A stretch of 64,000 bases of DNA from Candidatus Melainabacteria bacterium 17Bon1m (GCA_032128875.1 JAVLKG010000002.1:736001-800000); one strand, 5' to 3'; numbered from the stretch's first letter, positions 1 to 64,000 are shown. Translations and numbers: made by a program. The notes: generated by a model not told the origin, from the sequence alone.

Positions 1-60
1 CATCTAAATCCGAGTGTTCTTCTATATAGAAGTACCTCGGTATGAATATTAAATCTCTAA

Positions 61-99
61 GCTCCGAGATTCCTAAACCTGGAACCCTCGGGGCTTTTT
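61..99 (+). terminator. Intrinsic terminator-like hairpin upstream of the ABC1 kinase gene
   Basis: GCTCCGAG/CTCGGGGC and TTCC/GGAA stems followed by TTTTT (95-99). Confidence 0.5.
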
Positions 100-160
100 G
101 TAGTCTACTTCGCAGAAGCCAGCACAGGGGGTAATCCCCAGGGTTAAGGGGTTGATGACC

Positions 161-1861
161 ATGGGAATTAAGCTCGATCCGCAATACCTCAAGAGGTATA
201 AGGAAATCGCGGGATTGTTGATGAAGTACGGCAATTCCGACCTGGTGAAAAATGCCGGCTTAGAAGAAGCATTAAAGGACGATGAAAACCTTTCAAAGCA
301 AGTGAAGGGTACTGCTGAAGAGTTGGCTGCCGATCTGGAGAGACTGGGTCCTGCTTATGTAAAACTCGGTCAGATCCTCTCGACTCGTGGCGATCTTTTG
401 CCGCCACCGTATTTGCTCGCGTTATCCAGACTGCAGGATAATTGCGAGCCCTTTAGCTTTGCCGAAGTAGAGAAAATCATTGTAAGCGAACTCGGAGTCA
501 AAATCTCGAAGGCGTTTTCTGAGTTCAATTCCGAACCTCTGGCTGCCGCTTCTCTTGGGCAAATTCACAAAGCAAAAATGCGCGATGGCCGCGAAGTGGC
601 AGTGAAGGTCCAGAGACCCTGCATTCGCGAACAAATACTGCAAGATCTTGAAATATTCGCTGACGTCGCCGAATTCTACGTTCTCCATACGGAGTTAGGA
701 AAGAAGTACGAATTCGATGTGATGGTTGATGAGTTTCGCAAGTCGCTTTTGGGCGAACTCGACTATCGACAAGAAGCGCAGAATCTGGAAACTCTAAGAC
801 GCATCGTTGAAGAGTTCGAAATGATTAAGGTGCCTTTTGCGATTGACGCTTTCACCACGACGAAAGTGTTGACGATGGAATTTATCAAAGGGAAGAAAGT
901 TACAGACATAACTAACCTTGAACGGACCGAATTGAATGGAACTCCGCTTGCCGAGCAAATCTTCGCAGCGTATTTGAAGCAGATTCTCGTTGCAGGCTTT
1001 TTTCATGCGGATCCCCATCCGGGCAACGTTCTTCTAACTGAGGATGAAAAGCAAATTGCCCTAATCGATCTGGGTATGGTCGCACGTCTTACTCCAAGAA
1101 TTCAAAAGCAATTGCTGCAGCTCGTTATCGCGATTAGTGAAGGCCGCGCGGATTCAGTCGCCAATATTGCAGTCGAAATTGGAGAGCCCAAACCTAAATT
1201 TGACGAGATTCAATTCCGTCACAAAGTTTCTGAACTGGTTCAAACCGACCTTGATGCAAACATCGCCCGGATGAAGGTTGGACACGTTATCGTGGGTATT
1301 ACGAAAGCGGCTGGTGAAACAGGTATCCGAGTACCAGCTGAATTGACAATGCTTGGCAAAGCGATGCTTCACCTTGATGAAGTTGGCCGTTCGTTGGATC
1401 CTAACTTTGATCCAAACGCTTCAGTGCGGAGAAACGCAGGGCACATTCTCGAGCAGCGTTTGGTCAACGAAATCTCTCCCGGAAACTTGCTTAACACCTT
1501 AATCGAAGCAAAAGATGGGTTTGAAAAATTCCCTCGGAATATTAATAAGATCATGGATCTGGTCGCACAGAATCAATTGTCAGTGAAAGTTATCGACGAG
1601 CCGCTTCTGGTTGACTCGTTTCAAAAGGTCGCCAACAGAATCACCCTCGGTCTGGTTCTCGCTGCTTTGATTATCGGAGCTTCTAATTTGATGAAAGTTC
1701 CTAGTGGCTTTACTCTGTTTGGTTATCCTGGATTGGCAATTCTTCTCTTTCTGATGGCTGCTGGTGGCGGTTTTGCCCTGGCAATTCAGATTGCCTTCTA
1801 CGACCAAAAACCGCAAAAACTCGGTGATCCTGACGTGGTTAGCCCGCTGGTCCGGCGCTAG
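161..1861 (+). CDS. ABC1/UbiB (AarF) family atypical protein kinase
   Basis: KLGQ, AAASLGQIH, VAVKVQRP, FHADPHPGN and DLGMV motifs; C-terminal TM helices. Start could be 152, 155 or 161. Confidence 0.92.
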   Translation: MGIKLDPQYLKRYKEIAGLLMKYGNSDLVKNAGLEEALKDDENLSKQVKGTAEELAADLERLGPAYVKLGQILSTRGDLLPPPYLLALSRLQDNCEPFSFAEVEKIIVSELGVKISKAFSEFNSEPLAAASLGQIHKAKMRDGREVAVKVQRPCIREQILQDLEIFADVAEFYVLHTELGKKYEFDVMVDEFRKSLLGELDYRQEAQNLETLRRIVEEFEMIKVPFAIDAFTTTKVLTMEFIKGKKVTDITNLERTELNGTPLAEQIFAAYLKQILVAGFFHADPHPGNVLLTEDEKQIALIDLGMVARLTPRIQKQLLQLVIAISEGRADSVANIAVEIGEPKPKFDEIQFRHKVSELVQTDLDANIARMKVGHVIVGITKAAGETGIRVPAELTMLGKAMLHLDEVGRSLDPNFDPNASVRRNAGHILEQRLVNEISPGNLLNTLIEAKDGFEKFPRNINKIMDLVAQNQLSVKVIDEPLLVDSFQKVANRITLGLVLAALIIGASNLMKVPSGFTLFGYPGLAILLFLMAAGGGFALAIQIAFYDQKPQKLGDPDVVSPLVRR

Positions 1862-1980
1862 AATAGTTTGGTTTAGTCGTCGCAAGAACGCTTAATTAAT
1901 GGAATGAAACTTCAAGCAATGCTCTATCCTTGTTTGCACGAATGCACCTATAGAAAACGAAGTGTGTGTAAGGAGGAGTG

Positions 1981-2469
1981 ATGACAGCAGATGTTTACGA
2001 ATTCACTGCGAAATCCTTGGACGGCAAGGATATTGATCTGGCGCAGTACAAGGGCGATGTACTCCTGATTGTCAACACTGCAAGTCAGTGCGGCTTTACC
2101 GGACAATATGCAGGTTTGGAAGAACTGCATAAAACGTATGCCGGAAAAGGACTCAAGGTTCTTGGCTTTCCTTGCAATCAGTTCGGTGCTCAAGAGCCTG
2201 GCGGTTCTTCTGAAATTGGCGCTTTCTGCCAGAAGAATTATGGCGTCGAGTTTCAGATGTTTGAGAAAATTGATGTTAATGGCAATGATGCGCACCCTTT
2301 GTACAAATATTTGACCTCATCCGCGCCGGGTGTTCTTGGTACGGAAAACATCAAATGGAATTTCACGAAGTTTTTGGTTGGGCGAGATGGCAAAGTGTTT
2401 AAGCGCTACGCTCCGCAAGTCGAACCCAAGGATATGGGCAAAGATATTGAGCAACTGCTGGCGAAGTAG
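1981..2469 (+). CDS. Glutathione peroxidase (Cys-type)
   Basis: VNTASQCG, GFPCNQFGAQEPG and WNFTKFLV signatures; AGGAGG SD before ATG. Confidence 0.95.
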   Translation: MTADVYEFTAKSLDGKDIDLAQYKGDVLLIVNTASQCGFTGQYAGLEELHKTYAGKGLKVLGFPCNQFGAQEPGGSSEIGAFCQKNYGVEFQMFEKIDVNGNDAHPLYKYLTSSAPGVLGTENIKWNFTKFLVGRDGKVFKRYAPQVEPKDMGKDIEQLLAK

Positions 2470-2533
2470 TTGCTAACGGTCTGCCTGTAGATTTAGCTGT
2501 TGTCAGAATCAAGAGCAAAGCGTTTTGTCACTG

Positions 2534-3712
2534 CTATTTGTGCAGTTTGTCCACAAACTTGCGCATTCTTGCAAGTGCCAGTTCTATTTTATCTACACTG
2601 GTGGCATAAGAGCAACGAATGTGTCCATCTCCTCCGGCACCAAAAGCGGTGCCGGGAACAACCGCGACGCGTTCTTCCAGCAGCAGTCTTTCTGCGAATT
2701 GCTCTGCCGTGAGTCCGGTGGATTCGATCGACGGGAATGCGTAGAAGGCTCCGAGCGGCATATGGCACGTCAAGCCAAGTTTATTCAAGCCGTCCACAAT
2801 CAATCGACGCCTTTGTCTGTAGTGAGCGACCATGTCTTCGACTTCTCTTTCTGCATGCTTGAGCGCTTCCACCGCAGCAATCTGTCCAGTTATTGGCGCG
2901 CACAACATTGTGTAGGAGTGAATCTTCATCATCATTTTAAGAATGTGCTCTGGTGCACAGGCGTATGCAATTCTCCACCCGGTCATTGCATGTGCTTTAG
3001 AAAAACCATTTAGAAGAATGGTGATTTCTCTTGCCCCCGGCACAGATGCGACGCAAGTGTGAATCCCTTCGTAAGTCAAGCGGTCGTAGATTTCGTCGGA
3101 TATGACATACAATCCACGTTCTCGTGCGAAATTGATAATCTCGACGATTTGCTCTTTGCTGAGAACTGCTCCCGTGGGATTTGACGGATAACCTAAAAGA
3201 ATGGCTTTGGTGCGCTCTGTACATGCGGCTTTCAATTGTTCGGCCGTAACTGCGAATTTTGCGTCAGAACGTGTCTCGACTCCAACAGGAATACCACCAG
3301 CAAGAGAAACACATGGACGATAAGACACATAGCATGGCTCAGGAATCAGGACTTCGTCGCCAGGATTCAGCAAGACACGCATCGCTAAATCGAGTCCTTC
3401 CGACACGCCTACTGTGACGAGAATTTCCCCTTCAGGGTTGTATTCGATTTTATAGCGCTTACTGAGATAGCGTGAAATTTCCCTGCGCAACTCCAGCAGA
3501 CCATAGTTGGACGTGTACGTTGTTTGTCCTCGCTCTAATGAGTAAATAGCAGCTTCGCGGACTGACCAAGGCGTTACAAAATCCGGTTCACCGACGCCGA
3601 GCGATACTACATCCTGCATCGATGCAGCTATATCGAAAAATCTTCTGATTCCTGAAAAAGGAACCTCGAGTGCTTTCTTAGAAAGAGGTTTGAGCGAAAG
3701 ACTCTGGCTCAT
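2534..3712 (-). CDS. PLP-dependent aminotransferase class I/II
   Basis: SLGVGEPDF, PSNPTG, SDEIYD and NGFSKAHAMTGWR (PLP Lys). Confidence 0.93.
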   Translation of the reverse strand: MSQSLSLKPLSKKALEVPFSGIRRFFDIAASMQDVVSLGVGEPDFVTPWSVREAAIYSLERGQTTYTSNYGLLELRREISRYLSKRYKIEYNPEGEILVTVGVSEGLDLAMRVLLNPGDEVLIPEPCYVSYRPCVSLAGGIPVGVETRSDAKFAVTAEQLKAACTERTKAILLGYPSNPTGAVLSKEQIVEIINFARERGLYVISDEIYDRLTYEGIHTCVASVPGAREITILLNGFSKAHAMTGWRIAYACAPEHILKMMMKIHSYTMLCAPITGQIAAVEALKHAEREVEDMVAHYRQRRRLIVDGLNKLGLTCHMPLGAFYAFPSIESTGLTAEQFAERLLLEERVAVVPGTAFGAGGDGHIRCSYATSVDKIELALARMRKFVDKLHK

Positions 3713-3719
3713 GTATCAC

Positions 3720-4214
3720 CTAAGGCGAAACTACAAGTCTTTGATCTTGTTCTGAATCAAAAAACAACGCACCATCTTCTTTGTATCGTTTCAAGAGAAA
3801 GTGAGATGTGGTACCGGTAACACCGTCAATGGTGGCAAGCTTCTCGGCAACGAAGGTGGCCAGTTCGCGAAGGTTTGGTGCTTCGACAACAACGCGCAAA
3901 TCGCTGCCGCCAGAAACCAACCAGACACTTTGCACTTGTGCGAAGCGTGCAATTCGGCAAGCTATAGCATCAAATCCTACATCGCGAGCAGGGGTGACTT
4001 TCACATCGATGAATGCGACTACCTTTTCACAACCGGTTTTTTCCCAGTCGATGACGGTGTAATAAGTTTTGATGACACCGCTCTGTTCGTATTCGCGAAC
4101 CGTTTTTTCGACATCTTGCACTGACTTTCCGGTCATCTTCGCGATTGTGTCGAAAGACGTGCGCGCATCTCTTGCGAGGATAGTTAGAATTTCGTCTGGA
4201 ACTTCGTTTGGCAT
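3720..4214 (-). CDS. Lrp/AsnC family transcriptional regulator
   Basis: N-terminal HTH (ILTILARDARTSF..IAKM) and C-terminal RAM domain; directly upstream of the aminotransferase. Confidence 0.9.
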   Translation of the reverse strand: MPNEVPDEILTILARDARTSFDTIAKMTGKSVQDVEKTVREYEQSGVIKTYYTVIDWEKTGCEKVVAFIDVKVTPARDVGFDAIACRIARFAQVQSVWLVSGGSDLRVVVEAPNLRELATFVAEKLATIDGVTGTTSHFLLKRYKEDGALFFDSEQDQRLVVSP

Positions 4215-4340
4215 GCGGGAAGTCTACCATAAGGTATTGCGCTGCAGGGTTGTGAAGAGACTGCTAAAATCATTAGTGCGTTCATCTGAAAAGTGCCAAA
4301 TTTGGACTGTTCCTCCAGTCTTGGTTTCTGGTGAGGTTTT

Positions 4341-4964
4341 GTGGAAAACGAGCAAGAGCAAATAAGCAGTGCTGCTTCCCGGGGGCAGGTCTATACCATA
4401 GGACATTCCAATCACTCAATTGAAACCTTTCTTGAGCTTCTTGAAAGATATGAGATTGAAGTGTTGGTAGATGTTCGAACCAATCCGTTTTCGCGTTTTT
4501 CTCGCCAATTTAGTCATGATCCGCTTAAGTCTGCCATTCAAGATGCTGGTCTGAAGTATCTGCATTTGGGTAAAGAATTGGGCGGCAAGCCAAAAGAACC
4601 GGAGTTTTATGATGCCGAGGGGCACATTGATTATGCTCGCATTGCACAATCTCAGAGGTTTTCCGAAGGCATTGAGCGGCTTACGGCAGGGTGCGCAAAG
4701 TACCGCGTCGTGATTATGTGCGCCGAGGAGAACCCCTCTGAGTGTCATAGAAGACGCTTGATTGGACCAGTTCTTGCGCAGCATGGCATTGAAGAAATGC
4801 ACATTAGGGGCAATGGAGAGCTGATTTTGGAAAGCGAGCTAAAGCAAGATGAGGACGACCTTTCCAAGGACTCCGAGCAGCTTACATTGTTCGCCCAGCC
4901 AGCTCCTCAAAGGCCGTGGCGCTCATTGCGCCCAGTGAAAGGCAAGCGTATGACCGAGGATTGA
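4341..4964 (+). CDS. DUF488 family protein
   Basis: YTIGHS, LVDVRTNPFS, ELGG and CAEENPSECHRR motifs. Confidence 0.85.
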   Translation: MENEQEQISSAASRGQVYTIGHSNHSIETFLELLERYEIEVLVDVRTNPFSRFSRQFSHDPLKSAIQDAGLKYLHLGKELGGKPKEPEFYDAEGHIDYARIAQSQRFSEGIERLTAGCAKYRVVIMCAEENPSECHRRRLIGPVLAQHGIEEMHIRGNGELILESELKQDEDDLSKDSEQLTLFAQPAPQRPWRSLRPVKGKRMTED

Positions 4965-4970
4965 GGCGGC

Positions 4971-5687
4971 ATGTCTGTTACATCTGAAATTGAATGGACC
5001 GATGCGACCTGGAATCCGGTGACCGGTTGCACAAAAATCAGCCCCGGCTGCGCGAATTGCTATGCCGAGACATTTGCCGAGCGTTTTCGCGGTGTTCCAG
5101 GACATCCATATGAGCAGGGGTTCGACTTACGTATGTGGCCTGACCGGCTTGTTTTGCCACTTTCCTGGAAAAGGCCGAAGCGTATTTTTGTGAACTCCAT
5201 GAGCGATTTGTTTCACAAAGACGTCCCGGTCGAGTACGTGAAGCAGGTGTTTGAGGTGATGAAAAAGGCTGATTGGCATCAGTTTCAGATCCTGACTAAG
5301 CGCCACGAGCGACTTTTAGAATTGAGCCCGCAATTGGAATGGGCGCCGAACATTTGGATGGGGGTGAGTGTCGAGAGCAAGGACTATGTTCACCGCATCG
5401 ACTATCTGCGGCAAACTGGTGCTCATATCAAGTTTTTGTCGGTTGAACCGCTGCTCGGCCCCATTGACGATATGAATCTCGAAGGCATCGATTGGGTGAT
5501 TGTGGGCGGTGAATCCGGGCGCCGCGTAAGACCGTTACAGCCTGAGTGGGTTGGGCTTATTCGCGATCAGTGTCAATCAGCCGGTGTTGCTTTCTTCTTC
5601 AAACAATGGGGTGGTCATAATAAGAAGAAGGCGGGGCGAATTTTTGAAGGGCGCACTTGGGATGATATGCCGAGCAGGACTCGATGA
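4971..5687 (+). CDS. DUF5131 / phage Gp37-Gp68 family three-Cys radical-SAM-like protein
   Basis: IEWTDATWNPVTGCTKISPGCANCY, FVNSMSDLFH, SVEPLL, WVIVGGESG and FFFKQWGG. Confidence 0.9.
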   Translation: MSVTSEIEWTDATWNPVTGCTKISPGCANCYAETFAERFRGVPGHPYEQGFDLRMWPDRLVLPLSWKRPKRIFVNSMSDLFHKDVPVEYVKQVFEVMKKADWHQFQILTKRHERLLELSPQLEWAPNIWMGVSVESKDYVHRIDYLRQTGAHIKFLSVEPLLGPIDDMNLEGIDWVIVGGESGRRVRPLQPEWVGLIRDQCQSAGVAFFFKQWGGHNKKKAGRIFEGRTWDDMPSRTR

Positions 5688-5735
5688 TATGCTTTACGGT
5701 CGGCGCCTCGTTGTAAAACTTTGCGGAGAGACTAT

Positions 5736-6275
5736 ATGCATAAGCGACACGCTCCAGCCCGATTTGCGATACTGGCGGGTGCTTTGATTTTGGGAATTTT
5801 TCAGGCTTCGCCTGCCGTCTGTGCGAAGGATAAGGAAAATCCCGGTGCTTCACTGCCGATGCCATCAACCGTTAAACCGACTACTGAGTATCCGAAACCG
5901 AATCTGAGCTCTGAGGAACTTGAACGGCGAGGGCAAGAAATTGATGAGAAACGTCGTGAGTTGGATCGCGAACGTCGCGCTCTCGAAGAAAAGCGGCTAA
6001 ATCTGCAAGAGCCGCAACAAAAGATTGATGAGATCAGGTACAAACTTCAAGAAGAAAGATTGAATTTAGACAAGCAAAGGTCGGAATTAGATCGCTTGCG
6101 TGCGGAGCTTGATGAAAGGTGGAGACAGACGGACTTTCAACGTTTGCCGCTGGATAAGCAGCGATTGGAGATCGATGTTGCAGGTCGTAAGCTCGAATTG
6201 CAGAGGCTAGAACTTGATCGTCAACGCATTGCTGTTGAAGAACAGAAAAGAGCTTTGAGAGAAAAGCAGCAATAG
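5736..6275 (+). CDS. Secreted coiled-coil hypothetical protein
   Basis: Signal peptide followed by heptad E/R/L-rich repeats; GGAG SD before ATG 5736. Confidence 0.7.
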   Translation: MHKRHAPARFAILAGALILGIFQASPAVCAKDKENPGASLPMPSTVKPTTEYPKPNLSSEELERRGQEIDEKRRELDRERRALEEKRLNLQEPQQKIDEIRYKLQEERLNLDKQRSELDRLRAELDERWRQTDFQRLPLDKQRLEIDVAGRKLELQRLELDRQRIAVEEQKRALREKQQ

Positions 6276-6335
6276 TTTAGCGGTATAAATCCGGGCGATG
6301 CATGGCATCCATCCTCTTCCGCTCTGCAATTTGCA

Positions 6336-6935
6336 TTACACCATAGTCAACAAATCTGTTGGGCAGTTCCAGATTTTGATGGCTCTGGTTTCTCTTTCAT
6401 GCGTTAAAACTGAGATCGTGCTTGTGTCAAGCATGAAATGCTTGCCCTCTTGCGGAAGAAGCTTGAGCCAGGTTGCAGTGAGAATTCGCAAGATGTGTCC
6501 GTGAGCAAAAAGCGCGACTTTTCCGCCGATACCATCAGCGGTATCTATAACATTCTTGCAGCGCTTAGCAGCCTCATCTAAAGTTTCTCCAGCCGGGCAT
6601 GGATGTGTCCAGACAGTCCAGCCAGGAACTTCTTTGCGAATCTGATCGCTGGTGAGCCCTTCATAACTTCCGTAGTGAAACTCTTGAAGATCGTCACAGA
6701 TCTTGGTTTCTTTCATGCCCGCAAGCTCAGCCGTTTCACGTGCTCGTGAAAGAGGGCTAACCAAAACACCCGAGAAGTCAATGTGACTGATAGCGCTTTT
6801 GAGCGCTCTGGCCTGGTCTCTTCCCACATCCGTGAGGGGAATATCGGTGCGGCCGGTATGTTGTCCCAGTCGTGCCCATTCGGTTTGCCCATGCCGAAAG
6901 ATGTAGAGTGTTACAGGCTTTTTCTCGTTGTTCAT
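6336..6935 (-). CDS. Histidine phosphatase (PGM) family protein
   Basis: RHGQT, SPLSRA and FAHGH motifs. Confidence 0.9.
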   Translation of the reverse strand: MNNEKKPVTLYIFRHGQTEWARLGQHTGRTDIPLTDVGRDQARALKSAISHIDFSGVLVSPLSRARETAELAGMKETKICDDLQEFHYGSYEGLTSDQIRKEVPGWTVWTHPCPAGETLDEAAKRCKNVIDTADGIGGKVALFAHGHILRILTATWLKLLPQEGKHFMLDTSTISVLTHERETRAIKIWNCPTDLLTMV

Positions 6936-7027
6936 TGGGCTCCTGAGGGCAAAAGGTGCTCCCTATAGCTATCTATGAGATGGCAGCGCTAGTTTACTAT
7001 GCACTATGGGTTGTAAAATAGGAGGCT

Positions 7028-7822
7028 ATGCAAATAGTCAATATCGCAGCTTACAAGTTCGTCGGCATCCCCGACCCTGCTGCCTGGCAACCAGTACTCA
7101 AAGAACGATGCGATGCTCTCCACTTGAAGGGCACAGTTTTGCTCGCGACCGAAGGAATCAATCTTTTCCTTGCGGGTAGCCGTGATGCAATAGACGAGTT
7201 TTTGAAATTTCTGCAAACCGACGAGTTTTTTGGCGGACGCTTCACCGAACTCGAGGTAAAGGAAAGCTTTTCCACAAATCAGCCTTTCCGCAAAATGGTG
7301 GTGCGCATTGCAGCGGAGATCATCACAATGCGCCATCCAATGATTCAGCCAGAATCGCGACGCGCACCACACGTAGATGCTCATACGCTTAAGAAGTGGC
7401 TTGATCAGGGGCGTGACGACGAAGGACGCGAACTCATTCTCTTAGATACTCGCAATGACTTTGAAGTCGAAATGGGCACTTTTGAAAATGCGCTTGACCT
7501 TCATATCGAAAAGTTTAGCGATTTCCCCGAAGCAATTTCGTCCACAATGGATAAAGCTGTCAATGGACTCAACGATAAAACGATCGTGTCTTTCTGCACT
7601 GGTGGTATTCGCTGCGAAAAGGCTGCCTTGTATCTAGAGGAAAAAGGACATCCAAAAGTGTTGCAGCTTGACGGTGGCATCCTGCGCTATTTCGAAGAAG
7701 TTGGTGGCGCACACTGGCAAGGCGAGTGTTTTGTGTTTGATGAGAGAGTTTCGCTCGATCCTGGCCTTAAGGCGAGTGGAAAAACTCTCGCAGATCGCCG
7801 TGAGAAGAAAGCAAAAAATTAG
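7028..7822 (+). CDS. trhO: Rhodanese-domain tRNA uridine(34) hydroxylase TrhO/YceA-like (short form)
   Basis: EGIN, LDTRNDFE, FCTGGIRCEKA, QLDGGILRY and CFVFDER. Confidence 0.8.
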   Translation: MQIVNIAAYKFVGIPDPAAWQPVLKERCDALHLKGTVLLATEGINLFLAGSRDAIDEFLKFLQTDEFFGGRFTELEVKESFSTNQPFRKMVVRIAAEIITMRHPMIQPESRRAPHVDAHTLKKWLDQGRDDEGRELILLDTRNDFEVEMGTFENALDLHIEKFSDFPEAISSTMDKAVNGLNDKTIVSFCTGGIRCEKAALYLEEKGHPKVLQLDGGILRYFEEVGGAHWQGECFVFDERVSLDPGLKASGKTLADRREKKAKN

Positions 7823-7833
7823 GAGTTGAATCA

Positions 7834-8334
7834 ATGGTGCATCGCGTGAATAGCATGCTGTTATCTTTGGCTTTGCTCGTGTTTTCGGCGTGGTCGATAC
7901 CTTCAGTGTCTGCGAAGGAACCCAGCGCACCTGCCCTCACCGTCGGCTATCGAAGCACTTCCAAGTCCGCTAAAGAAATTGCCGCTCTGGTGGCGCGTCA
8001 AGAAAAAGCATGGAACAAAGGAGATTTGGACGCGTTTCTCAATGACTATTTGAGATCATCTCAAGTGACCTATGTCTCCAATGGAAATGTAAAACGTGGA
8101 TACGACGCCATTCGTGAGCACTATTTGAAACGCTATGGTAACAGCAAGGCTTCAATGGGACAGTTGCGACTTTCTGATCTCGAAGTCACTGATATCGGCG
8201 ACAAACATGTTTTGTGTATAGGAAAATTCACTGTTTTCCATCATGCGCATGTTCCAATCTACGGCAGATTTAGCTTGATCTTCGTTAAGAGCAAAGGCGA
8301 ATGGAAGATTATGTATGACCACAGCTCTCAATAA
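7834..8334 (+). CDS. Secreted NTF2-like (SnoaL/DUF4440) protein
   Basis: Signal peptide; AWNKGDLDAF and WKIMYDHSS. Confidence 0.8.
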   Translation: MVHRVNSMLLSLALLVFSAWSIPSVSAKEPSAPALTVGYRSTSKSAKEIAALVARQEKAWNKGDLDAFLNDYLRSSQVTYVSNGNVKRGYDAIREHYLKRYGNSKASMGQLRLSDLEVTDIGDKHVLCIGKFTVFHHAHVPIYGRFSLIFVKSKGEWKIMYDHSSQ

Positions 8335-8337
8335 GAA

Positions 8338-9633
8338 CTAGCGCTTTTCCTGCGTAACTACTTCCTTTTTGCTCTCAGGATTCTTCTTAGACAGTGCCGA
8401 GCGGAATAGTTCAATCGTCGAGCGCTTAATGTGATTGATCGTCTGTGCCAGCGGGTTTAGACCAAGTACGCGATAAACGTCATAAAGCCTGATAAGGAAA
8501 AAGCGCGTCTTCATTGCGCAATATACTTTGTCTTCTCTGGCGCCTTCCAGCTCTGGTCTGTACTTGAGTTTGTGTCTGGCTAGATTTTTGAAGTTGTATA
8601 AGAAGTTGGCACGCTCGAACGCATATTTAAAGTGCGCTTTCAATAACTTGCTGTGCTTAAACTCTTGCGAATCGTCGACTTTGGCTAGAGGCGAGAGACC
8701 AAGCGATAGGTCGCGTTTGCCCTCTTGCTTGAATTTATCGATTGCTTCCAAAATGATGAAGTCGACAATCGAGTATGTTCTTTCCAGATTTGTCCGTAAG
8801 TGGTTGGCGATGTATCCGACTACTTTTCCATCTTCATACATGGGATCGAAGATGACAAATCCCACTACTTCATTATCTTTGATGGCAACGAATTTTCTCA
8901 CATCAATTTCGTCCACGAAAACAACAGGACGAACAATGAATTGCATTTCGTTGTCGCTGATGACTTTCTCTTTCATCCAGCCATCGCTGATTTTCTTGAA
9001 CGATTTCAGCATGGCATCATCAACGGTGTCAATCTCAACTACAGTAAGATTGTCTTTCTTTGCGCCGTTCCGTGCGTTTCTCAATTGCTGTTTTTTGTTT
9101 CCAACTGTATTGAACTTTTGAATTTCAATGACTGTTTCAACGCCTAATTCGTTAACGGAAAATCCCATTTCGTTGAGAATTTTGCCTGTGTCATGCGAGA
9201 TATGAAGGAAAACAGGATCACTCTTCTCTTTCAAGAACTCTTCGATAAGTGCTTTCATGTTTTCCTTGCTGCAAATTGGATCAGCAAGAACGCAAACGGA
9301 ATTCGGACCATCACGCAAAGGGGTGTAAGCGACATAACCTAGCTCCGGATGCATGAAATACTGCAATCCCTTTTGCAGTGACGAATACGCGAGCGATCCG
9401 TATCCATGCCGTTGCAGCTTTTCAATGCGGAATTTCGCAGTCTCAGTGCTGTGTTTTAGCGCACTCATTGCGGTTTGGAGCTTTTCCTGATTCGCTTTCA
9501 TAGCTTTCAAGGTCATGCCCAGCTGACCTCTAGTGAATTTCAAGGTCGGCGGTGACGCTACTGCTGCTTTCTTCTTCTCGTCCACTTGGTGAAACTCCCT
9601 CTTCGGTTGTCGCTTGAACTGTTGCAGTGTCAT
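8338..9633 (-). CDS. Stand-alone MprF/LPG-synthase C-terminal (DUF2156) domain protein
   Basis: ADPIC, G.E..I, ISDGW, LSLGLSPL and YNFKNL..HKLKYRP; no TM flippase region. Confidence 0.75.
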   Translation of the reverse strand: MTLQQFKRQPKREFHQVDEKKKAAVASPPTLKFTRGQLGMTLKAMKANQEKLQTAMSALKHSTETAKFRIEKLQRHGYGSLAYSSLQKGLQYFMHPELGYVAYTPLRDGPNSVCVLADPICSKENMKALIEEFLKEKSDPVFLHISHDTGKILNEMGFSVNELGVETVIEIQKFNTVGNKKQQLRNARNGAKKDNLTVVEIDTVDDAMLKSFKKISDGWMKEKVISDNEMQFIVRPVVFVDEIDVRKFVAIKDNEVVGFVIFDPMYEDGKVVGYIANHLRTNLERTYSIVDFIILEAIDKFKQEGKRDLSLGLSPLAKVDDSQEFKHSKLLKAHFKYAFERANFLYNFKNLARHKLKYRPELEGAREDKVYCAMKTRFFLIRLYDVYRVLGLNPLAQTINHIKRSTIELFRSALSKKNPESKKEVVTQEKR

Positions 9634-9945
9634 CCCGCCGATTACACGGACAAACCAACCGGCGCCCTGAATGCTCGACGTTTATTACTGTAAGCCCCTT
9701 CACTACTATACAACAGGTGAATGTTCGGATTGCCCAGCGGTTGGCGACCCTGCTGGTTGTTAAGAGGCGGCACGCGCCGCTTCATTTATACTGTGTGCGA
9801 CCCGATTGAAAGATTCTTTGCATCCCGGAAAGCTTGATTAGACGAGGCTTGAGGATTTTTCACTGTTTCGGAATACAATTAATGGATTCCGGCAGCGTTT
9901 TTCTGGAATGGTTTCCGAACTCCCTAACCTTTGCGTTGAATACCC

Positions 9946-11652
9946 ATGTCTCGCTTTACTGCCAGAATCAAGTTTTTGATAGTGTCCGCAGCCGTCGCAG
10001 CCAGCGCGACTTGTTCCCTATGTTACAGTCCGGGAGCTTTCGCTCAGGATGCCGTCTGGTCATCTATGTACGACGTGGCTGCTAAAGCTTTCGAAGATGA
10101 TGATTTGGCGCGAGCCGAAAAGTTGACGCTTGAAACAGTCGAAGAAGCTGAGTCACTTCCTAAAGATGGAAATCAGCTCGTCAAAACACTTGCACTTCTC
10201 CAGAAGATTTACGCGGCTGAAAAGAAGCAAGTCGAAGCAGATAAGATTGCCGCGCGCATAGAATCGCTTGGCGGATGCAAAGAACCTCCCAAACGCGCTG
10301 TTCGCAGAGCGACTCCTAAGATTGAAGAAAAGCCTAGGGATGAGGAGCAAACGTCAGAGGGCTCTGATGAAAAAGTGAGCGCAAAAGCGGAAGAAAAAGC
10401 AACCTTGAAGGCGGAAGACAAAACGTCCGCGAAAGCTGAAGAGAAAACTTTGGCAAAGTCCGATGAGAAAGCATCATCAAAAGCTGACGAAGAGACGGAA
10501 GCTCCTAAGAAGAGTGAGACTTCGAAAAAATTAGCCGAGAGCAAAACAGATAAAGGCAACGAAAGCAAAGGACTCAAACGAGGGACACAAGCTGACCCTC
10601 TGCAGTTTGAAGTTTCCACAAAGCCTGATGGAAAGAAAGAAGAAGCACCTGCAAAAACGTCCACGAAGGGTGATGAGCCGGAGCTAAACATCGAGCGAGA
10701 ATTGAGAGATTCGCAAGTTGCGTCTTCTGCTACCAGTCAAGTAAAGACTGAGGGCAACGCGCAGATCTATAAATTGAAAGAAGTGATGAAGCTTGAAGGG
10801 CACATGGGATGGAGCAAATGTGTCGATATTTCACCTGACGCAACTCAAGCCCTTTCCGGAAGCGCCGACAATACGATGAGACTTTGGGATCTCACTACAG
10901 GAAAAGAGATTCAGAAGTTCGAAGGGCATGATGAACCCGTCAATAGCGTCGCGTTTTCTCCATCCGCTGACCGAGCTTTATCGGGTAGCAGTGACAAGAC
11001 AGTTCGTCTCTGGGATCTCGAGGCCGGAACTGTAATCAGAAAATTTCTCGGTCACGAAAACATCGTCACTTGTGTGGCATTTGCACCAACCGGAACTTTG
11101 ATTGCATCAGGTAGTTATGACGGTACTGTGCGTATATGGGATACGCAAACAGGCAAAGAAGTGAGCAGAATGGAAGGCAGTCTTGGAACAGTTAAGTGCC
11201 TTGCGTTTGCTCCTGACGCTGACGAAATCATATCTGGTGGCACAGACAAATTGCTGACGTTGTGGAATGTGAAAAGCGGTAAGAAGATCAGAACCTTTTC
11301 TGGACACTCTGCCGAAGTTGCAACTTGTGCAATCTCAGATGACGGCAGCCGAGTAGTTTCGGCGGGGCGCGATACGACAGTTAGAGTTTGGGATACGGAC
11401 TCTGGCGAAGAGCTGAAGTCTATGACCGGTCATACGAATTGGGTCGTCAAAACTCGATTCATTGCAGTCGATAAGGCGATTTCGGGTGGTCTCGACAAGA
11501 CTTTTAGAATTTGGGATATCGACGAAGGACGGGAGGAAAGAATCTTCAACCTCCAGCACTTCGGTATGTGGAGTCTGGGATTCTCAGAACTTGGTGACAA
11601 AGCAATCACGGGAAGCGATGACTTCACCTTGCGCGTCTGGCAGATGAAGTAA
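9946..11652 (+). CDS. WD40-repeat protein with signal peptide and charged linker
   Basis: About 7 GH...WD repeats at the C-terminus; short TPR-like N-domain; 8-aa KAEEK repeats in the linker. Confidence 0.9.
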   Translation: MSRFTARIKFLIVSAAVAASATCSLCYSPGAFAQDAVWSSMYDVAAKAFEDDDLARAEKLTLETVEEAESLPKDGNQLVKTLALLQKIYAAEKKQVEADKIAARIESLGGCKEPPKRAVRRATPKIEEKPRDEEQTSEGSDEKVSAKAEEKATLKAEDKTSAKAEEKTLAKSDEKASSKADEETEAPKKSETSKKLAESKTDKGNESKGLKRGTQADPLQFEVSTKPDGKKEEAPAKTSTKGDEPELNIERELRDSQVASSATSQVKTEGNAQIYKLKEVMKLEGHMGWSKCVDISPDATQALSGSADNTMRLWDLTTGKEIQKFEGHDEPVNSVAFSPSADRALSGSSDKTVRLWDLEAGTVIRKFLGHENIVTCVAFAPTGTLIASGSYDGTVRIWDTQTGKEVSRMEGSLGTVKCLAFAPDADEIISGGTDKLLTLWNVKSGKKIRTFSGHSAEVATCAISDDGSRVVSAGRDTTVRVWDTDSGEELKSMTGHTNWVVKTRFIAVDKAISGGLDKTFRIWDIDEGREERIFNLQHFGMWSLGFSELGDKAITGSDDFTLRVWQMK

Positions 11653-11672
11653 GCGACCTAAATGCTAGCGGG

Positions 11673-14363
11673 CTAGCGACCTCGTTTTCCCTTTCTTGGT
11701 GGCGCCGGCTTGGCAGATTTTCCTTGTTCGCCAACTGAAGCAGTGGCGCTTTGTTTTGGATCGTCTGGAAGATCGATGCTGCCAATTCCTTTGCTAGGAT
11801 GCGCTGGCGGAACGCCGATGATCAACTCATCACCTTCCCATTTGCTCTTCATGACGGGATTTTGCAACACTCCGCGATCTCGCATAACTTCTCGTTGAAC
11901 TTCTTCATTCAAGTAGGTAAATGCGTCGCCAAGTCTGGTCATTTTGCCGTTTTTTCTCAAACCTTCGATCAAGTGCTTTGTAAACACACTTCCTTGATAT
12001 CGCTTCGACTCCCATGACCGTTGTTCTGGGCTGCTGGACGAAAGTACTAATTGACCTGTGCCTTGTACGATGGATTCAACGTTGACGTTTGCAGCACGGC
12101 CCAAACCTTTGGCGCTGGGTGCTGCGTTGCCGCTGTGGCATGCATCAAGAAGAACCATAACGCGGTCGCAATGCACACGCTCTTTGATGATGCGTGATAG
12201 ATCTTGCATTGCGATGCCGGTTACATACAAATCGTTGACGTCGGTATCGTGTGCCACCAAGTAGTTGACACCACCAACGTCGAGACTCGACGGACTGCCG
12301 TGGCTCGAAAAGTAGATAACGACAAGATCGTCAGGCTCAGCTACACGAGGCAACCATTTGTTGCCGAGCAGGGAGAGAATATTTGCACGAGTCGCAGTAC
12401 TGTCTGTGAGCAACTGCACATGGTCCGGTGCGAAGTTTTTCTCCGTAACCAGAAAGTCGTAAAAGTCTTTCGCATCTTTTGCGCAATAGTGCAAGTTGAT
12501 GCTGGAGTCTTTGAAATTGCTTATTCCGACGATGAGAGCCCATTTGTCACGAATAGGCTTGTTGTTGGAATTCTTTTGCGACGATCCGATTGCCGCGGAA
12601 GCCGCTTCTTCCACATTGCGGGTGACAACAACCGGCTCTTGTGATGCACCTTGCTGCTGTTGCTGTGCAAGTTCTTCTGCTTGTTGCGCCGCACGTTTTC
12701 TCTTCTTGAATGATTCGATAGCTCGTTCGGCTTTGCGTGAAAGATCGCCGGTAAACGCACGTTCGTTCATGCCAGTCACGGCTCTAGCCATGCGAGTATC
12801 GACAAGTATGGCGCCGGCTTCTTCTTGATTGGAAGAGTTGATCAGTACCTTCGCACAGTCTTCGAGATTGAAGATGGCGAACTTTCCTGTACCGTCCGCG
12901 CTGTTTTTGAGTTTGCCTAAGGCAGTTCGGAATAACGCTTCAGCTTTTGTTGCCTGTCGTTTTTTCAAGTAAACGCGACCCAGCATCATGTAGCTGTAGT
13001 ACAGCTTCGGATCGTTCTTGCTCATTTGCTTTTCTTTGATCGCTAGTGCGCGTTTTTCCATTGCTTCAGCTGTATCGCTGTTGTTATCGCCAAGTTCGAT
13101 CAACGCTGACTGTTCTAGGAGATCTGCCAGTGCAATATCTTTTTCGCCTTTCGCTTCTTTGGCACTAATTGCCTCTTGAAGCTGCTGTTTTTTGTTCGCC
13201 ACATATTGAGCGCCAAAATTCTTCGCCTCGCCTATGTCCGAAACTGCACCACTGCTGTCGCCGATTGCCATTCGGGCCATTGCCCGAGTGTAAAAACCTT
13301 CGGCAGTTTTCTCGCCGTTTAGCGCAGCATCGAGATCTTTCTGTGCGCTGATGTATTCGCCCTGCGCAACGTATGCCGCCGCGCGATCCATGAGCGCCGG
13401 ACTGTATTTCGGATTTTGGCGAATCGCTTCACTGAGGTCTACGATTGCACCCTTCGCATCGCCCTTGCTGAGCTTCAAATGTCCCAGATGATAACGGGTA
13501 GTTGCTTCATCAGCTTTCCATGCCGATGCTTCTTGTAAGTCAGCGATAGCTTTGTCGGTTTCGCCCAACTGTGCATAAGCGAGTCCGCGTTGTAGGAAGT
13601 ATTCTCCGTTTTTGCGGCTACCTTTCAAATTTTTACTGTAATAGGCAATCACCTGCTTGAAGTTTTCCTCGGCAGAGCCTTTGCTGCCCTTTTTCATTTG
13701 CACTTCCGCAAGCTGGAATCGCAATGCAGTGGCGCCGGACTTGTTCTTTTTGAGGAGGTACTCATAATCTTCGATAGCGCCATCCAGATCATTGGACAGC
13801 GCTCGGCAATCTGCACGTTCCTTAATTGCATCGAACGAACCTGGATCGAGCTTCAATGCTGTCGAGTAATCGTTAATAGCCTTTTGGTAATCGCCGATCT
13901 TCTTGTACGCGGCGGCTCGGTTCATAAGTGCAGAAGAGTTCTTCGGGCTCAATCGCAAAGCTTGCGAATAGTCTTCGACCGCCGGCGCATAATCATTTTG
14001 CTTGGCGTGGAGTTCGCCGCGCTTGATGAAAGATTCAACCACGTTGGGGTTAATCTTGATTGCCTGGTCATAATCAGCCAGGGCTCCCTCATAGTCTTTC
14101 AGCTCAGACCGCGCGGCTGCCCTGTTTAGGTAGGCTTCATAGACATTCGGATTGTCCCGAAGTACCAGTGTAAATGACGCGACGGCGCTCTCATAGTCTT
14201 TTTTGACCATCTGGTACAGCCCGCGGGTCAAATCCTTCTGATAAGTCTTTGAGTCCGAGAATGCCGGCTGTGTCGTAGCGGTAAATCCGGTTACGATAAA
14301 AACGCTCAAAGCCAAAGCTGTTGCGCCTATTCGGTAGAAGTCCTTCACTTTATTGCCCCACAC
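11673..14363 (-). CDS. TPR-repeat protein with C-terminal caspase-like (peptidase C14) domain
   Basis: Many TPRs; KWALIVGIS, YFSSHG and LLDACHSG (His-Cys dyad intact); N-terminal signal peptide. Confidence 0.9.
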   Translation of the reverse strand: MWGNKVKDFYRIGATALALSVFIVTGFTATTQPAFSDSKTYQKDLTRGLYQMVKKDYESAVASFTLVLRDNPNVYEAYLNRAAARSELKDYEGALADYDQAIKINPNVVESFIKRGELHAKQNDYAPAVEDYSQALRLSPKNSSALMNRAAAYKKIGDYQKAINDYSTALKLDPGSFDAIKERADCRALSNDLDGAIEDYEYLLKKNKSGATALRFQLAEVQMKKGSKGSAEENFKQVIAYYSKNLKGSRKNGEYFLQRGLAYAQLGETDKAIADLQEASAWKADEATTRYHLGHLKLSKGDAKGAIVDLSEAIRQNPKYSPALMDRAAAYVAQGEYISAQKDLDAALNGEKTAEGFYTRAMARMAIGDSSGAVSDIGEAKNFGAQYVANKKQQLQEAISAKEAKGEKDIALADLLEQSALIELGDNNSDTAEAMEKRALAIKEKQMSKNDPKLYYSYMMLGRVYLKKRQATKAEALFRTALGKLKNSADGTGKFAIFNLEDCAKVLINSSNQEEAGAILVDTRMARAVTGMNERAFTGDLSRKAERAIESFKKRKRAAQQAEELAQQQQQGASQEPVVVTRNVEEAASAAIGSSQKNSNNKPIRDKWALIVGISNFKDSSINLHYCAKDAKDFYDFLVTEKNFAPDHVQLLTDSTATRANILSLLGNKWLPRVAEPDDLVVIYFSSHGSPSSLDVGGVNYLVAHDTDVNDLYVTGIAMQDLSRIIKERVHCDRVMVLLDACHSGNAAPSAKGLGRAANVNVESIVQGTGQLVLSSSSPEQRSWESKRYQGSVFTKHLIEGLRKNGKMTRLGDAFTYLNEEVQREVMRDRGVLQNPVMKSKWEGDELIIGVPPAHPSKGIGSIDLPDDPKQSATASVGEQGKSAKPAPPRKGKRGR

Positions 14364-14459
14364 TGAAGGTATCGAATGAATTGCTTTGCGTACGCTGGTA
14401 CGCGAGACTCCAGCTTTTTATTCCCTAAAAAGCACTCCTGGCAAACAGAATACTTAGGC

Positions 14460-16127
14460 CTACGGGCTTTCTGCTCTTTTTAGGGAGGGGAAGAGGCAGG
14501 CGCAGCCGAAAGTCGTGAGCGCGCCGACGAAAATTCGGAAGGGGAAGGCGATTTGGGGAATCTGAAAACTAGCTTTAATCGACAAGCAATGACAGATCAG
14601 GTCGGGCAACCCTGAAAGAACCGCGACGGCTGCAAATCCGACCCCCATGGCAATGAGATTCCCGACATCATTGCCCCTGCTCTTGGTCAATAAGCCTACT
14701 AGAAAAATTCCCAGCAATGAGCCATAGGTATAACCAAATATGCCGAGGACGATTGGAATTATCCGCGACTCTGGATGTTCGATGACAAAGTAAGCAGTTG
14801 CACTGGCGACGACGATCATTAGGGCAGCAAAAACATAGGTAAATCGACGAACAACTTGCACAGCCTCGCTTTCTTCTTCCTCTTCTTCTGTTTTTTTGCC
14901 TGCTGAAACTCCTTCAGAAGCTGGATCTTTGGTCCCATTAGCTGCGCCTGAATTCGAACTCGATGATTTGTGCCAGTCGCGTGTGTAGCTGGTGGCGAGT
15001 GCGTTCAATGCCGCGCTCAGGGAGCCCATAGAAGTGGCAAAAATTCCTGCAATAAGCAGACCGCGAAGTCCGACGGGAAGGTCTTGCAAAATAAAGTATG
15101 CGAAAACCTCGTTTGTCTTTGCCGGTAAGTTTGGATCGTGGTGAGCTTGAAAAAACAGGCTCATTAGAATGCCAATTGTCAGGAATATGAAACCAATCGG
15201 CAAATCTGCGATGCCGGAAAGCACAAGGGACAATCGACTTTTCTTATAGTCCGGTGCAGTAAGCATACGCTGAACCATATCTTGATCAGTTCCGTGCGTA
15301 GCAAGAGTGGTAAATGTCATGCCGACGAGCGCGGCCCAAATGGTGTACTCAGACGTAAGAATGTCGAGCAAATTGTTCGAAAACGATTCACCACTAGTAG
15401 TGCCACTGGTAATCAGCGCTAATTTGCCACTATTAATCAGGGCATTAAGGGTATCTAGTTTTCCGAGATTTTTAAGCTCGCTAAGCAGCACTAAGATTGC
15501 ACCAATGGCGCCAGAAAACATGACTGTTGACTGAATGCAATCCGTCCAGATAACTGCTTTGATACCACCCATAGAGGTGTAGATAGCTGTAAGGACCGTA
15601 ATTAGGATTATCGAACCCATGTATATTGCGAGCTGCTCGCCGTGGGTGGGTTGAGCACCGCGCACAATAGTAAATCCGACTGCAAGGACGATTGCAGCAA
15701 CATAGAGTCTCGCTCCCGATGCGAGAGTTCTTGTGATAAGGAAGATCGCTGAGGCTGCCTTGCGGGTTTTTTCTCCAAAACGCCATTGAAGAAATTCGTA
15801 AATTGAAAACACCTTCAATTCATAGAAAGGTTTGATGAAAAGAAACGCCACGACTATGCGGCCGATAATGGTGCCAAATACTAGTTGCAAAAACGTGTAA
15901 TTGAGAAGCTTGTATCCTTCACCTGGCGTACCAAGAAAAGTGGCAGCACTTGTCTCAGCTGCAATGATTGAAGCTAGTACGGCCCACCACGGAATCGATC
16001 TGCCGCCAAGCGCGAAAGACTCTAAGCTCTTTTCTTTCTCTGCAAATCTCAAGCCGACAAACATGACCGCGGCAAAGTACGCCAGGATTACTGCGATGTC
16101 GATTGCAATTTGAAATCCTGAATTCAT
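14460..16127 (-). CDS. Sodium:solute symporter (SSS) family transporter
   Basis: LGGRSIPWW, AETSAATF, GGIKAVIWTD and DQDMVQR; many TM helices. Confidence 0.9.
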   Translation of the reverse strand: MNSGFQIAIDIAVILAYFAAVMFVGLRFAEKEKSLESFALGGRSIPWWAVLASIIAAETSAATFLGTPGEGYKLLNYTFLQLVFGTIIGRIVVAFLFIKPFYELKVFSIYEFLQWRFGEKTRKAASAIFLITRTLASGARLYVAAIVLAVGFTIVRGAQPTHGEQLAIYMGSIILITVLTAIYTSMGGIKAVIWTDCIQSTVMFSGAIGAILVLLSELKNLGKLDTLNALINSGKLALITSGTTSGESFSNNLLDILTSEYTIWAALVGMTFTTLATHGTDQDMVQRMLTAPDYKKSRLSLVLSGIADLPIGFIFLTIGILMSLFFQAHHDPNLPAKTNEVFAYFILQDLPVGLRGLLIAGIFATSMGSLSAALNALATSYTRDWHKSSSSNSGAANGTKDPASEGVSAGKKTEEEEEESEAVQVVRRFTYVFAALMIVVASATAYFVIEHPESRIIPIVLGIFGYTYGSLLGIFLVGLLTKSRGNDVGNLIAMGVGFAAVAVLSGLPDLICHCLSIKASFQIPQIAFPFRIFVGALTTFGCACLFPSLKRAESP

Positions 16128-16268
16128 CGTTCCGGATAGATCTATACGCCCACGTGTACAATCATTTTACCGAGTGTGAGCACGAGAACAGCGCTTTTCT
16201 TTTCCAGATGAACGTTCTAATTAGTAAGATGCATGAGATGCCGTCGCATGATTGCTTATGTTGTCGGA

Positions 16269-18281
16269 TTATCTGGGCAATTTCAGGAGATGGTCGGATA
16301 CCTGCCATTCTTCGACGTAAATCTTCTCGAATGCGTTCGAAAAAGCGTTTACGGATAGGGTGGTCGAACCATCAGAATTGCGATGTGTTGGGTCGGAGAA
16401 ATTATCTGCGCTATTGTCCCTCAGCGGATCGCTGACCGTCACGCGACCATTCTTATGGTCGAAATTGACGATTCCGCAAACTGCGCTTTTTGAGATAAAC
16501 CGATTTCCGATCATTCTTGGGCTGTTTCGTTCGCCCACAGCAATCATGGTGCGACGTTGTTTGAACGCGTCGCGCATGACTATGTTCAATTCTGTGAGCT
16601 GCATATCTGTGGTGCTGATCCACCGACCGCCTTGTCCACTCAACAGCCTGCAAATACGTTCAACCGCTTCTAAATGGTCGACATCTGATGCATTTCTCTT
16701 TTGGGATTCGTATTGTTTAAAAGCGTTTTCGATCACAGCCATCCAGAAGCCATATTTACTTCCGTGCACGTACTCGGCAAGACATTTGCTGGTTGGAGCG
16801 CTGACGATAATCGCGGCTTGTTCGCCGGGAAAAGCGACTTTGAATTTGCCGTCTACCGTTTGGCTAATCATACGAAGAATTATATGTGGACATTGAACGA
16901 TCATTGATTCAAAGACTGAGTAGAAGACATTTAGCAGCGGGTCGCTTACGCTACGCTGTATAGCTTGCGGCAAAATACTGTCTATCGGATTGGAAGGATC
17001 AACGAAAAGTGTGCGCGTTGTAGTCTCTCCCTCGTGCCAACATTCGTCCGAGCCCCACCCTGCGATCTTGATCTGACCCTGGATTTGTTTTTTATATCCA
17101 GCTTTGAAGTGTTGAACGAAATCAGTGCGGTTAAGGTAACTTGCTTTAGAGATGAGCAATGAGTTTTTACTTTCGAACTGATTACGCATTTCCTCATACA
17201 TGGTTTGCAAGACTACTTTGGAAACACCATCGCGTTGGTGGCGCTTGTCATATGCCAATCGAACTTGATCTAGCGTAACAGTGCCTGTTTCTGATGTGCT
17301 CAATTCGTCGAAAAGAGTCTGCACCAATTTCACTGCATGTGGTGGCGCTTCGCATCTAGACTCTTGCTCTTTTTTCGTTGTTTCATCAAATGCCAAAATG
17401 TCGTCAATTGTTATGCCTGTTCCTTGACGGCAAAGAGCATGGCGCCTGCTTGCGCAAATGGCATCAAAGTGAGATTGCATCATTGATATCAATTGGATTG
17501 CATCGGGCTCATTCCAAATTTGGCGTGCTGCTAGTTCGAGTTCTTCCTTGCTCAAACTAGAGTCTTGGTTTTTGTCGATACTTCTGAAGATCGCGAAAAG
17601 CGTGCGCTTTAAATCAAAGCCATGAGTAAACGGCGTCAACACAACAATGCGCCCACTGAGCGTACATGTTTGAATTACGCCTGCTGCACTGATGACTTGG
17701 TATGTTCCATCTGGAATCACAACCATCGACATCTCGCAAGTTTGTCCTTCTGCGGATTTCCATGTAGAGATATTTTGATGATCCGGGTGCGAAATGCGAA
17801 CCCATTCCACTCCATCCCTATCGAGCACGCGAACCAGTCTTTCTGATTCGTCGTATTCGAATTCAGCAACACTTCTGTCAGGGTACTGTATGCGGTGCGG
17901 TTTGATATTCCAGCGTCCAAATGAAATCACAGCACCACTTTCGTCTATGGCAGTCCGTGAAATTGTTTGTGGAGCAGCTTGAGAAACTGTCGTCGGAGTA
18001 TTTATCGTGGATGTTGGCTGCGAACTAGCTTCGATTGCAGGTGGAAAACTCATTTCGATTGCAGGTGGAAAACTCATTTCGATTGCAGGTGGCAAACTGA
18101 TTTCGCTTGTCGGTGGCAAACTAGTTTCGATTGCCGGTGACGTACTTGTCGTGCTCGCCGAAAAATCGAAATTAAAAGTCGACTCGAAAACAGGCTGGAA
18201 AAATTCGTAGACAAATTCGCCTGGTGCCAATTCTTTTTTGTCTTGGTTGTCTTGCGATGACACTTGTGCTGGTTGATTCAT
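16269..18281 (-). CDS. EF-hand protein with C-terminal degenerate calpain (peptidase C2)-like domain
   Basis: EF-hand DKNQDSSLSKEE; calpain-like scaffold (MISQTVDGKFKVAFPG, WMAVIENAF) lacking catalytic residues. Start uncertain (18281 or 18368). Confidence 0.65.
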   Translation of the reverse strand: MNQPAQVSSQDNQDKKELAPGEFVYEFFQPVFESTFNFDFSASTTSTSPAIETSLPPTSEISLPPAIEMSFPPAIEMSFPPAIEASSQPTSTINTPTTVSQAAPQTISRTAIDESGAVISFGRWNIKPHRIQYPDRSVAEFEYDESERLVRVLDRDGVEWVRISHPDHQNISTWKSAEGQTCEMSMVVIPDGTYQVISAAGVIQTCTLSGRIVVLTPFTHGFDLKRTLFAIFRSIDKNQDSSLSKEELELAARQIWNEPDAIQLISMMQSHFDAICASRRHALCRQGTGITIDDILAFDETTKKEQESRCEAPPHAVKLVQTLFDELSTSETGTVTLDQVRLAYDKRHQRDGVSKVVLQTMYEEMRNQFESKNSLLISKASYLNRTDFVQHFKAGYKKQIQGQIKIAGWGSDECWHEGETTTRTLFVDPSNPIDSILPQAIQRSVSDPLLNVFYSVFESMIVQCPHIILRMISQTVDGKFKVAFPGEQAAIIVSAPTSKCLAEYVHGSKYGFWMAVIENAFKQYESQKRNASDVDHLEAVERICRLLSGQGGRWISTTDMQLTELNIVMRDAFKQRRTMIAVGERNSPRMIGNRFISKSAVCGIVNFDHKNGRVTVSDPLRDNSADNFSDPTHRNSDGSTTLSVNAFSNAFEKIYVEEWQVSDHLLKLPR
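18031..18140. repeat. 24-bp coding tandem repeat (about 4.5 units)
   Basis: TCGATTGCAGGTGGAAAACTCATT and variants, encoding (EMSFPPAI)n. Confidence 0.9.
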
Positions 18282-18502
18282 TGTGTAATATCCACCGCCG
18301 TTGGCTGGTGAGCCACCGCGGTAAGAGGTGTTTGCAGAGAGGGAGAGATTGTTTTTACAACGTATCACGACAAGTAAGTGAATTAGCAGTTCTTAACAAC
18401 GTGCTAATTATCACTAAAGTTGCTGCGCGAAAGTTTTTCGCTATTGTTGTTCAACGACGAATCATGCTGATTGATCTATATAAGTAGGTTCAATAGAAAG
18501 AA

Positions 18503-19789
18503 CTACGCGACGGCTGTTCCGCCATTTTGCTTCTTGAAGTTTTCTACAACGCCTTTTACGGTTGCGACATACTGGCGCTCGTTGTTACCGTCGCTCGACG
18601 GTGCGTATACGCTGATTACCTGGGACATCGTTTCCAGTCCCCGTTTTTGTACATAGCTTTCGTCGATCAGGCGCGCCCAGTCGCGAGCACCCTCTGCCCA
18701 TGTTTCGTACTTGCGGAAAGTTCCGTCCGACTGGTGGGATTCAGGGGATGTACCTTTGATGTTTCCTAAGCTGTGATTGCCGTTTGCGCGACCATATTTA
18801 CCGCAAGTCGATTCTTGCAAGAAGAAACCGACCGCAACTGCCGGGTCAATGCCACGATTGGTGCAAGCATCATAGAGTGCTTGTGAAAAACCCTCTTCCT
18901 TCGCAGCCGGCGAACCCATCTTTGTAAGAAATTCTTGAATTTGATCAACCGTGCATGAGGGCGGCCCTTTGATAGCTAAGTCGCCTGCGACCGGCGCTGG
19001 AATTGCAGAACGGTCGATCGGTCCGCCTGTATTATCCAGGCTGCCGTCTCTGTAGCCACCTTGAGGTGCAGAGCCGATATTGCTGTTGCCGACGCGCTCT
19101 CCACCGCCTGGGCTACCGCCTCCCGGTCCACCACCACCAGGGCTGGCGATTGGTTGCGGCATTTCGCGTGGTGCTGCAGCTTGTTGAACTGGGGCTTCTT
19201 GTTGAATTTGCGGCATTTCTACTTTGGGTTGAGCCTGCTGCTGGGGCGCCGGCACATCCACATCCGCCGTCTGAGCCGTGTGCAGCATGCCTTTCAGGAA
19301 TTCAGGTATGCCGGTGGCGCCAGGATTGGCCTTTTGCCAGTAGAAGATCTTTTCTTGAACTGCGGCCACTTGCAATTGTTGCGCAACCTTCTTAGCCGCT
19401 TCCAAACCTTGTTTACTGTCGACCTGTACGGTTATTGATCCATCGGGGTTCGGCGTCGTTTTGGCGGGGTTTTTGACCATTTTGCCGTCATCGCCCAAGA
19501 TGTAATCCGGGACTTGTCCGCTGGCTGCGGTGACGAATTTGACGTTCTTGTCGCCTGCTGTCCACTCGCTGATTTGCGACCACGCAGAGGCGTCGATGCC
19601 GGCTGGTGGCGGCGGAGCGTCTATTGGACGAATGAATAAAGAGCTCGGGAAAGACTCCGAAACGCTTGGTTTTGCAAATGAGGTACTTTGCAAATCGCCC
19701 TGAAATGCAGCAGTAGCAGTATTTGCAGCCAAAGAGTCGGTTGCAGTTACAGAACTGATTGATGCGTCAAAATTGGAATTAGCGACCAC
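18503..19789 (-). CDS. Glucosaminidase (GH73-like) peptidoglycan hydrolase with long N-terminal extension
   Basis: C-terminal GIDPAVAVGFFLQES, NIKG, FRKYETWAEG and YAPSSDGN. Confidence 0.75.
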   Translation of the reverse strand: MVANSNFDASISSVTATDSLAANTATAAFQGDLQSTSFAKPSVSESFPSSLFIRPIDAPPPPAGIDASAWSQISEWTAGDKNVKFVTAASGQVPDYILGDDGKMVKNPAKTTPNPDGSITVQVDSKQGLEAAKKVAQQLQVAAVQEKIFYWQKANPGATGIPEFLKGMLHTAQTADVDVPAPQQQAQPKVEMPQIQQEAPVQQAAAPREMPQPIASPGGGGPGGGSPGGGERVGNSNIGSAPQGGYRDGSLDNTGGPIDRSAIPAPVAGDLAIKGPPSCTVDQIQEFLTKMGSPAAKEEGFSQALYDACTNRGIDPAVAVGFFLQESTCGKYGRANGNHSLGNIKGTSPESHQSDGTFRKYETWAEGARDWARLIDESYVQKRGLETMSQVISVYAPSSDGNNERQYVATVKGVVENFKKQNGGTAVA

Positions 19790-19946
19790 TACACGTGCCT
19801 CGTAGGACTGGCCTGCGTCGAATCTGTATAGGAAGCTTAAGGGGCTATTTTGAGGGAGTATAGATCTGGCCTATTGCCATGTCTATCGTAGAAATCCCAT
19901 GGGCTGATGCTTCCGGGTGTCCGTCGCCAGTTACCGTCGGCCGGTT

Positions 19947-20528
19947 CTAGAGTAGGCTCCAAATATCACTTTTGTGTGATCTTCTGAGGTGCATGAACTG
20001 GCAGTTGTTGATTTCGCCGTAAGGCAGCTCGAGATGACGGGCGACTCTGTGCCAAACTCCCCCGTGGGCAACGATAAGGACTGGTCCCGGGTGAGAAAGT
20101 GAGATGTCTAAACCCTTTTTGACGCGGGAGGCGAATTCGTCATTACTCTCGCCGCCGGGCGGATTTCCGACTCTAAAGTCCAGTTCGTGCCAGGAGCGGC
20201 GCTCCCATTCTCCTAAGAACCACTCTTTCAACTCTTCGACTACGACAACGGGCGCTTTGATCACTTCGTTGATGATTTCGGCTGTTTGACGGGCTCTGAT
20301 CATTGGGCTTACGCAAATCGTCTTTACTGCGCGCAGATGCTCAACGGCTTCGCTTTCAGCTAGAGCGCGAGCTTGAGACATGCCGGTCGCGTTTAGTTCA
20401 ATGTCCCAACCTGCTCCCGCCGCAAGTTCAGCTAGATTGGCGTCGGTTTGTCCATGCCTGACGAAGAAGAATTTCTCCTCCAAAATCTCACGGATTATGG
20501 GTTCATCTTGTTCGATTTGCTGTGACAT
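19947..20528 (-). CDS. Histidine phosphatase (PGM) family protein
   Basis: RHGQT, SPMIRARQTA, PGGES and VAHGG. Confidence 0.9.
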   Translation of the reverse strand: MSQQIEQDEPIIREILEEKFFFVRHGQTDANLAELAAGAGWDIELNATGMSQARALAESEAVEHLRAVKTICVSPMIRARQTAEIINEVIKAPVVVVEELKEWFLGEWERRSWHELDFRVGNPPGGESNDEFASRVKKGLDISLSHPGPVLIVAHGGVWHRVARHLELPYGEINNCQFMHLRRSHKSDIWSLL

Positions 20529-20762
20529 GGAACGTCTCCGCTGTTGGACCGTACAAGACTACCAGAAAAGCCGAAAAACGCCCGCCCGCCGCCTGCTTAA
20601 CTTTGCTTTCAGAAAACTTTCAAGAAGCGTAGTTTTCCCAATGACATTTGCTTTCGCCGGCCTTATGCTGCCAATGTCCAACTTCGGATGCCCCCTTCTC
20701 ACAGAACCCCGTCGCAAGCGAGGGGTTGACTTGTGGCACTAATTTTTTGCGAGGCAAAAATC

Positions 20763-23333
20763 ATGGGCGGACAAGACTCAGTAGTCGGTCGTAACCAGCC
20801 AACATTGGTGGATGCCGCTAACAATGCCCAAGATGCGCAAGCTGAAGATGCAAGCCTGGCGCTGGCACAAGCAGCAGGCCTCGGCGGTGGTCAACTTGCT
20901 GCCGACACAACTGCTGCACCCGAGTCGAAAATTTCCCGATATGCGCAAGTCACTGCTGAGGGCGTAAAAAATTTACCTGCTGGTATTGGTCATTCACTTT
21001 GGCACAACGTCACTCATCCGGTCGACACACTGGAGATGGTGGCAAGTTCGGCGGCACTAGGGGCGGTGCTAAAAACAGGACTGCCGGAGAAGGGACCGGC
21101 AGGATTGATCGCCGGAACATTGATCGGCGGTTATTTCTTATACACTGCAGCAGAGCCGATTACCAATGCTTATAAGAAAGCAGGCGAAGCAAAAACGATG
21201 GGCGACTTGCATGCAGCCGGTCGTCAACTTGGCGATGCTGGCGGTGAGTTCATCGTCAATACCGGTATTTCCATCGGAGGTTATCGTCTCGGAGCAGGTG
21301 CAACAAATCGCGTCTTGATGGGCGAGCGCTTCGACGGATTTATGGAATCGAAGCATAATTTTTGGACTGGTGTGGATTCAAAACTCAGCACTAAATGGAA
21401 TGCATGGAAAGGGAATGTTCCGGTTGTCGGTGACAGTTTGCCGACGGCCAACACCGTAAGTTTACAACCGAAGATAAACATCGTTGGCGATCGCTCGCAG
21501 TTGCTTTTCACCGAACGTACTCCTGCAAAAGGAAGTGTTTTAGGTGAAGTGGATCCCGCTCAAAAAATAGATGTGTCTGTTTCTGCAATGACAAAAGGTT
21601 CATCGTTTTTGATGGACAGGCATATAAACAGAATCTCTCGCGGCTCGACTCCTTTGACTGATGCTCAGATTGAGGCGAAGTTTGGTGCAAAACCGGAGTC
21701 GGTTGAAGCCATTAAGAAAATGGCCGCCGAGCATAATTTGGAAGTGAAGGACATCAACACAGTTACCGGTCGAATGGTGCTCAGTGGTGACGTCGCTTCA
21801 ATGGAGCAGGCTTTCGGCACTAAACTACAAATGATGGAGCACGAAAGCGGAGTTCTATTTAGAGGACGAACAGGTTCTCTTTCGGTCCCGAATGAGTACG
21901 CTCCACATATTCGCAGCGTACTTGGGCTAGACAATAGACCGCAATTTCACACCAATTATGTTCGTTTGAATCCAATCAACGAAAATGGACATGGCATTAT
22001 CTCATCCGGAACTGCTGCTGAAGCTGGTGGCGAGGTAGTTTCCAAACCAGGTACAGCGACGAAGCCCGGACAACCTAGCGGTTTTATTCCCCACGAAGTT
22101 ATAGAGATGGGTAAGGATGCTGCTAAAGCGCCTGAGTCACGACCGGTAACGCCCCAAGAAATAATGCAAGCCTACAATGCACCAGAAGGTTTTACCGGAG
22201 AAGGTATGACCACTGGTTTTCTTTCTCTTGGTGGAACTTTGCCTAAGGGCTGGGAGACTTATCTCAAGTCAAAAGGTATAGATCCCAACACCGTAAAAAT
22301 CAGGACTACGAGCGATGTTCCTTTGGAGTCAGATCCTAAGGGAGCAAACGGCGAAAATGCGCTTGATCTTTTCATTCACAAAGAACCTCTGCCTAAAGCC
22401 GAAACCGTTATGATTACTGCAGAGAACAATGATGCAGGCATGCCCATTGGCATCTTGCGCGCAGCTTTTCCAAACCCTGGCGAAAAACAAGTCTCGCACT
22501 TCAGTATTAGTTGGGGAATGTCGGAAGATGCTTGGACACGCCAAGCTTTGAAATCTACTGAAGATGCTGCCAGACGAGCTGCTTTGAAGGGCACCACTGT
22601 AACAGTCGCTGCTGGCGACGACGGTGCCGGCGATAGATCACCAACTAGAAAGCAGCAGGTGGATGTACCTGCCGGACTTGCTAATGTCACCGCAGCCGGT
22701 GGCACGCGACTGTGGCTGAATGCAGATGGGTCGTGGGCTAAGGAAGAAGTTTGGCGTGGTAGCGGTGCCACAGGTGGCGGACGCTCAATGAAGACTCCCA
22801 GACCGGAGTATCAAAATGGCTTGAACATGCCTTCCAATTTAAATGGCTCAAAATTCGACGGTAGAGGTGTGCCTGACGCTTCCGCCGTTGCGGATCCGCG
22901 ATCTGGCATTTTGACCTACACAGATTTCGGTGTTGATGCTATTGGTGGAACAAGCGCTTCTGCACCAGAACTCGCTGTAGTTGCAGCGATGATCTCTAAG
23001 CTGACAGGCAGACCGACAGGTTTTTGGAATCCGGAGTTATATAGACTAGGAAAGGAAAAGCCTGGTGTGTTTCGAGATGTGACTGTTGGAGATAATACCG
23101 ATGGTGGTATCAAAGGTTACCCGGCTACTAAAGGCTGGGATGCGTCCACCGGATGGGGAACACCTCATATTCAAAATTATATCGATACACGAAACAGTTT
23201 GTTCAACCAAACGCTGCGTGCTAGATCTTTTAGCGCAATGAGACAAGACTTGGTGAACAATAACACCGGATTGCCATTCTGGGTTGTGCCTTATCAATCG
23301 GGTCCGGTGACTACGTCTGATTCCAACAGATAA
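20763..23333 (+). CDS. S53 (sedolisin/kumamolisin) peptidase with prodomain and extra N-terminal domain
   Basis: Prodomain (VLGLDNRP), ENALD, SISWG, AAGDDG, GRGVPD, GGTSASAP and GWDASTGWG. Confidence 0.9.
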   Translation: MGGQDSVVGRNQPTLVDAANNAQDAQAEDASLALAQAAGLGGGQLAADTTAAPESKISRYAQVTAEGVKNLPAGIGHSLWHNVTHPVDTLEMVASSAALGAVLKTGLPEKGPAGLIAGTLIGGYFLYTAAEPITNAYKKAGEAKTMGDLHAAGRQLGDAGGEFIVNTGISIGGYRLGAGATNRVLMGERFDGFMESKHNFWTGVDSKLSTKWNAWKGNVPVVGDSLPTANTVSLQPKINIVGDRSQLLFTERTPAKGSVLGEVDPAQKIDVSVSAMTKGSSFLMDRHINRISRGSTPLTDAQIEAKFGAKPESVEAIKKMAAEHNLEVKDINTVTGRMVLSGDVASMEQAFGTKLQMMEHESGVLFRGRTGSLSVPNEYAPHIRSVLGLDNRPQFHTNYVRLNPINENGHGIISSGTAAEAGGEVVSKPGTATKPGQPSGFIPHEVIEMGKDAAKAPESRPVTPQEIMQAYNAPEGFTGEGMTTGFLSLGGTLPKGWETYLKSKGIDPNTVKIRTTSDVPLESDPKGANGENALDLFIHKEPLPKAETVMITAENNDAGMPIGILRAAFPNPGEKQVSHFSISWGMSEDAWTRQALKSTEDAARRAALKGTTVTVAAGDDGAGDRSPTRKQQVDVPAGLANVTAAGGTRLWLNADGSWAKEEVWRGSGATGGGRSMKTPRPEYQNGLNMPSNLNGSKFDGRGVPDASAVADPRSGILTYTDFGVDAIGGTSASAPELAVVAAMISKLTGRPTGFWNPELYRLGKEKPGVFRDVTVGDNTDGGIKGYPATKGWDASTGWGTPHIQNYIDTRNSLFNQTLRARSFSAMRQDLVNNNTGLPFWVVPYQSGPVTTSDSNR

Positions 23334-23541
23334 ACAACCTTTGCATTGCCGCCAAGTATCCTTTTGGCGAGTTAGTGCAGTTTTGCACGCGGTTTTTGTG
23401 CGCGCTTGTATATCTCGATGTTATATAAGGCTTGGACTTTAGCTAGCTTTTCATTAGCCGGCCGCTATATGCTGTTTTTACACAAAAATATTGGCGTATA
23501 TTTCACGGAATGCGCACGGTCTCTGGGTTACAATCTCCGGC

Positions 23542-24126
23542 ATGAACACTGAAAAACCGCCTAAACGTTTGGATGAAAGGGAAGAGTACACTCGAAGCGA
23601 TGCACTGAAATCACTTCGGTTACCACCTTCCGAACCATTTCGCACATATGCTTCTCGTTTGAAGGACGCATTGGCGCGTGACGATAAGAAGGAAGTCCAA
23701 AACGTTTGCAAATTGTTGATTGACGAGCTTAGCGTCGCGTATGGCGTTGAGAAGCCTACCGTGAAAATTCTCAGCGTACGACCCAGGGAAGAGGGGAAAG
23801 ATTGGGTTTTTGAAACGTTTGGAGATTACGATCCTGAAACACTACGGATCAGGTTGTGGATGCGAACGGCAGTACAGAAGAAACCAACTTCGTATGGCGT
23901 TTTGCTAAGCACTTTGTGTCACGAGTTTTGTCATCATCTGGACATGGTGCAGCTCGATTTCCCAAATACTTTTCACACGCGCGGCTTCTATGATCGAGTA
24001 GGACTTTTGTACCATCACATACAAAACACACCGGTCCGGCAAATCGTTTGGCAGGAGCATAAAGATGGCTCGCACAGTATTGATTGGGGCCGTACAATGA
24101 AGGGTGCACCAAAAGCACTGGTGTAG
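23542..24126 (+). CDS. Putative zincin (SprT-like) metallopeptidase
   Basis: TLCHEFCHHLD...HTRGF, i.e. HExxH plus a third His. Confidence 0.65.
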   Translation: MNTEKPPKRLDEREEYTRSDALKSLRLPPSEPFRTYASRLKDALARDDKKEVQNVCKLLIDELSVAYGVEKPTVKILSVRPREEGKDWVFETFGDYDPETLRIRLWMRTAVQKKPTSYGVLLSTLCHEFCHHLDMVQLDFPNTFHTRGFYDRVGLLYHHIQNTPVRQIVWQEHKDGSHSIDWGRTMKGAPKALV

Positions 24127-24354
24127 GAAAGTGTGGGGTCGCAAAGCCTGTGGGATCGCATTGCATGCGACTAGATTTCGAGTGTCCGTCCGTTTGTGAA
24201 TTTGCATGTCGAAAGACGATGATTGTGACGTGGGTTGCAATCATCGCCTTTCATTGACCGATATTGCGCACGCGGCCGAAGCCGCTTGTGCTTTATCGCA
24301 TCGCTTTTTATTTATCCTTTGGGAAGCGCACGCGCTTTCCTGTCAGGGTTGAGT

Positions 24355-24657
24355 TTACTCAGCAGTCGAAGGTGCTGGAGCTTCAGGAGCCGGTGCTGGT
24401 GCAGGTGCCGGTGCTGGAGCAGGAGTCGGGACTAATACTGGCTTCTCTACCGGTACTGTATTTGTAGTAGCGGTGTCAGTCGTCGTATTACGTTCAATTA
24501 CTGTTGAAGTTCCGCCGTTACTGAAGGCGTAAATACCATAACCGATGGCTGCAACAAGAGCGATACCGAGTATTGTTCCGACGATTGCGCTGCCGGAGTT
24601 GTCTGTCTCAACGGTAGTGGTAGTGGGTGGCGACGGAGGTGTAATAATCGTTGTCAT
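24355..24657 (-). CDS. Small single-TM Thr/Pro/Ala-rich protein
   Basis: AGGAGA SD, one TM helix, (PA)n tail. Confidence 0.75.
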   Translation of the reverse strand: MTTIITPPSPPTTTTVETDNSGSAIVGTILGIALVAAIGYGIYAFSNGGTSTVIERNTTTDTATTNTVPVEKPVLVPTPAPAPAPAPAPAPEAPAPSTAE

Positions 24658-24895
24658 AAAAATTCTCCTAGTCCCGCGGGGGGGTTGTGTCCTCAATCTA
24701 GTAACCGTTCACGGGCTTAGCCCCTTCGGCGATCGGTCTGAAAGTGAAGACTGTGGACCCCCTGAAGAGTTCCTACCTGTTTCATTCCTTAAAAATTCCG
24801 CAAGACGGGAACCCTGAAAACGCTCTTCACGAGAGCATCTATGCAGAATGGAAATCCTTATTATGGTGAAGCTGTAAACGCCGTTGTTTACTTGC

Positions 24896-25771
24896 TTATC
24901 CTCGGCGTGGAACTGCGACCGTTTTCTTGAAAAGGTTGGGTGCTTTTAGACGAGAGCACATTGCCTCGAAAGAAGGTGTTTGACCTCTCCATTCAAGTTC
25001 TTCGATATTATGGAAAACCGGTGCATCAGTTCTTAATGTCGCCAGTTTCCTAAATAGCAGTGCTTCCTCCCATGAACTGAAAAGCGTGTTGGCGAGTTTC
25101 GCACTGCCTCGAATAGAAGAATTCCAATCTTTTGGATCTTTCGGGATATCCTCTAAATGCGGGTACACCGACAAAACTGATGCCGCACCTTTGGCTCCCC
25201 AACCCGGCAGTCCTGGATAACCGTCAGATGTGTCTCCAACCAACGCGAGATAATCAGGAATCGATTCTGCTCTGACACCAAATTTAGTGACAACGCCTTG
25301 TGCGTTTCTTATCTCATTTTTTCTGCGGTCGAGCTGTACGATCTTATCTCCGACTACACATTGACTAAGATCCTTATCAGGTGTGCAGATTATTACTGTG
25401 TCAACGCTTTTCTCTTTTGCTGCTTTTACCGCAGCCGCAGCGAGAGCATCATCTGCTTCAAATTCAACCATTGCCCACACTAAAACCCCCATCGCTCCAA
25501 GTGCTTCTTCGAGCAGATTGAATTGAGACCAGAGATCTTCTGGTATCCCTTCTCCGGTTTTATAGTGCGGATATAGGTCGTTTCTAAAAGATTCAATCAC
25601 ATGGTCCGTCGCAACTCCAATGTGAGTCACACCTTTTTCTAAGAGAGACAGAATCGAGTTGAGCACGCCTCTGACTGCGCCGATTTCGTTGCCGTCTGCA
25701 TCCGTGGCGCCGGGCACAGCAAAATAGTGCCTGAATAATTCGTATGTGCCGTCGACAAGATAGACGTCCAT
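24896..25771 (-). CDS. 5'-3' exonuclease / flap endonuclease
   Basis: LVDGT, EADD, DKDL and LALVGDTSDGYPGLPGWGAK (H3TH). Confidence 0.92.
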   Translation of the reverse strand: MDVYLVDGTYELFRHYFAVPGATDADGNEIGAVRGVLNSILSLLEKGVTHIGVATDHVIESFRNDLYPHYKTGEGIPEDLWSQFNLLEEALGAMGVLVWAMVEFEADDALAAAAVKAAKEKSVDTVIICTPDKDLSQCVVGDKIVQLDRRKNEIRNAQGVVTKFGVRAESIPDYLALVGDTSDGYPGLPGWGAKGAASVLSVYPHLEDIPKDPKDWNSSIRGSAKLANTLFSSWEEALLFRKLATLRTDAPVFHNIEELEWRGQTPSFEAMCSRLKAPNLFKKTVAVPRRG

Positions 25772-25821
25772 CGAGAATTCCTTTTATCTAAACCGAATGC
25801 ATTTATATAACGTCCGAGCCT

Positions 25822-25877
25822 GGCGAAAGCGCCGAAGCGAGCTAGCGCCAAAGCGCCCATTCGCCCAAGCGCCAAAG
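25822..25877. repeat. Degenerate 8-bp tandem repeat (CGCCAAAG) x7
   Basis: GGCGAAAG CGCCGAAG CGAGCTAG CGCCAAAG CGCCCATT CGCCCAAG CGCCAAAG. Confidence 0.7.
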
Positions 25878-26035
25878 ATACCACAGGGTCGTTTCCGCGT
25901 TTGCTTTTCAAGTGTACGGCTTTGTTGACATCTGGAAAGCGTTGCCAGCGTTGAAATTTCTTGGCTTTAGCCTGTAGTATTGCGATCCACTCGCCACCGT
26001 ACGTTGGACCGGACCGTAGAGGCAGGCTTCAAACC

Positions 26036-26881
26036 ATGAGCTCAATCACTGATTGTTTATTGATTGTTGGACTGACAACGGTGCTTTCAGTCGCCGGACT
26101 CTTACTTGTGCGCAAGAAATTTTCCCGCGAGCAGTTCGAGTCTTGCCACGAAGTCGGCGGCTTTTTGCTCTCGGTGGTCGGCACTTTGTATGCGATTTTA
26201 GTGGGATTGATTGTCGTCAACTCACAAGGCAAAGTTGATGCTGCCAGTCAAATGGCCGTCGCTGAAGCGAACATGCTCTCGAATATGTATCACCTGTCGA
26301 ACACCTTCAAGGAGCCGACAAGAAGCAAGATTCATCAGCATATCTATGATTATGCGGTGGCAGCCGTCAGTCAGGACTGGTCGCTTGTAGAAGAAGGTTT
26401 GGAGAAGGAAGCGACTATACCTCCGTATCAGGCACTCTGGAAGGAAGTGACACATTACGTTCCACATGAGGACAATGAGTCTCAATGCTACGCAACCATG
26501 TTGGGAAACATGCAAGAGCTTTCCGAAGCACGCAAGTACAGAATGGTTGCTGCTAGAGGTGGACTTTCTCCTGTGCTTTGGTCGGTACTGATCGCTGGTG
26601 GGGCGATGATTGTTTTATTCACTTATTTTTTCTACGTTCAGAGTTTGCTTGCTCAAACAATCATGACTATTTTCGTAGCAGTCTTTCTTTCGCTGAATGT
26701 CTATCTGATCTACATTTGCCAAAATCCATATCGCCCTGAGCTTGGTGCGAAAGAAGCAGGATTTGGATTTAGTTTTACACCTAATTGGTTTAAAGACCGA
26801 CCGAGTGTTCCACATATAGAATCAAACATTCCAGAGAAGATCGAGCAGAAAGCAACCGAGACCACGGAAGTGAAACAGTGA
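26036..26881 (+). CDS. DUF4239 (bestrophin-like) membrane protein
   Basis: VVGTLYAILVG, EA..L..MY, AR..R and NPY; four TM segments. Confidence 0.75.
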   Translation: MSSITDCLLIVGLTTVLSVAGLLLVRKKFSREQFESCHEVGGFLLSVVGTLYAILVGLIVVNSQGKVDAASQMAVAEANMLSNMYHLSNTFKEPTRSKIHQHIYDYAVAAVSQDWSLVEEGLEKEATIPPYQALWKEVTHYVPHEDNESQCYATMLGNMQELSEARKYRMVAARGGLSPVLWSVLIAGGAMIVLFTYFFYVQSLLAQTIMTIFVAVFLSLNVYLIYICQNPYRPELGAKEAGFGFSFTPNWFKDRPSVPHIESNIPEKIEQKATETTEVKQ

Positions 26882-28089
26882 AATTAAAATTCCACGCAGC
26901 ATCGTTGGTAGTGTCCCTGTCCATGGGGTTGGCTCCGGTCTATGCTCAGCCAATGAGCCCACCTGGCGGAGGCAACCCGTTTCCTCCAGGGCAGCCAGAC
27001 GGCGTAGCCACTCCCCAGTACTCCGCGCCAGTTGATCCCGATTTGCAAGACCGATTGCAGAAAGTCGATGCAATGGTGGTCGATCGTATGCAAGCGTTAA
27101 ACATGCCTGCTTACTGTCTGACGATAATAAAAAACGGCAGAGTGGTTTTTCAAAAACCCTATGGCTATTCGAATATAGAGACAAAAGAGCCGACTACCAA
27201 TGACACCATATTTGGTCTCGCCTCGCTCACAAAAACATTCACATCTCTCACTCTTCTCTCACTTGTAGACAAAGGACTCGTGGGATTGGACGATCCACTC
27301 TCGAAATACATCGATGGGTTGACTAATGATTACAAACCGCTGACTATCAGGCAGCTAGCATCGATGACTGCTGGCGTTCCATCTAAAGTATCACAGGAAG
27401 TGGATTGGCGAAATCAGCTGGATATTTTGGATCACACACCACTGGTTTCTGCGCCGGGTTCTGCATACCTCTATTCTAATTTCAGTTATCGATTGCTTGG
27501 TTCTGTGATTGAAAAAGTCACTGGGCAACCCTATCTGCAAGTTGTTGAGTCAACTATTTGTGCGCCTTTGAACATGAAGAGCACAGGCACCGTCATGCTT
27601 TTGCGTCCGACAGGAAGAGTCGCTCAGGCCTATGGCGACAATATGGGTCAGGGGCCGCTCCGACCCATTGAGTACAAAAGTCCTGCGATTGCATTTTCGG
27701 CTGGTATGCTAGCCACCACATCAAACGACTTGATCAAATATGTGACCGCGTTGATGTCGCATCAAATCATCTCGCCGGCGGGCTATAAGACAATGTGGGA
27801 TTACCGCCCACCGTTGACTACCGGGCAACCCTCAAAATGGGCATTTGGTTGGGCGAAAGCCTACAACAAAAACATGAATGCGATGACACTTTCTATGAAT
27901 GGTGGCACACCAGGAATTGCATCGACAATTATCATTTTGCCAGAGTCCAATTCAGCCGTGATTGCGCTGTGCAATCTTCGCAAACCGCCGGTTTATCAAG
28001 TCGCACGAACAGCTGCTGCAATAGCCTTTGGAAGTGGCGCACAGCCGGCCGGAGAGGAAGAGGAGCATCCTGGACAGGGCGCTGACTAA
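26878..28089 (+). CDS. Secreted serine hydrolase, beta-lactamase/PBP family
   Basis: SxxK (ASLTK) and YSN motifs; signal peptide; GTGA overlap with upstream gene. Confidence 0.88.
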   Translation: MKLKFHAASLVVSLSMGLAPVYAQPMSPPGGGNPFPPGQPDGVATPQYSAPVDPDLQDRLQKVDAMVVDRMQALNMPAYCLTIIKNGRVVFQKPYGYSNIETKEPTTNDTIFGLASLTKTFTSLTLLSLVDKGLVGLDDPLSKYIDGLTNDYKPLTIRQLASMTAGVPSKVSQEVDWRNQLDILDHTPLVSAPGSAYLYSNFSYRLLGSVIEKVTGQPYLQVVESTICAPLNMKSTGTVMLLRPTGRVAQAYGDNMGQGPLRPIEYKSPAIAFSAGMLATTSNDLIKYVTALMSHQIISPAGYKTMWDYRPPLTTGQPSKWAFGWAKAYNKNMNAMTLSMNGGTPGIASTIIILPESNSAVIALCNLRKPPVYQVARTAAAIAFGSGAQPAGEEEEHPGQGAD

Positions 28090-28140
28090 ATTTGAGCCAG
28101 GCGGTTGGTCCAAGTCCGGCGAAGACTACGACTATAGGCT

Positions 28141-28230
28141 GACCCAGCTAACGCTATGGTAAGACCACGGCTCCCGCTATCGTCAGACCCCGGCTCCCGC
28201 TATCGTCAGACCCAGCTCACGCTATGGTCT
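28141..28230. repeat. 22-23 bp tandem repeat x4
   Basis: GACCCAGCTAACGCTATGGTAA / GACCACGGCTCCCGCTATCGTCA / GACCCCGGCTCCCGCTATCGTCA / GACCCAGCTCACGCTATGGTCT. Confidence 0.8.
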
Positions 28231-28683
28231 TTTATGCTCGCGGCAAATGTGGAAGTAACCACGTGTGAATGGCTCGAACTGCAGACTTTCATCTAGTGAG
28301 ACATCAAGGTATGCGACCAGCTTTTTCAACGCGTCTTCTCCTGCATGATTGCAGAGTGATAGTCCGTTGCTTACAGCAGAACCTTCATAGCTGCGAAGAT
28401 CACCGATTCGGTTCGCTTCGATGTAGACAAAAACTGTGTTCGGAAATTTCTCACTGAAAGAGAGCAGCTCTGCCTTCATCGAATTTGCTATGCGTTGGTG
28501 CTCTTCTTCCTGCGCAGCGTTGAATACAAGCGGATAGCAACGATCTGCACCGGGGTCGGCTATACCGACACCTTGGAATGGCTTGTCAATGGTGCGGGTC
28601 AGGCAACCCCGCCACTTGCGGCGCGCAGAGTCGAGGATTGCGGGATCACCCTTTGCAAAGATGGCTGTGCAATGGTAGGTCAT
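28222..28683 (-). CDS. Hypothetical protein
   Basis: ORF fills the gap between two + genes with plausible composition; ATG at 28683. Confidence 0.6.
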   Translation of the reverse strand: MTYHCTAIFAKGDPAILDSARRKWRGCLTRTIDKPFQGVGIADPGADRCYPLVFNAAQEEEHQRIANSMKAELLSFSEKFPNTVFVYIEANRIGDLRSYEGSAVSNGLSLCNHAGEDALKKLVAYLDVSLDESLQFEPFTRGYFHICREHKRP

Positions 28684-28749
28684 TGGGCAATTATGCCAGA
28701 GATGACAACTTTGACTACGTCCGGGAGTACTTGAGAAGCGCAAGGAAAA

Positions 28750-29619
28750 ATGGCGAAAACTCTGATATCATGCGCGCCTATGAGCAATTCAGCTAAAACA
28801 GTAACAATTGAAGAATGTAAGACTGACAACGGCATTTTTTGTCGCCAGACGTATACCTCAACGTCGCAAGAATATTTGGTTCTTGTAATGGGTTATGGTG
28901 GCAGTTTGCGAATTTGGCCCGCTAGTTTTGTCAACAGATTGGCGGAGCGATTCAAGGTCGTTAGTTATGACAATCGGGGCACCGGACTCAGTGTCGTGCC
29001 GCAAATTCCCGAAGAGTACACCGTTAAGGTGATGTCTGATGATTTGTTTGACGTAACTACCACTTTGGGTATCAAGTCACACCACTTACTTGGATATAGC
29101 ATGGGCGGCTGCATGGCATTGCAATATGCTCATGACCATCAGGATTTTGTGAAATCTCTTTTCTTGATGTCCAGTACTGCTGGTGGTGCACTTTTTGCAA
29201 AGCCTGATAAAGCTGTTTCAACAGCACTCGCCAATCCTGAGGGTAAAACGCTCTGGGACATTTATATGTCCACTTTTAGCTTGATGTACGCTCCTGAAGT
29301 TTTAGAACGTTGCATGCCAACTATAAAGGCTATCTATGATGTTTCCAAAGATTGCCCTACCCGACCGATTGCTCTCGCCGGTCACTCTAACGCCTTCAAG
29401 GGTTTTGACGGATCAAGTTATTTGGAAAAATTGAGAATTCCCACTACCATTCTTAGCGGAAAGAATGATCGTTTGATGCCGCTGCAAAACTCACAAAATC
29501 TTGCGGACAAACTGCCGAATGCAAAGTTGGTTTTGCTCGATGATTGCGAACACGGACCACACATTCAAAACGAAGATGAAGTCGTTGAACTGATCCTGAA
29601 CTCGGCAGGAAAATCTTAG
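28750..29619 (+). CDS. Alpha/beta hydrolase
   Basis: DNRGTGLS, GYSMGG nucleophile elbow, GKND and EH. Confidence 0.88.
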   Translation: MAKTLISCAPMSNSAKTVTIEECKTDNGIFCRQTYTSTSQEYLVLVMGYGGSLRIWPASFVNRLAERFKVVSYDNRGTGLSVVPQIPEEYTVKVMSDDLFDVTTTLGIKSHHLLGYSMGGCMALQYAHDHQDFVKSLFLMSSTAGGALFAKPDKAVSTALANPEGKTLWDIYMSTFSLMYAPEVLERCMPTIKAIYDVSKDCPTRPIALAGHSNAFKGFDGSSYLEKLRIPTTILSGKNDRLMPLQNSQNLADKLPNAKLVLLDDCEHGPHIQNEDEVVELILNSAGKS

Positions 29620-29629
29620 CGCTTTCTAC

Positions 29630-31321
29630 TTAGAGTTTTAAACCTTCGGTAAGGCTGGCAACAGAAACTGCACCGATGTCTCTAAGCAGTTGTGCTTGAG
29701 CCACATTGAAGTCTACAACGGCGCGAGCCTTGTTGACGCTTGCTTGCGTTAAATCTCGCTGCGCGTTCAATACGTCAATATTTAGACCGATGCCGGCGGA
29801 CATTCTCTTCTTGGCTATTCGCAATTCTTCTTCGGCAGCGAGAACTTGGACAGTTGCGCGATCGATTTTCTTATCTGATGCAGCGCTGTTGTTGTAGGAA
29901 GTCCTGACTTCATCGAATACATTCAAGAACGTTTTCTTAGCTTGTACTGCGGCTTGTCGAGCTTCCCAGCGAGCACGTTGCATGTTTGCTAAATCTTTGG
30001 TGCCTAAGCCACCAAGCTGCCATTTGATGCCCAGATTGATGTTGTAAATCGGGTCGAGATTTCCACCGGTGCCAACACCTACGATTGAACCACCCATTGA
30101 AACGTTGGGCTGCATTGGAGCTGCCGCGACGACAATCGCGCGTTTTGCGGCGAGGCGAAGTTCTTCGTATTGTTTTAATTCTGGACGTGCGTCTATTGCT
30201 CTCAACAACAGTTTTTCAACTGGTATCGATTTTGGTATCAGTCTTCTTTTCTTGAGGTGTTTTTCGCACGATTCCAGATCTTGAGAAAAACTCGTATTGA
30301 GAACGTGCGCAAGTTGAATTGCCGATTGGCGCCTTTGGTTTTGTTGCTCTACCAAATTTTGTTCGTCACTGGCAAGTTGTGCTTGCGACTGCAATACATC
30401 GAGCCCAGTCGCGGTGCCTGCCCTTTCTTGAGCTTGATTTAGTCGAACCTGCTCGATCGAAATTGCCACTGCCCGTGTGCGAATAGCGAGCAATGCTTCT
30501 TGCAGCAGCAAATCATAGTGTCTTTTGGTGGCACTCAGTAAAGTGTCGTTGACGTTTGCCGACAAACCGGCTCTTGAAGCGAACCAACGGTGACGCTGTT
30601 GCAAGGTGCTGAAAACAACGCTGCCGCCTCTGTAGAGGTTGTATGAAAAGCCTGCTTGCAATAATTGAATGTTTGTAGGTAGTTTTGCCTTACCACCATC
30701 AACTCTGTTGCCTGCGGTCGTAGCAGGCGTTGAACCGAATAACGAGGATGGAATACTGCCGTTGATCCCAAACAGGTTATATCCGCCGTTCAGATTGGGA
30801 AGAAAACCGGTGGCAGCCGATAGATATGAATAGCGATCAACTTTCGAGCGAACGAAACCTTCTTCAATGTCCAGGTTATGTTGGAGCGCAGCTTCAAGCG
30901 TGTCTTTCAAGCTAACCTTTTCAATGTAGCGAGCATCCAGGGAAAATGGATTGAGGTTTTCCTCCAGAGGAATCAACGCATCGAGCGAAGGACGCTCAAT
31001 CAAAACGCCAGTTTCATCACTTTCTTGTGCTGCACCCGGTTCTTTGATGCGCTCAAGTGGTGTTTCGACTTTATCGACAGTCCCTTGTCCTATTGGTCTT
31101 ACAGTCTGAGTTGCCCTAAGTTCGATCACATATTTTGGCGGCTTTTTCTGCTCTGCATTTGGTACGACTGTCTTTAGCGGCTTTTTGAGATCTTTCAAAG
31201 CATCTTTGTTGTCTTTGCCAGCATCAATTGTGGCTGCTACCGAGGGATGTCCAATGACAATACACGCGATGATAGGAACCGCTGCTATAGCGGAGTTCGC
31301 TAATTTCGACTTACCTGACAT
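29630..31321 (-). CDS. TolC family outer-membrane efflux protein
   Basis: Two OEP repeats (AGTATGLDVLQSQ; AGIGLNIDVLNAQ); last gene of the efflux cluster. Confidence 0.88.
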   Translation of the reverse strand: MSGKSKLANSAIAAVPIIACIVIGHPSVAATIDAGKDNKDALKDLKKPLKTVVPNAEQKKPPKYVIELRATQTVRPIGQGTVDKVETPLERIKEPGAAQESDETGVLIERPSLDALIPLEENLNPFSLDARYIEKVSLKDTLEAALQHNLDIEEGFVRSKVDRYSYLSAATGFLPNLNGGYNLFGINGSIPSSLFGSTPATTAGNRVDGGKAKLPTNIQLLQAGFSYNLYRGGSVVFSTLQQRHRWFASRAGLSANVNDTLLSATKRHYDLLLQEALLAIRTRAVAISIEQVRLNQAQERAGTATGLDVLQSQAQLASDEQNLVEQQNQRRQSAIQLAHVLNTSFSQDLESCEKHLKKRRLIPKSIPVEKLLLRAIDARPELKQYEELRLAAKRAIVVAAAPMQPNVSMGGSIVGVGTGGNLDPIYNINLGIKWQLGGLGTKDLANMQRARWEARQAAVQAKKTFLNVFDEVRTSYNNSAASDKKIDRATVQVLAAEEELRIAKKRMSAGIGLNIDVLNAQRDLTQASVNKARAVVDFNVAQAQLLRDIGAVSVASLTEGLKL

Positions 31322-31399
31322 ATCTACCTTCTAACCAGCTCAACCTAGTTTATCAGCGCTGCAATACGAAGCGCGATGTGCGTAACCAAAAAACGGTAC

Positions 31400-32743
31400 T
31401 CAGTTTGCAATTTTCACGGAGGGAACTACCGACATTCCCGGCGCCAGAAGGTCGTCGTAACCTTTAAGCGATTCCTTATCAAAGACAATCTTGACCTGTA
31501 CTCGCTGGACCACTTTCGTGAAGTTGCCGGTAGCATTGTCCGGAGGGAGCAAAGCGAATTGTGCTCCTGATGCCGGGGAGATTGACTCAACTTTGCCGGT
31601 TAAATGTGCGTTGGGATAAGCGTCAATTTTGATCTCGACTTTTTGCCCTGGACGCATTTTTTCAAGTTGCGTTTCTTTGAAGTTTGCCACCACCCATTTT
31701 TCATCGGAAACAATGCTCATGAGCGCTTGACCGCGTTCAATCTGTTGTCCGACTTCTACCGTTCGGTGTCCGACATGACCTGTTATTGGCGCCAAAACAC
31801 TTGTGTAAGAGAGCTGTGTTACCGCATGATTCACTTCGCTTTTAGCCTTGTCAGCAGCGGCCTCCTGGACATTCAAGTTGCGCTTGGTCATCTCCATTTG
31901 GGCTGCTGCAGCTGCGGCATTTTGTGAGGCGCCTTTGGCTCGAATCACATCAGCTTGGGCGTCGGCGACTGCTTGAGTTGCAGCTTGGACACGTGCCTTT
32001 GATTGTTTATAACCTTCTTGGGCCGCTTGCAAATTTGCTTCTGCTACTTCCTTATCTTGTTTTGCTCGCTCGAAGCTTTGAGCTGTGGCAGCGCGATCTT
32101 GTACAAGTGTTTTGTACCGCTCGTAGTCCGCTATACACCGAGTCAATTCTGCCTGACGTTGTTTGATCTCGGTTGCAGCAAGTGCAACTCCGAGTTTTGT
32201 CTCTGACAGCAATGCCTTTGCTTTATCCACGCCGGCAGTTGCACTGGCGACTGCTGACTCCGCTTCGAATTTACGTGCGGCGGCTTGACGCTCGTTGGCT
32301 ACGATGTTTGATTGCACTTCGAATGTTTTAAATTCCGCCTGAGCGGCTGCGGCTTTTGCGGTCGCCAGACTAATTTCTAAATCCTTTGGGTCGATACGCA
32401 GCAAGACGTCGCCTTGCTTCACGTGTTGATTATCGTCAACGAGCAACTGAGACACCGTTCCGCTGACTTTCGAGCTTAACTGGTGAACTCTTCCCGTGAT
32501 GAATGCGTCGTCCGTCTCAACGTAAGAAGAAGCATGTTGCCACCAAGCAAAGCCGCCAATTCCTGCGCCAATAAGAACAACTGTCGCCAAACCAATTGCC
32601 AGCGGATTTTTCTTCTTTTTCACCGGCTTATTCAATTCCGGTTGCTTTGGTATTGGTCCTACTAATTCAGGGTGGGGTTTGATTCCCGCCGTCGGGGTTT
32701 GTTTGGTCTCAATCTCGTTCATGGTTTCCGTGCCTGCAGCCAA
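31400..32743 (-). CDS. HlyD/EmrA family membrane fusion protein
   Basis: TDDAFI, ANFKETQL and LLPPDNATGNFTKVVQRV. Confidence 0.92.
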   Translation of the reverse strand: MAAGTETMNEIETKQTPTAGIKPHPELVGPIPKQPELNKPVKKKKNPLAIGLATVVLIGAGIGGFAWWQHASSYVETDDAFITGRVHQLSSKVSGTVSQLLVDDNQHVKQGDVLLRIDPKDLEISLATAKAAAAQAEFKTFEVQSNIVANERQAAARKFEAESAVASATAGVDKAKALLSETKLGVALAATEIKQRQAELTRCIADYERYKTLVQDRAATAQSFERAKQDKEVAEANLQAAQEGYKQSKARVQAATQAVADAQADVIRAKGASQNAAAAAAQMEMTKRNLNVQEAAADKAKSEVNHAVTQLSYTSVLAPITGHVGHRTVEVGQQIERGQALMSIVSDEKWVVANFKETQLEKMRPGQKVEIKIDAYPNAHLTGKVESISPASGAQFALLPPDNATGNFTKVVQRVQVKIVFDKESLKGYDDLLAPGMSVVPSVKIAN

Positions 32744-32779
32744 TTCAGGTTCTCCCTATGCATAGTGCATGACGTTGTA

Positions 32780-32812
32780 ATTATTGACCAAGTTTCAATT
32801 TTGGTCAATAAT
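32780..32812. promoter_or_regulatory. Putative TetR operator (12-bp perfect inverted repeat)
   Basis: ATTATTGACCAA-N9-TTGGTCAATAAT in the emrB-emrA intergenic region. Confidence 0.7.
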
Positions 32813-32825
32813 CCGCAATTAATGT

Positions 32826-34415
32826 TTAATGCATTTCCACGTTCGCCTTTCTCCGTCCAGACCCAAGCAGGAAGCAGAATGGAATCATGCAACCTGTGAA
32901 AACCGCCAGCAGCCAGGCGATGTCGCCAAAAGAAAGGGCTGCAGCCTGAGTATCGACTTGACTGCTCATGACCGCTAACGCTCGCGCCTTTGCGTCCGGC
33001 AGAGCCCATCCCTGGCGGCTGAACATTTCTGTAAGTGCAGACAGGCGGTTCATAGCCTCGGTTCCATAAGGTGTGATTTTTTCAACCAGAACCGCACGGT
33101 GAAAGTCTTCGCGACGAGTTAGGACGGTAGCGAGCATAGCAATTCCAACTCCGCCACCAAGTGTACGCACAAGGCTGAGTAGCGACGCGGCCGTTTGAAT
33201 GTCTTCAGGTGGGCAATCACCGACAGCAGCAATAGTCAAAGGAAGGAAAACGAGCACTAGCCCAAAGCCTCGAATAAGACTGGCGGTAAGAAAATGCTCC
33301 CAACCCCAGCTTAGAGTGAGGGGTACGAGAAACCAGTTGGATAAGCTTAAGCAGGCGATGCCGACGAATACCATCAAGCGCGCATCAATTTTTCCAATCA
33401 TGGCACCCACGACTGGAAACATAAATCCGGTGACAATGGACGCCGGAACCTGTAATAGTCCTGCTTGCAATGCTGTGTATCCCAACATGACCTGGGCGAA
33501 GTTTGGAATTACATAATTAATTCCGAAGAGTACAAAGCCGATCACACCCTGGAAAAGCAATCCAATAGCGACTGAGCGAAATCGAACGATGCGCAGATTG
33601 ACGGCTGGGTATTTCGTCCTCAACTCGTGTGCGAAAAACACGATCGCACCAATTGCAGTGGCGACCGTGCACCAAATTATCAATTTAGAAGAGAACCAAT
33701 CTTCGTCCTGACCCTTCTCTAGAACATATTGAAGTGAGCCAAGCATGACGCTCAAAGACATGATTCCGAGCCAGTCGACGCGAACCGCCGGAGCGTCTTG
33801 CTCGCGAGGTTTGTCTTGTGGGATAAATGCCTGACACAATGCCGTGGCAATGATTCCGATTGGAATGTTGATGAAGAATATCCATCGCCAATTGTAATTG
33901 TCTGTAAGCCAGCCGCCCAAAGTTGGTCCAACCACTGGTCCAACAATTACACAAATGCCGAATATCGCCTGGACAAGTCCTTGTTTCTCGGGCGGAAAAG
34001 CTTCAAAAAGAAACGCTTGAGCTTTGGCTAGCAATCCACCGCCAAATAGTCCCTGCATAACGCGTGCAAGGACAAGAGTCAAAAGATCATTTGAAATTCC
34101 ACAAAGAACAGATGCGACGGTAAAGCCGATCATAGAGAAAATGAAATAGCGCTTCTTGCCGAACATGTCACCAAACATGACAGCAAGTGGCATTGTAATG
34201 ACGTTAGCGATCGAATACGAAGTGACAACCCAGGCGGCTTCGCTTGTGGTGGCACCGAGGTTGCCTTGTATGTGAGGCAAGGCCACGTTGGTAATACTTG
34301 TATCGATTACCTCGATCAGTGCTGCGATTGCAACACCGACGAGAAACAACCAGCGGACGATCTCGCCATTTTCATCGACCCGGCGTTGAAGAGCTTCTTG
34401 GAGATATGTAGCCAT
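32826..34415 (-). CDS. DHA2 (EmrB/QacA) MFS efflux transporter
   Basis: DTSITNVALP, GPTLGGWLTDNYNWRWIFFINIP and GQDEDWF. Confidence 0.93.
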   Translation of the reverse strand: MATYLQEALQRRVDENGEIVRWLFLVGVAIAALIEVIDTSITNVALPHIQGNLGATTSEAAWVVTSYSIANVITMPLAVMFGDMFGKKRYFIFSMIGFTVASVLCGISNDLLTLVLARVMQGLFGGGLLAKAQAFLFEAFPPEKQGLVQAIFGICVIVGPVVGPTLGGWLTDNYNWRWIFFINIPIGIIATALCQAFIPQDKPREQDAPAVRVDWLGIMSLSVMLGSLQYVLEKGQDEDWFSSKLIIWCTVATAIGAIVFFAHELRTKYPAVNLRIVRFRSVAIGLLFQGVIGFVLFGINYVIPNFAQVMLGYTALQAGLLQVPASIVTGFMFPVVGAMIGKIDARLMVFVGIACLSLSNWFLVPLTLSWGWEHFLTASLIRGFGLVLVFLPLTIAAVGDCPPEDIQTAASLLSLVRTLGGGVGIAMLATVLTRREDFHRAVLVEKITPYGTEAMNRLSALTEMFSRQGWALPDAKARALAVMSSQVDTQAAALSFGDIAWLLAVFTGCMIPFCFLLGSGRRKANVEMH

Positions 34416-35036
34416 TTACTTTGATTCGCGTAGACCGTCGACCACTATGTTGAGAAGCAGTTTTGAACTTGCCTCCAACTCATCGCGAGTCATACGTTTT
34501 TCGGATTCCGTGTAGTTGTTGAAGTATGGAGGAAATAAACTCGACACAGCCATCAAGAATGCAATTGCAGTTGCATCGTTGGCCTTTTTCTGACTTATCT
34601 CTCCGGCTTCCGCTGCTTTCTTGAGGAATTTCAACACGCGTTCGCGCTTGCGAACATAGAAAGCACTAAATCTTGGCTTGAACTGAAGCGATGTATAAAG
34701 CAGCGCTTCAGGCGTGTGAATGTCACGCGTTACATAGTCATAGACCATCAGCGCGCACATTTGAAATGTTTCTTTCAACGATTCGAGTGGAGAGCCAGTG
34801 ATGTTTTCGGTGCGCTCGTCCATTAAGCCTTGAATTTTAGTGGCATATTTTTCAACCACGCGCATCAGAATTTCTTCTTTTGTTCGAAATTCAAGATATA
34901 CAGATCCTTTTCCTATACCAAGGTGTTTTGCAATATCCTCGATACTTGTCCGTTCGTAGCCGTATCTGGAAAACAGCTCTACAGCTGCTTCCTCGATGAG
35001 TTCCGCCCGGTTGTGAATGGATTTGGTTCGCGCCAT
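34416..35036 (-). CDS. TetR/AcrR family regulator
   Basis: LF...GY..TSIEDIA..LGIGKGSVY..F..KEE helix-turn-helix. Confidence 0.92.
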   Translation of the reverse strand: MARTKSIHNRAELIEEAAVELFSRYGYERTSIEDIAKHLGIGKGSVYLEFRTKEEILMRVVEKYATKIQGLMDERTENITGSPLESLKETFQMCALMVYDYVTRDIHTPEALLYTSLQFKPRFSAFYVRKRERVLKFLKKAAEAGEISQKKANDATAIAFLMAVSSLFPPYFNNYTESEKRMTRDELEASSKLLLNIVVDGLRESK

Positions 35037-35057
35037 TTTTGCCTCCGCGATCCATTC

Positions 35058-35082
35058 TTGACCAATTTGCGATTTTAGTCAA
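35058..35082. promoter_or_regulatory. Putative TetR operator, second copy
   Basis: TTGACCAA-N9-TTAGTCAA just upstream of the tetR start. Confidence 0.65.
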
Positions 35083-36603
35083 TTATTCGTTTGTAATTTT
35101 TCGCGGCAATGTAATAGTGAAAATTGATCCGGCTCCTTCTTCGCTTTGAACAGAGATTGTTCCGCCGTGCCGTTCAACAATTGTTTTGCAAAGGTAGAGA
35201 CCAAGCCCCGAGCCATCAATGCGCCGCCGGCTGCGTTCTCCTTGGAAGTACTTCTTAAATAGATTCTTTTGATCAGTCTTTGAGATGCCAATTCCAGTGT
35301 CCGCAATTGATATAGACAATTCTGATTCGGATTTTTTGCTGGTTAGAATGATCATTCCGCCTTTCGGGGTGAATTTGACCGCATTACTTATGAGGTTGTG
35401 AAAAACACGCTTGATTGCGGTTCTTTCAACAGGAAGTATTTCCGGCTGACGTGAAAGTTGGTCGATTAATTGAATATTGTTGTGGCTCGCCAATGCACCT
35501 AATTCATTGACTGTCGCGCGAACCACTTCTATGACATCGGTTGATTCGATCATGCGGGGAACATTTTCCCCGTCGTTTCGTTGTACTTCAATTAGGTTTT
35601 GAATCATGTCCAACATCGAGCGATTGCCGCGCTTCAGCACCTCGAGTATGTTCTCCAGATCTCGGTCCAGAGTTCCGGCCGCTCCTTGGAGCAAGGCTTC
35701 GAATGTTTTCTCTGCTCCGATTAAAGGTGATTTGAGATCATGCACGAGTGCTGCAACCACCTCATGGACAGTTTCTGACTTCAAGTGGTCCTGTTCCATT
35801 GAGCTGACACAAACGCCGTTTGTCACGCCATTTGAATCTGTCACAGGCCAGATTGCGACAGTCCAATTAGGTGCCGGACCCGGTTTTGGTTTTGCCAAAA
35901 CTACGCTGGCGCATGTGACGTGCAGTTTTGACTTTGCTTGAAGGACATCTTCCAGCATTTCTTGTGTGATTGACGGAACTATGTCAGAGAGTCTTTGACC
36001 AACAATGTCATCGAATGAACCAAGCTGCTCATACGCTATTGGATTCACCTTTTCGATGCGAAACTCGCGATCTAATTTCCATATTGCAATTGGTGAGTTG
36101 AAGTGAGTATCAACTTGCGACTTCTCAGAGGGCATTCTAAGGGCGCTGAGCTGGTCGCTGGAATGAACGGTTTCGTTGATGTCAGTGCAGTAGCCGGTGA
36201 ATCCGCACAATCTTCCATCGTCTCCGTATTCCGGTGAGCCCGAATCAAGAACTTGTCGGAAGGTACCATCCGCGCGCCTCATTCGGTATTCAATATGGAA
36301 TGGTTGACGTGTCGCAACGGCGCTCTGTATCAACGTGCAAACGCGCTCACGATCTTCAGGATGGATGATTTTTTTCCAGCCGTCGCCTTCGACGTCTCTG
36401 TAAGATACACCTATGAATTTCAGCCATCTATTTGAGAAGAAGATTCGCTTGCCAGTGTGGTCGCTGAGCCAGACCATTTTAGGAATTTGATTTGTCAGCC
36501 GAGATAACAACGCCAGTTTTATGTCTGAAACCGACGAGTCGGCACAAAATCTTATCTTTTCCATTCTTGAGTCGCCTGGAGTCGAAGGGCGAAATCGCCA
36601 CAT
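35083..36603 (-). CDS. PAS-domain sensor histidine kinase
   Basis: PAS/PAC (IHPED, YRMRRADG), HDLKSPL, NLISNAVKF, DTGIG and GSGLGL; start uncertain (36564-36669). Confidence 0.9.
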   Translation of the reverse strand: MWRFRPSTPGDSRMEKIRFCADSSVSDIKLALLSRLTNQIPKMVWLSDHTGKRIFFSNRWLKFIGVSYRDVEGDGWKKIIHPEDRERVCTLIQSAVATRQPFHIEYRMRRADGTFRQVLDSGSPEYGDDGRLCGFTGYCTDINETVHSSDQLSALRMPSEKSQVDTHFNSPIAIWKLDREFRIEKVNPIAYEQLGSFDDIVGQRLSDIVPSITQEMLEDVLQAKSKLHVTCASVVLAKPKPGPAPNWTVAIWPVTDSNGVTNGVCVSSMEQDHLKSETVHEVVAALVHDLKSPLIGAEKTFEALLQGAAGTLDRDLENILEVLKRGNRSMLDMIQNLIEVQRNDGENVPRMIESTDVIEVVRATVNELGALASHNNIQLIDQLSRQPEILPVERTAIKRVFHNLISNAVKFTPKGGMIILTSKKSESELSISIADTGIGISKTDQKNLFKKYFQGERSRRRIDGSGLGLYLCKTIVERHGGTISVQSEEGAGSIFTITLPRKITNE

Positions 36604-36859
36604 GGCTTTACCCCTCTTATTCGACTGTATAGCGCAATCGTCTCGGCGTATATCACCCAAAGCGGTCATTTGTAGCCACTATTGTCAATTTTTTCTCAAC
36701 CGAAAGGCTGATTTGTTCGAAGGCGTTTTGAAGGTTTAACAAAAATCCCTTAGTGCGGCGGGAACTCTCAGCCCTGCTCCGCGTCACGACTATGTCCGAG
36801 TGGGCCGGAATCGTCCAAAACTGAAAAATTTCGACTCTCCCACTCATAGGGCAAGCGTG

Positions 36860-37492
36860 ATGAATAACTTGCATTTTAATAAGAACATTGAAAGCGGAAT
36901 GCTGTCTGCCTTGAAAGATTTGGCTGCACCCCATCCTGCTGAAGTAAGTGCGCAGCAATTTGTTCATAGGCAAACACTCGTCGATTTCGGCGAAATTCGT
37001 AATCGGATTGAGGTAGCCTGCGATGAATTTGAACTGCAAGAGAAGCCAATGAGCCTCATGCTAATCGCGGTCGATGGTATTGATAAGCTGATTGAAAACT
37101 ACGGAGAATACACTGCAAATCATGTTCGAGATTTTGTAGCTGCCTCTCTTTTTAGTATCTCTAGAGATGTCTATGGCGCGCGCAATCACTTCACTGTGGG
37201 TGAATATGTACAGGGGCGTTTGCTGATGCTGTTGCCTGAGATGGTTGGAGCAAACGCTCTCGAGTTTGCCGATGAGCTTCGCAAGGGCGTTTGCGCGACA
37301 GAGTTTAACTGGCAAAGCGAGCAATTGTGCATAACCGTCAGTATCGGCCTTGTCCACAAGCCTGGGCACAACGGCAATCACGATATGATGATTCTGCAGG
37401 CAGACCATGCCTGTTCTGAAGTTATCAAAATCGGCGGCAATCGAGTATCGCTGGCTAGAGCTGCTTGCCGTCTGCGCATAGTCACAGAATAA
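36860..37492 (+). CDS. Degenerate GGDEF-domain protein
   Basis: SLMLIAVD, YGEYTA, ITVSIG, AD.A and GGNRV; active site reads YVQGRL. Confidence 0.7.
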   Translation: MNNLHFNKNIESGMLSALKDLAAPHPAEVSAQQFVHRQTLVDFGEIRNRIEVACDEFELQEKPMSLMLIAVDGIDKLIENYGEYTANHVRDFVAASLFSISRDVYGARNHFTVGEYVQGRLLMLLPEMVGANALEFADELRKGVCATEFNWQSEQLCITVSIGLVHKPGHNGNHDMMILQADHACSEVIKIGGNRVSLARAACRLRIVTE

Positions 37493-37729
37493 GCGATTAG
37501 CTTCATCAAAGTCCGCGCCCGTGGTCGTTTCATGAGACGATCACCAGTTAGAGTTACAGACAAACTGACTCGCATATCGCTCTTGCGAACGACGATTTTT
37601 GCCAGGCAAACAACTATTATTTTGATGAATCGAGACGAAGCCGCGGGGCTTTTTCAAGATCTTTGTCTTCTATAGAACAAAGCCGTCCGCCAGGAAGCGC
37701 GGACGGAGCAAACGTGTGTCCGATGCAAC

Positions 37730-37768
37730 CCCCTGTCTGCTGGAATCCCCTGTCCGCTGGAATCCCCT
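37730..37768. repeat. 17-bp direct repeat (about 2.3 units) upstream of the REC-kinase gene
   Basis: CCCCTGTCTGCTGGAAT CCCCTGTCCGCTGGAAT CCCCT. Confidence 0.7.
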
Positions 37769-37820
37769 AAAACCTTGCAAATTGCATGGCTAGAGAATAC
37801 TAGGCGATCGAGGAAAAATC

Positions 37821-39125
37821 ATGTCTTCTCCAATTTCGGTTCTTGTCGTTGAAGATCACGGGCTGTTCAGAACAGGAATTCGTGTAAGTTGCAACCGAGA
37901 CAAAAATATTACTGTTACTGGAGAGGCGTCAAACGGGTCAGAGGCTGTTGAGCAGGTAGAAAAACTCAATCCTGATGTTGTGTTGATGGATGTGAATATG
38001 CCGCTGATGGATGGCATCGAATCTACTCGCTTGATCAAGAATAAGAACCAAAATACTAAAGTCATTATGCTTACGTCACACGAAAGCCAGGGTGTACTGC
38101 AATCGGCTGTGTCGGCGGGAGCCAGCGGCTATTGTTTGAAAGACGTTGACTCTGAGATTCTTTGCTCGGTCATCAAGGCGGTACACCGTGGAGAAGTGTG
38201 GATTGATCCGACGGTTAAGAAGAACGCTGAAGACCAAGTAAATACACTTAAAGCGTCCGGTTCAACGCGACCTTCTGAGTCTTCCAGTGTAGGTCTTTTC
38301 GGAAGCGCGCCTGTTAATGCAAACGATCTGCTCGTCAATCGATATGAAAATCTTGGTCTGCTTGGTCAAGGTGGAATGAGCCTTGTGTACAAAGCTAGGC
38401 ACAAAATGTTGGACAAGATTGTCGCGGTGAAGGTTTTGGCAAATCACTTGAGCCATATCGAAGCTTTTTCTGCGCGATTCATTCAAGAAGCGAGAGTCGC
38501 AAGTCGCTTATCTCATCCGAACATCGCTTCTGTTTTTGACTTTGGTATCACCTCTGACTCGAATGCTTTTCTTGTTATGGAATTCGCTGATGGACCATCT
38601 CTGTCTCATCATCTCGGCAATAATGGTCGCGTAGACGAAGCAACAGCAATGATGATTTTCAAACAATTAAGAGATGCGCTTGGATACGCGCACGAGCAAG
38701 GCGTCATTCACCGCGATATAAAACCCGCAAACACTATCCTCACCAATGGCAATGGCAACTTTCCGCACGTCAAATTAATCGACTTTGGTCTTGCGAAGCT
38801 TTCAAACATTGAAAATCCGAAGCTCACCATTAATGGAGAGGTAATTGGCAGTCCACTGTATATGAGCCCAGAGCAGTGCAAAGGGATGGCTGTCGACAAT
38901 CGCTCGGATATTTATTCTCTGGGGTGTTTGATGCATGAAGTAATTACCGGCTATCCACCATTCCGAGGCGAAACTGCTTTGGATACCTTCCGAATGCATG
39001 TGCAAGATGAGTATGAAGAACCATCCGCAAATGTTTGTTCTGAGCACCTGAGAGAAATATTGCGCAAATGCTTGAGTAAACGCCCTGAGGACAGGTTCAG
39101 TAGCCTTAACGATATTGTGCTCTAA
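37821..39125 (+). CDS. Response-regulator receiver fused to Hanks-type Ser/Thr kinase
   Basis: REC: VVEDH, VLMDVNMP, MLTS, LK. Kinase: GQGGMSLVY, VAVK, HRDIKPAN, DFG, GSPLYMSPE. Confidence 0.92.
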   Translation: MSSPISVLVVEDHGLFRTGIRVSCNRDKNITVTGEASNGSEAVEQVEKLNPDVVLMDVNMPLMDGIESTRLIKNKNQNTKVIMLTSHESQGVLQSAVSAGASGYCLKDVDSEILCSVIKAVHRGEVWIDPTVKKNAEDQVNTLKASGSTRPSESSSVGLFGSAPVNANDLLVNRYENLGLLGQGGMSLVYKARHKMLDKIVAVKVLANHLSHIEAFSARFIQEARVASRLSHPNIASVFDFGITSDSNAFLVMEFADGPSLSHHLGNNGRVDEATAMMIFKQLRDALGYAHEQGVIHRDIKPANTILTNGNGNFPHVKLIDFGLAKLSNIENPKLTINGEVIGSPLYMSPEQCKGMAVDNRSDIYSLGCLMHEVITGYPPFRGETALDTFRMHVQDEYEEPSANVCSEHLREILRKCLSKRPEDRFSSLNDIVL

Positions 39126-39260
39126 ATCCGATAAGTCTTGCAGCACATTGCCTTCGAGAAATGACTTGAAATGAGTGACCAAATTTTGCAGTTGAAAAGT
39201 ATTGAGTCTTCAGGCTGGGAGTGCAATAAAGGCATTTGACAGCTGTAAGCAGTCTTTGTC

Positions 39261-40394
39261 TTGCATAGAACAAAACAGATCACCATCACTTCTTTTCTCT
39301 TCGCGATTATTTTTCTAATCGCGCGCCCAGTAACTGCCCAGGGCTGAGCGAGATCAATGCTGGTGCCGGGGGCAGCAGGGACATCAGGGGAAATCAAACC
39401 AGGTCATGGGACTTTGTCCCTTGGCTATAGAAACGTGTATGCAAATCAATATTTTCTCAACGCTCACATCGATTCGAATGAGACAAGAGCAGAGCGGCCC
39501 ACGCGCCTTTGGAATACGTTAGATTTGACGGGCACGTATCAACTTACCCGTCGTGTCAATTTGCAGGCTACGCTGCCCCTTCAATGGAATCAAGCATCAT
39601 TGCTGATTCCGCTTAACGAAGGTCCGTTGGCACAGAGTTTTCGTCAGCGTCTAAGTACAGCTGGAGTCGGCGATATCTTGCTGATGGAGCGAACTTGGCT
39701 GTTTGACCCGGAAAATGTGAAGAGAGGGAATGTTTCTTTTGGACTTGGCTTAAAACTTCCAACAGGAAATTACCGTGGCAACAACAATTGGCCTGGTCTT
39801 GGCCCCGGCGTCTGGAACAACAAACCTGCGCCTCTCACAATATTGGTTGGCGATGGTGGCGTTGATGTCCTGGCAGAGATACTTGCATATCGCATTGTGA
39901 AATTCCCCGTGCGAAAGACGAATCTATTTGCTGTCGGAAGTTATTTGATTACACCACGTGGAACAACTGGTGTGCCTTCTCAAAATTTCTTGTTCGGACC
40001 TCCAATTTCGACAAGCCCTCTGACGCAGAACTCTTTAGTAAATACGGTGCCTGATTCTTATTCTCTTCGAGCAGGCATGATTGTCCCTTCGCCATGGAAA
40101 GACAATAAGTATTTGAAACCATTTTCTGGATTAATCGCATATCGATGGGATGGCAGTCCCCAACGAGATTTCATTGGCAACAGTAAAGGATTTCGCCAAC
40201 CGGGATTTTTTATGGCTGTGGAATTAGGTTTGTTCTACCAAAAGGGTCGTCATCTTGTGCAGGCGACCACTCCAATTTCTTTTCTTAGATACGGTTCCTT
40301 TAACAGCGGTGGCGAATTGCAAAACAGTCCTGCGCCACGAACCACTGCATTCTCTCCGGCATCACTGGCGGTGCGCTATACGTATTTTTATTAA
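39261..40394 (+). CDS. Putative outer-membrane beta-barrel transporter-like protein with in-frame TGA (candidate selenoprotein or pseudogene)
   Basis: TTG 39261 gives signal peptide-QG, then TGA (39345), then ARS in frame with ORF 39357-40394; GVGDI, GLKLPTG and aromatic C-terminus YTYFY. Confidence 0.7.
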
Positions 40395-40435
40395 TTACGT
40401 TCTTATTGCGTTGAACTTGACTGTTGATGTTTTCT

Positions 40436-41776
40436 CTAAAAGTATTTGATAATTCTGAAAACACGATCAACGTGATCTTTTACTTCTGTTTTTGAAGCTG
40501 TGCGTCCAAGCTGTTCTCCAGAGCTTGCACGAATGGCAGCGGCTATTTCGGATGCTTTGGTAAATGCGGCATTATTTGCGGCAGAATCTCCAGTTGCTGT
40601 TCCAATATTGGCGGCGCCAATGGTGCCGTCCGGATTTGCTGGTGTAGCCAAACGTTTGTCCAAGAGAAACGCCTGATCAGCTGTGCCGGTAGTGGATGAA
40701 ATTCGCAAGTCTCTCGAGACATTGTTGAGCGCTTGACTCAGAATCGGTGCGACAGACGAAGGTTCTACACCAGTCTTGCGAATACTGTCCATTCCTTCGT
40801 TGAACAATTTATTCATATCGTCAGGTTTCGCGAAAGCGATTTTGTTGGCGGCATCGACTGCTGCATTCACTACTGGATCTCTACCGTTTGGACCTAGCTG
40901 ACCCTTAAGTTTTGCCGCTTGCTCTTGTTCGCTCGGCAAGTTTGCCGGACGTTCTCTGGCGCCAACATCTTTGGTTGGTGCAAAGAGTCCTGCACTCTCT
41001 TGCGTCGCCAGAATGTTTCCAATATCATTGCCAACTTTTTCTTGTTGGTCCTTAGGCACATCTGAAAGAACCTTGTCTATTGCGCCTTTGACTGCCGGCG
41101 CTGCATTGAACGCTCTATTGTCCGCTGTGAAATTCTCCGGCATTTCTACAATGCTGGCCCTGCCTACGATCTTTTCATTATTCGGATCGCTTTTATCAAA
41201 TAGCAGACCCATTGGTGGCTGGTTGGCTGTTCGCAGGTTTGACCCCTGATCACTAAGCGCGACACCGATGGCTTTGTTGAACGTTTCGCGTTGTTCGGGC
41301 GCAACACCTCTCATCGCCTCATCATATTTCTTCTGGCGATCGTCTGGGCTGGCGGAGGTCAAATTTCTTGCGGTATCAATCGCGTTGCCGTAAAACTTGT
41401 CTTGTTGCGCAGGGTCCATTGCGCTGATGTTGCTATCTCCAACACGCGACTTAACGGAATCGATTTCCTTGCGGCGCTCCGCACTTATGGGAGCTTCTTT
41501 GTTGGCGTCTTGGGCAGCGAACCGTCCTTCCACCTTTTGTGGAGTGCCGTCTCCTTCAACCGCAGAGTCAAAGAACTGCACATCATTGAGGATGTTTTGA
41601 TTGACAAGTGTTTGACTTTCGGTCGCAAGATCCGGTCGTTGAGGGTTGTCGACGCCAATGCCCGGTACGGCTTCGGACGTGACATTTTCGCTTACAGGAA
41701 CGACATCTAAAGCACGGTCGGTGCTGTTGTCCGTAACTGCGGGCGCAGGAGTAGAAGGTGCGTCAGTGGGAGGCAC
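40436..41776 (-). CDS. Hypothetical protein with two-fold internal repeat
   Basis: 446-aa ORF; two similar units (..PDD.....LLFDK/FLLDK....N.AF..A..I..AI). Confidence 0.7.
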   Translation of the reverse strand: MPPTDAPSTPAPAVTDNSTDRALDVVPVSENVTSEAVPGIGVDNPQRPDLATESQTLVNQNILNDVQFFDSAVEGDGTPQKVEGRFAAQDANKEAPISAERRKEIDSVKSRVGDSNISAMDPAQQDKFYGNAIDTARNLTSASPDDRQKKYDEAMRGVAPEQRETFNKAIGVALSDQGSNLRTANQPPMGLLFDKSDPNNEKIVGRASIVEMPENFTADNRAFNAAPAVKGAIDKVLSDVPKDQQEKVGNDIGNILATQESAGLFAPTKDVGARERPANLPSEQEQAAKLKGQLGPNGRDPVVNAAVDAANKIAFAKPDDMNKLFNEGMDSIRKTGVEPSSVAPILSQALNNVSRDLRISSTTGTADQAFLLDKRLATPANPDGTIGAANIGTATGDSAANNAAFTKASEIAAAIRASSGEQLGRTASKTEVKDHVDRVFRIIKYF

Positions 41777-41972
41777 TTAGAATCTTTTGAGAGAGGGGTC
41801 TGGTAATGGCATTTCGCCACCGTAAACATACCTGAGCACGCGTGATTAGATTGTGAAGTCTCAAGACCCTCACCAGGGCGTCTTCTCCAGTCGTGGACAG
41901 CCTGAAATTCATCCCTTGGACGAGGCGAATACCAGCGTTATTCATGATTTGAATTGCCGCAAAATTGAGTCT

Positions 41973-42725
41973 TTAGCGCACTGACACGCAGAGCCAATCT
42001 TCAAATTTTGTAGGGGTGCGACGAGCATTGTCTTCAGGAACAAGCGAACGTTCGTCCAGTTGCATTCCATAATAGTTTGCATCAGGTCGCGCCACGATTT
42101 CGCGTTTGTCGTGTTTTGCTTCCATGTATTTCTTGACGAAGTCAGACAGGGGCGCGCGATCCGGACCACCAATTTCAATGGTGGCGTTGGCTGGTTTTGC
42201 TATTGCAACTTCTGCCATGACTGCCGAAACGTCTGCGGCAGCAATTGGCTGCAACCCTCCAGTGGAGAGATGCACTTTGCCATCGCCACCGACGCCAAAG
42301 TCTGCGATGCCACCGAGAAACTCAAAAAACTGTGTTGCTTGCACAATTGTGTAAGGCACTTTGCCCTCTTTGATCAAATCTTCTTGGGCCTGTTTTGCTC
42401 GGAAATAACCGCTTTGTTGTAATCGTGCTGTACCAACTACTGATAGAGCAATGTGATGTTTTACACCTGCATTGATTTCTGCTGCCAGAATATTTGCAGT
42501 GGATTTCTTGAAAAACTCCATGACGTCGTCATCAGCCCAGGATGGCGAATTCATAACGTCTACTACAGCATCTGCACCTTTGAAGGCTTCGGCTAACCCT
42601 TGTCCGGTGACTGCATTAATGCCTGTCTTGGTCGATGCCACTACGACCTCGTGTCCCTGATTCTTCAGAATCTCGACTGTTTTGGTCCCAATCAGACCGT
42701 TGCCACCGAGTACGACAATTTTCAT
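41973..42725 (-). CDS. Atypical SDR / NmrA-like NAD(P)-binding protein
   Basis: IVVLGGNGLIG Rossmann motif, GYFRAK and ATQFFEF. Confidence 0.88.
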   Translation of the reverse strand: MKIVVLGGNGLIGTKTVEILKNQGHEVVVASTKTGINAVTGQGLAEAFKGADAVVDVMNSPSWADDDVMEFFKKSTANILAAEINAGVKHHIALSVVGTARLQQSGYFRAKQAQEDLIKEGKVPYTIVQATQFFEFLGGIADFGVGGDGKVHLSTGGLQPIAAADVSAVMAEVAIAKPANATIEIGGPDRAPLSDFVKKYMEAKHDKREIVARPDANYYGMQLDERSLVPEDNARRTPTKFEDWLCVSVR

Positions 42726-43135
42726 GGCTAAAACTCCCTTAGTGCGTCTCCCTTTATGTCCCCATAATTGGGAGATCCATCTTCGTCAGAATTCCATTCC
42801 AAGTTGGAATGACCAAGCTTCATGATGTACCACGGGATAACGCAACTAAGGGGTGCAAAATGCTCATTATACGCGCCATCTTGTTTGTTCGTGTCCAAAC
42901 AAGACGAAGTTTTAATTCGCTGAATTAGCAGCCTGTCGACTTCTAATCATTCACAACAAAAAATCGTTCTCAAGTGTGGGAACTAAAGGTATTTTGCCTG
43001 GTCTGCGCGGACAGTTGCGGAATTTGACGACGGTCTGCGAAAGCAAACGACTAGGTTCGTAAGCAATCATGGTTCGCGTTGTTCGTGTTGCCGCTCAACT
43101 TTTAAAAGTTGTTGATTAGCAAATTAGGAGGAAGT

Positions 43136-43510
43136 ATGCGAAATATCGCAGTTTTAGGGTGTCTACTTGTCGCTCTAAACGGCATGGCAGTAGATGCAAA
43201 AGAAGCACCGAAAGCCGATAACAGTGCACAAAATGTCGGTGCAGAGCGTAAAGATGCAGTAACTGCTGAAAAGCAAGACAACAAGAAGAATGATGTCGAA
43301 GTCTTGGCTCAAATTCGCAAAGCAGTCGTTGACGACAACAGTCTCTCAATGAATGCAAAAAACGCCAAAATTCTCTTCAAAAATGGTCTCGTTACTTTGA
43401 AGGGACCTGTGGACAGCGATGCTGAGAAAGCACGCGTAGAAGAGCTGGCTAAGAGCTGCTCCAGCGTTTCTTCTGTAAAGAACATGCTGACCGTAGCTCC
43501 AAAAAAATAG
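43136..43510 (+). CDS. BON (OsmY-like) domain protein
   Basis: Signal peptide; GLVTLKGPV and VKNMLTV; AGGAGG SD. Confidence 0.88.
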   Translation: MRNIAVLGCLLVALNGMAVDAKEAPKADNSAQNVGAERKDAVTAEKQDNKKNDVEVLAQIRKAVVDDNSLSMNAKNAKILFKNGLVTLKGPVDSDAEKARVEELAKSCSSVSSVKNMLTVAPKK

Positions 43511-43577
43511 CCAACAGAAGTAGGCAACATTTGAATTGAACCGTAGATAGATCGCACATAAAACATTGGAGAATGAA

Positions 43578-44105
43578 ATGAAACAATCAGTTTGTGGAAT
43601 CGTAAAGACCAATTTGGAAGCAGAAAACCTCGTAAACGCTCTTCGCGCTAATGGTTTTGTCGATAATGAAATTTCGGCACTCTTCCCAGATCAAGAAGGT
43701 TCTAAGGATTTTGCTCACAAGAACGAAACCAAAGCTCCTGAAGGCACCGTTGCTGGTGCTGGCACCGGTGGTCTCGTTGGTGGTGTATTTGGTCTTTTGG
43801 CTGGTATTGGCGCAATCGCTATTCCCGGCGTAGGACCGCTCATCGCTGCAGGTCCAATCATGGCTACCTTGAGTGGTGCAGCCGTAGGTGCTACCGTTGG
43901 CGGTATCGCCGGCGCACTAGTCGGAATGGGAATTCCTGAGTACGAAGCAAAAATGTACGAAGGCAAAATCCGTGAAGGTAACATCCTTCTCGCTGTTCAC
44001 TGCAACAATAACGATGAGTTGAAGAGAGCAGAAGAAGTATTCAAACAATACAAAGTCTGCGATATCCACCGCGTAGGCGAAGCCTCTGTTAAGAAATCTG
44101 CTTAA
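43578..44105 (+). CDS. General stress membrane protein (Gly/Ala-zipper, DUF3341-like)
   Basis: GF....IS, GA.AIPGVGPLIAAGP and GMGIPEYEAK.YE. Confidence 0.8.
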   Translation: MKQSVCGIVKTNLEAENLVNALRANGFVDNEISALFPDQEGSKDFAHKNETKAPEGTVAGAGTGGLVGGVFGLLAGIGAIAIPGVGPLIAAGPIMATLSGAAVGATVGGIAGALVGMGIPEYEAKMYEGKIREGNILLAVHCNNNDELKRAEEVFKQYKVCDIHRVGEASVKKSA

Positions 44106-44121
44106 TTGAGAGACAACCAAA

Positions 44122-44153
44122 TGAAAGGGCTCGGAGCAATCCGGGCTCTTTCA
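44122..44153 (+). terminator. Hairpin terminator after the BON/stress operon
   Basis: TGAAAGGGCTCGGA-GCAA-TCCGGGCTCTTTCA. Confidence 0.7.
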
Positions 44154-44226
44154 GCTATGACACTCTAATGAGTGAGACTTTTGTTTTGTACACTCGGCGA
44201 TTTGGCGTTTAGGAGGAGGGAATTAG

Positions 44227-44427
44227 ATGAACAGCAAAAATCAAGAAGCTGGTAAAAAAACAGGTAAGAAAATGAGCGACGAGGAAAAGAAAGAAGTTCT
44301 TCAAGACCTTGACTCTGACGGAACAGCTGTTGAAGTTGCTGAGGCTATGATTGCAATCGACCCATCGAAGGCAACAAAAGAAGCTGCCGACAAATTGTTG
44401 AAAGAAGCTGACGAGAGTTCTAGCTAA
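44227..44427 (+). CDS. Small charged hypothetical protein
   Basis: Strong AGGAGG SD; 66 aa. Confidence 0.65.
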   Translation: MNSKNQEAGKKTGKKMSDEEKKEVLQDLDSDGTAVEVAEAMIAIDPSKATKEAADKLLKEADESSS

Positions 44428-44476
44428 ATATTAAGTGCAATGTTATTGATCGATGAGTCATTCAACATGAATAATT

Positions 44477-44905
44477 CTAGATGCTGTCCAATACTTGTTC
44501 TTCAAGTTGCCCAAGATTGGCACCCAACGCTTCCAAAATCTTCATAGCATCACAGTCTTTCTTTCGAAGTACCGCAAGAAGCAAATGCTCCGCACCGATA
44601 TAATTATGACCATGGCTTTGCGCCGCGTCCCAAGAAGCTTCCAAAGTACGCTTTGCTTCATCCGTAAACGGAATTTCGACTTTCAGCGGACTCTTACCGC
44701 GCCCCCTGGCTTTCTCCAGCTCTATTCGGGCTTCTTTCAATTTTAAACCAGAGGTGTTAAGTGCCTTTACCGCTGGTTCTGAATCTAGTCTAAGCAGTCC
44801 TAGGAGTAAATGTTCGGAGGAAACGCAATTATGACCCAGCCTCCGGCACTCTTCTTGCGCCAGCATGATTGTTTTTATCGCTGCTTGAGTGAATCTTTCG
44901 AACAT
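44477..44905 (-). CDS. Stand-alone Clp protease N-terminal (repeat) domain protein
   Basis: MFERFT..A...LAQEE, EHLLLGLL and HNYIGAEHLLLA; no AAA+ module. Confidence 0.88.
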   Translation of the reverse strand: MFERFTQAAIKTIMLAQEECRRLGHNCVSSEHLLLGLLRLDSEPAVKALNTSGLKLKEARIELEKARGRGKSPLKVEIPFTDEAKRTLEASWDAAQSHGHNYIGAEHLLLAVLRKKDCDAMKILEALGANLGQLEEQVLDSI

Positions 44906-45051
44906 CTGAGTGCCTCGCCGAGGTGCTATGTATAGCTAATGCCTTGAAAGCCTGCCAAGTTAGAGAATCTATCATATCCAATCGGTTACCTTGGTAAAAT
45001 GTATGGTTAACGGGCTTCCCGTTCCGGTTGTCGTTTGGATGATAACTTTGG

Positions 45052-46428
45052 GTGTCTGAGTCTTACGTTGACTATCTCTATCGCTATCCATTTGCCTCTT
45101 CCCTGGCGGCGGCAACGACTGGCAATGAGCTGAAGCTGGCAGCTTCAGAGCAGCAGAAAGCATTTCCGCATTTTTTTGAAGGTTCTTTACTTCAGCCCAG
45201 GGCGACAGCGCTTATGCTGTTCATTCTCTCTAGAATCGTCAGTACGAGATTTTATATTCCTCCAAATTTGCTTAAGCGTATGTTGTTGGAGCGAGATCCT
45301 GTAATAACCTGCGGAGCCGAAATGCTCCGTTTTGAAGGATTTAGCGCATGTTGTAGTGCATACGCTAGGGTCGATATTTCCCCTGATGCATATAGGGGAC
45401 GGATCGTTAGCCATGGCACTACGAACGTCGACTTTAATACAGTGATGCGTTCTGCACTAGCAGTGGTGCGTGACGATGACAGAGTTTCAATGTCCATAGG
45501 GGCTGATGGCTTGGAACTCAAGCACGGTTTCAATAAAATTGAAGAGAAGAAGGTACAACTTCCAACGCGTTGGATAAAAGGTTTCGTTGAAGTCCAAGCG
45601 TATCAGTCAAGAATGGAGAAGCGATTTTCTGTCGGCAGGGTTGAATCCATTCGTTTTCTTCGTTCTCTACCGTCAAGTACCAATGTGAAATCCAGTTTCT
45701 ATGTAATTCCTTCAGGGAAAGGACTCCGCATAAGCCAGCGAAATGATGGTTCTGGTGTTCGAGTCGGTGGTACTGAGCGACTCCTGCTGCTCAAAGATTT
45801 AGTACCTCTCTCAGACGGATTGACAGTTTTTGCAAGACCTGACGGAGAAGCTTCAGAGTGGAGGCTTGATTGTGCTGGTGTAACCTTTTGCTTGACCATT
45901 TCTTCTGAACCGTCTCGCGGATTTTCCGGAGAAGGGCAGGTCCTCAACGAACTAACATTTACTGACACGGAAAAACTTAGCTCTGTTCGCTCAACATTGA
46001 AATGGCAATCTTGTGTTGATATTGGCGAAATTGCAAGACTCAATGGATTGAATGAAGATGCTGTTAGACAGACTTTGAGCGCGCTGGGCTCACGCGGATT
46101 GGTCGGTTTTGATCTTGGAAGAGGTGCGTATTTCCATAGAGAGTTGCCTTTCGATATGGAACTTATCGACGACATGCACCCTCGTCTCAAGAATGCTCGG
46201 AAGTTAGTTGACAAGGATGACGTGAAATTGAAATCTAGCGATCTAGAGTCGTTACAGTTTGAAGTACGGGGGACTGATGTGCAGCACACTGTAAAAATCT
46301 TCTCTACACATTCGCAGTGCACCTGTCCTTGGTATTCTAAGTATCAAGGCTTGCGAGGTCCGTGCAAGCATATTCTTGCTGCGCAAATTGTGGTGGATGG
46401 ATTGCCTGAATCAGAGGCAAACAGATAG
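45052..46428 (+). CDS. SWIM zinc-finger domain protein
   Basis: C-terminal CTCPW...GPCKH; RFEGFSACC, TTNVDFN, RWIKGF and RGFSGEG. Confidence 0.85.
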   Translation: MSESYVDYLYRYPFASSLAAATTGNELKLAASEQQKAFPHFFEGSLLQPRATALMLFILSRIVSTRFYIPPNLLKRMLLERDPVITCGAEMLRFEGFSACCSAYARVDISPDAYRGRIVSHGTTNVDFNTVMRSALAVVRDDDRVSMSIGADGLELKHGFNKIEEKKVQLPTRWIKGFVEVQAYQSRMEKRFSVGRVESIRFLRSLPSSTNVKSSFYVIPSGKGLRISQRNDGSGVRVGGTERLLLLKDLVPLSDGLTVFARPDGEASEWRLDCAGVTFCLTISSEPSRGFSGEGQVLNELTFTDTEKLSSVRSTLKWQSCVDIGEIARLNGLNEDAVRQTLSALGSRGLVGFDLGRGAYFHRELPFDMELIDDMHPRLKNARKLVDKDDVKLKSSDLESLQFEVRGTDVQHTVKIFSTHSQCTCPWYSKYQGLRGPCKHILAAQIVVDGLPESEANR

Positions 46429-46452
46429 GTTGCTGCTCTGAGAGATTCAATA

Positions 46453-49032
46453 GTGCCGACTCAACTACAAATATTTGATGAGATCATTTCTGCCGGCAAT
46501 CATGATGGACTGCGCGCGTTCTTTTCGGGCTTAGATCAACAGGAGCGAAGTGCATTTGCTGCCAAAGCTATCGCGTGGTACAGGAAGGCTCGAAATGGAA
46601 AAGTGGTTCAGAGGGAGCCAAATGTCTGGGGGTGGGAGCGAGACTATCCAAATGATGTTGAAGTTGCTAGCGCTACCGCTGTTCTGGTAACTGCAGCACC
46701 TGAACAACTTTCAAAAATTGATTGGAGTTTAAGCTCAGAGTCATTTGATTTTGACTTTGTCCTTAAAATGCGTCCTCCCGCACTTCAACACTTCGGTGAG
46801 GTCTTGGTGAAGGATGGACAGCATTTTGAATTGGTTAGAAAAATGATGGAGTGTGGCCTCTGTTGTAAGCCAGAAAGTGAAAACTACATAATTGGATTGA
46901 TGGCAGAAGGTAGGGGTTTGCACAAGACGCACGAAAAAGATTCGTCGCTCAAATTATGGCTGCTCGACAATCCTGATTTGCTTGAGGTAGATATTTGGCG
47001 ATTATTTGAAGTGGAAGGCGACAAAGAAACCAGCTTGAGGCAAGTGGATGCTTATACATCTCAGCAAAATTCATGGGCAGAAACACTAAGTCAACTTTCG
47101 CAAGAAAATTTCCTTTCGCGAGAGCGTCTGTTAAAAGCGAGTCTTGAGGCACTAGGACGTGGCTTCAATCAATACAAGTCGTTATGGTATTCGCAGTTTC
47201 ATGAATACATGCAACCGACAGTTGAAGAAAGAGTACGTCTCGAAGGTGACTATGCATTGCTCTTGGGTAGCACATCACCGAGTACAGTGACATTTGCTCT
47301 GAAGGCGTTGAAAGTAATCGAAACTAATAACGGACTTAGTAGAAATATACTTAGTAAGGCTCTACCGCAAGTAATGAATGTAAAGGCTAAAAGCACAATT
47401 ACTGCTGCCATTTCTTTCCTTGAGAACGCAGTGAAACGTGATTCTACTTTTTCAGAGGCGGCGGCCCTAATCTGTATGGACGCGCTTCAGCATGAGTCAC
47501 CTGAACTTCAGAAACAGGTGCTCAAATTTCTTGAGCGCCACGGAAATCGAGATTGTCCAAAATTTCGAAACAAGATTGCACTATATGCGCACGGGATGTC
47601 GCCACTTGTAGTGGCACAATTTGAAACTCTTACTCAGAGCAAAATTGACACATGGGCTCAAGCTAGTACGCAAGGTTCTGAGCGTTATTCATTTCAGCCA
47701 AATTCGTCCGAAAGTTGGCCGCTAGGTTACGTTGACCCGGTTGTGCCGATTCTTAAGGCTGACGAGTTTATTGAAACCGCCTTATATTGTCTTGAACATC
47801 CCTACGACGCTTTTCAGCTAGAGCGAATTTTTCAAGCCGTATCGACATTGCGCTTGCGTGAGGACTCTGAATTTGAGAAGCAATTCGCTCCAGTTATGAT
47901 TAGGGCTAAGAAGCTTCGGCAGAACACTGAGTGGCATAAACAGCCCGGTGCGCTTATCGCGGATTTCTTGTATCAATGGTTGACGCTGAGCATTTTGGAT
48001 AATGTTGAACTAGTGGTTCCAGATGCGCATGCTGTTCTTCTCCTGATGCGGAGGAGGTTGACAAAAATTCTAGAGCGAGCTAAGCAAAGTAGATATTTAC
48101 CTTTGCTGAGCAGTCCTTGTTTTGTCGGCGGATGGATTGACTCGCGGACGTTTGAATCGAGATTGGCTGCTTGGAATGCGGCTGGTGAAACCCCAGACGT
48201 ATACGATCAGATGTTGGCTTTGTTTAGAATGCCTGCTTCTGAGCGGCGACCTAACTATGAATTTGGATCAATTGGCAACAAGCTAAAAGCTGGGTTGGAG
48301 AAATGGGAAGACATACGACGAGGACCGGATCTCTATGATAGGAGACAACCCCTGACTGTTAGCTATTACCGTGATCTTCATGAGCTAGAAACCGCAGTCA
48401 ATATCGGTGATGGCTGTATCTTTAGTCACATGTCTAGCTTTACTGCGGCTCGGTGGGCAACAAATCTTTTTCCATCTATGAGAGAGTCGATTTTGAGTTT
48501 GGGCGTAAACTGGGGCGTTCTTCTGTTAGATGAAGTAGGTTCAAGTGATCGTGGAATAAGAGCTTTCTTTGAAATGCTTGGAGAACCTGGCGCTCCTCTG
48601 GAAAGGCAAGCATATGTGATGATGCTTGTAGGTTTGTTAATGAAAGATCCAGAGTTTGCGGCATTTAGCCGAGATGCAGTGATCCAAGCAATAGATGAAA
48701 AAAGGCTTGATCCTGAACAGATGGGAAAACGCGTTGCGCAATTTCTGCATTCCGATCGTGCAAAACCAAAAAGGTTGGCGTCGTCAATGCGCGAAATTGC
48801 ACGAGTAAGTTCCGTTCATTCTGATGCTATGCTTCGCTTGATTTGTTGTTCCTTTCATGGTGATTCGAAGAATCTTCATAAGGACGCTTCGGCAATTCTG
48901 GAGTTGCTGTTGGAGCTATTAACCGCGTCAGGTAGTCGTATTGAGAATGAAGATATGCTGAATTATTTGAGTTCTCTTAAAGCTGGTGGCAAAACTGCAA
49001 GACTGGTCAAATCTCTGCTCACATATTTCTAA
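46453..49032 (+). CDS. Large alpha-helical repeat protein (DUF6493-like)
   Basis: DIWRLFEVEG, SRERLL..SL and WYSQFHE; HEAT-like helices; downstream of the SWIM gene. Confidence 0.65.
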   Translation: MPTQLQIFDEIISAGNHDGLRAFFSGLDQQERSAFAAKAIAWYRKARNGKVVQREPNVWGWERDYPNDVEVASATAVLVTAAPEQLSKIDWSLSSESFDFDFVLKMRPPALQHFGEVLVKDGQHFELVRKMMECGLCCKPESENYIIGLMAEGRGLHKTHEKDSSLKLWLLDNPDLLEVDIWRLFEVEGDKETSLRQVDAYTSQQNSWAETLSQLSQENFLSRERLLKASLEALGRGFNQYKSLWYSQFHEYMQPTVEERVRLEGDYALLLGSTSPSTVTFALKALKVIETNNGLSRNILSKALPQVMNVKAKSTITAAISFLENAVKRDSTFSEAAALICMDALQHESPELQKQVLKFLERHGNRDCPKFRNKIALYAHGMSPLVVAQFETLTQSKIDTWAQASTQGSERYSFQPNSSESWPLGYVDPVVPILKADEFIETALYCLEHPYDAFQLERIFQAVSTLRLREDSEFEKQFAPVMIRAKKLRQNTEWHKQPGALIADFLYQWLTLSILDNVELVVPDAHAVLLLMRRRLTKILERAKQSRYLPLLSSPCFVGGWIDSRTFESRLAAWNAAGETPDVYDQMLALFRMPASERRPNYEFGSIGNKLKAGLEKWEDIRRGPDLYDRRQPLTVSYYRDLHELETAVNIGDGCIFSHMSSFTAARWATNLFPSMRESILSLGVNWGVLLLDEVGSSDRGIRAFFEMLGEPGAPLERQAYVMMLVGLLMKDPEFAAFSRDAVIQAIDEKRLDPEQMGKRVAQFLHSDRAKPKRLASSMREIARVSSVHSDAMLRLICCSFHGDSKNLHKDASAILELLLELLTASGSRIENEDMLNYLSSLKAGGKTARLVKSLLTYF

Positions 49033-49202
49033 CCTCATATACCGGGTATGTCCTTCGAAGCCTAATGTCAAGAGGCTTGCTGTAAATTTCATTGTTGGAA
49101 ATGAAAAGTGCTCTTCGTTTGTAATCTGCGAAAAGGGCTGCCTGTGCATTATTCGCGACGAAGTCTTTCAGCCGAAACCACATTTATTCTCATAATGGGA
49201 AC

Positions 49203-49910
49203 ATGTTTTTGCTACCATCGTCAGCTGAAACAGTGCCACCACTATCAGTACTATACCGAGAAGAGCCTATTTGGAAGCCTATGAATTTTGATTTTACCGT
49301 TAACCTTGTTTGGTGGATTTTGGCGAGCTGCGGTCTCGTCTCGTTCATCGAGCACCAAGTTCATCAACAGTTGATGCATAAGCAAAACTTTTTGAGTAAG
49401 AGAGATAAAGGCTTCGAGCACGTTTTTAAGTCTCATGCAATTGTTCACCACGGACATTATTCATCGACGTTTACTGATGAGCCGGTTGCTCCCGGCGAAG
49501 ACAAGGAAATTCGATTGAATGTTCACAAGGCTCCGATCAAAACACTTCCGTTTACCATTTTGATCGCATTGATTTCGTGGCAGTGGGCTATTGTCTTCGT
49601 TGTAACTGTATGCGTACATCATTGGGTGTGGAACAAAATACATCTGGAGATGCACAAGCCAGAAGGAAAGGAATTCAGCACCTGGTCGCCATATCTCTTT
49701 TTAGCAAGGCACCACTATCTCCATCATGTGCACCCAAACAAAAACTTCAACGTCGTTTTTCCATTTGCTGACTATATTCTTGGAACGAATGCAGTCGCTA
49801 CTCCCAGCGAAAGGTTAGACATGCACAGGTTGGGCTTGTTGCCAATGAATACCGCGGAAGTGTTTTGTTTGCAGCGAGCGGCAACAAAGGACCAGATACG
49901 CAAGCTTTGA
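49203..49910 (+). CDS. Fatty-acid hydroxylase / sterol desaturase-like di-iron membrane protein
   Basis: His boxes HQVHQQLMH, HAIVHH, H..MH and HHYLHH; NFNVVFP. Confidence 0.75.
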   Translation: MFLLPSSAETVPPLSVLYREEPIWKPMNFDFTVNLVWWILASCGLVSFIEHQVHQQLMHKQNFLSKRDKGFEHVFKSHAIVHHGHYSSTFTDEPVAPGEDKEIRLNVHKAPIKTLPFTILIALISWQWAIVFVVTVCVHHWVWNKIHLEMHKPEGKEFSTWSPYLFLARHHYLHHVHPNKNFNVVFPFADYILGTNAVATPSERLDMHRLGLLPMNTAEVFCLQRAATKDQIRKL

Positions 49911-49952
49911 CTTGGGTAAGAGCCGTGCTTTCTTTTTCGCCCCAGGTTGTCT

Positions 49953-51245
49953 TTAGTTTGACTCTTTAAGAGGCAAATTTATAGTAAAGGTTGTGCCATT
50001 TGACGAAGAACTCACAAAGTCGATCTTACCGTTGTGTGCTTCTACTATCCTCTTACATGTATAAAGCCCGAAGCCTCTTCCCAGGTAATACTGTTTTCCG
50101 CGGTCACCCAACCAAAACCGTTTGAAAAGGTCATGTTGTACTTCTTCAGGAATGCCGCTGCCCGTATCAGCAATCTTAATAACAGCGTCACCCTCCTCTT
50201 TCGTGAGAGAAATAGTAATTTTGCCGAATGAAGGTGTAAAAGTTATTGCATTCGACACAAGATTGGAGAAGAGCGTTCGAAGCCAGTCTTCATTAGCTTC
50301 TACTTTTAAAGGCTCAGCTGTGTCACCAGATATAGTGCAGGTGATATTTGAAGCTTCTGCAATGGATTTAAAATTGATGTGTATTTCCGATAGCAGATCA
50401 TTAAGACAGACAGTGCTGACAGATAAATTGTCTTGAATCACGTGTTGATCTAAATCGATGATTTTACCGAGGGTCTGCAGCATTTGATGCGTGCTGGAAT
50501 GGAGCACATCGTTGACGTCCGTTGAGGCTGTACCGTTTTTGTCTTTACCGAGGTGTTCACACAGCTTAGCCAGACCAATTGCCGAAGTACGCAAGTCGTG
50601 AGTTAAGTGTGCAAGCAAGTCCTTGCGAAATTGGTTTAACGTCGAAGAAGTAACTTGTTGCTTTTCAAGCTCGGTTTTCGATGTTTGGGCTTCCTGTTGC
50701 CATTGTATTTTTTCTAAAGCAACTGCCGTTATATCTGCGAGAGTTTGCAATAGAGACAGCTCTTCAGCGGTAGAATCGTGGTCGTCTGACCAATATGTAC
50801 CGATAGCAGCAATGGGCTCTTCTCGACGCACAGGGGTCATAACTAGGCTTTTGACGAAGGTTGGCTTGTAAGCATCTTGAGGAATTCGTTCGTCTTTGTA
50901 TATATCCGGGATAGCAACCTGCTCCTTTTTTAGCATCGACCACCCGCTAATGCAGCTTTCTACTGGAAACTTCATTCCTTTCCAAAGCGGCGAAATTGCG
51001 TCTTCGTCGTAGTAAAAACACTGCTTTGCTTCACCAAGGTCGAGCAGAACAAAGGTCGCTCCATGTGCGCCGGCGATAGTTCGAGCTGTTGATTTGACTA
51101 TACTTGCGACGCTCTGTAGCGAGTTGGCGAAAGCGAGCTGTTTTACCGCCTCCATTAGTGAATTCCCAGCGGAATTAAATACCTTTATGTCGTTAATTGC
51201 GGTTTCCATGCGGGAATGCCAACCTGTTTGTCTCATTAAGAACAA
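49953..51245 (-). CDS. GAF-domain sensor histidine kinase
   Basis: GAF (CISGW, DIYKDERIP, PTFVKSL), THDLR, NLVSNAI, DTGSG and GFGL. Confidence 0.88.
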   Translation of the reverse strand: MFLMRQTGWHSRMETAINDIKVFNSAGNSLMEAVKQLAFANSLQSVASIVKSTARTIAGAHGATFVLLDLGEAKQCFYYDEDAISPLWKGMKFPVESCISGWSMLKKEQVAIPDIYKDERIPQDAYKPTFVKSLVMTPVRREEPIAAIGTYWSDDHDSTAEELSLLQTLADITAVALEKIQWQQEAQTSKTELEKQQVTSSTLNQFRKDLLAHLTHDLRTSAIGLAKLCEHLGKDKNGTASTDVNDVLHSSTHQMLQTLGKIIDLDQHVIQDNLSVSTVCLNDLLSEIHINFKSIAEASNITCTISGDTAEPLKVEANEDWLRTLFSNLVSNAITFTPSFGKITISLTKEEGDAVIKIADTGSGIPEEVQHDLFKRFWLGDRGKQYYLGRGFGLYTCKRIVEAHNGKIDFVSSSSNGTTFTINLPLKESN

Positions 51246-51418
51246 TCATTGGATCCCCTCGAATTTTTTGTCAAGACTCCTTGAGGTGACGATTGATAAA
51301 CCATTGATGATCAACGGCTTGAAAGAAATAGGAAGTGCAGACATTTTTGAGCGTTGTCAATGTGGCAAAATATCGCTATTGCTTGGTTTTGAGAGACCGG
51401 TTGCAGTGCTAAGCCGCA

Positions 51419-53908
51419 GTGAAACGCACAGAGAAACTCTATAACCTTCACGCTCACTGGAGGCGTTTAACTGCGCTTCTGATTTGCTGTACGTTCTTGA
51501 TGCCTCCTTGCTTTGCAATTCAGGCAAGAAAAATTACCAATAAGCTCGAACCGATGCACACAGCGGAAATACTAGGTGTGCGTGCAGAGGTCGAGCGATT
51601 GTTGTATCTGAAGAACAATCCTGGTTCGAACGCAGAAGAGACTATCTATTTGCGAACAATACTGCTGCGACGGATTCTTCGCGGTGTGCTTGAAGTCAGG
51701 CAGTATTGCAATATGCTCGAACTAGAGCGTGCTTATGCCTATGACATTATGCAAAAGGAGCAGAGGAGACAGGCTTTCGTCGGTCAACTATTTACTCTTG
51801 CCAGTTTTTCGCAGCTGGCGACTTTCTATACGATGGAACCATATATGCGAATGCGTGAGCAGTTTGTTACCTCTGCAGTATTTACAACAGTGAGTGGTTC
51901 CTTAAATACCGGAATTTCGACATTGTCGCGCCTTCATGGTTTTGTTGCAAAAGCCAGTAATGTATCACCACCGGCGGTGCTAGGTAATTTAGTAACCGGT
52001 GGTCCGGTAGATACGCGGAGCATGCCGCAATTACTAGATCGATACTTCGATTTTCGTCTGCCTGGAGCAAAAGAATCACGGCGGGACGAACTTTTCGCTC
52101 ACTGGCTCAATCAATATAAAATAGATGCGTCCAATCCGGAAAATCTTTGTACGCTGGCTGGAAAAAAGAAAGCAAGTCTTGGCCTGCTTCGGTCTCGTGT
52201 ACTGCTTTTGTGGTCATTGCGAACAGCTGTTATTCAATTTGACCACGACTTACTTGCTCTTCTCAGATTGATTGGAGAACCAATGGAGGCGGTCCCTACA
52301 GCCGCCAGCGGCTACAGTGGCGACAATAGCGAAGTGGTGAGGTTTCTCGGGATTGGGCCTCACATCGAAGAGTTGAATCGGCTGAAGCAGGGCGGGCAGG
52401 ATACTCAAAGAATCAACGAACTCGAGGTTTTTGTATTGCAAAAAACGCTCGAGGGCACTCTGGAGATTCAAGCTGCAGCTGATAAGGTCGATGAGGATCT
52501 TTACTATAACTATCACATTGTTCTTTCTGATCTTGAAAGCAGCCGCGCGAGGTCATTGCAATTAAACTCTGATGCCAACTTTCTTCAGTCAGGAATTCTG
52601 GGTATTGTTGCAGGGAAGCTCTACTTGAGCAGACATACTTTTGCCGGCGATCAGATGTTTGTTATTTCAGGCAGCAATGGCACGGCACTTACATTGCTTG
52701 CGGCTTTACAGCAACATGGTTTTTGGAGAAAGTCCGACACTGGACCAAATTCACTTGCGCAGCTCCTAAACTTGCATCCACAAGAAGACTATAAATTCTC
52801 CAGCTTTGTCACTCGGCTTCTTAACTCCCCACCACCCGGATCTGTTGACGGAAAGTCTCGACTGGAGCTCCTAAACGAGTCTTGGAGGAAGAGCCATGTC
52901 ACCACTCTTAAGCTTGATTCCTCTAAAAATCAGCGTGCGGTAGCCGCGATGCCACCACACAAGTATGACACCATCAAAATTGTAAAAAACAGAATCAATC
53001 TTCTTCATTCACTAATGAAGGAGCTTGAATCCTTTCAAAACCAAACTCTCTCGGTGCTAAACAGCACAGATGCTAAGGAAATCTCGCCTGCTGTTCATGC
53101 AAACATTGACGATACTGGTTTGAGCAAACATGCATCGGAAGCCGCGAGACTACTTGGAATTGAAGAGCAAGTTAAGCAATTGCTTGCATTGAAAGCGGCG
53201 GGAAAATTGCAAGCCTATGATGATAGTGGTACCAAGTTGCAACTGCAAATTTTGAGAAGAGTTCAAACGACCGGTTTGCAACTGAGGGTTCTTTCTGCTC
53301 AGTTTGATCGCGAGATCATTGCAGAACGCCAAGCCCTCGATCGTGTAACCAGAGAAAGAGATCTCACTGTGGCGCTTCTAAACGATGCCAATTTCTTGCA
53401 GCTCGGGATACTTGCGACAATCATTGATGGCCCTCTGGGCATCACTAAGAAAAAGAAGCTCAATCTCTATGGCGATCGTCTTAATATTGTTTCTGGACTA
53501 ACTGTTGGTGGTCTGGCGGGGTTGTCGCTTGTCGCGCAAAGAGGTGGATTCCGCCATACCAAATCTGGTCCTAATCTCCTCGGACAGACCTTCGGACTAC
53601 CAACTCCAGAATCCGAACAACTTCCTGCTGTCCTCAGCAGTTATATGAATTCTGTTCCTCCCTTAAGCGAGAGCGGGTTGACGAGGCGCGAGCAATTAAT
53701 TTCATACTGGAAATCCACGAAGATTTTACCGATCAGTATCTCGAAACCAGCAACGGTTGAAAGAGTTTCTGGTTATGGTTCTCGGCATCACAGATGGTGC
53801 GAAACGATCAAACTTATGAGCGCCAGAATATCAATGTTGTTTGATCTAAGAGCCATGGTTGATCGATTGAACGTTGGTTTGGTTGAACTCCTCAAGGCAA
53901 TCGATTGA
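51419..53908 (+). CDS. Secreted hypothetical protein with three tandem homologous domains
   Basis: Signal peptide; units start ILGVRAEVERL / FLGIGPHIEEL / LLGIEEQVKQL. Confidence 0.75.
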   Translation: MKRTEKLYNLHAHWRRLTALLICCTFLMPPCFAIQARKITNKLEPMHTAEILGVRAEVERLLYLKNNPGSNAEETIYLRTILLRRILRGVLEVRQYCNMLELERAYAYDIMQKEQRRQAFVGQLFTLASFSQLATFYTMEPYMRMREQFVTSAVFTTVSGSLNTGISTLSRLHGFVAKASNVSPPAVLGNLVTGGPVDTRSMPQLLDRYFDFRLPGAKESRRDELFAHWLNQYKIDASNPENLCTLAGKKKASLGLLRSRVLLLWSLRTAVIQFDHDLLALLRLIGEPMEAVPTAASGYSGDNSEVVRFLGIGPHIEELNRLKQGGQDTQRINELEVFVLQKTLEGTLEIQAAADKVDEDLYYNYHIVLSDLESSRARSLQLNSDANFLQSGILGIVAGKLYLSRHTFAGDQMFVISGSNGTALTLLAALQQHGFWRKSDTGPNSLAQLLNLHPQEDYKFSSFVTRLLNSPPPGSVDGKSRLELLNESWRKSHVTTLKLDSSKNQRAVAAMPPHKYDTIKIVKNRINLLHSLMKELESFQNQTLSVLNSTDAKEISPAVHANIDDTGLSKHASEAARLLGIEEQVKQLLALKAAGKLQAYDDSGTKLQLQILRRVQTTGLQLRVLSAQFDREIIAERQALDRVTRERDLTVALLNDANFLQLGILATIIDGPLGITKKKKLNLYGDRLNIVSGLTVGGLAGLSLVAQRGGFRHTKSGPNLLGQTFGLPTPESEQLPAVLSSYMNSVPPLSESGLTRREQLISYWKSTKILPISISKPATVERVSGYGSRHHRWCETIKLMSARISMLFDLRAMVDRLNVGLVELLKAID

Positions 53909-54051
53909 ACAGAAGCTCAAACAGAGTGGAATGATTCACTTTGGGAATAAACAACATACGTCTGTAAAAGGCAGTCGGCAACGAGTTTATGATGGCGTCA
54001 CTCTAATTGACGACTGCAATCCCCCGAAAGACTGATTTCAAGGAAAGATTT

Positions 54052-55350
54052 ATGCACAAACGCGATGTGAATGTTATCCGCAACTTGAGAAAAACTGTTT
54101 TTGCGATGGCATTGTCGGTCTCGCTGGTGGCAGCTACCGGTGCGATGGCATTCGATCAGCACAAACATCTTACTGTAGCCGGCAATGATATAAGTTGTTC
54201 TGACAAAATACTGCAACGCATTTCAGATCATCCGTGCAAGTTGCCAGATGGAAGCTTCTACGCGCCTGCCACACTAAGCACCATGCAATGGGGTTTTTTG
54301 CCGAACAAAAACTCAAAACCTATCCTGTCAGTGCCTTCGGACAGCGTAGTTACTTTTGATAACTTGTCTTCGGAAGGGATGGTTGAAGATCAGGGGCGAG
54401 ACCCTGTTAAGTTTTTCGGCAAGTTTGGTGTGGCAGAATCTGATGTACTCAAAGATGCAGTGGAGATTTGTGCCTCAAATGTCGAACACAATATGGTGAC
54501 GGATGGTCCTCACATAATCATTGGTCCAATTGCGGTTGATGGTGCACAGCCCGGAGATGTACTCAAAGTAGAGATGATTTCCATGGAACCGAGAGTGCCT
54601 TACGGCATAGTGGGAAATCGACATGGGAAAGGGGCGCTGCCAGGAGAGTATCCACAAAACGATGGTCCAAAGCCAGGTGCGAATAAAGAGCACCCAGAAC
54701 TCTTCGGAAGCGTGTTCTCGTTTATTCCAATAAAGTCGATTACCGGCAAAATGTTTGGCACTCTGAAGACCACATCAGGGAATGAAATACGTTTCCCAAT
54801 ACAACCATTCATGGGCACCATGGGAGTGGCTCCAAACACTGCGGAAAAAGTCAGCTCTATTCCGCCATCGTCATTTGGAGGAAACTTAGACCTCAAGGAT
54901 TTGACTGTTGGCTCTTCGCTGTATTTACCGATCCAAGTTGAAGGCGGAATGTTTTTCATGGGTGACCCGCATTTCAATCAAGGTGATGGTGAGGTCGCGC
55001 TAACTGCTCTGGAAGCATCACTCAGAACCAAGGTGAAGCTGAAGCTTCTCAAGGCAGGCGATCCTAATATCCCAATCAAAGATATGAAAGATCCCTTTGC
55101 TGAGACGCCCGATTACTGGATGCCTATTGGTTTAGACTCAGATCTCGATACTGCACTGAAGAAGACAGTTCGCACCGCTATCAAATTTTTGTCTGAGAAG
55201 ATGAAGATGGACAACGCGACTGCGCTGTCGTACTTAAGTGCTGCCACGGACTTTGAAATCACTCAGGTTGTAGATGAAACAAAAGGAGTGCACGCGCACA
55301 TAAGTAAGAGAGATTTCGAAGACGTGACAAAGCTCGAAGAAAAACGTTGA
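54052..55350 (+). CDS. Acetamidase/formamidase family protein
   Basis: GPH...GPI.VDGAQPGD, PFMGTMGV, GGNLD, GDPHF.QGDGEV..TALE and QVVD. Confidence 0.88.
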   Translation: MHKRDVNVIRNLRKTVFAMALSVSLVAATGAMAFDQHKHLTVAGNDISCSDKILQRISDHPCKLPDGSFYAPATLSTMQWGFLPNKNSKPILSVPSDSVVTFDNLSSEGMVEDQGRDPVKFFGKFGVAESDVLKDAVEICASNVEHNMVTDGPHIIIGPIAVDGAQPGDVLKVEMISMEPRVPYGIVGNRHGKGALPGEYPQNDGPKPGANKEHPELFGSVFSFIPIKSITGKMFGTLKTTSGNEIRFPIQPFMGTMGVAPNTAEKVSSIPPSSFGGNLDLKDLTVGSSLYLPIQVEGGMFFMGDPHFNQGDGEVALTALEASLRTKVKLKLLKAGDPNIPIKDMKDPFAETPDYWMPIGLDSDLDTALKKTVRTAIKFLSEKMKMDNATALSYLSAATDFEITQVVDETKGVHAHISKRDFEDVTKLEEKR

Positions 55351-55456
55351 AGCAGAGATAGAGATTTGTCTCCATCGTAGAAGTAGACGACACCAACCAA
55401 TCCCCTAAGTGCTCACACTTTTGGGAGACTAACTCCGTTCGATATTCTTTGTCTTT

Positions 55457-56758
55457 CTATGCTGTGACAGAAGCTTTGCGGCTTTCGATGGGCACGTAGG
55501 CGCGCTCGTCAGGACCGGTGTAAATCTGTCTTGGGCGTGCGATCTTTTGACTTTCGTCAGTGATCATTTCTTCCCACTGTGCTAGCCAGCCGGGCATGCG
55601 ACCAAGTGCAAAAAGCACGGTGAAGTAATCGGTCGGATAGCCCATTGCTTGATAGATCAAGCCGGAATAGAAGTCTACGTTAGGATAGAGTTTGCGTGAG
55701 ATGAAGTAGTCTTCTTCCAATGCGATGCGCTCCAACTCAAGCGCAATTTCGAGTTTTGGATTGAGACCGGTCTGCTCGAACACTTCATAAGCGACTTTCT
55801 TGATCAACTTCGCGCGCGGGTCGTATGACTTGTAGACGCGATGTCCGAAGCCCATGAGACGCCCCTTGCCTTCTTTGACTCTGTTCAAGAAATCAGGAAT
55901 ATTTTTCTTCGAGCCGATTTCATCGAGCATTTTGATTACGGCTTCATTAGCGCCACCATGCAGTGGACCATAGAGAGCGGCAATACCTGCGGAAACAGAA
56001 GAGAATAGATCTACGTGTGAAGAACCAACGGCGCGCACCGCACTGGTGGAGCAGTTCTGTTCGTGATCAGCATGCAGTATCAATAGAATTTCGAGAGCTC
56101 GTTGCAGCACTTTATTTGGTTTGTGCTGACCGCCGATGCTGAAAGTCATGTTGACGAAATTGCCTACATAATCAAGATCGTTGTCCGGGAAAACGAATGG
56201 AAGTCCGCGTGAATGGCGGAATGCGAATGCTGCAATTGTAGGAGCTTTCGCCAGGAGACGAACTCGTTGCAGAAAGCGGTTATCCGGATCTTTTATGTTC
56301 TTCGCTTCTGGGTAGAACGTGGAGAGTGCGCTAACAGCACCAAGCAACATGCCCATGGGATGCGCGTCGTAACGGAATCCTTCGAGGAACTTGGTGATGT
56401 TGGTGTGAACATAAGTGTGATACTTGATCAGCTCTGTCCATTGATCGAGCTGCTGTTGATCAGGCAACTCACCTTTGTTGAGCAGATAAGCAATTTCAAG
56501 AAAAGAAGACTTTTCAGCCAATTGCTCGATCGGATAACCGCGGTATCGCAAGATGCCTTTGTCGCCATCGATAAATGTGATGGCGCTGCGGCAGGCGGCA
56601 GTGCTCATGAAGGATGGGTCGTAGGTCATCAGACCGAAATCATCCTCAGCTGTTTTGATTTGTCTGAGGTCGTTCGCTCGGATTGTATTGTCGGTAATCG
56701 GTAACTCGTATTTCTTACCCGTACGATTGTCCGTAATCGTCAGTGTTTCGTTAGACAC
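55457..56758 (-). CDS. gltA: Citrate synthase
   Basis: IDGDKGILRYRGY, HADHEQN, GPLHGGANE, GFGHRVYK and PNVDFYSG; GGAGG SD favours GTG at 56758. Confidence 0.96.
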   Translation of the reverse strand: MSNETLTITDNRTGKKYELPITDNTIRANDLRQIKTAEDDFGLMTYDPSFMSTAACRSAITFIDGDKGILRYRGYPIEQLAEKSSFLEIAYLLNKGELPDQQQLDQWTELIKYHTYVHTNITKFLEGFRYDAHPMGMLLGAVSALSTFYPEAKNIKDPDNRFLQRVRLLAKAPTIAAFAFRHSRGLPFVFPDNDLDYVGNFVNMTFSIGGQHKPNKVLQRALEILLILHADHEQNCSTSAVRAVGSSHVDLFSSVSAGIAALYGPLHGGANEAVIKMLDEIGSKKNIPDFLNRVKEGKGRLMGFGHRVYKSYDPRAKLIKKVAYEVFEQTGLNPKLEIALELERIALEEDYFISRKLYPNVDFYSGLIYQAMGYPTDYFTVLFALGRMPGWLAQWEEMITDESQKIARPRQIYTGPDERAYVPIESRKASVTA

Positions 56759-56844
56759 AGTCAGCTCCTCCAAATGACGCCGAATAATCTAGGGCATCGA
56801 TACTTCGTTTAAGTAAAACCTTCAATTGCATTGACCTGAGACTA

Positions 56845-58698
56845 TTAGCTTCTGTCCCGGACGAGGCTCAGGTTGAGCATCTCTCTGATGAGCATCAGCT
56901 CCCGTGGCATTCGTTCGTTCATTCGTTCGAACAATTCATCATGAGATTCCAATTCCCGATGCCACAGTTCTTTGTCGATGTGCATCAACTCGTCAAACTG
57001 TTCTTGGCTAAAATTCTCGATTCCAGTCCAGTCGATGTCCTTATGACGTGGCATGAATCCAAGGAAGGTCTGTGCCGCGCCAGCTTTGCCATGAACGCGA
57101 TCCGAAATCCACTTCAGAACACGCATGTTCTCGCCAAAACCTGGCCAAATGATTTTGCCTTTGTCATCGGTGCGGAACCAATTTACGCAGAAGACGCGCG
57201 GTGGGTTTTGCACCATGTGTCCCATTCTGAGCCAATGATCGAAGTAATCACCCATGTGATAACCGCAGAATGGCAACATAGCCATCGGGTCGCGACGTAC
57301 TTCGCCTACTTTGCCGACCGCGGCTGCGGTGGTTTCAGAACCCATCGTTGCCGCCATGTAAACGCCGAAATCCCAATTGATCGATTGGAATGTCAGAGGA
57401 ATTACTGACGGACGACGTCCACCGAAAACGAATGCACTGATTGGAACTCCTTCCAGGTTGTCCCACTGATCATCCAGTGATGGGCACTGGTCAATCGGCA
57501 CGGTGAAGCGGCTGTTTGGATGAGCTGCTTTTCTACCGCAGTCCGGAGTCCAATTCCGGCCTTGCCAGTCAATCAACTCCGCTGGCGGTTCATCGGTGAG
57601 ACCTTCCCACCAGACGTCACCGTCCGGCGTGAGGGCGACGTTTGTAAAGATGCAATTTTTGCCCAGCGTGGCAAGAGCATTCGGATTTGTTTTTGCCGAC
57701 GTGCCTGGTGCTACGCCAAAGAAGCCTGCTTCAGGATTGATCGCATAGAACTTACCATCTTTGCCCGGTCTGATCCAGGCAATGTCATCGCCAACAGTCG
57801 TGACTTCCCACCCTTTGAAACTGTTCGGGGGGATGAGCATGGCGAAGTTCGTCTTGCCACAAGCGCTTGGGAAGGCAGCGGCTACGTAGCATTTTTCGCC
57901 AGTGGGGGATTTAACGCCCAAAATAAGCATGTGCTCTGCCAGCCATCCTTCTTTTCTTCCAAGGGATGAAGCGATGCGCAAGGCGAGGCACTTCTTGCCG
58001 AGCAGGGCATTGCCGCCATAACCCGAGCCGTAGGACCAAATCTCTTTGGTTTCTGGGAAGTGGCAGATGTACTTGTGTTCTGGATTGCACGGCCAGGCGA
58101 CATCTTTCTCGCCCGGGTCCAGCGGGTGACCGACGCTGTGCATGCAAGGTACAAAGGAGCCATCCTTGTCCAGAATCTCAACGACCTTCTTGCCCATGCG
58201 TGTCATGTGTTTCATATTGACAGCGACATAAGGTGAATCGGTAATCTCTACGCCGATTTGAGCAAGAGGTGAGCCGAGCGGTCCCATGCTGAAAGGCACG
58301 ACGTACATAGTGCGCCCGCGCATCGAACCCTTGAAAAAGTCCTTCAATATGATCTTGGCTGTTTCGGGCTCCATCCAATTATTGTTCGGTCCCGAGTCTT
58401 CCTTGCGAGTAGTGCAGACGAAGGTTCTGTCTTCGACACGGGCAACATCAGAGGGGGCGGAGCGGGCGAGGTAGCTGTTTGGACGTAGCTTCTCATTCAG
58501 GCGGATGAAAGTACCGGCGTCTACCATCTCTTGGCAAAGGCGGTTGTACTCTTCGTCACTGCCGTCACACCAATAAACACGGTCTGGTTGGCACAGCGCC
58601 ACAGCCGCGTTGACCCAATCAAGCAATTTTTGATGTTTGACTGGATAACCGGGTTCTGTAGGGGCGGATTTCTTGCTAACCGAGTCGACAGCTGTCAT
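56845..58698 (-). CDS. pckG: Phosphoenolpyruvate carboxykinase (GTP)
   Basis: [36 protein letters not shown] and HPNSRF. Confidence 0.96.
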
Positions 58699-58945
58699 GT
58701 TTCTGCTCCTTTTAATGAAGGAACACGATCTTACTATGCCGAGGGCGTTTAGCCGGTATCGGCAAGGGTTTTTTCAAAATTTGGGATTCGGTACTTCCAA
58801 AGCGAAATGGCCACTCTTGCGGACCCGATTTGCAACACCCCGATTTGGAGGTTTTGTTCCCTGAGCATTCTGACGGAGAAAAAGTGTGCTCCAAGCATGT
58901 TGAAGGAAAAAGTGAATATTGCCAAAACCGAGTCAGGCGAGATAA

Positions 58946-60886
58946 CTACTCTGCCTGCGCGCCTTCTGATTTGGAAACATCCGCCTGCGTTACTTGAGAT
59001 TTGTCCTCAGTCGTCTTCGCGGATGCTTCCTGCGTTTGCTGCATGCCTTTTACTACACCGTCCATCCAGCCGAGCACCCCAAGGGTCAAATCGTCTTTGA
59101 ATTGTCCAGCTTCAAAAATCAGATGCTCTGTGTTTCCTATGATCACAATACTTTTGTTTGGTGTTGAAAGCGCATCAAATAAATCCAGTGTTCCACTTTC
59201 TTTCACCAATTTGTCATTGTGACCTTGAAACAAAATCACAGGCTTTTGCGCGATTTTCTTCGCGGCGTCGAAATTTTCATTCATGAATTTGTTGAACTGA
59301 AGAAGCTCTTCGGCCGAAAGATTCAACCGCGCGAATGGATCGTTAAGCCATTCGTTTCGCAGCGCCTCACTGCCGGTCGCCTGATGTACAACCGACTTTC
59401 CAACCGCAATTGGTTTGGTTTTGTCAAGCAAAAGCTCGGTCCCAACTTTTAGTGCGGTGCCGATTGTCTTATGGCGAGCTCCGGACGGAACAGAGCAAAT
59501 CAACCCATCCACTATGTCTGGTGCTTCTGACACTACGCGCAGTGCAATAGCGCCGCCCATAGATTCGCCCAGGATGAATAAAGGATATTTAGCATAGTCG
59601 GCGCGCAACTTCGCCGTTACTTGTTTTAGATCCTGCACGCACTCGTTTAGAGAGACTTTCTCCAAACCACTGGCGTCCACATAGGTTCCAAAACCGCGTA
59701 CATCAAATGCAACGGTGATTACGCCTTCTCTAGCTACGCGCTTTGCAAATGATTCAAAAGACTTGTGGTGCAAACCAAGACCATGAACACAGACGAGTAC
59801 AAACCTTGTCGGAACATCCGGGTCCATCCAGACATATCCGGGAGCCTCAGACTGCTTAAATTGTCTGCGCCATGGGGTGAAGATCATTGCTGGCGCAAGC
59901 GTGACCTTTGAAGCGTACGAACTGTTTTTGCCATCAATCGGATCTGGTGGCACTACTCCGGCGACTGCACCAAAAACACCAGCATTAATTCGTTGCACCA
60001 CATCTGGTGCAACTTTTCCGTTTTTCTCTTTTACGTAATCGGCGAAAATACGTTTTGCATTGGTATCGCGAAAAATGTAAATCGCTCGCTCATAGCACTT
60101 CTTAGCTTCGTCAGTTCTCTTTAGTTTTTCCAGCGCAAGCGACATTTGCAGAATCGCCCAGCCTGCATCAATGTCATCGGGTCCATAGAAGTGACGACAA
60201 AATCGATAAAGCTCATCGTAGTATTTCAAGCTCGCCTGATAATCACCTTGATGCCACTTGACCCCAGCCATGCCTGCCAGCGCGATTCTGGCAATGATGC
60301 TCATATCGGCTGGAATGAGCTTATCCAGGGTTTGCTGATAGAGCTGTTCTGCTTCTTTTAATTCCCCTTTTCCAAACTTGCCCTCGGCCATGCCAAGCTT
60401 GATCATTGAAGTTGTATAGGATTTACCGTTATTCAACTTGTCGGCTTTGGCGCTCAACTTGTATGTTTCATCGTGGTTTTTGCGGTAATAGCAAGCAGCA
60501 AGATCCATCAATGAATCTGAATCTTCTCGTGACTTCACAAGTTCTTCAAAAATTTGTTTGCCCTTCGCAGCCGTCTTTGGTGATTGAAGATAGATAACTG
60601 CTAAATCACGAAGTCGCCCTTGATCTTTCGGATTAGCCTTCACCTCAGCTTCCAGAGTTTTCAGTTCGTAGTCGCTGTAAGTTCTCGGTCTAGCGTCATT
60701 GTTTGAATTGGAAGAAACGGAACCTGCTTGAGAGTTTGTCTGCGAAACTTCAGTTTGAGACTTTACACTTGAGTCTTCAGCCGAGTCATCGCTGGTTTGA
60801 GCCAACGAGTAGGATGAGTTGAAAACTGAGCTCAAAAACGAAATCGCACAGCAGACGACGAAACTGTTGCGTGTGTGAATGTTCAT
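58946..60886 (-). CDS. Secreted TPR + alpha/beta hydrolase (lysophospholipase-like) protein
   Basis: Signal peptide; TPRs; HGLG, DVRGFG, GESMGG and EH. Confidence 0.85.
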   Translation of the reverse strand: MNIHTRNSFVVCCAISFLSSVFNSSYSLAQTSDDSAEDSSVKSQTEVSQTNSQAGSVSSNSNNDARPRTYSDYELKTLEAEVKANPKDQGRLRDLAVIYLQSPKTAAKGKQIFEELVKSREDSDSLMDLAACYYRKNHDETYKLSAKADKLNNGKSYTTSMIKLGMAEGKFGKGELKEAEQLYQQTLDKLIPADMSIIARIALAGMAGVKWHQGDYQASLKYYDELYRFCRHFYGPDDIDAGWAILQMSLALEKLKRTDEAKKCYERAIYIFRDTNAKRIFADYVKEKNGKVAPDVVQRINAGVFGAVAGVVPPDPIDGKNSSYASKVTLAPAMIFTPWRRQFKQSEAPGYVWMDPDVPTRFVLVCVHGLGLHHKSFESFAKRVAREGVITVAFDVRGFGTYVDASGLEKVSLNECVQDLKQVTAKLRADYAKYPLFILGESMGGAIALRVVSEAPDIVDGLICSVPSGARHKTIGTALKVGTELLLDKTKPIAVGKSVVHQATGSEALRNEWLNDPFARLNLSAEELLQFNKFMNENFDAAKKIAQKPVILFQGHNDKLVKESGTLDLFDALSTPNKSIVIIGNTEHLIFEAGQFKDDLTLGVLGWMDGVVKGMQQTQEASAKTTEDKSQVTQADVSKSEGAQAE

Positions 60887-61150
60887 CGCTAGTCTCCCTA
60901 AGGCTTGCTGAGTGCTCGTCTAAGGACTATCACCGTCTGGTCATGACCTTGCGGCTCCCTGTATACCATAAAGAGCGTCAGGCCGGCTTTGGGTTCAAAA
61001 TTAAAAGCTGGCTTCTGGAAGTAGGAATCTATCGTTCACGAAAGTCTGGGCGTGAACAAAGCAGTCCCAATAATCGACTATTTCCCTCCCTACTTCGCCT
61101 AATTTTCAGGGCGCTGTCAGTAGATGCAATACCCCCCCTGAGAGGCGAAT

Positions 61151-61726
61151 ATGAAAGTACTTAGCACCGCGATTTTTTTGATTTGTGCATTGTTTTTTTG
61201 CATGCAGGCACGCCCTGTTTCAGGCTTTGAAATAGCGCGTAACGCCTACCAGGCTGAGTACAAACTCACTAGCAGCGTGGGCACGAGCCAGCACCTTTTG
61301 GCATTTGACGGCAATGGGCATGGTCGCTCTGAAATAGGTGGAAATGGCACCAAGAACGTCTCGATTATCGATTACAACCAAAGGAAAGTTCTTATTTTGA
61401 TGGCTGGCATGAAGTCTGCAATGACCATTCCTCTCACTGATGCACAGTTGTCTGCCATGGGATCAATTACCGAGAAAATGAAAGCAGGAGCTAAGCCGCT
61501 CGGATTCAAAACAATTGCAGGGCACCCATGCACCGGCACGCGATACAACCTGGAAGGCGGTGCCGTGGAAGAACTCTGGAACGGCAATGACATTGGGGGC
61601 GTGCGAGTTTATAGCAAGGTCATCGCGCCTGGAGCGGGAGTAAGTGAGGCTCTCCTTGTCAAATTCAACCCATCAGCCCCCCCGGCAAGCCTTTTCACCA
61701 TTCCGGCTGGCTACTCAGTCAACTAA
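61151..61726 (+). CDS. Secreted hypothetical protein (DUF4412-like)
   Basis: Signal peptide; LGFKTIAGHPC..Y and C-terminal LFTIPAGY. Confidence 0.7.
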   Translation: MKVLSTAIFLICALFFCMQARPVSGFEIARNAYQAEYKLTSSVGTSQHLLAFDGNGHGRSEIGGNGTKNVSIIDYNQRKVLILMAGMKSAMTIPLTDAQLSAMGSITEKMKAGAKPLGFKTIAGHPCTGTRYNLEGGAVEELWNGNDIGGVRVYSKVIAPGAGVSEALLVKFNPSAPPASLFTIPAGYSVN

Positions 61727-61736
61727 GGAAGCACAA

Positions 61737-62582
61737 ATGAATTTCGCAAACCATACTTCAAAGATTCTCTTACTGTCACTCTCAGTCGCTGTGCTATCTG
61801 GATGCAGTTTTAACGAAGAAGGTGTACTAAAGAACAGAATAACTGTGCTTGAAGCAGAAAACAGAGCGCTTAAGCGCGAGTTGGAAACGGAGCGACAAAA
61901 GGTGATAGCGGACAGAAGTCCTAGCTCTGATGCATCCGTTTTCACAGATTTAGGAAGTGCTCCCACTGCAGATATGATTTCTGAGCTAGCGCGTCTTAAC
62001 GTTTTTTCTGGTGAGGGTAGTACTTTCAGACCCGGTCAAACTATAACTCGTGCCGAGTATTGCCACTGGCTTTTCAATGCCTATAATGCGCTTGTGCCAG
62101 AGGAAAAACAGATCAGATTCAATCCTTCTGCACCACAAACATTCTCAGATTGTCCGCCTGAGCATCCGCTCTATAAGTATGTCCAAGCTTTAGCAGGCGC
62201 CGGCTATTCAATAGGATACGAAGACGATACATTCCACCCGGATCAGTCGCTAACCAGAGAAGAGATGCTCGGAATCAAGTTAGGTGTCGACGTTGGAAAG
62301 AAGTTGGATCCGTGGCGTTCGCAAATGGAGGCAGTATGGAAATTCAGCGATGGCAAAGAAGTCGCTGAGAGATTTACTGGTTATGTTCATCAAGACTTCT
62401 ACGTCTCTGGTCCTCACGGTAGCAACATCCAGAGGGCTTTTGGCAAAATAGGCGCCTTCCATCCGAAGCAAGCAGTATTGCGTGGAGAAGCCGCCGCCAC
62501 TCTGTGGCAATTCGGTCAGTTTGGATTTACTCAGCCCACAACTGCCGCAGCATCAATAAAGCTCAAAGCAGAGCATTCCTAA
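61737..62582 (+). CDS. S-layer homology (SLH) domain lipoprotein
   Basis: Lipobox LSGC; FRPGQTITRAE, FHPDQSLTREE and FHPKQAVLRGE. Confidence 0.85.
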   Translation: MNFANHTSKILLLSLSVAVLSGCSFNEEGVLKNRITVLEAENRALKRELETERQKVIADRSPSSDASVFTDLGSAPTADMISELARLNVFSGEGSTFRPGQTITRAEYCHWLFNAYNALVPEEKQIRFNPSAPQTFSDCPPEHPLYKYVQALAGAGYSIGYEDDTFHPDQSLTREEMLGIKLGVDVGKKLDPWRSQMEAVWKFSDGKEVAERFTGYVHQDFYVSGPHGSNIQRAFGKIGAFHPKQAVLRGEAAATLWQFGQFGFTQPTTAAASIKLKAEHS

Positions 62583-62591
62583 TCATCGTCG

Positions 62592-62890
62592 GTAATTTCG
62601 CGGTGGCGAGACAGGAGAATTTCCACGAACAAACGAAGCGATCTTCAGGCTTGGCTTTATAATGTTGCCGATCACGGACGCGAAAAGAAACATACGGCGA
62701 ACCGCGCCTGCGACCAAATGAATGCGGTAATCAATTACGGTACACGTAAAGACCTGAAGCGATGAATGCTCGATTGACGCAGGACTCGGTCAGGCAAGCG
62801 CTGATCTTGACTCAAGCTGCTTTGGCGAATCCGAAAGAGATGTTCAAAAACACTGACAATGTTATCCCTCTGGACGGGGCTGGCGCCTAG
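62592..62890 (+). pseudogene. Tyrosine recombinase/integrase remnant (internally deleted)
   Basis: 62592-62765 reads ISRWRDRRISTNKRSDLQAWL...HTANRACDQMNAVINYG; 62762-62890 reads (MN)ARLTQDSVRQAL...NVIPL. Confidence 0.55.
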
Positions 62891-62957
62891 ATTGTCGCCT
62901 TACGACAGTGTGGAAATCACGCTATTCATGGAAAGGCGCTTGTTATAAGCTCTTATT

Positions 62958-64000
62958 ATGAGAACTATTGTCTTTGTTGCTATGTTTTGCTTTTGCTCAG
63001 GGCTTGTCTGCGGATGGGCACCGGTGTTTCGAGAAGACGTGTCCTCTAGGTTGGCAGAAGCAATTCTGAAAGATGAAACCTACGTTGGTTATTGCGAACG
63101 CGGCATTAAGAAGCTGGATCGGGGCGACTATAGTGCCGCTATCTTGGACTTCAACCAATCAATTCGACTAAATCCACGGCACGGCAGAGCATTTCATAAT
63201 CGCGGTAATGCAGAAGAGTATCTTCACGACTACAAAAGTGCATTAAGGGACTTCGCTCGTGCCATCGAGCTAAACTATCAGAACGCATACTACAATCGCG
63301 CTGCGCTTCGCTCAAAGTTAGGCGACAAGCGTGGCGCAGTCGCTGATTTGACGCAGTGCATCTTGCACAAGAACTTGTTGATTGATAGTCATGCTTGTCG
63401 AGGCTGGGAACTTGAGTTATTGGGCGATAAAAAAGCTGCCATGGATGACTTTCTGTATGTTCAGAAAAGCAAACCTGTTGAAGCCTCAGAATTTGGAAAT
63501 CGAGCATGGGTATTGGCTCATCTTGGCGATCATATCGGCGCGATTAAAGATTTCGATTTGGCTCTCAAACTTAACCCAGAGAGTAGTTGGGCTTTTGATA
63601 AAAGAGGCTTATCAAAGCAAGCGCTAGGAAACAGTGTCGGAGCAGTGCAAGACTTTGAAGAGGCTGTGCGTTTGAGTCCCCATTTTGCATTTGCTCACTA
63701 TGATCTTGGCGCAGAAAGGTTGAACTCACATGATTACCGAAGCGCGTTGAGTGAATTCAATAGGGCAATCGCTTGCGATTCAGATGTCGCCATTTTTTAT
63801 TCTGGACGCGCAGTTGCATATGCCCATCTGGAAAAATTACAGGCTGCAAAAGCTGACTATCTCAAGAGGCTCAAACTTGACCCCGCGAACCCCTCGCATC
63901 CATTGCAGTGGCTTGCTGAGACACAATTTGAACTTGGCGAGTTTCGAGAAGCGCTGGTCACCTACAATAAAGCAATATTTGCTGATCCGAAAAAAGCATG
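62958..64000 (+). CDS. TPR-repeat protein (runs off the window end)
   Basis: Frame from ATG 62958 (MRTIVFVAMFCF..., YCERG...DYSAAILDFNQSIRLNP, AFHNRG, YYNRA); absent from the ORF track, consistent with no stop before the window end. Confidence 0.88.
   Translation, partial: MRTIVFVAMFCFCSGLVCGWAPVFREDVSSRLAEAILKDETYVGYCERGIKKLDRGDYSAAILDFNQSIRLNPRHGRAFHNRGNAEEYLHDYKSALRDFARAIELNYQNAYYNRAALRSKLGDKRGAVADLTQCILHKNLLIDSHACRGWELELLGDKKAAMDDFLYVQKSKPVEASEFGNRAWVLAHLGDHIGAIKDFDLALKLNPESSWAFDKRGLSKQALGNSVGAVQDFEEAVRLSPHFAFAHYDLGAERLNSHDYRSALSEFNRAIACDSDVAIFYSGRAVAYAHLEKLQAAKADYLKRLKLDPANPSHPLQWLAETQFELGEFREALVTYNKAIFADPKKA

Follow-up and report, generated by a model that had tools for sequence, protein, structure and literature searches.

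Among the 12-stranded beta-barrels of the outer membrane, FapF, the functional-amyloid secretion channel of Pseudomonas, has a plug before the barrel and a long coiled-coil N-terminal part. The COG4313 channels (Pput2725 of Pseudomonas putida F1, PDB 4RL8; SphA; TcpY) are built on the same 12-stranded barrel; according to the COG4313 study, the N-terminus of Pput2725 (~14 residues) is folded into the barrel lumen from the periplasm, the conserved residues of COG4313 include Pro119-Thr120-Gly121, and the proposed substrates are hydrophobic molecules, the transport mechanism being an open question (PMC4493636). FadL-type channels follow the same general barrel logic, and the titles of PDB entries ('Phe3Glu mutant of EcFadL', 'delta N3') indicate that their first mature residues matter; they have 14 strands and, in the passage of that study on TodX, a hatch of ~40 residues (PMC4493636). 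Selenocysteine (Sec) has been predicted by comparative genomics in two other outer-membrane barrels, the GSU2204 / MtrB-PioB barrel (NF041027) and the FCYXU-type TonB-dependent receptor (NF049945), which are the outer-membrane entries of a May 2026 review of prokaryotic selenoproteins (PMC13188914).

Here we describe a gene located in a window of 64,000 nucleotides from Candidatus Melainabacteria bacterium 17Bon1m (GCA_032128875.1, JAVLKG010000002.1:736001-800000), in which an in-frame UGA (39345-47) very probably encodes selenocysteine in an exported outer-membrane barrel of the COG4313/FapF class. This reading of the UGA had been proposed in an initial annotation of the window and is now supported by the conservation of the TGA, by a column of Cys in homologues, by the sel genes of the genome and by co-occurrence with selA. 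The predicted protein shares the 12-stranded barrel of FapF and, in place of the coiled-coil N-terminus of the latter, would carry a tip of ~20 residues with the Sec. It differs in family and fold from the two catalogued Sec-bearing barrels, neither of which has its Sec at the mature N-terminus. The tip of the window family reads Q-G-Cys/Sec; FadL-type channels have no such tip, and the accessible text of the COG4313 paper nowhere mentions 'cysteine' (PMC4493636).

Gene layout and barrel fold

Read from TTG 39261, the frame gives MHRTKQITITSFLFAIIFLIARPVTA-QG-TGA(39345-47)-ARSMLVPG... and is then open to the TAA at 40392-94, with this single TGA followed by 348 residues of barrel body (Table 1). 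The initial annotation had described this frame, with its signal peptide, Q-G and one TGA, and every coordinate matched on re-reading. A TTG, GTG or ATG is found at a roughly equivalent position in orthologues, and a leader of like build lies ahead of the motif in all 28 related frames and in 79 of the 80 distant loci considered below. From the A-x-A-type pattern, we infer that the leader is cleaved after A26. The Sec position would then be residue 29 of the precursor, ahead of any folded domain; the mature window protein has no Cys elsewhere, and many Bacteroidota forms carry a second Cys 6-10 residues later. As had been remarked, the ORF called by standard tools begins at ATG 39357 and misses the leader, and the suspicion that such callers truncate the gene is borne out by the database proteins of close relatives, which are calls of the same kind with 343-346 aa. 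Judged from its sequence, 39261-40394 is one real gene, mis-called by standard tools.

Table 1. Features of the barrel locus, with positions counted from the first nucleotide of the window
Feature	Position	Strand	Basis or remark
Receiver-Ser/Thr protein kinase fusion, context gene upstream, co-directional	37821..39125	+	Pfam Response_reg 3.9e-28, Pkinase 1.9e-54
Start codon TTG of the full gene	39261..39263	+	sole ATG/GTG/TTG between upstream stop TAA 39246-48 and hydrophobic core
Predicted signal peptide, 26 aa: basic n-region HRTK, hydrophobic core ITITSFLFAIIFLIA, c-region RPVTA	39261..39338	+	frame reading
Putative mature N-terminus Gln-Gly-Sec (CAG GGC TGA)	39339..39347	+	inferred; G2 and C3 invariant, Q1 at least 90% conserved in alignment A6
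In-frame TGA, probably read as selenocysteine	39345..39347	+	column conservation, Cys in homologues
Predicted mature protein, 351 aa: ~20-residue flexible tip, then 12-stranded COG4313-type beta-barrel	39339..40391	+	AlphaFold, structural match
Stop codon TAA	40392..40394	+	frame reading
Shortened ORF of standard callers, 345 aa, without leader, ATG start	39357..40394	+	ORF call
Small G-rich hairpin, candidate SECIS	39358..39378	+	starts 11 nt after TGA; apical loop ~20 nt after TGA
446-aa ORF downstream	40436-41776	minus	no Pfam match, no usable Atlas match

The body of the protein, already described as barrel-type, was identified by AlphaFold and structural comparison as a 12-stranded barrel of the COG4313 'transporter-like' kind. 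A confident barrel was predicted with 130 aligned sequences (pLDDT 87.7, pTM 0.85), and a second model of the mature chain, based on 96 aligned sequences with more N-termini, gave similar values (pLDDT 86.6, pTM 0.86). The best structural match is 4rl8_C, that is Pput2725 (Z 24.8, rmsd 2.5 A over 256/268 residues; Foldseek E 5e-10), with a sequence identity of only ~14%, and FapF (PDB 5O65) is the top Foldseek match (E 9e-12; Z 21.5), no fap genes being found near the window gene; 12-stranded autotransporter barrels (Z about 19) and FadL-type channels (Z 12-13) match more weakly. Some homologues carry PF13557 (Phenol_MetA_deg) in precomputed annotation. The window protein itself remains below the Pfam cut-off for this domain (17.8 vs 22 bits, E 0.0036), and neither it nor six Cys homologues have a match in NCBIfam release 20. 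A K-x-P-T-G motif is nearly invariant in alignment A3 (K165, P167, T168 and G169 in P0001 numbering). Compared as short motifs rather than through an alignment, P-T-G and G-x-G-D-type motifs are present in both the window protein and Pput2725, and both have an N-terminal segment before strand 1. Both the fold and the assignment to this family can be regarded as secure. In the two models, however, the 14-20 residues at the start of the mature chain, including the Sec, stay below a pLDDT of 60, and the second run did not order them; the tip can thus be placed by analogy only.

The TGA/Cys column and the selenocysteine machinery

The read-through product was searched in 61 related genomes, including that of the window, and matches were obtained in 23 of them at 36 places. 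Going by the names of two database homologues, the window's lineage probably belongs to non-photosynthetic Cyanobacteriota of the Vampirovibrionia/Obscuribacterales type. Exactly one TGA is present at 33 of these places, the remaining three not covering the N-terminus. In the 28 full frames that were extracted, which range from 98% to ~31% identity and represent 11 genera, the TGA is always preceded by a signal peptide and Q-G, with S-G instead in a single frame. A paralogue in the same genome (G000:C20), 38% identical to the window protein, has the same build. The initial annotation had cautioned that the TGA might be a sequencing error. This is ruled out: the codon is unaltered in the contigs of four public runs from three studies, one sample being possibly the source of the window DNA, and it is conserved in other genomes, so that it is not an assembly error either. 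One independent run has four listed differences elsewhere in the gene and an intact TGA. In RNA-labelled public runs, contigs of 52-54 kb span the whole stretch; since contigs of about 50 kb indicate that DNA was present, they cannot show expression.

The column was also read in the DNA of a wider sample, comprising one genome per species and collected by a profile search with a 14-sequence subgroup alignment; because of this query, the 80 named loci are biased towards the query subgroup and Bacteroidota. QG-TGA is found in 18 of these distant loci (ten in Gemmatimonadota, three in Verrucomicrobiota and the rest in Thermoanaerobaculia, Acidobacteriota, Vicinamibacterales, Armatimonadota and Candidatus Deferrimicrobium), and QG-Cys in 61, which include all the Bacteroidota (Maribacter and Flagellimonas among them) and some Gemmatimonadota and Verrucomicrobiota; L053 alone could be assigned to neither form. 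Among the loci with the TGA form, no cultivated strain was noted. Homologues thus have Cys, and not Trp or Arg, where the UGA stands, and the column is invariantly C/U, in agreement with the expectation of the initial annotation; the 'AQGC' N-terminus that it attributed to similar transporter-like proteins does occur, after a leader, in P0016 (49% identical, reading ...ARAQGCVRGLVVPGAAG) and in distant full-length database homologues. In the 96-sequence mature-chain alignment (A6), in which Sec is written as C, only six columns are invariant and the G and C/U of the motif are two of them, Q1 being at least 90% conserved. By this measure, no feature of this large family, which spans many phyla, is better conserved than the Q-G-Sec tripeptide (Q-G-C where Cys replaces Sec).

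Such conservation bears directly on the possibility that the true gene is the shorter ORF from ATG 39357, the leader and TGA being a decayed remnant or a chance open frame. Gene callers do choose this ORF, the database entries of relatives have the corresponding 343-346 aa, and the hairpin after the TGA is statistically unremarkable. However, a decayed remnant would be expected to gather further stops and frameshifts, whereas leader, Q-G and exactly one TGA persist in 28/28 frames down to ~31% identity and in 18 loci of other phyla, and 61 homologues have Cys at the column. Moreover, the outer membrane is out of reach for a barrel protein without a leader. We therefore consider the shorter ORF extremely unlikely to be the true gene.

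The same residues are relevant to the nature of the cleavage site. A small residue, G, stands just ahead of the invariant Cys/Sec at the end of the leader, as it might in a lipoprotein cut by signal peptidase II right before the Cys/Sec, in which case this residue would be lipidated and serve as an acylated anchor rather than a free selenol. The lipobox consensus is [LVI][ASTVI][GAS]C, but nearly all sequences have A/G/S, Q and G at positions -3 to -1, and Q at -2 departs from it. The conservation of Q (at least 90%) suggests that it belongs to the mature protein, the A-x-A or A-x-G before it fits signal peptidase I in nearly all sequences, and integral barrels seldom need a lipid anchor. A lipoprotein-type site is thus very unlikely, and a mature protein starting with Gln-Gly-Sec is the preferred reading.

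The initial annotation had asked for sel genes in the genome. selA, selB and selD are all present above curated cut-offs, together with a tRNA-Sec (selC; 67.5 bits) whose anticodon is TCA (ARAGORN). Among the 26 genomes of the same bacterial family that were covered by both the selA and the homologue searches, all 12 holders of the TGA gene have selA; no homologue occurs in the five selA-negative genomes, nor in nine others that do have selA. Among the genomes of other phyla, 15 of the 17 with the TGA form have a clear selA, vs 11 of the 25 with the Cys form. The two exceptions, one without selA and one with a 45-aa selA fragment at a contig end, are metagenome assemblies whose completeness is not established. 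Hence, TGA forms occur almost only in selA-holding genomes. TGA has nonetheless not been reassigned and is still a stop codon, since the paralogue in the same genome terminates with ...YIRTF-TGA and several orthologues of the window gene also terminate in TGA.

The hairpin downstream of the UGA

Bacterial SECIS elements lie just 3' of the UGA, the minihelix of E. coli fdhF being located about 11 nt downstream. As in this paradigm, the UGA of the window gene is inside the coding region, a hairpin with G/U in its apical loop follows 11-20 nt downstream and selA, selB, selC and selD are present; the window-clade hairpin differs in being short (3+3 or 4+3 pairs) and without statistical support, and its binding by SelB is putative. 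The SECIS-like hairpin of the initial annotation, TGCT-ggt-GCC-GGG-GGC-AGCA, is indeed present at 39358-39377, and an alternative register, CUG-g-UGC[CGGGG]GCA-g-CAG, can be drawn at 39360-78. It is, however, no more stable than shuffled sequences or synonymous recodings: over 51 nt from the TGA, the folding energy (-12 kcal/mol, z -0.96) was equalled by 36 of 200 dinucleotide shuffles, and no Rfam match was obtained in 39250-39500 at E up to 10.

Comparison between groups gave a mixed picture. In 11 orthologues, the six predicted pairs are each kept in 9 to 11 sequences, and their helix shows no compensatory change. Every member of the paralogue group (17 sequences) can form a hairpin of 4-8 bp that encloses the V-P-G codons and has a G or U in its loop; the 3' arms are in different registers, so that no common structure could be counted, and RNAalifold retained four pairs only, with one compensatory change common to two related sequences. 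In the window clade, the hairpin is statistically indistinguishable from the structure that the conserved V-P-G-A-A-G codons, which specify a G/P/A-rich peptide, would impose by themselves. The 18 TGA forms of other phyla share an 8-bp helix with a GUU loop (alignment columns 21-39), the apical loop starting 26 nt after the TGA. This helix is 86% paired, vs 30-47% with the partner shifted; both sides change in 16 cells, vs 6.0 in shuffles, and the covariation score is 0.337 vs 0.161, a value reached by none of 500 shuffles. One of the covarying pairs joins two wobble (codon third) positions.

Against synonymous recodings of the 48 nt after the TGA, none of the groups is unusually stable: the mean z is +0.49 both in the 11 orthologues and in the 17 sequences of the paralogue group, -0.20 in the 18 TGA forms from other phyla and -0.33 in the Cys forms, and none of the 46 TGA genes lies in the lowest 5% of its recodings. 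Likewise, Sec (46) and Cys (61) forms do not differ overall in the folding energy of the 52 nt that follow the codon (p 0.13). Within the Gemmatimonadota only, ten Sec forms have a mean z of -1.16 vs +0.06 for 13 Cys forms (p 0.0014), a weak result as the sequences are related and the peptides differ; a similar hairpin is also kept in some Cys forms. Altogether, the hairpin is at the right distance (loop ~20-26 nt after the UGA) and is a plausible candidate SECIS, and the SECIS question is the weakest part of the Sec case.

The weak SECIS signal in the window clade would be compatible with insertion of one of the standard amino acids (Trp, Cys, Gly or Arg) at the UGA, either through near-cognate decoding or in a reassigned code. 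Yet TGA serves as the stop codon of the same-genome paralogue and, in several relatives, of this gene, the Cys present in the non-TGA forms is the classic signature of Sec, TGA forms track selA (in the 12/12 and 15/17 genomes mentioned above) and a covarying hairpin follows the TGA in a sister clade. Decoding as a standard amino acid is thus highly improbable, and selenocysteine remains the favoured identity of the residue.

Neighbouring genes and possible role of the tip

Farther upstream of the kinase fusion (Table 1), the window contains a GGDEF gene and a PAS histidine kinase, and a cluster of ORFs including Pkinase is found at 43 of 110 loci. Such kinases are common in the window genome (129 domain hits in 7.55 Mb), and their link to the barrel is therefore suggestive only. 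Four loci of Bacteroidota have an OmpR-type regulator upstream, together with a histidine kinase. Exported proteins of the thioredoxin fold are more informative neighbours than the Pkinase cluster. A TlpA-like exported redoxin with a WCxPC motif directly adjoins the barrel gene in 18 loci, 17 of them in Gemmatimonadota, with Sec as well as Cys forms, and one in Vicinamibacterales; in five loci of the window's own genus, an exported thioredoxin-like gene (CPAC) is immediately downstream. No thioredoxin gene lies beside the barrel within the window, and the orthologue of the exported thioredoxin in the window genome is elsewhere (contig C3), amid unrelated genes. The occurrence of exported thioredoxin-fold genes beside the barrel in two lineages suggests a redox-active tip. 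The initial annotation had envisaged a protein for metal or redox sensing or uptake: these neighbours in relatives support such a putative role only indirectly.

These neighbours also weigh on another reading of the UGA, namely that it acts mainly as a regulatory pause or stop, the full-length barrel being produced only when selenium is available and Sec having no chemical role of its own. Termination at residue 29, before any folded domain, would indeed cost little. Nevertheless, the invariant Cys of the non-Sec forms argues for side-chain chemistry, and the exported thioredoxin-fold neighbours point to a chemical role, which leaves a mainly regulatory UGA next to no chance of being correct.

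The UGA is very probably decoded by the cell's SelA, SelB, SelD and tRNA-Sec, and cleavage of the signal peptide would release a mature protein starting with Gln-Gly-Sec. By analogy with the solved COG4313 channel, the flexible tip of ~20 residues could be located at the periplasmic opening of the barrel or inside it, where its single selenol would be a reactive nucleophile, redox-active or ligand-capturing, and would gate or assist transport or sensing. Exported thioredoxin-fold proteins might reduce or recycle it. We put forward only tentatively this placement of a redox-cycled Cys/Sec at the periplasmic mouth in the service of channel transport or sensing. Somewhat more speculative still is the idea that the barrels, their exported thioredoxin-fold partners and the adjacent signalling kinases might form an undescribed outer-membrane thiol/selenol system, in which the tip would trap covalently, or sense, a species that reacts with thiols (oxidant, soft metal, or else sulfur or selenium itself) and thioredoxin would reset it. 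Sec-type formate dehydrogenase (TIGR01553) was not found in the window genome (the best match, at 82 bits, has no internal stop), and the SelD of the window lineage is without UGA; on these grounds, the barrels could, with the same reserve, be a main reason why the Sec machinery is kept in this lineage.

None of the 119 families that the May 2026 review catalogues for prokaryotic selenoproteomes resembles this one (PMC13188914, Table 1). A description of it was not found in the literature on outer-membrane selenoproteins, Melainabacteria, soil phyla and the MetA pathway, where the supplements of papers may list further predicted families, and no title among the matches listed for COG4313 concerns selenium. 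The family is missing from the catalogue because gene callers cut its genes at the UGA. Of the 220 database relatives, 100 carry G-C at the column behind a leader, 34 are later fragments and 11 are unclear; the other 75 are leaderless and start 1-26 residues past the Cys/Sec column, which is the signature of calls cut at a TGA, this TGA being mostly inferred rather than seen. A systematic annotation error is thereby exposed, with 75 of 220 relatives apparently cut after the Sec column.

If the reading proposed here is true, this would be a widespread selenoprotein family, present in at least five named phyla in addition to the window's lineage, with Sec at the very N-terminus of a mature outer-membrane protein. 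The invariant Q-G-C/U tip offers a starting point for work on a large branch of COG4313-like channels that is still uncharacterised. According to the review, prokaryotes have no known specific system for the high-affinity transport of selenium (PMC13188914); a selenol on an outer-membrane channel would be a candidate for chalcogen or metal handling.

Barrel genes and candidate selenoprotein genes in the genome

The genome from which the window derives (G000) encodes a second barrel gene of the QG-TGA type at locus L049, whose own stop codon is TGA; a receiver-GGDEF gene lies upstream of it on the same strand, and a convergent Pkinase gene is found downstream. A search of the whole of G000 for a Sec-type formate dehydrogenase (TIGR01553) found none, and the selD gene is without an in-frame stop. 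The two barrels may be among the selenoproteins for which the organism retains its Sec machinery. Three public sequencing runs (X2-X4), recorded as transcriptomic RNA-Seq, gave contigs of 52-54 kb that are identical to the window (checked over 39100-40500); since contigs of this length match the window, these libraries contain genomic DNA or are mislabelled.

Genes surrounding the barrel gene

The genes preceding the barrel gene in the window encode signalling proteins (see table), and 43 of the 110 related loci share a Pkinase-containing ORF cluster. Given the 129 Pkinase hits in G000, the probability that such a gene adjoins the barrel gene by chance is not small. The ORF on the other side has no match in Pfam and no usable Atlas hit, and its conservation is limited to four loci (L023-L026). 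In five genomes of the same genus (loci L028, L030, L031, L032 and L033), the gene directly 3' of the barrel gene codes for a thioredoxin-like protein that is exported and carries the motif C-P-A-C; G000 also encodes an orthologue of this protein.

Features in the window and elsewhere in its genome (G000; C3 and C20 are contigs; bare positions refer to the window)
Feature	Position	Strand	Remarks
PAS histidine kinase	35083-36669	-	Precedes the receiver-Ser/Thr kinase gene
GGDEF gene	36800-37492	+	Precedes the receiver-Ser/Thr kinase gene
Response-regulator receiver fused to Ser/Thr kinase	37821-39125	+	Directly upstream of the barrel gene
446-aa ORF	40436-41776	-	Convergent with the barrel gene
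Second QG-TGA barrel gene (L049)	G000:C20:11849-12877	-	38% identical to the window barrel
C-P-A-C thioredoxin-like orthologue	G000:C3:466518-467027		71% identical; unrelated neighbourhood

Farther away, positions 29630-35036 (- strand) carry consecutive genes for a TetR regulator, an MFS pump, a HlyD-type adaptor and an outer-membrane efflux protein, which look like an ordinary tripartite efflux operon. A SWIM zinc-finger protein, followed by an 859-aa protein with DUF6493, DUF7824 and DUF7825, is encoded at 45052-49032 (+ strand).

Irregular homologues and Cys forms

The homologue at L044 (G021:C5:1698641-1699629, in a related genome) matches in two pieces lying in different frames, the first of which stops early (265 aa counted from Q). 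Either a frameshift that has made the gene a pseudogene or a fault in the assembly may account for this. At the Gemmatimonadales locus L053, the closest relative of the homologous database protein P0035, the N-terminal region is not readable in the frame of the body. Two Cys forms from Gemmatimonadota (L063 and L071) retain, just 3' of the Cys codon, a hairpin resembling that of the TGA forms. Such a hairpin may be a mere consequence of the conserved S-P-S-L-G-G codons, or it may be the mark of recent switches from Sec to Cys.
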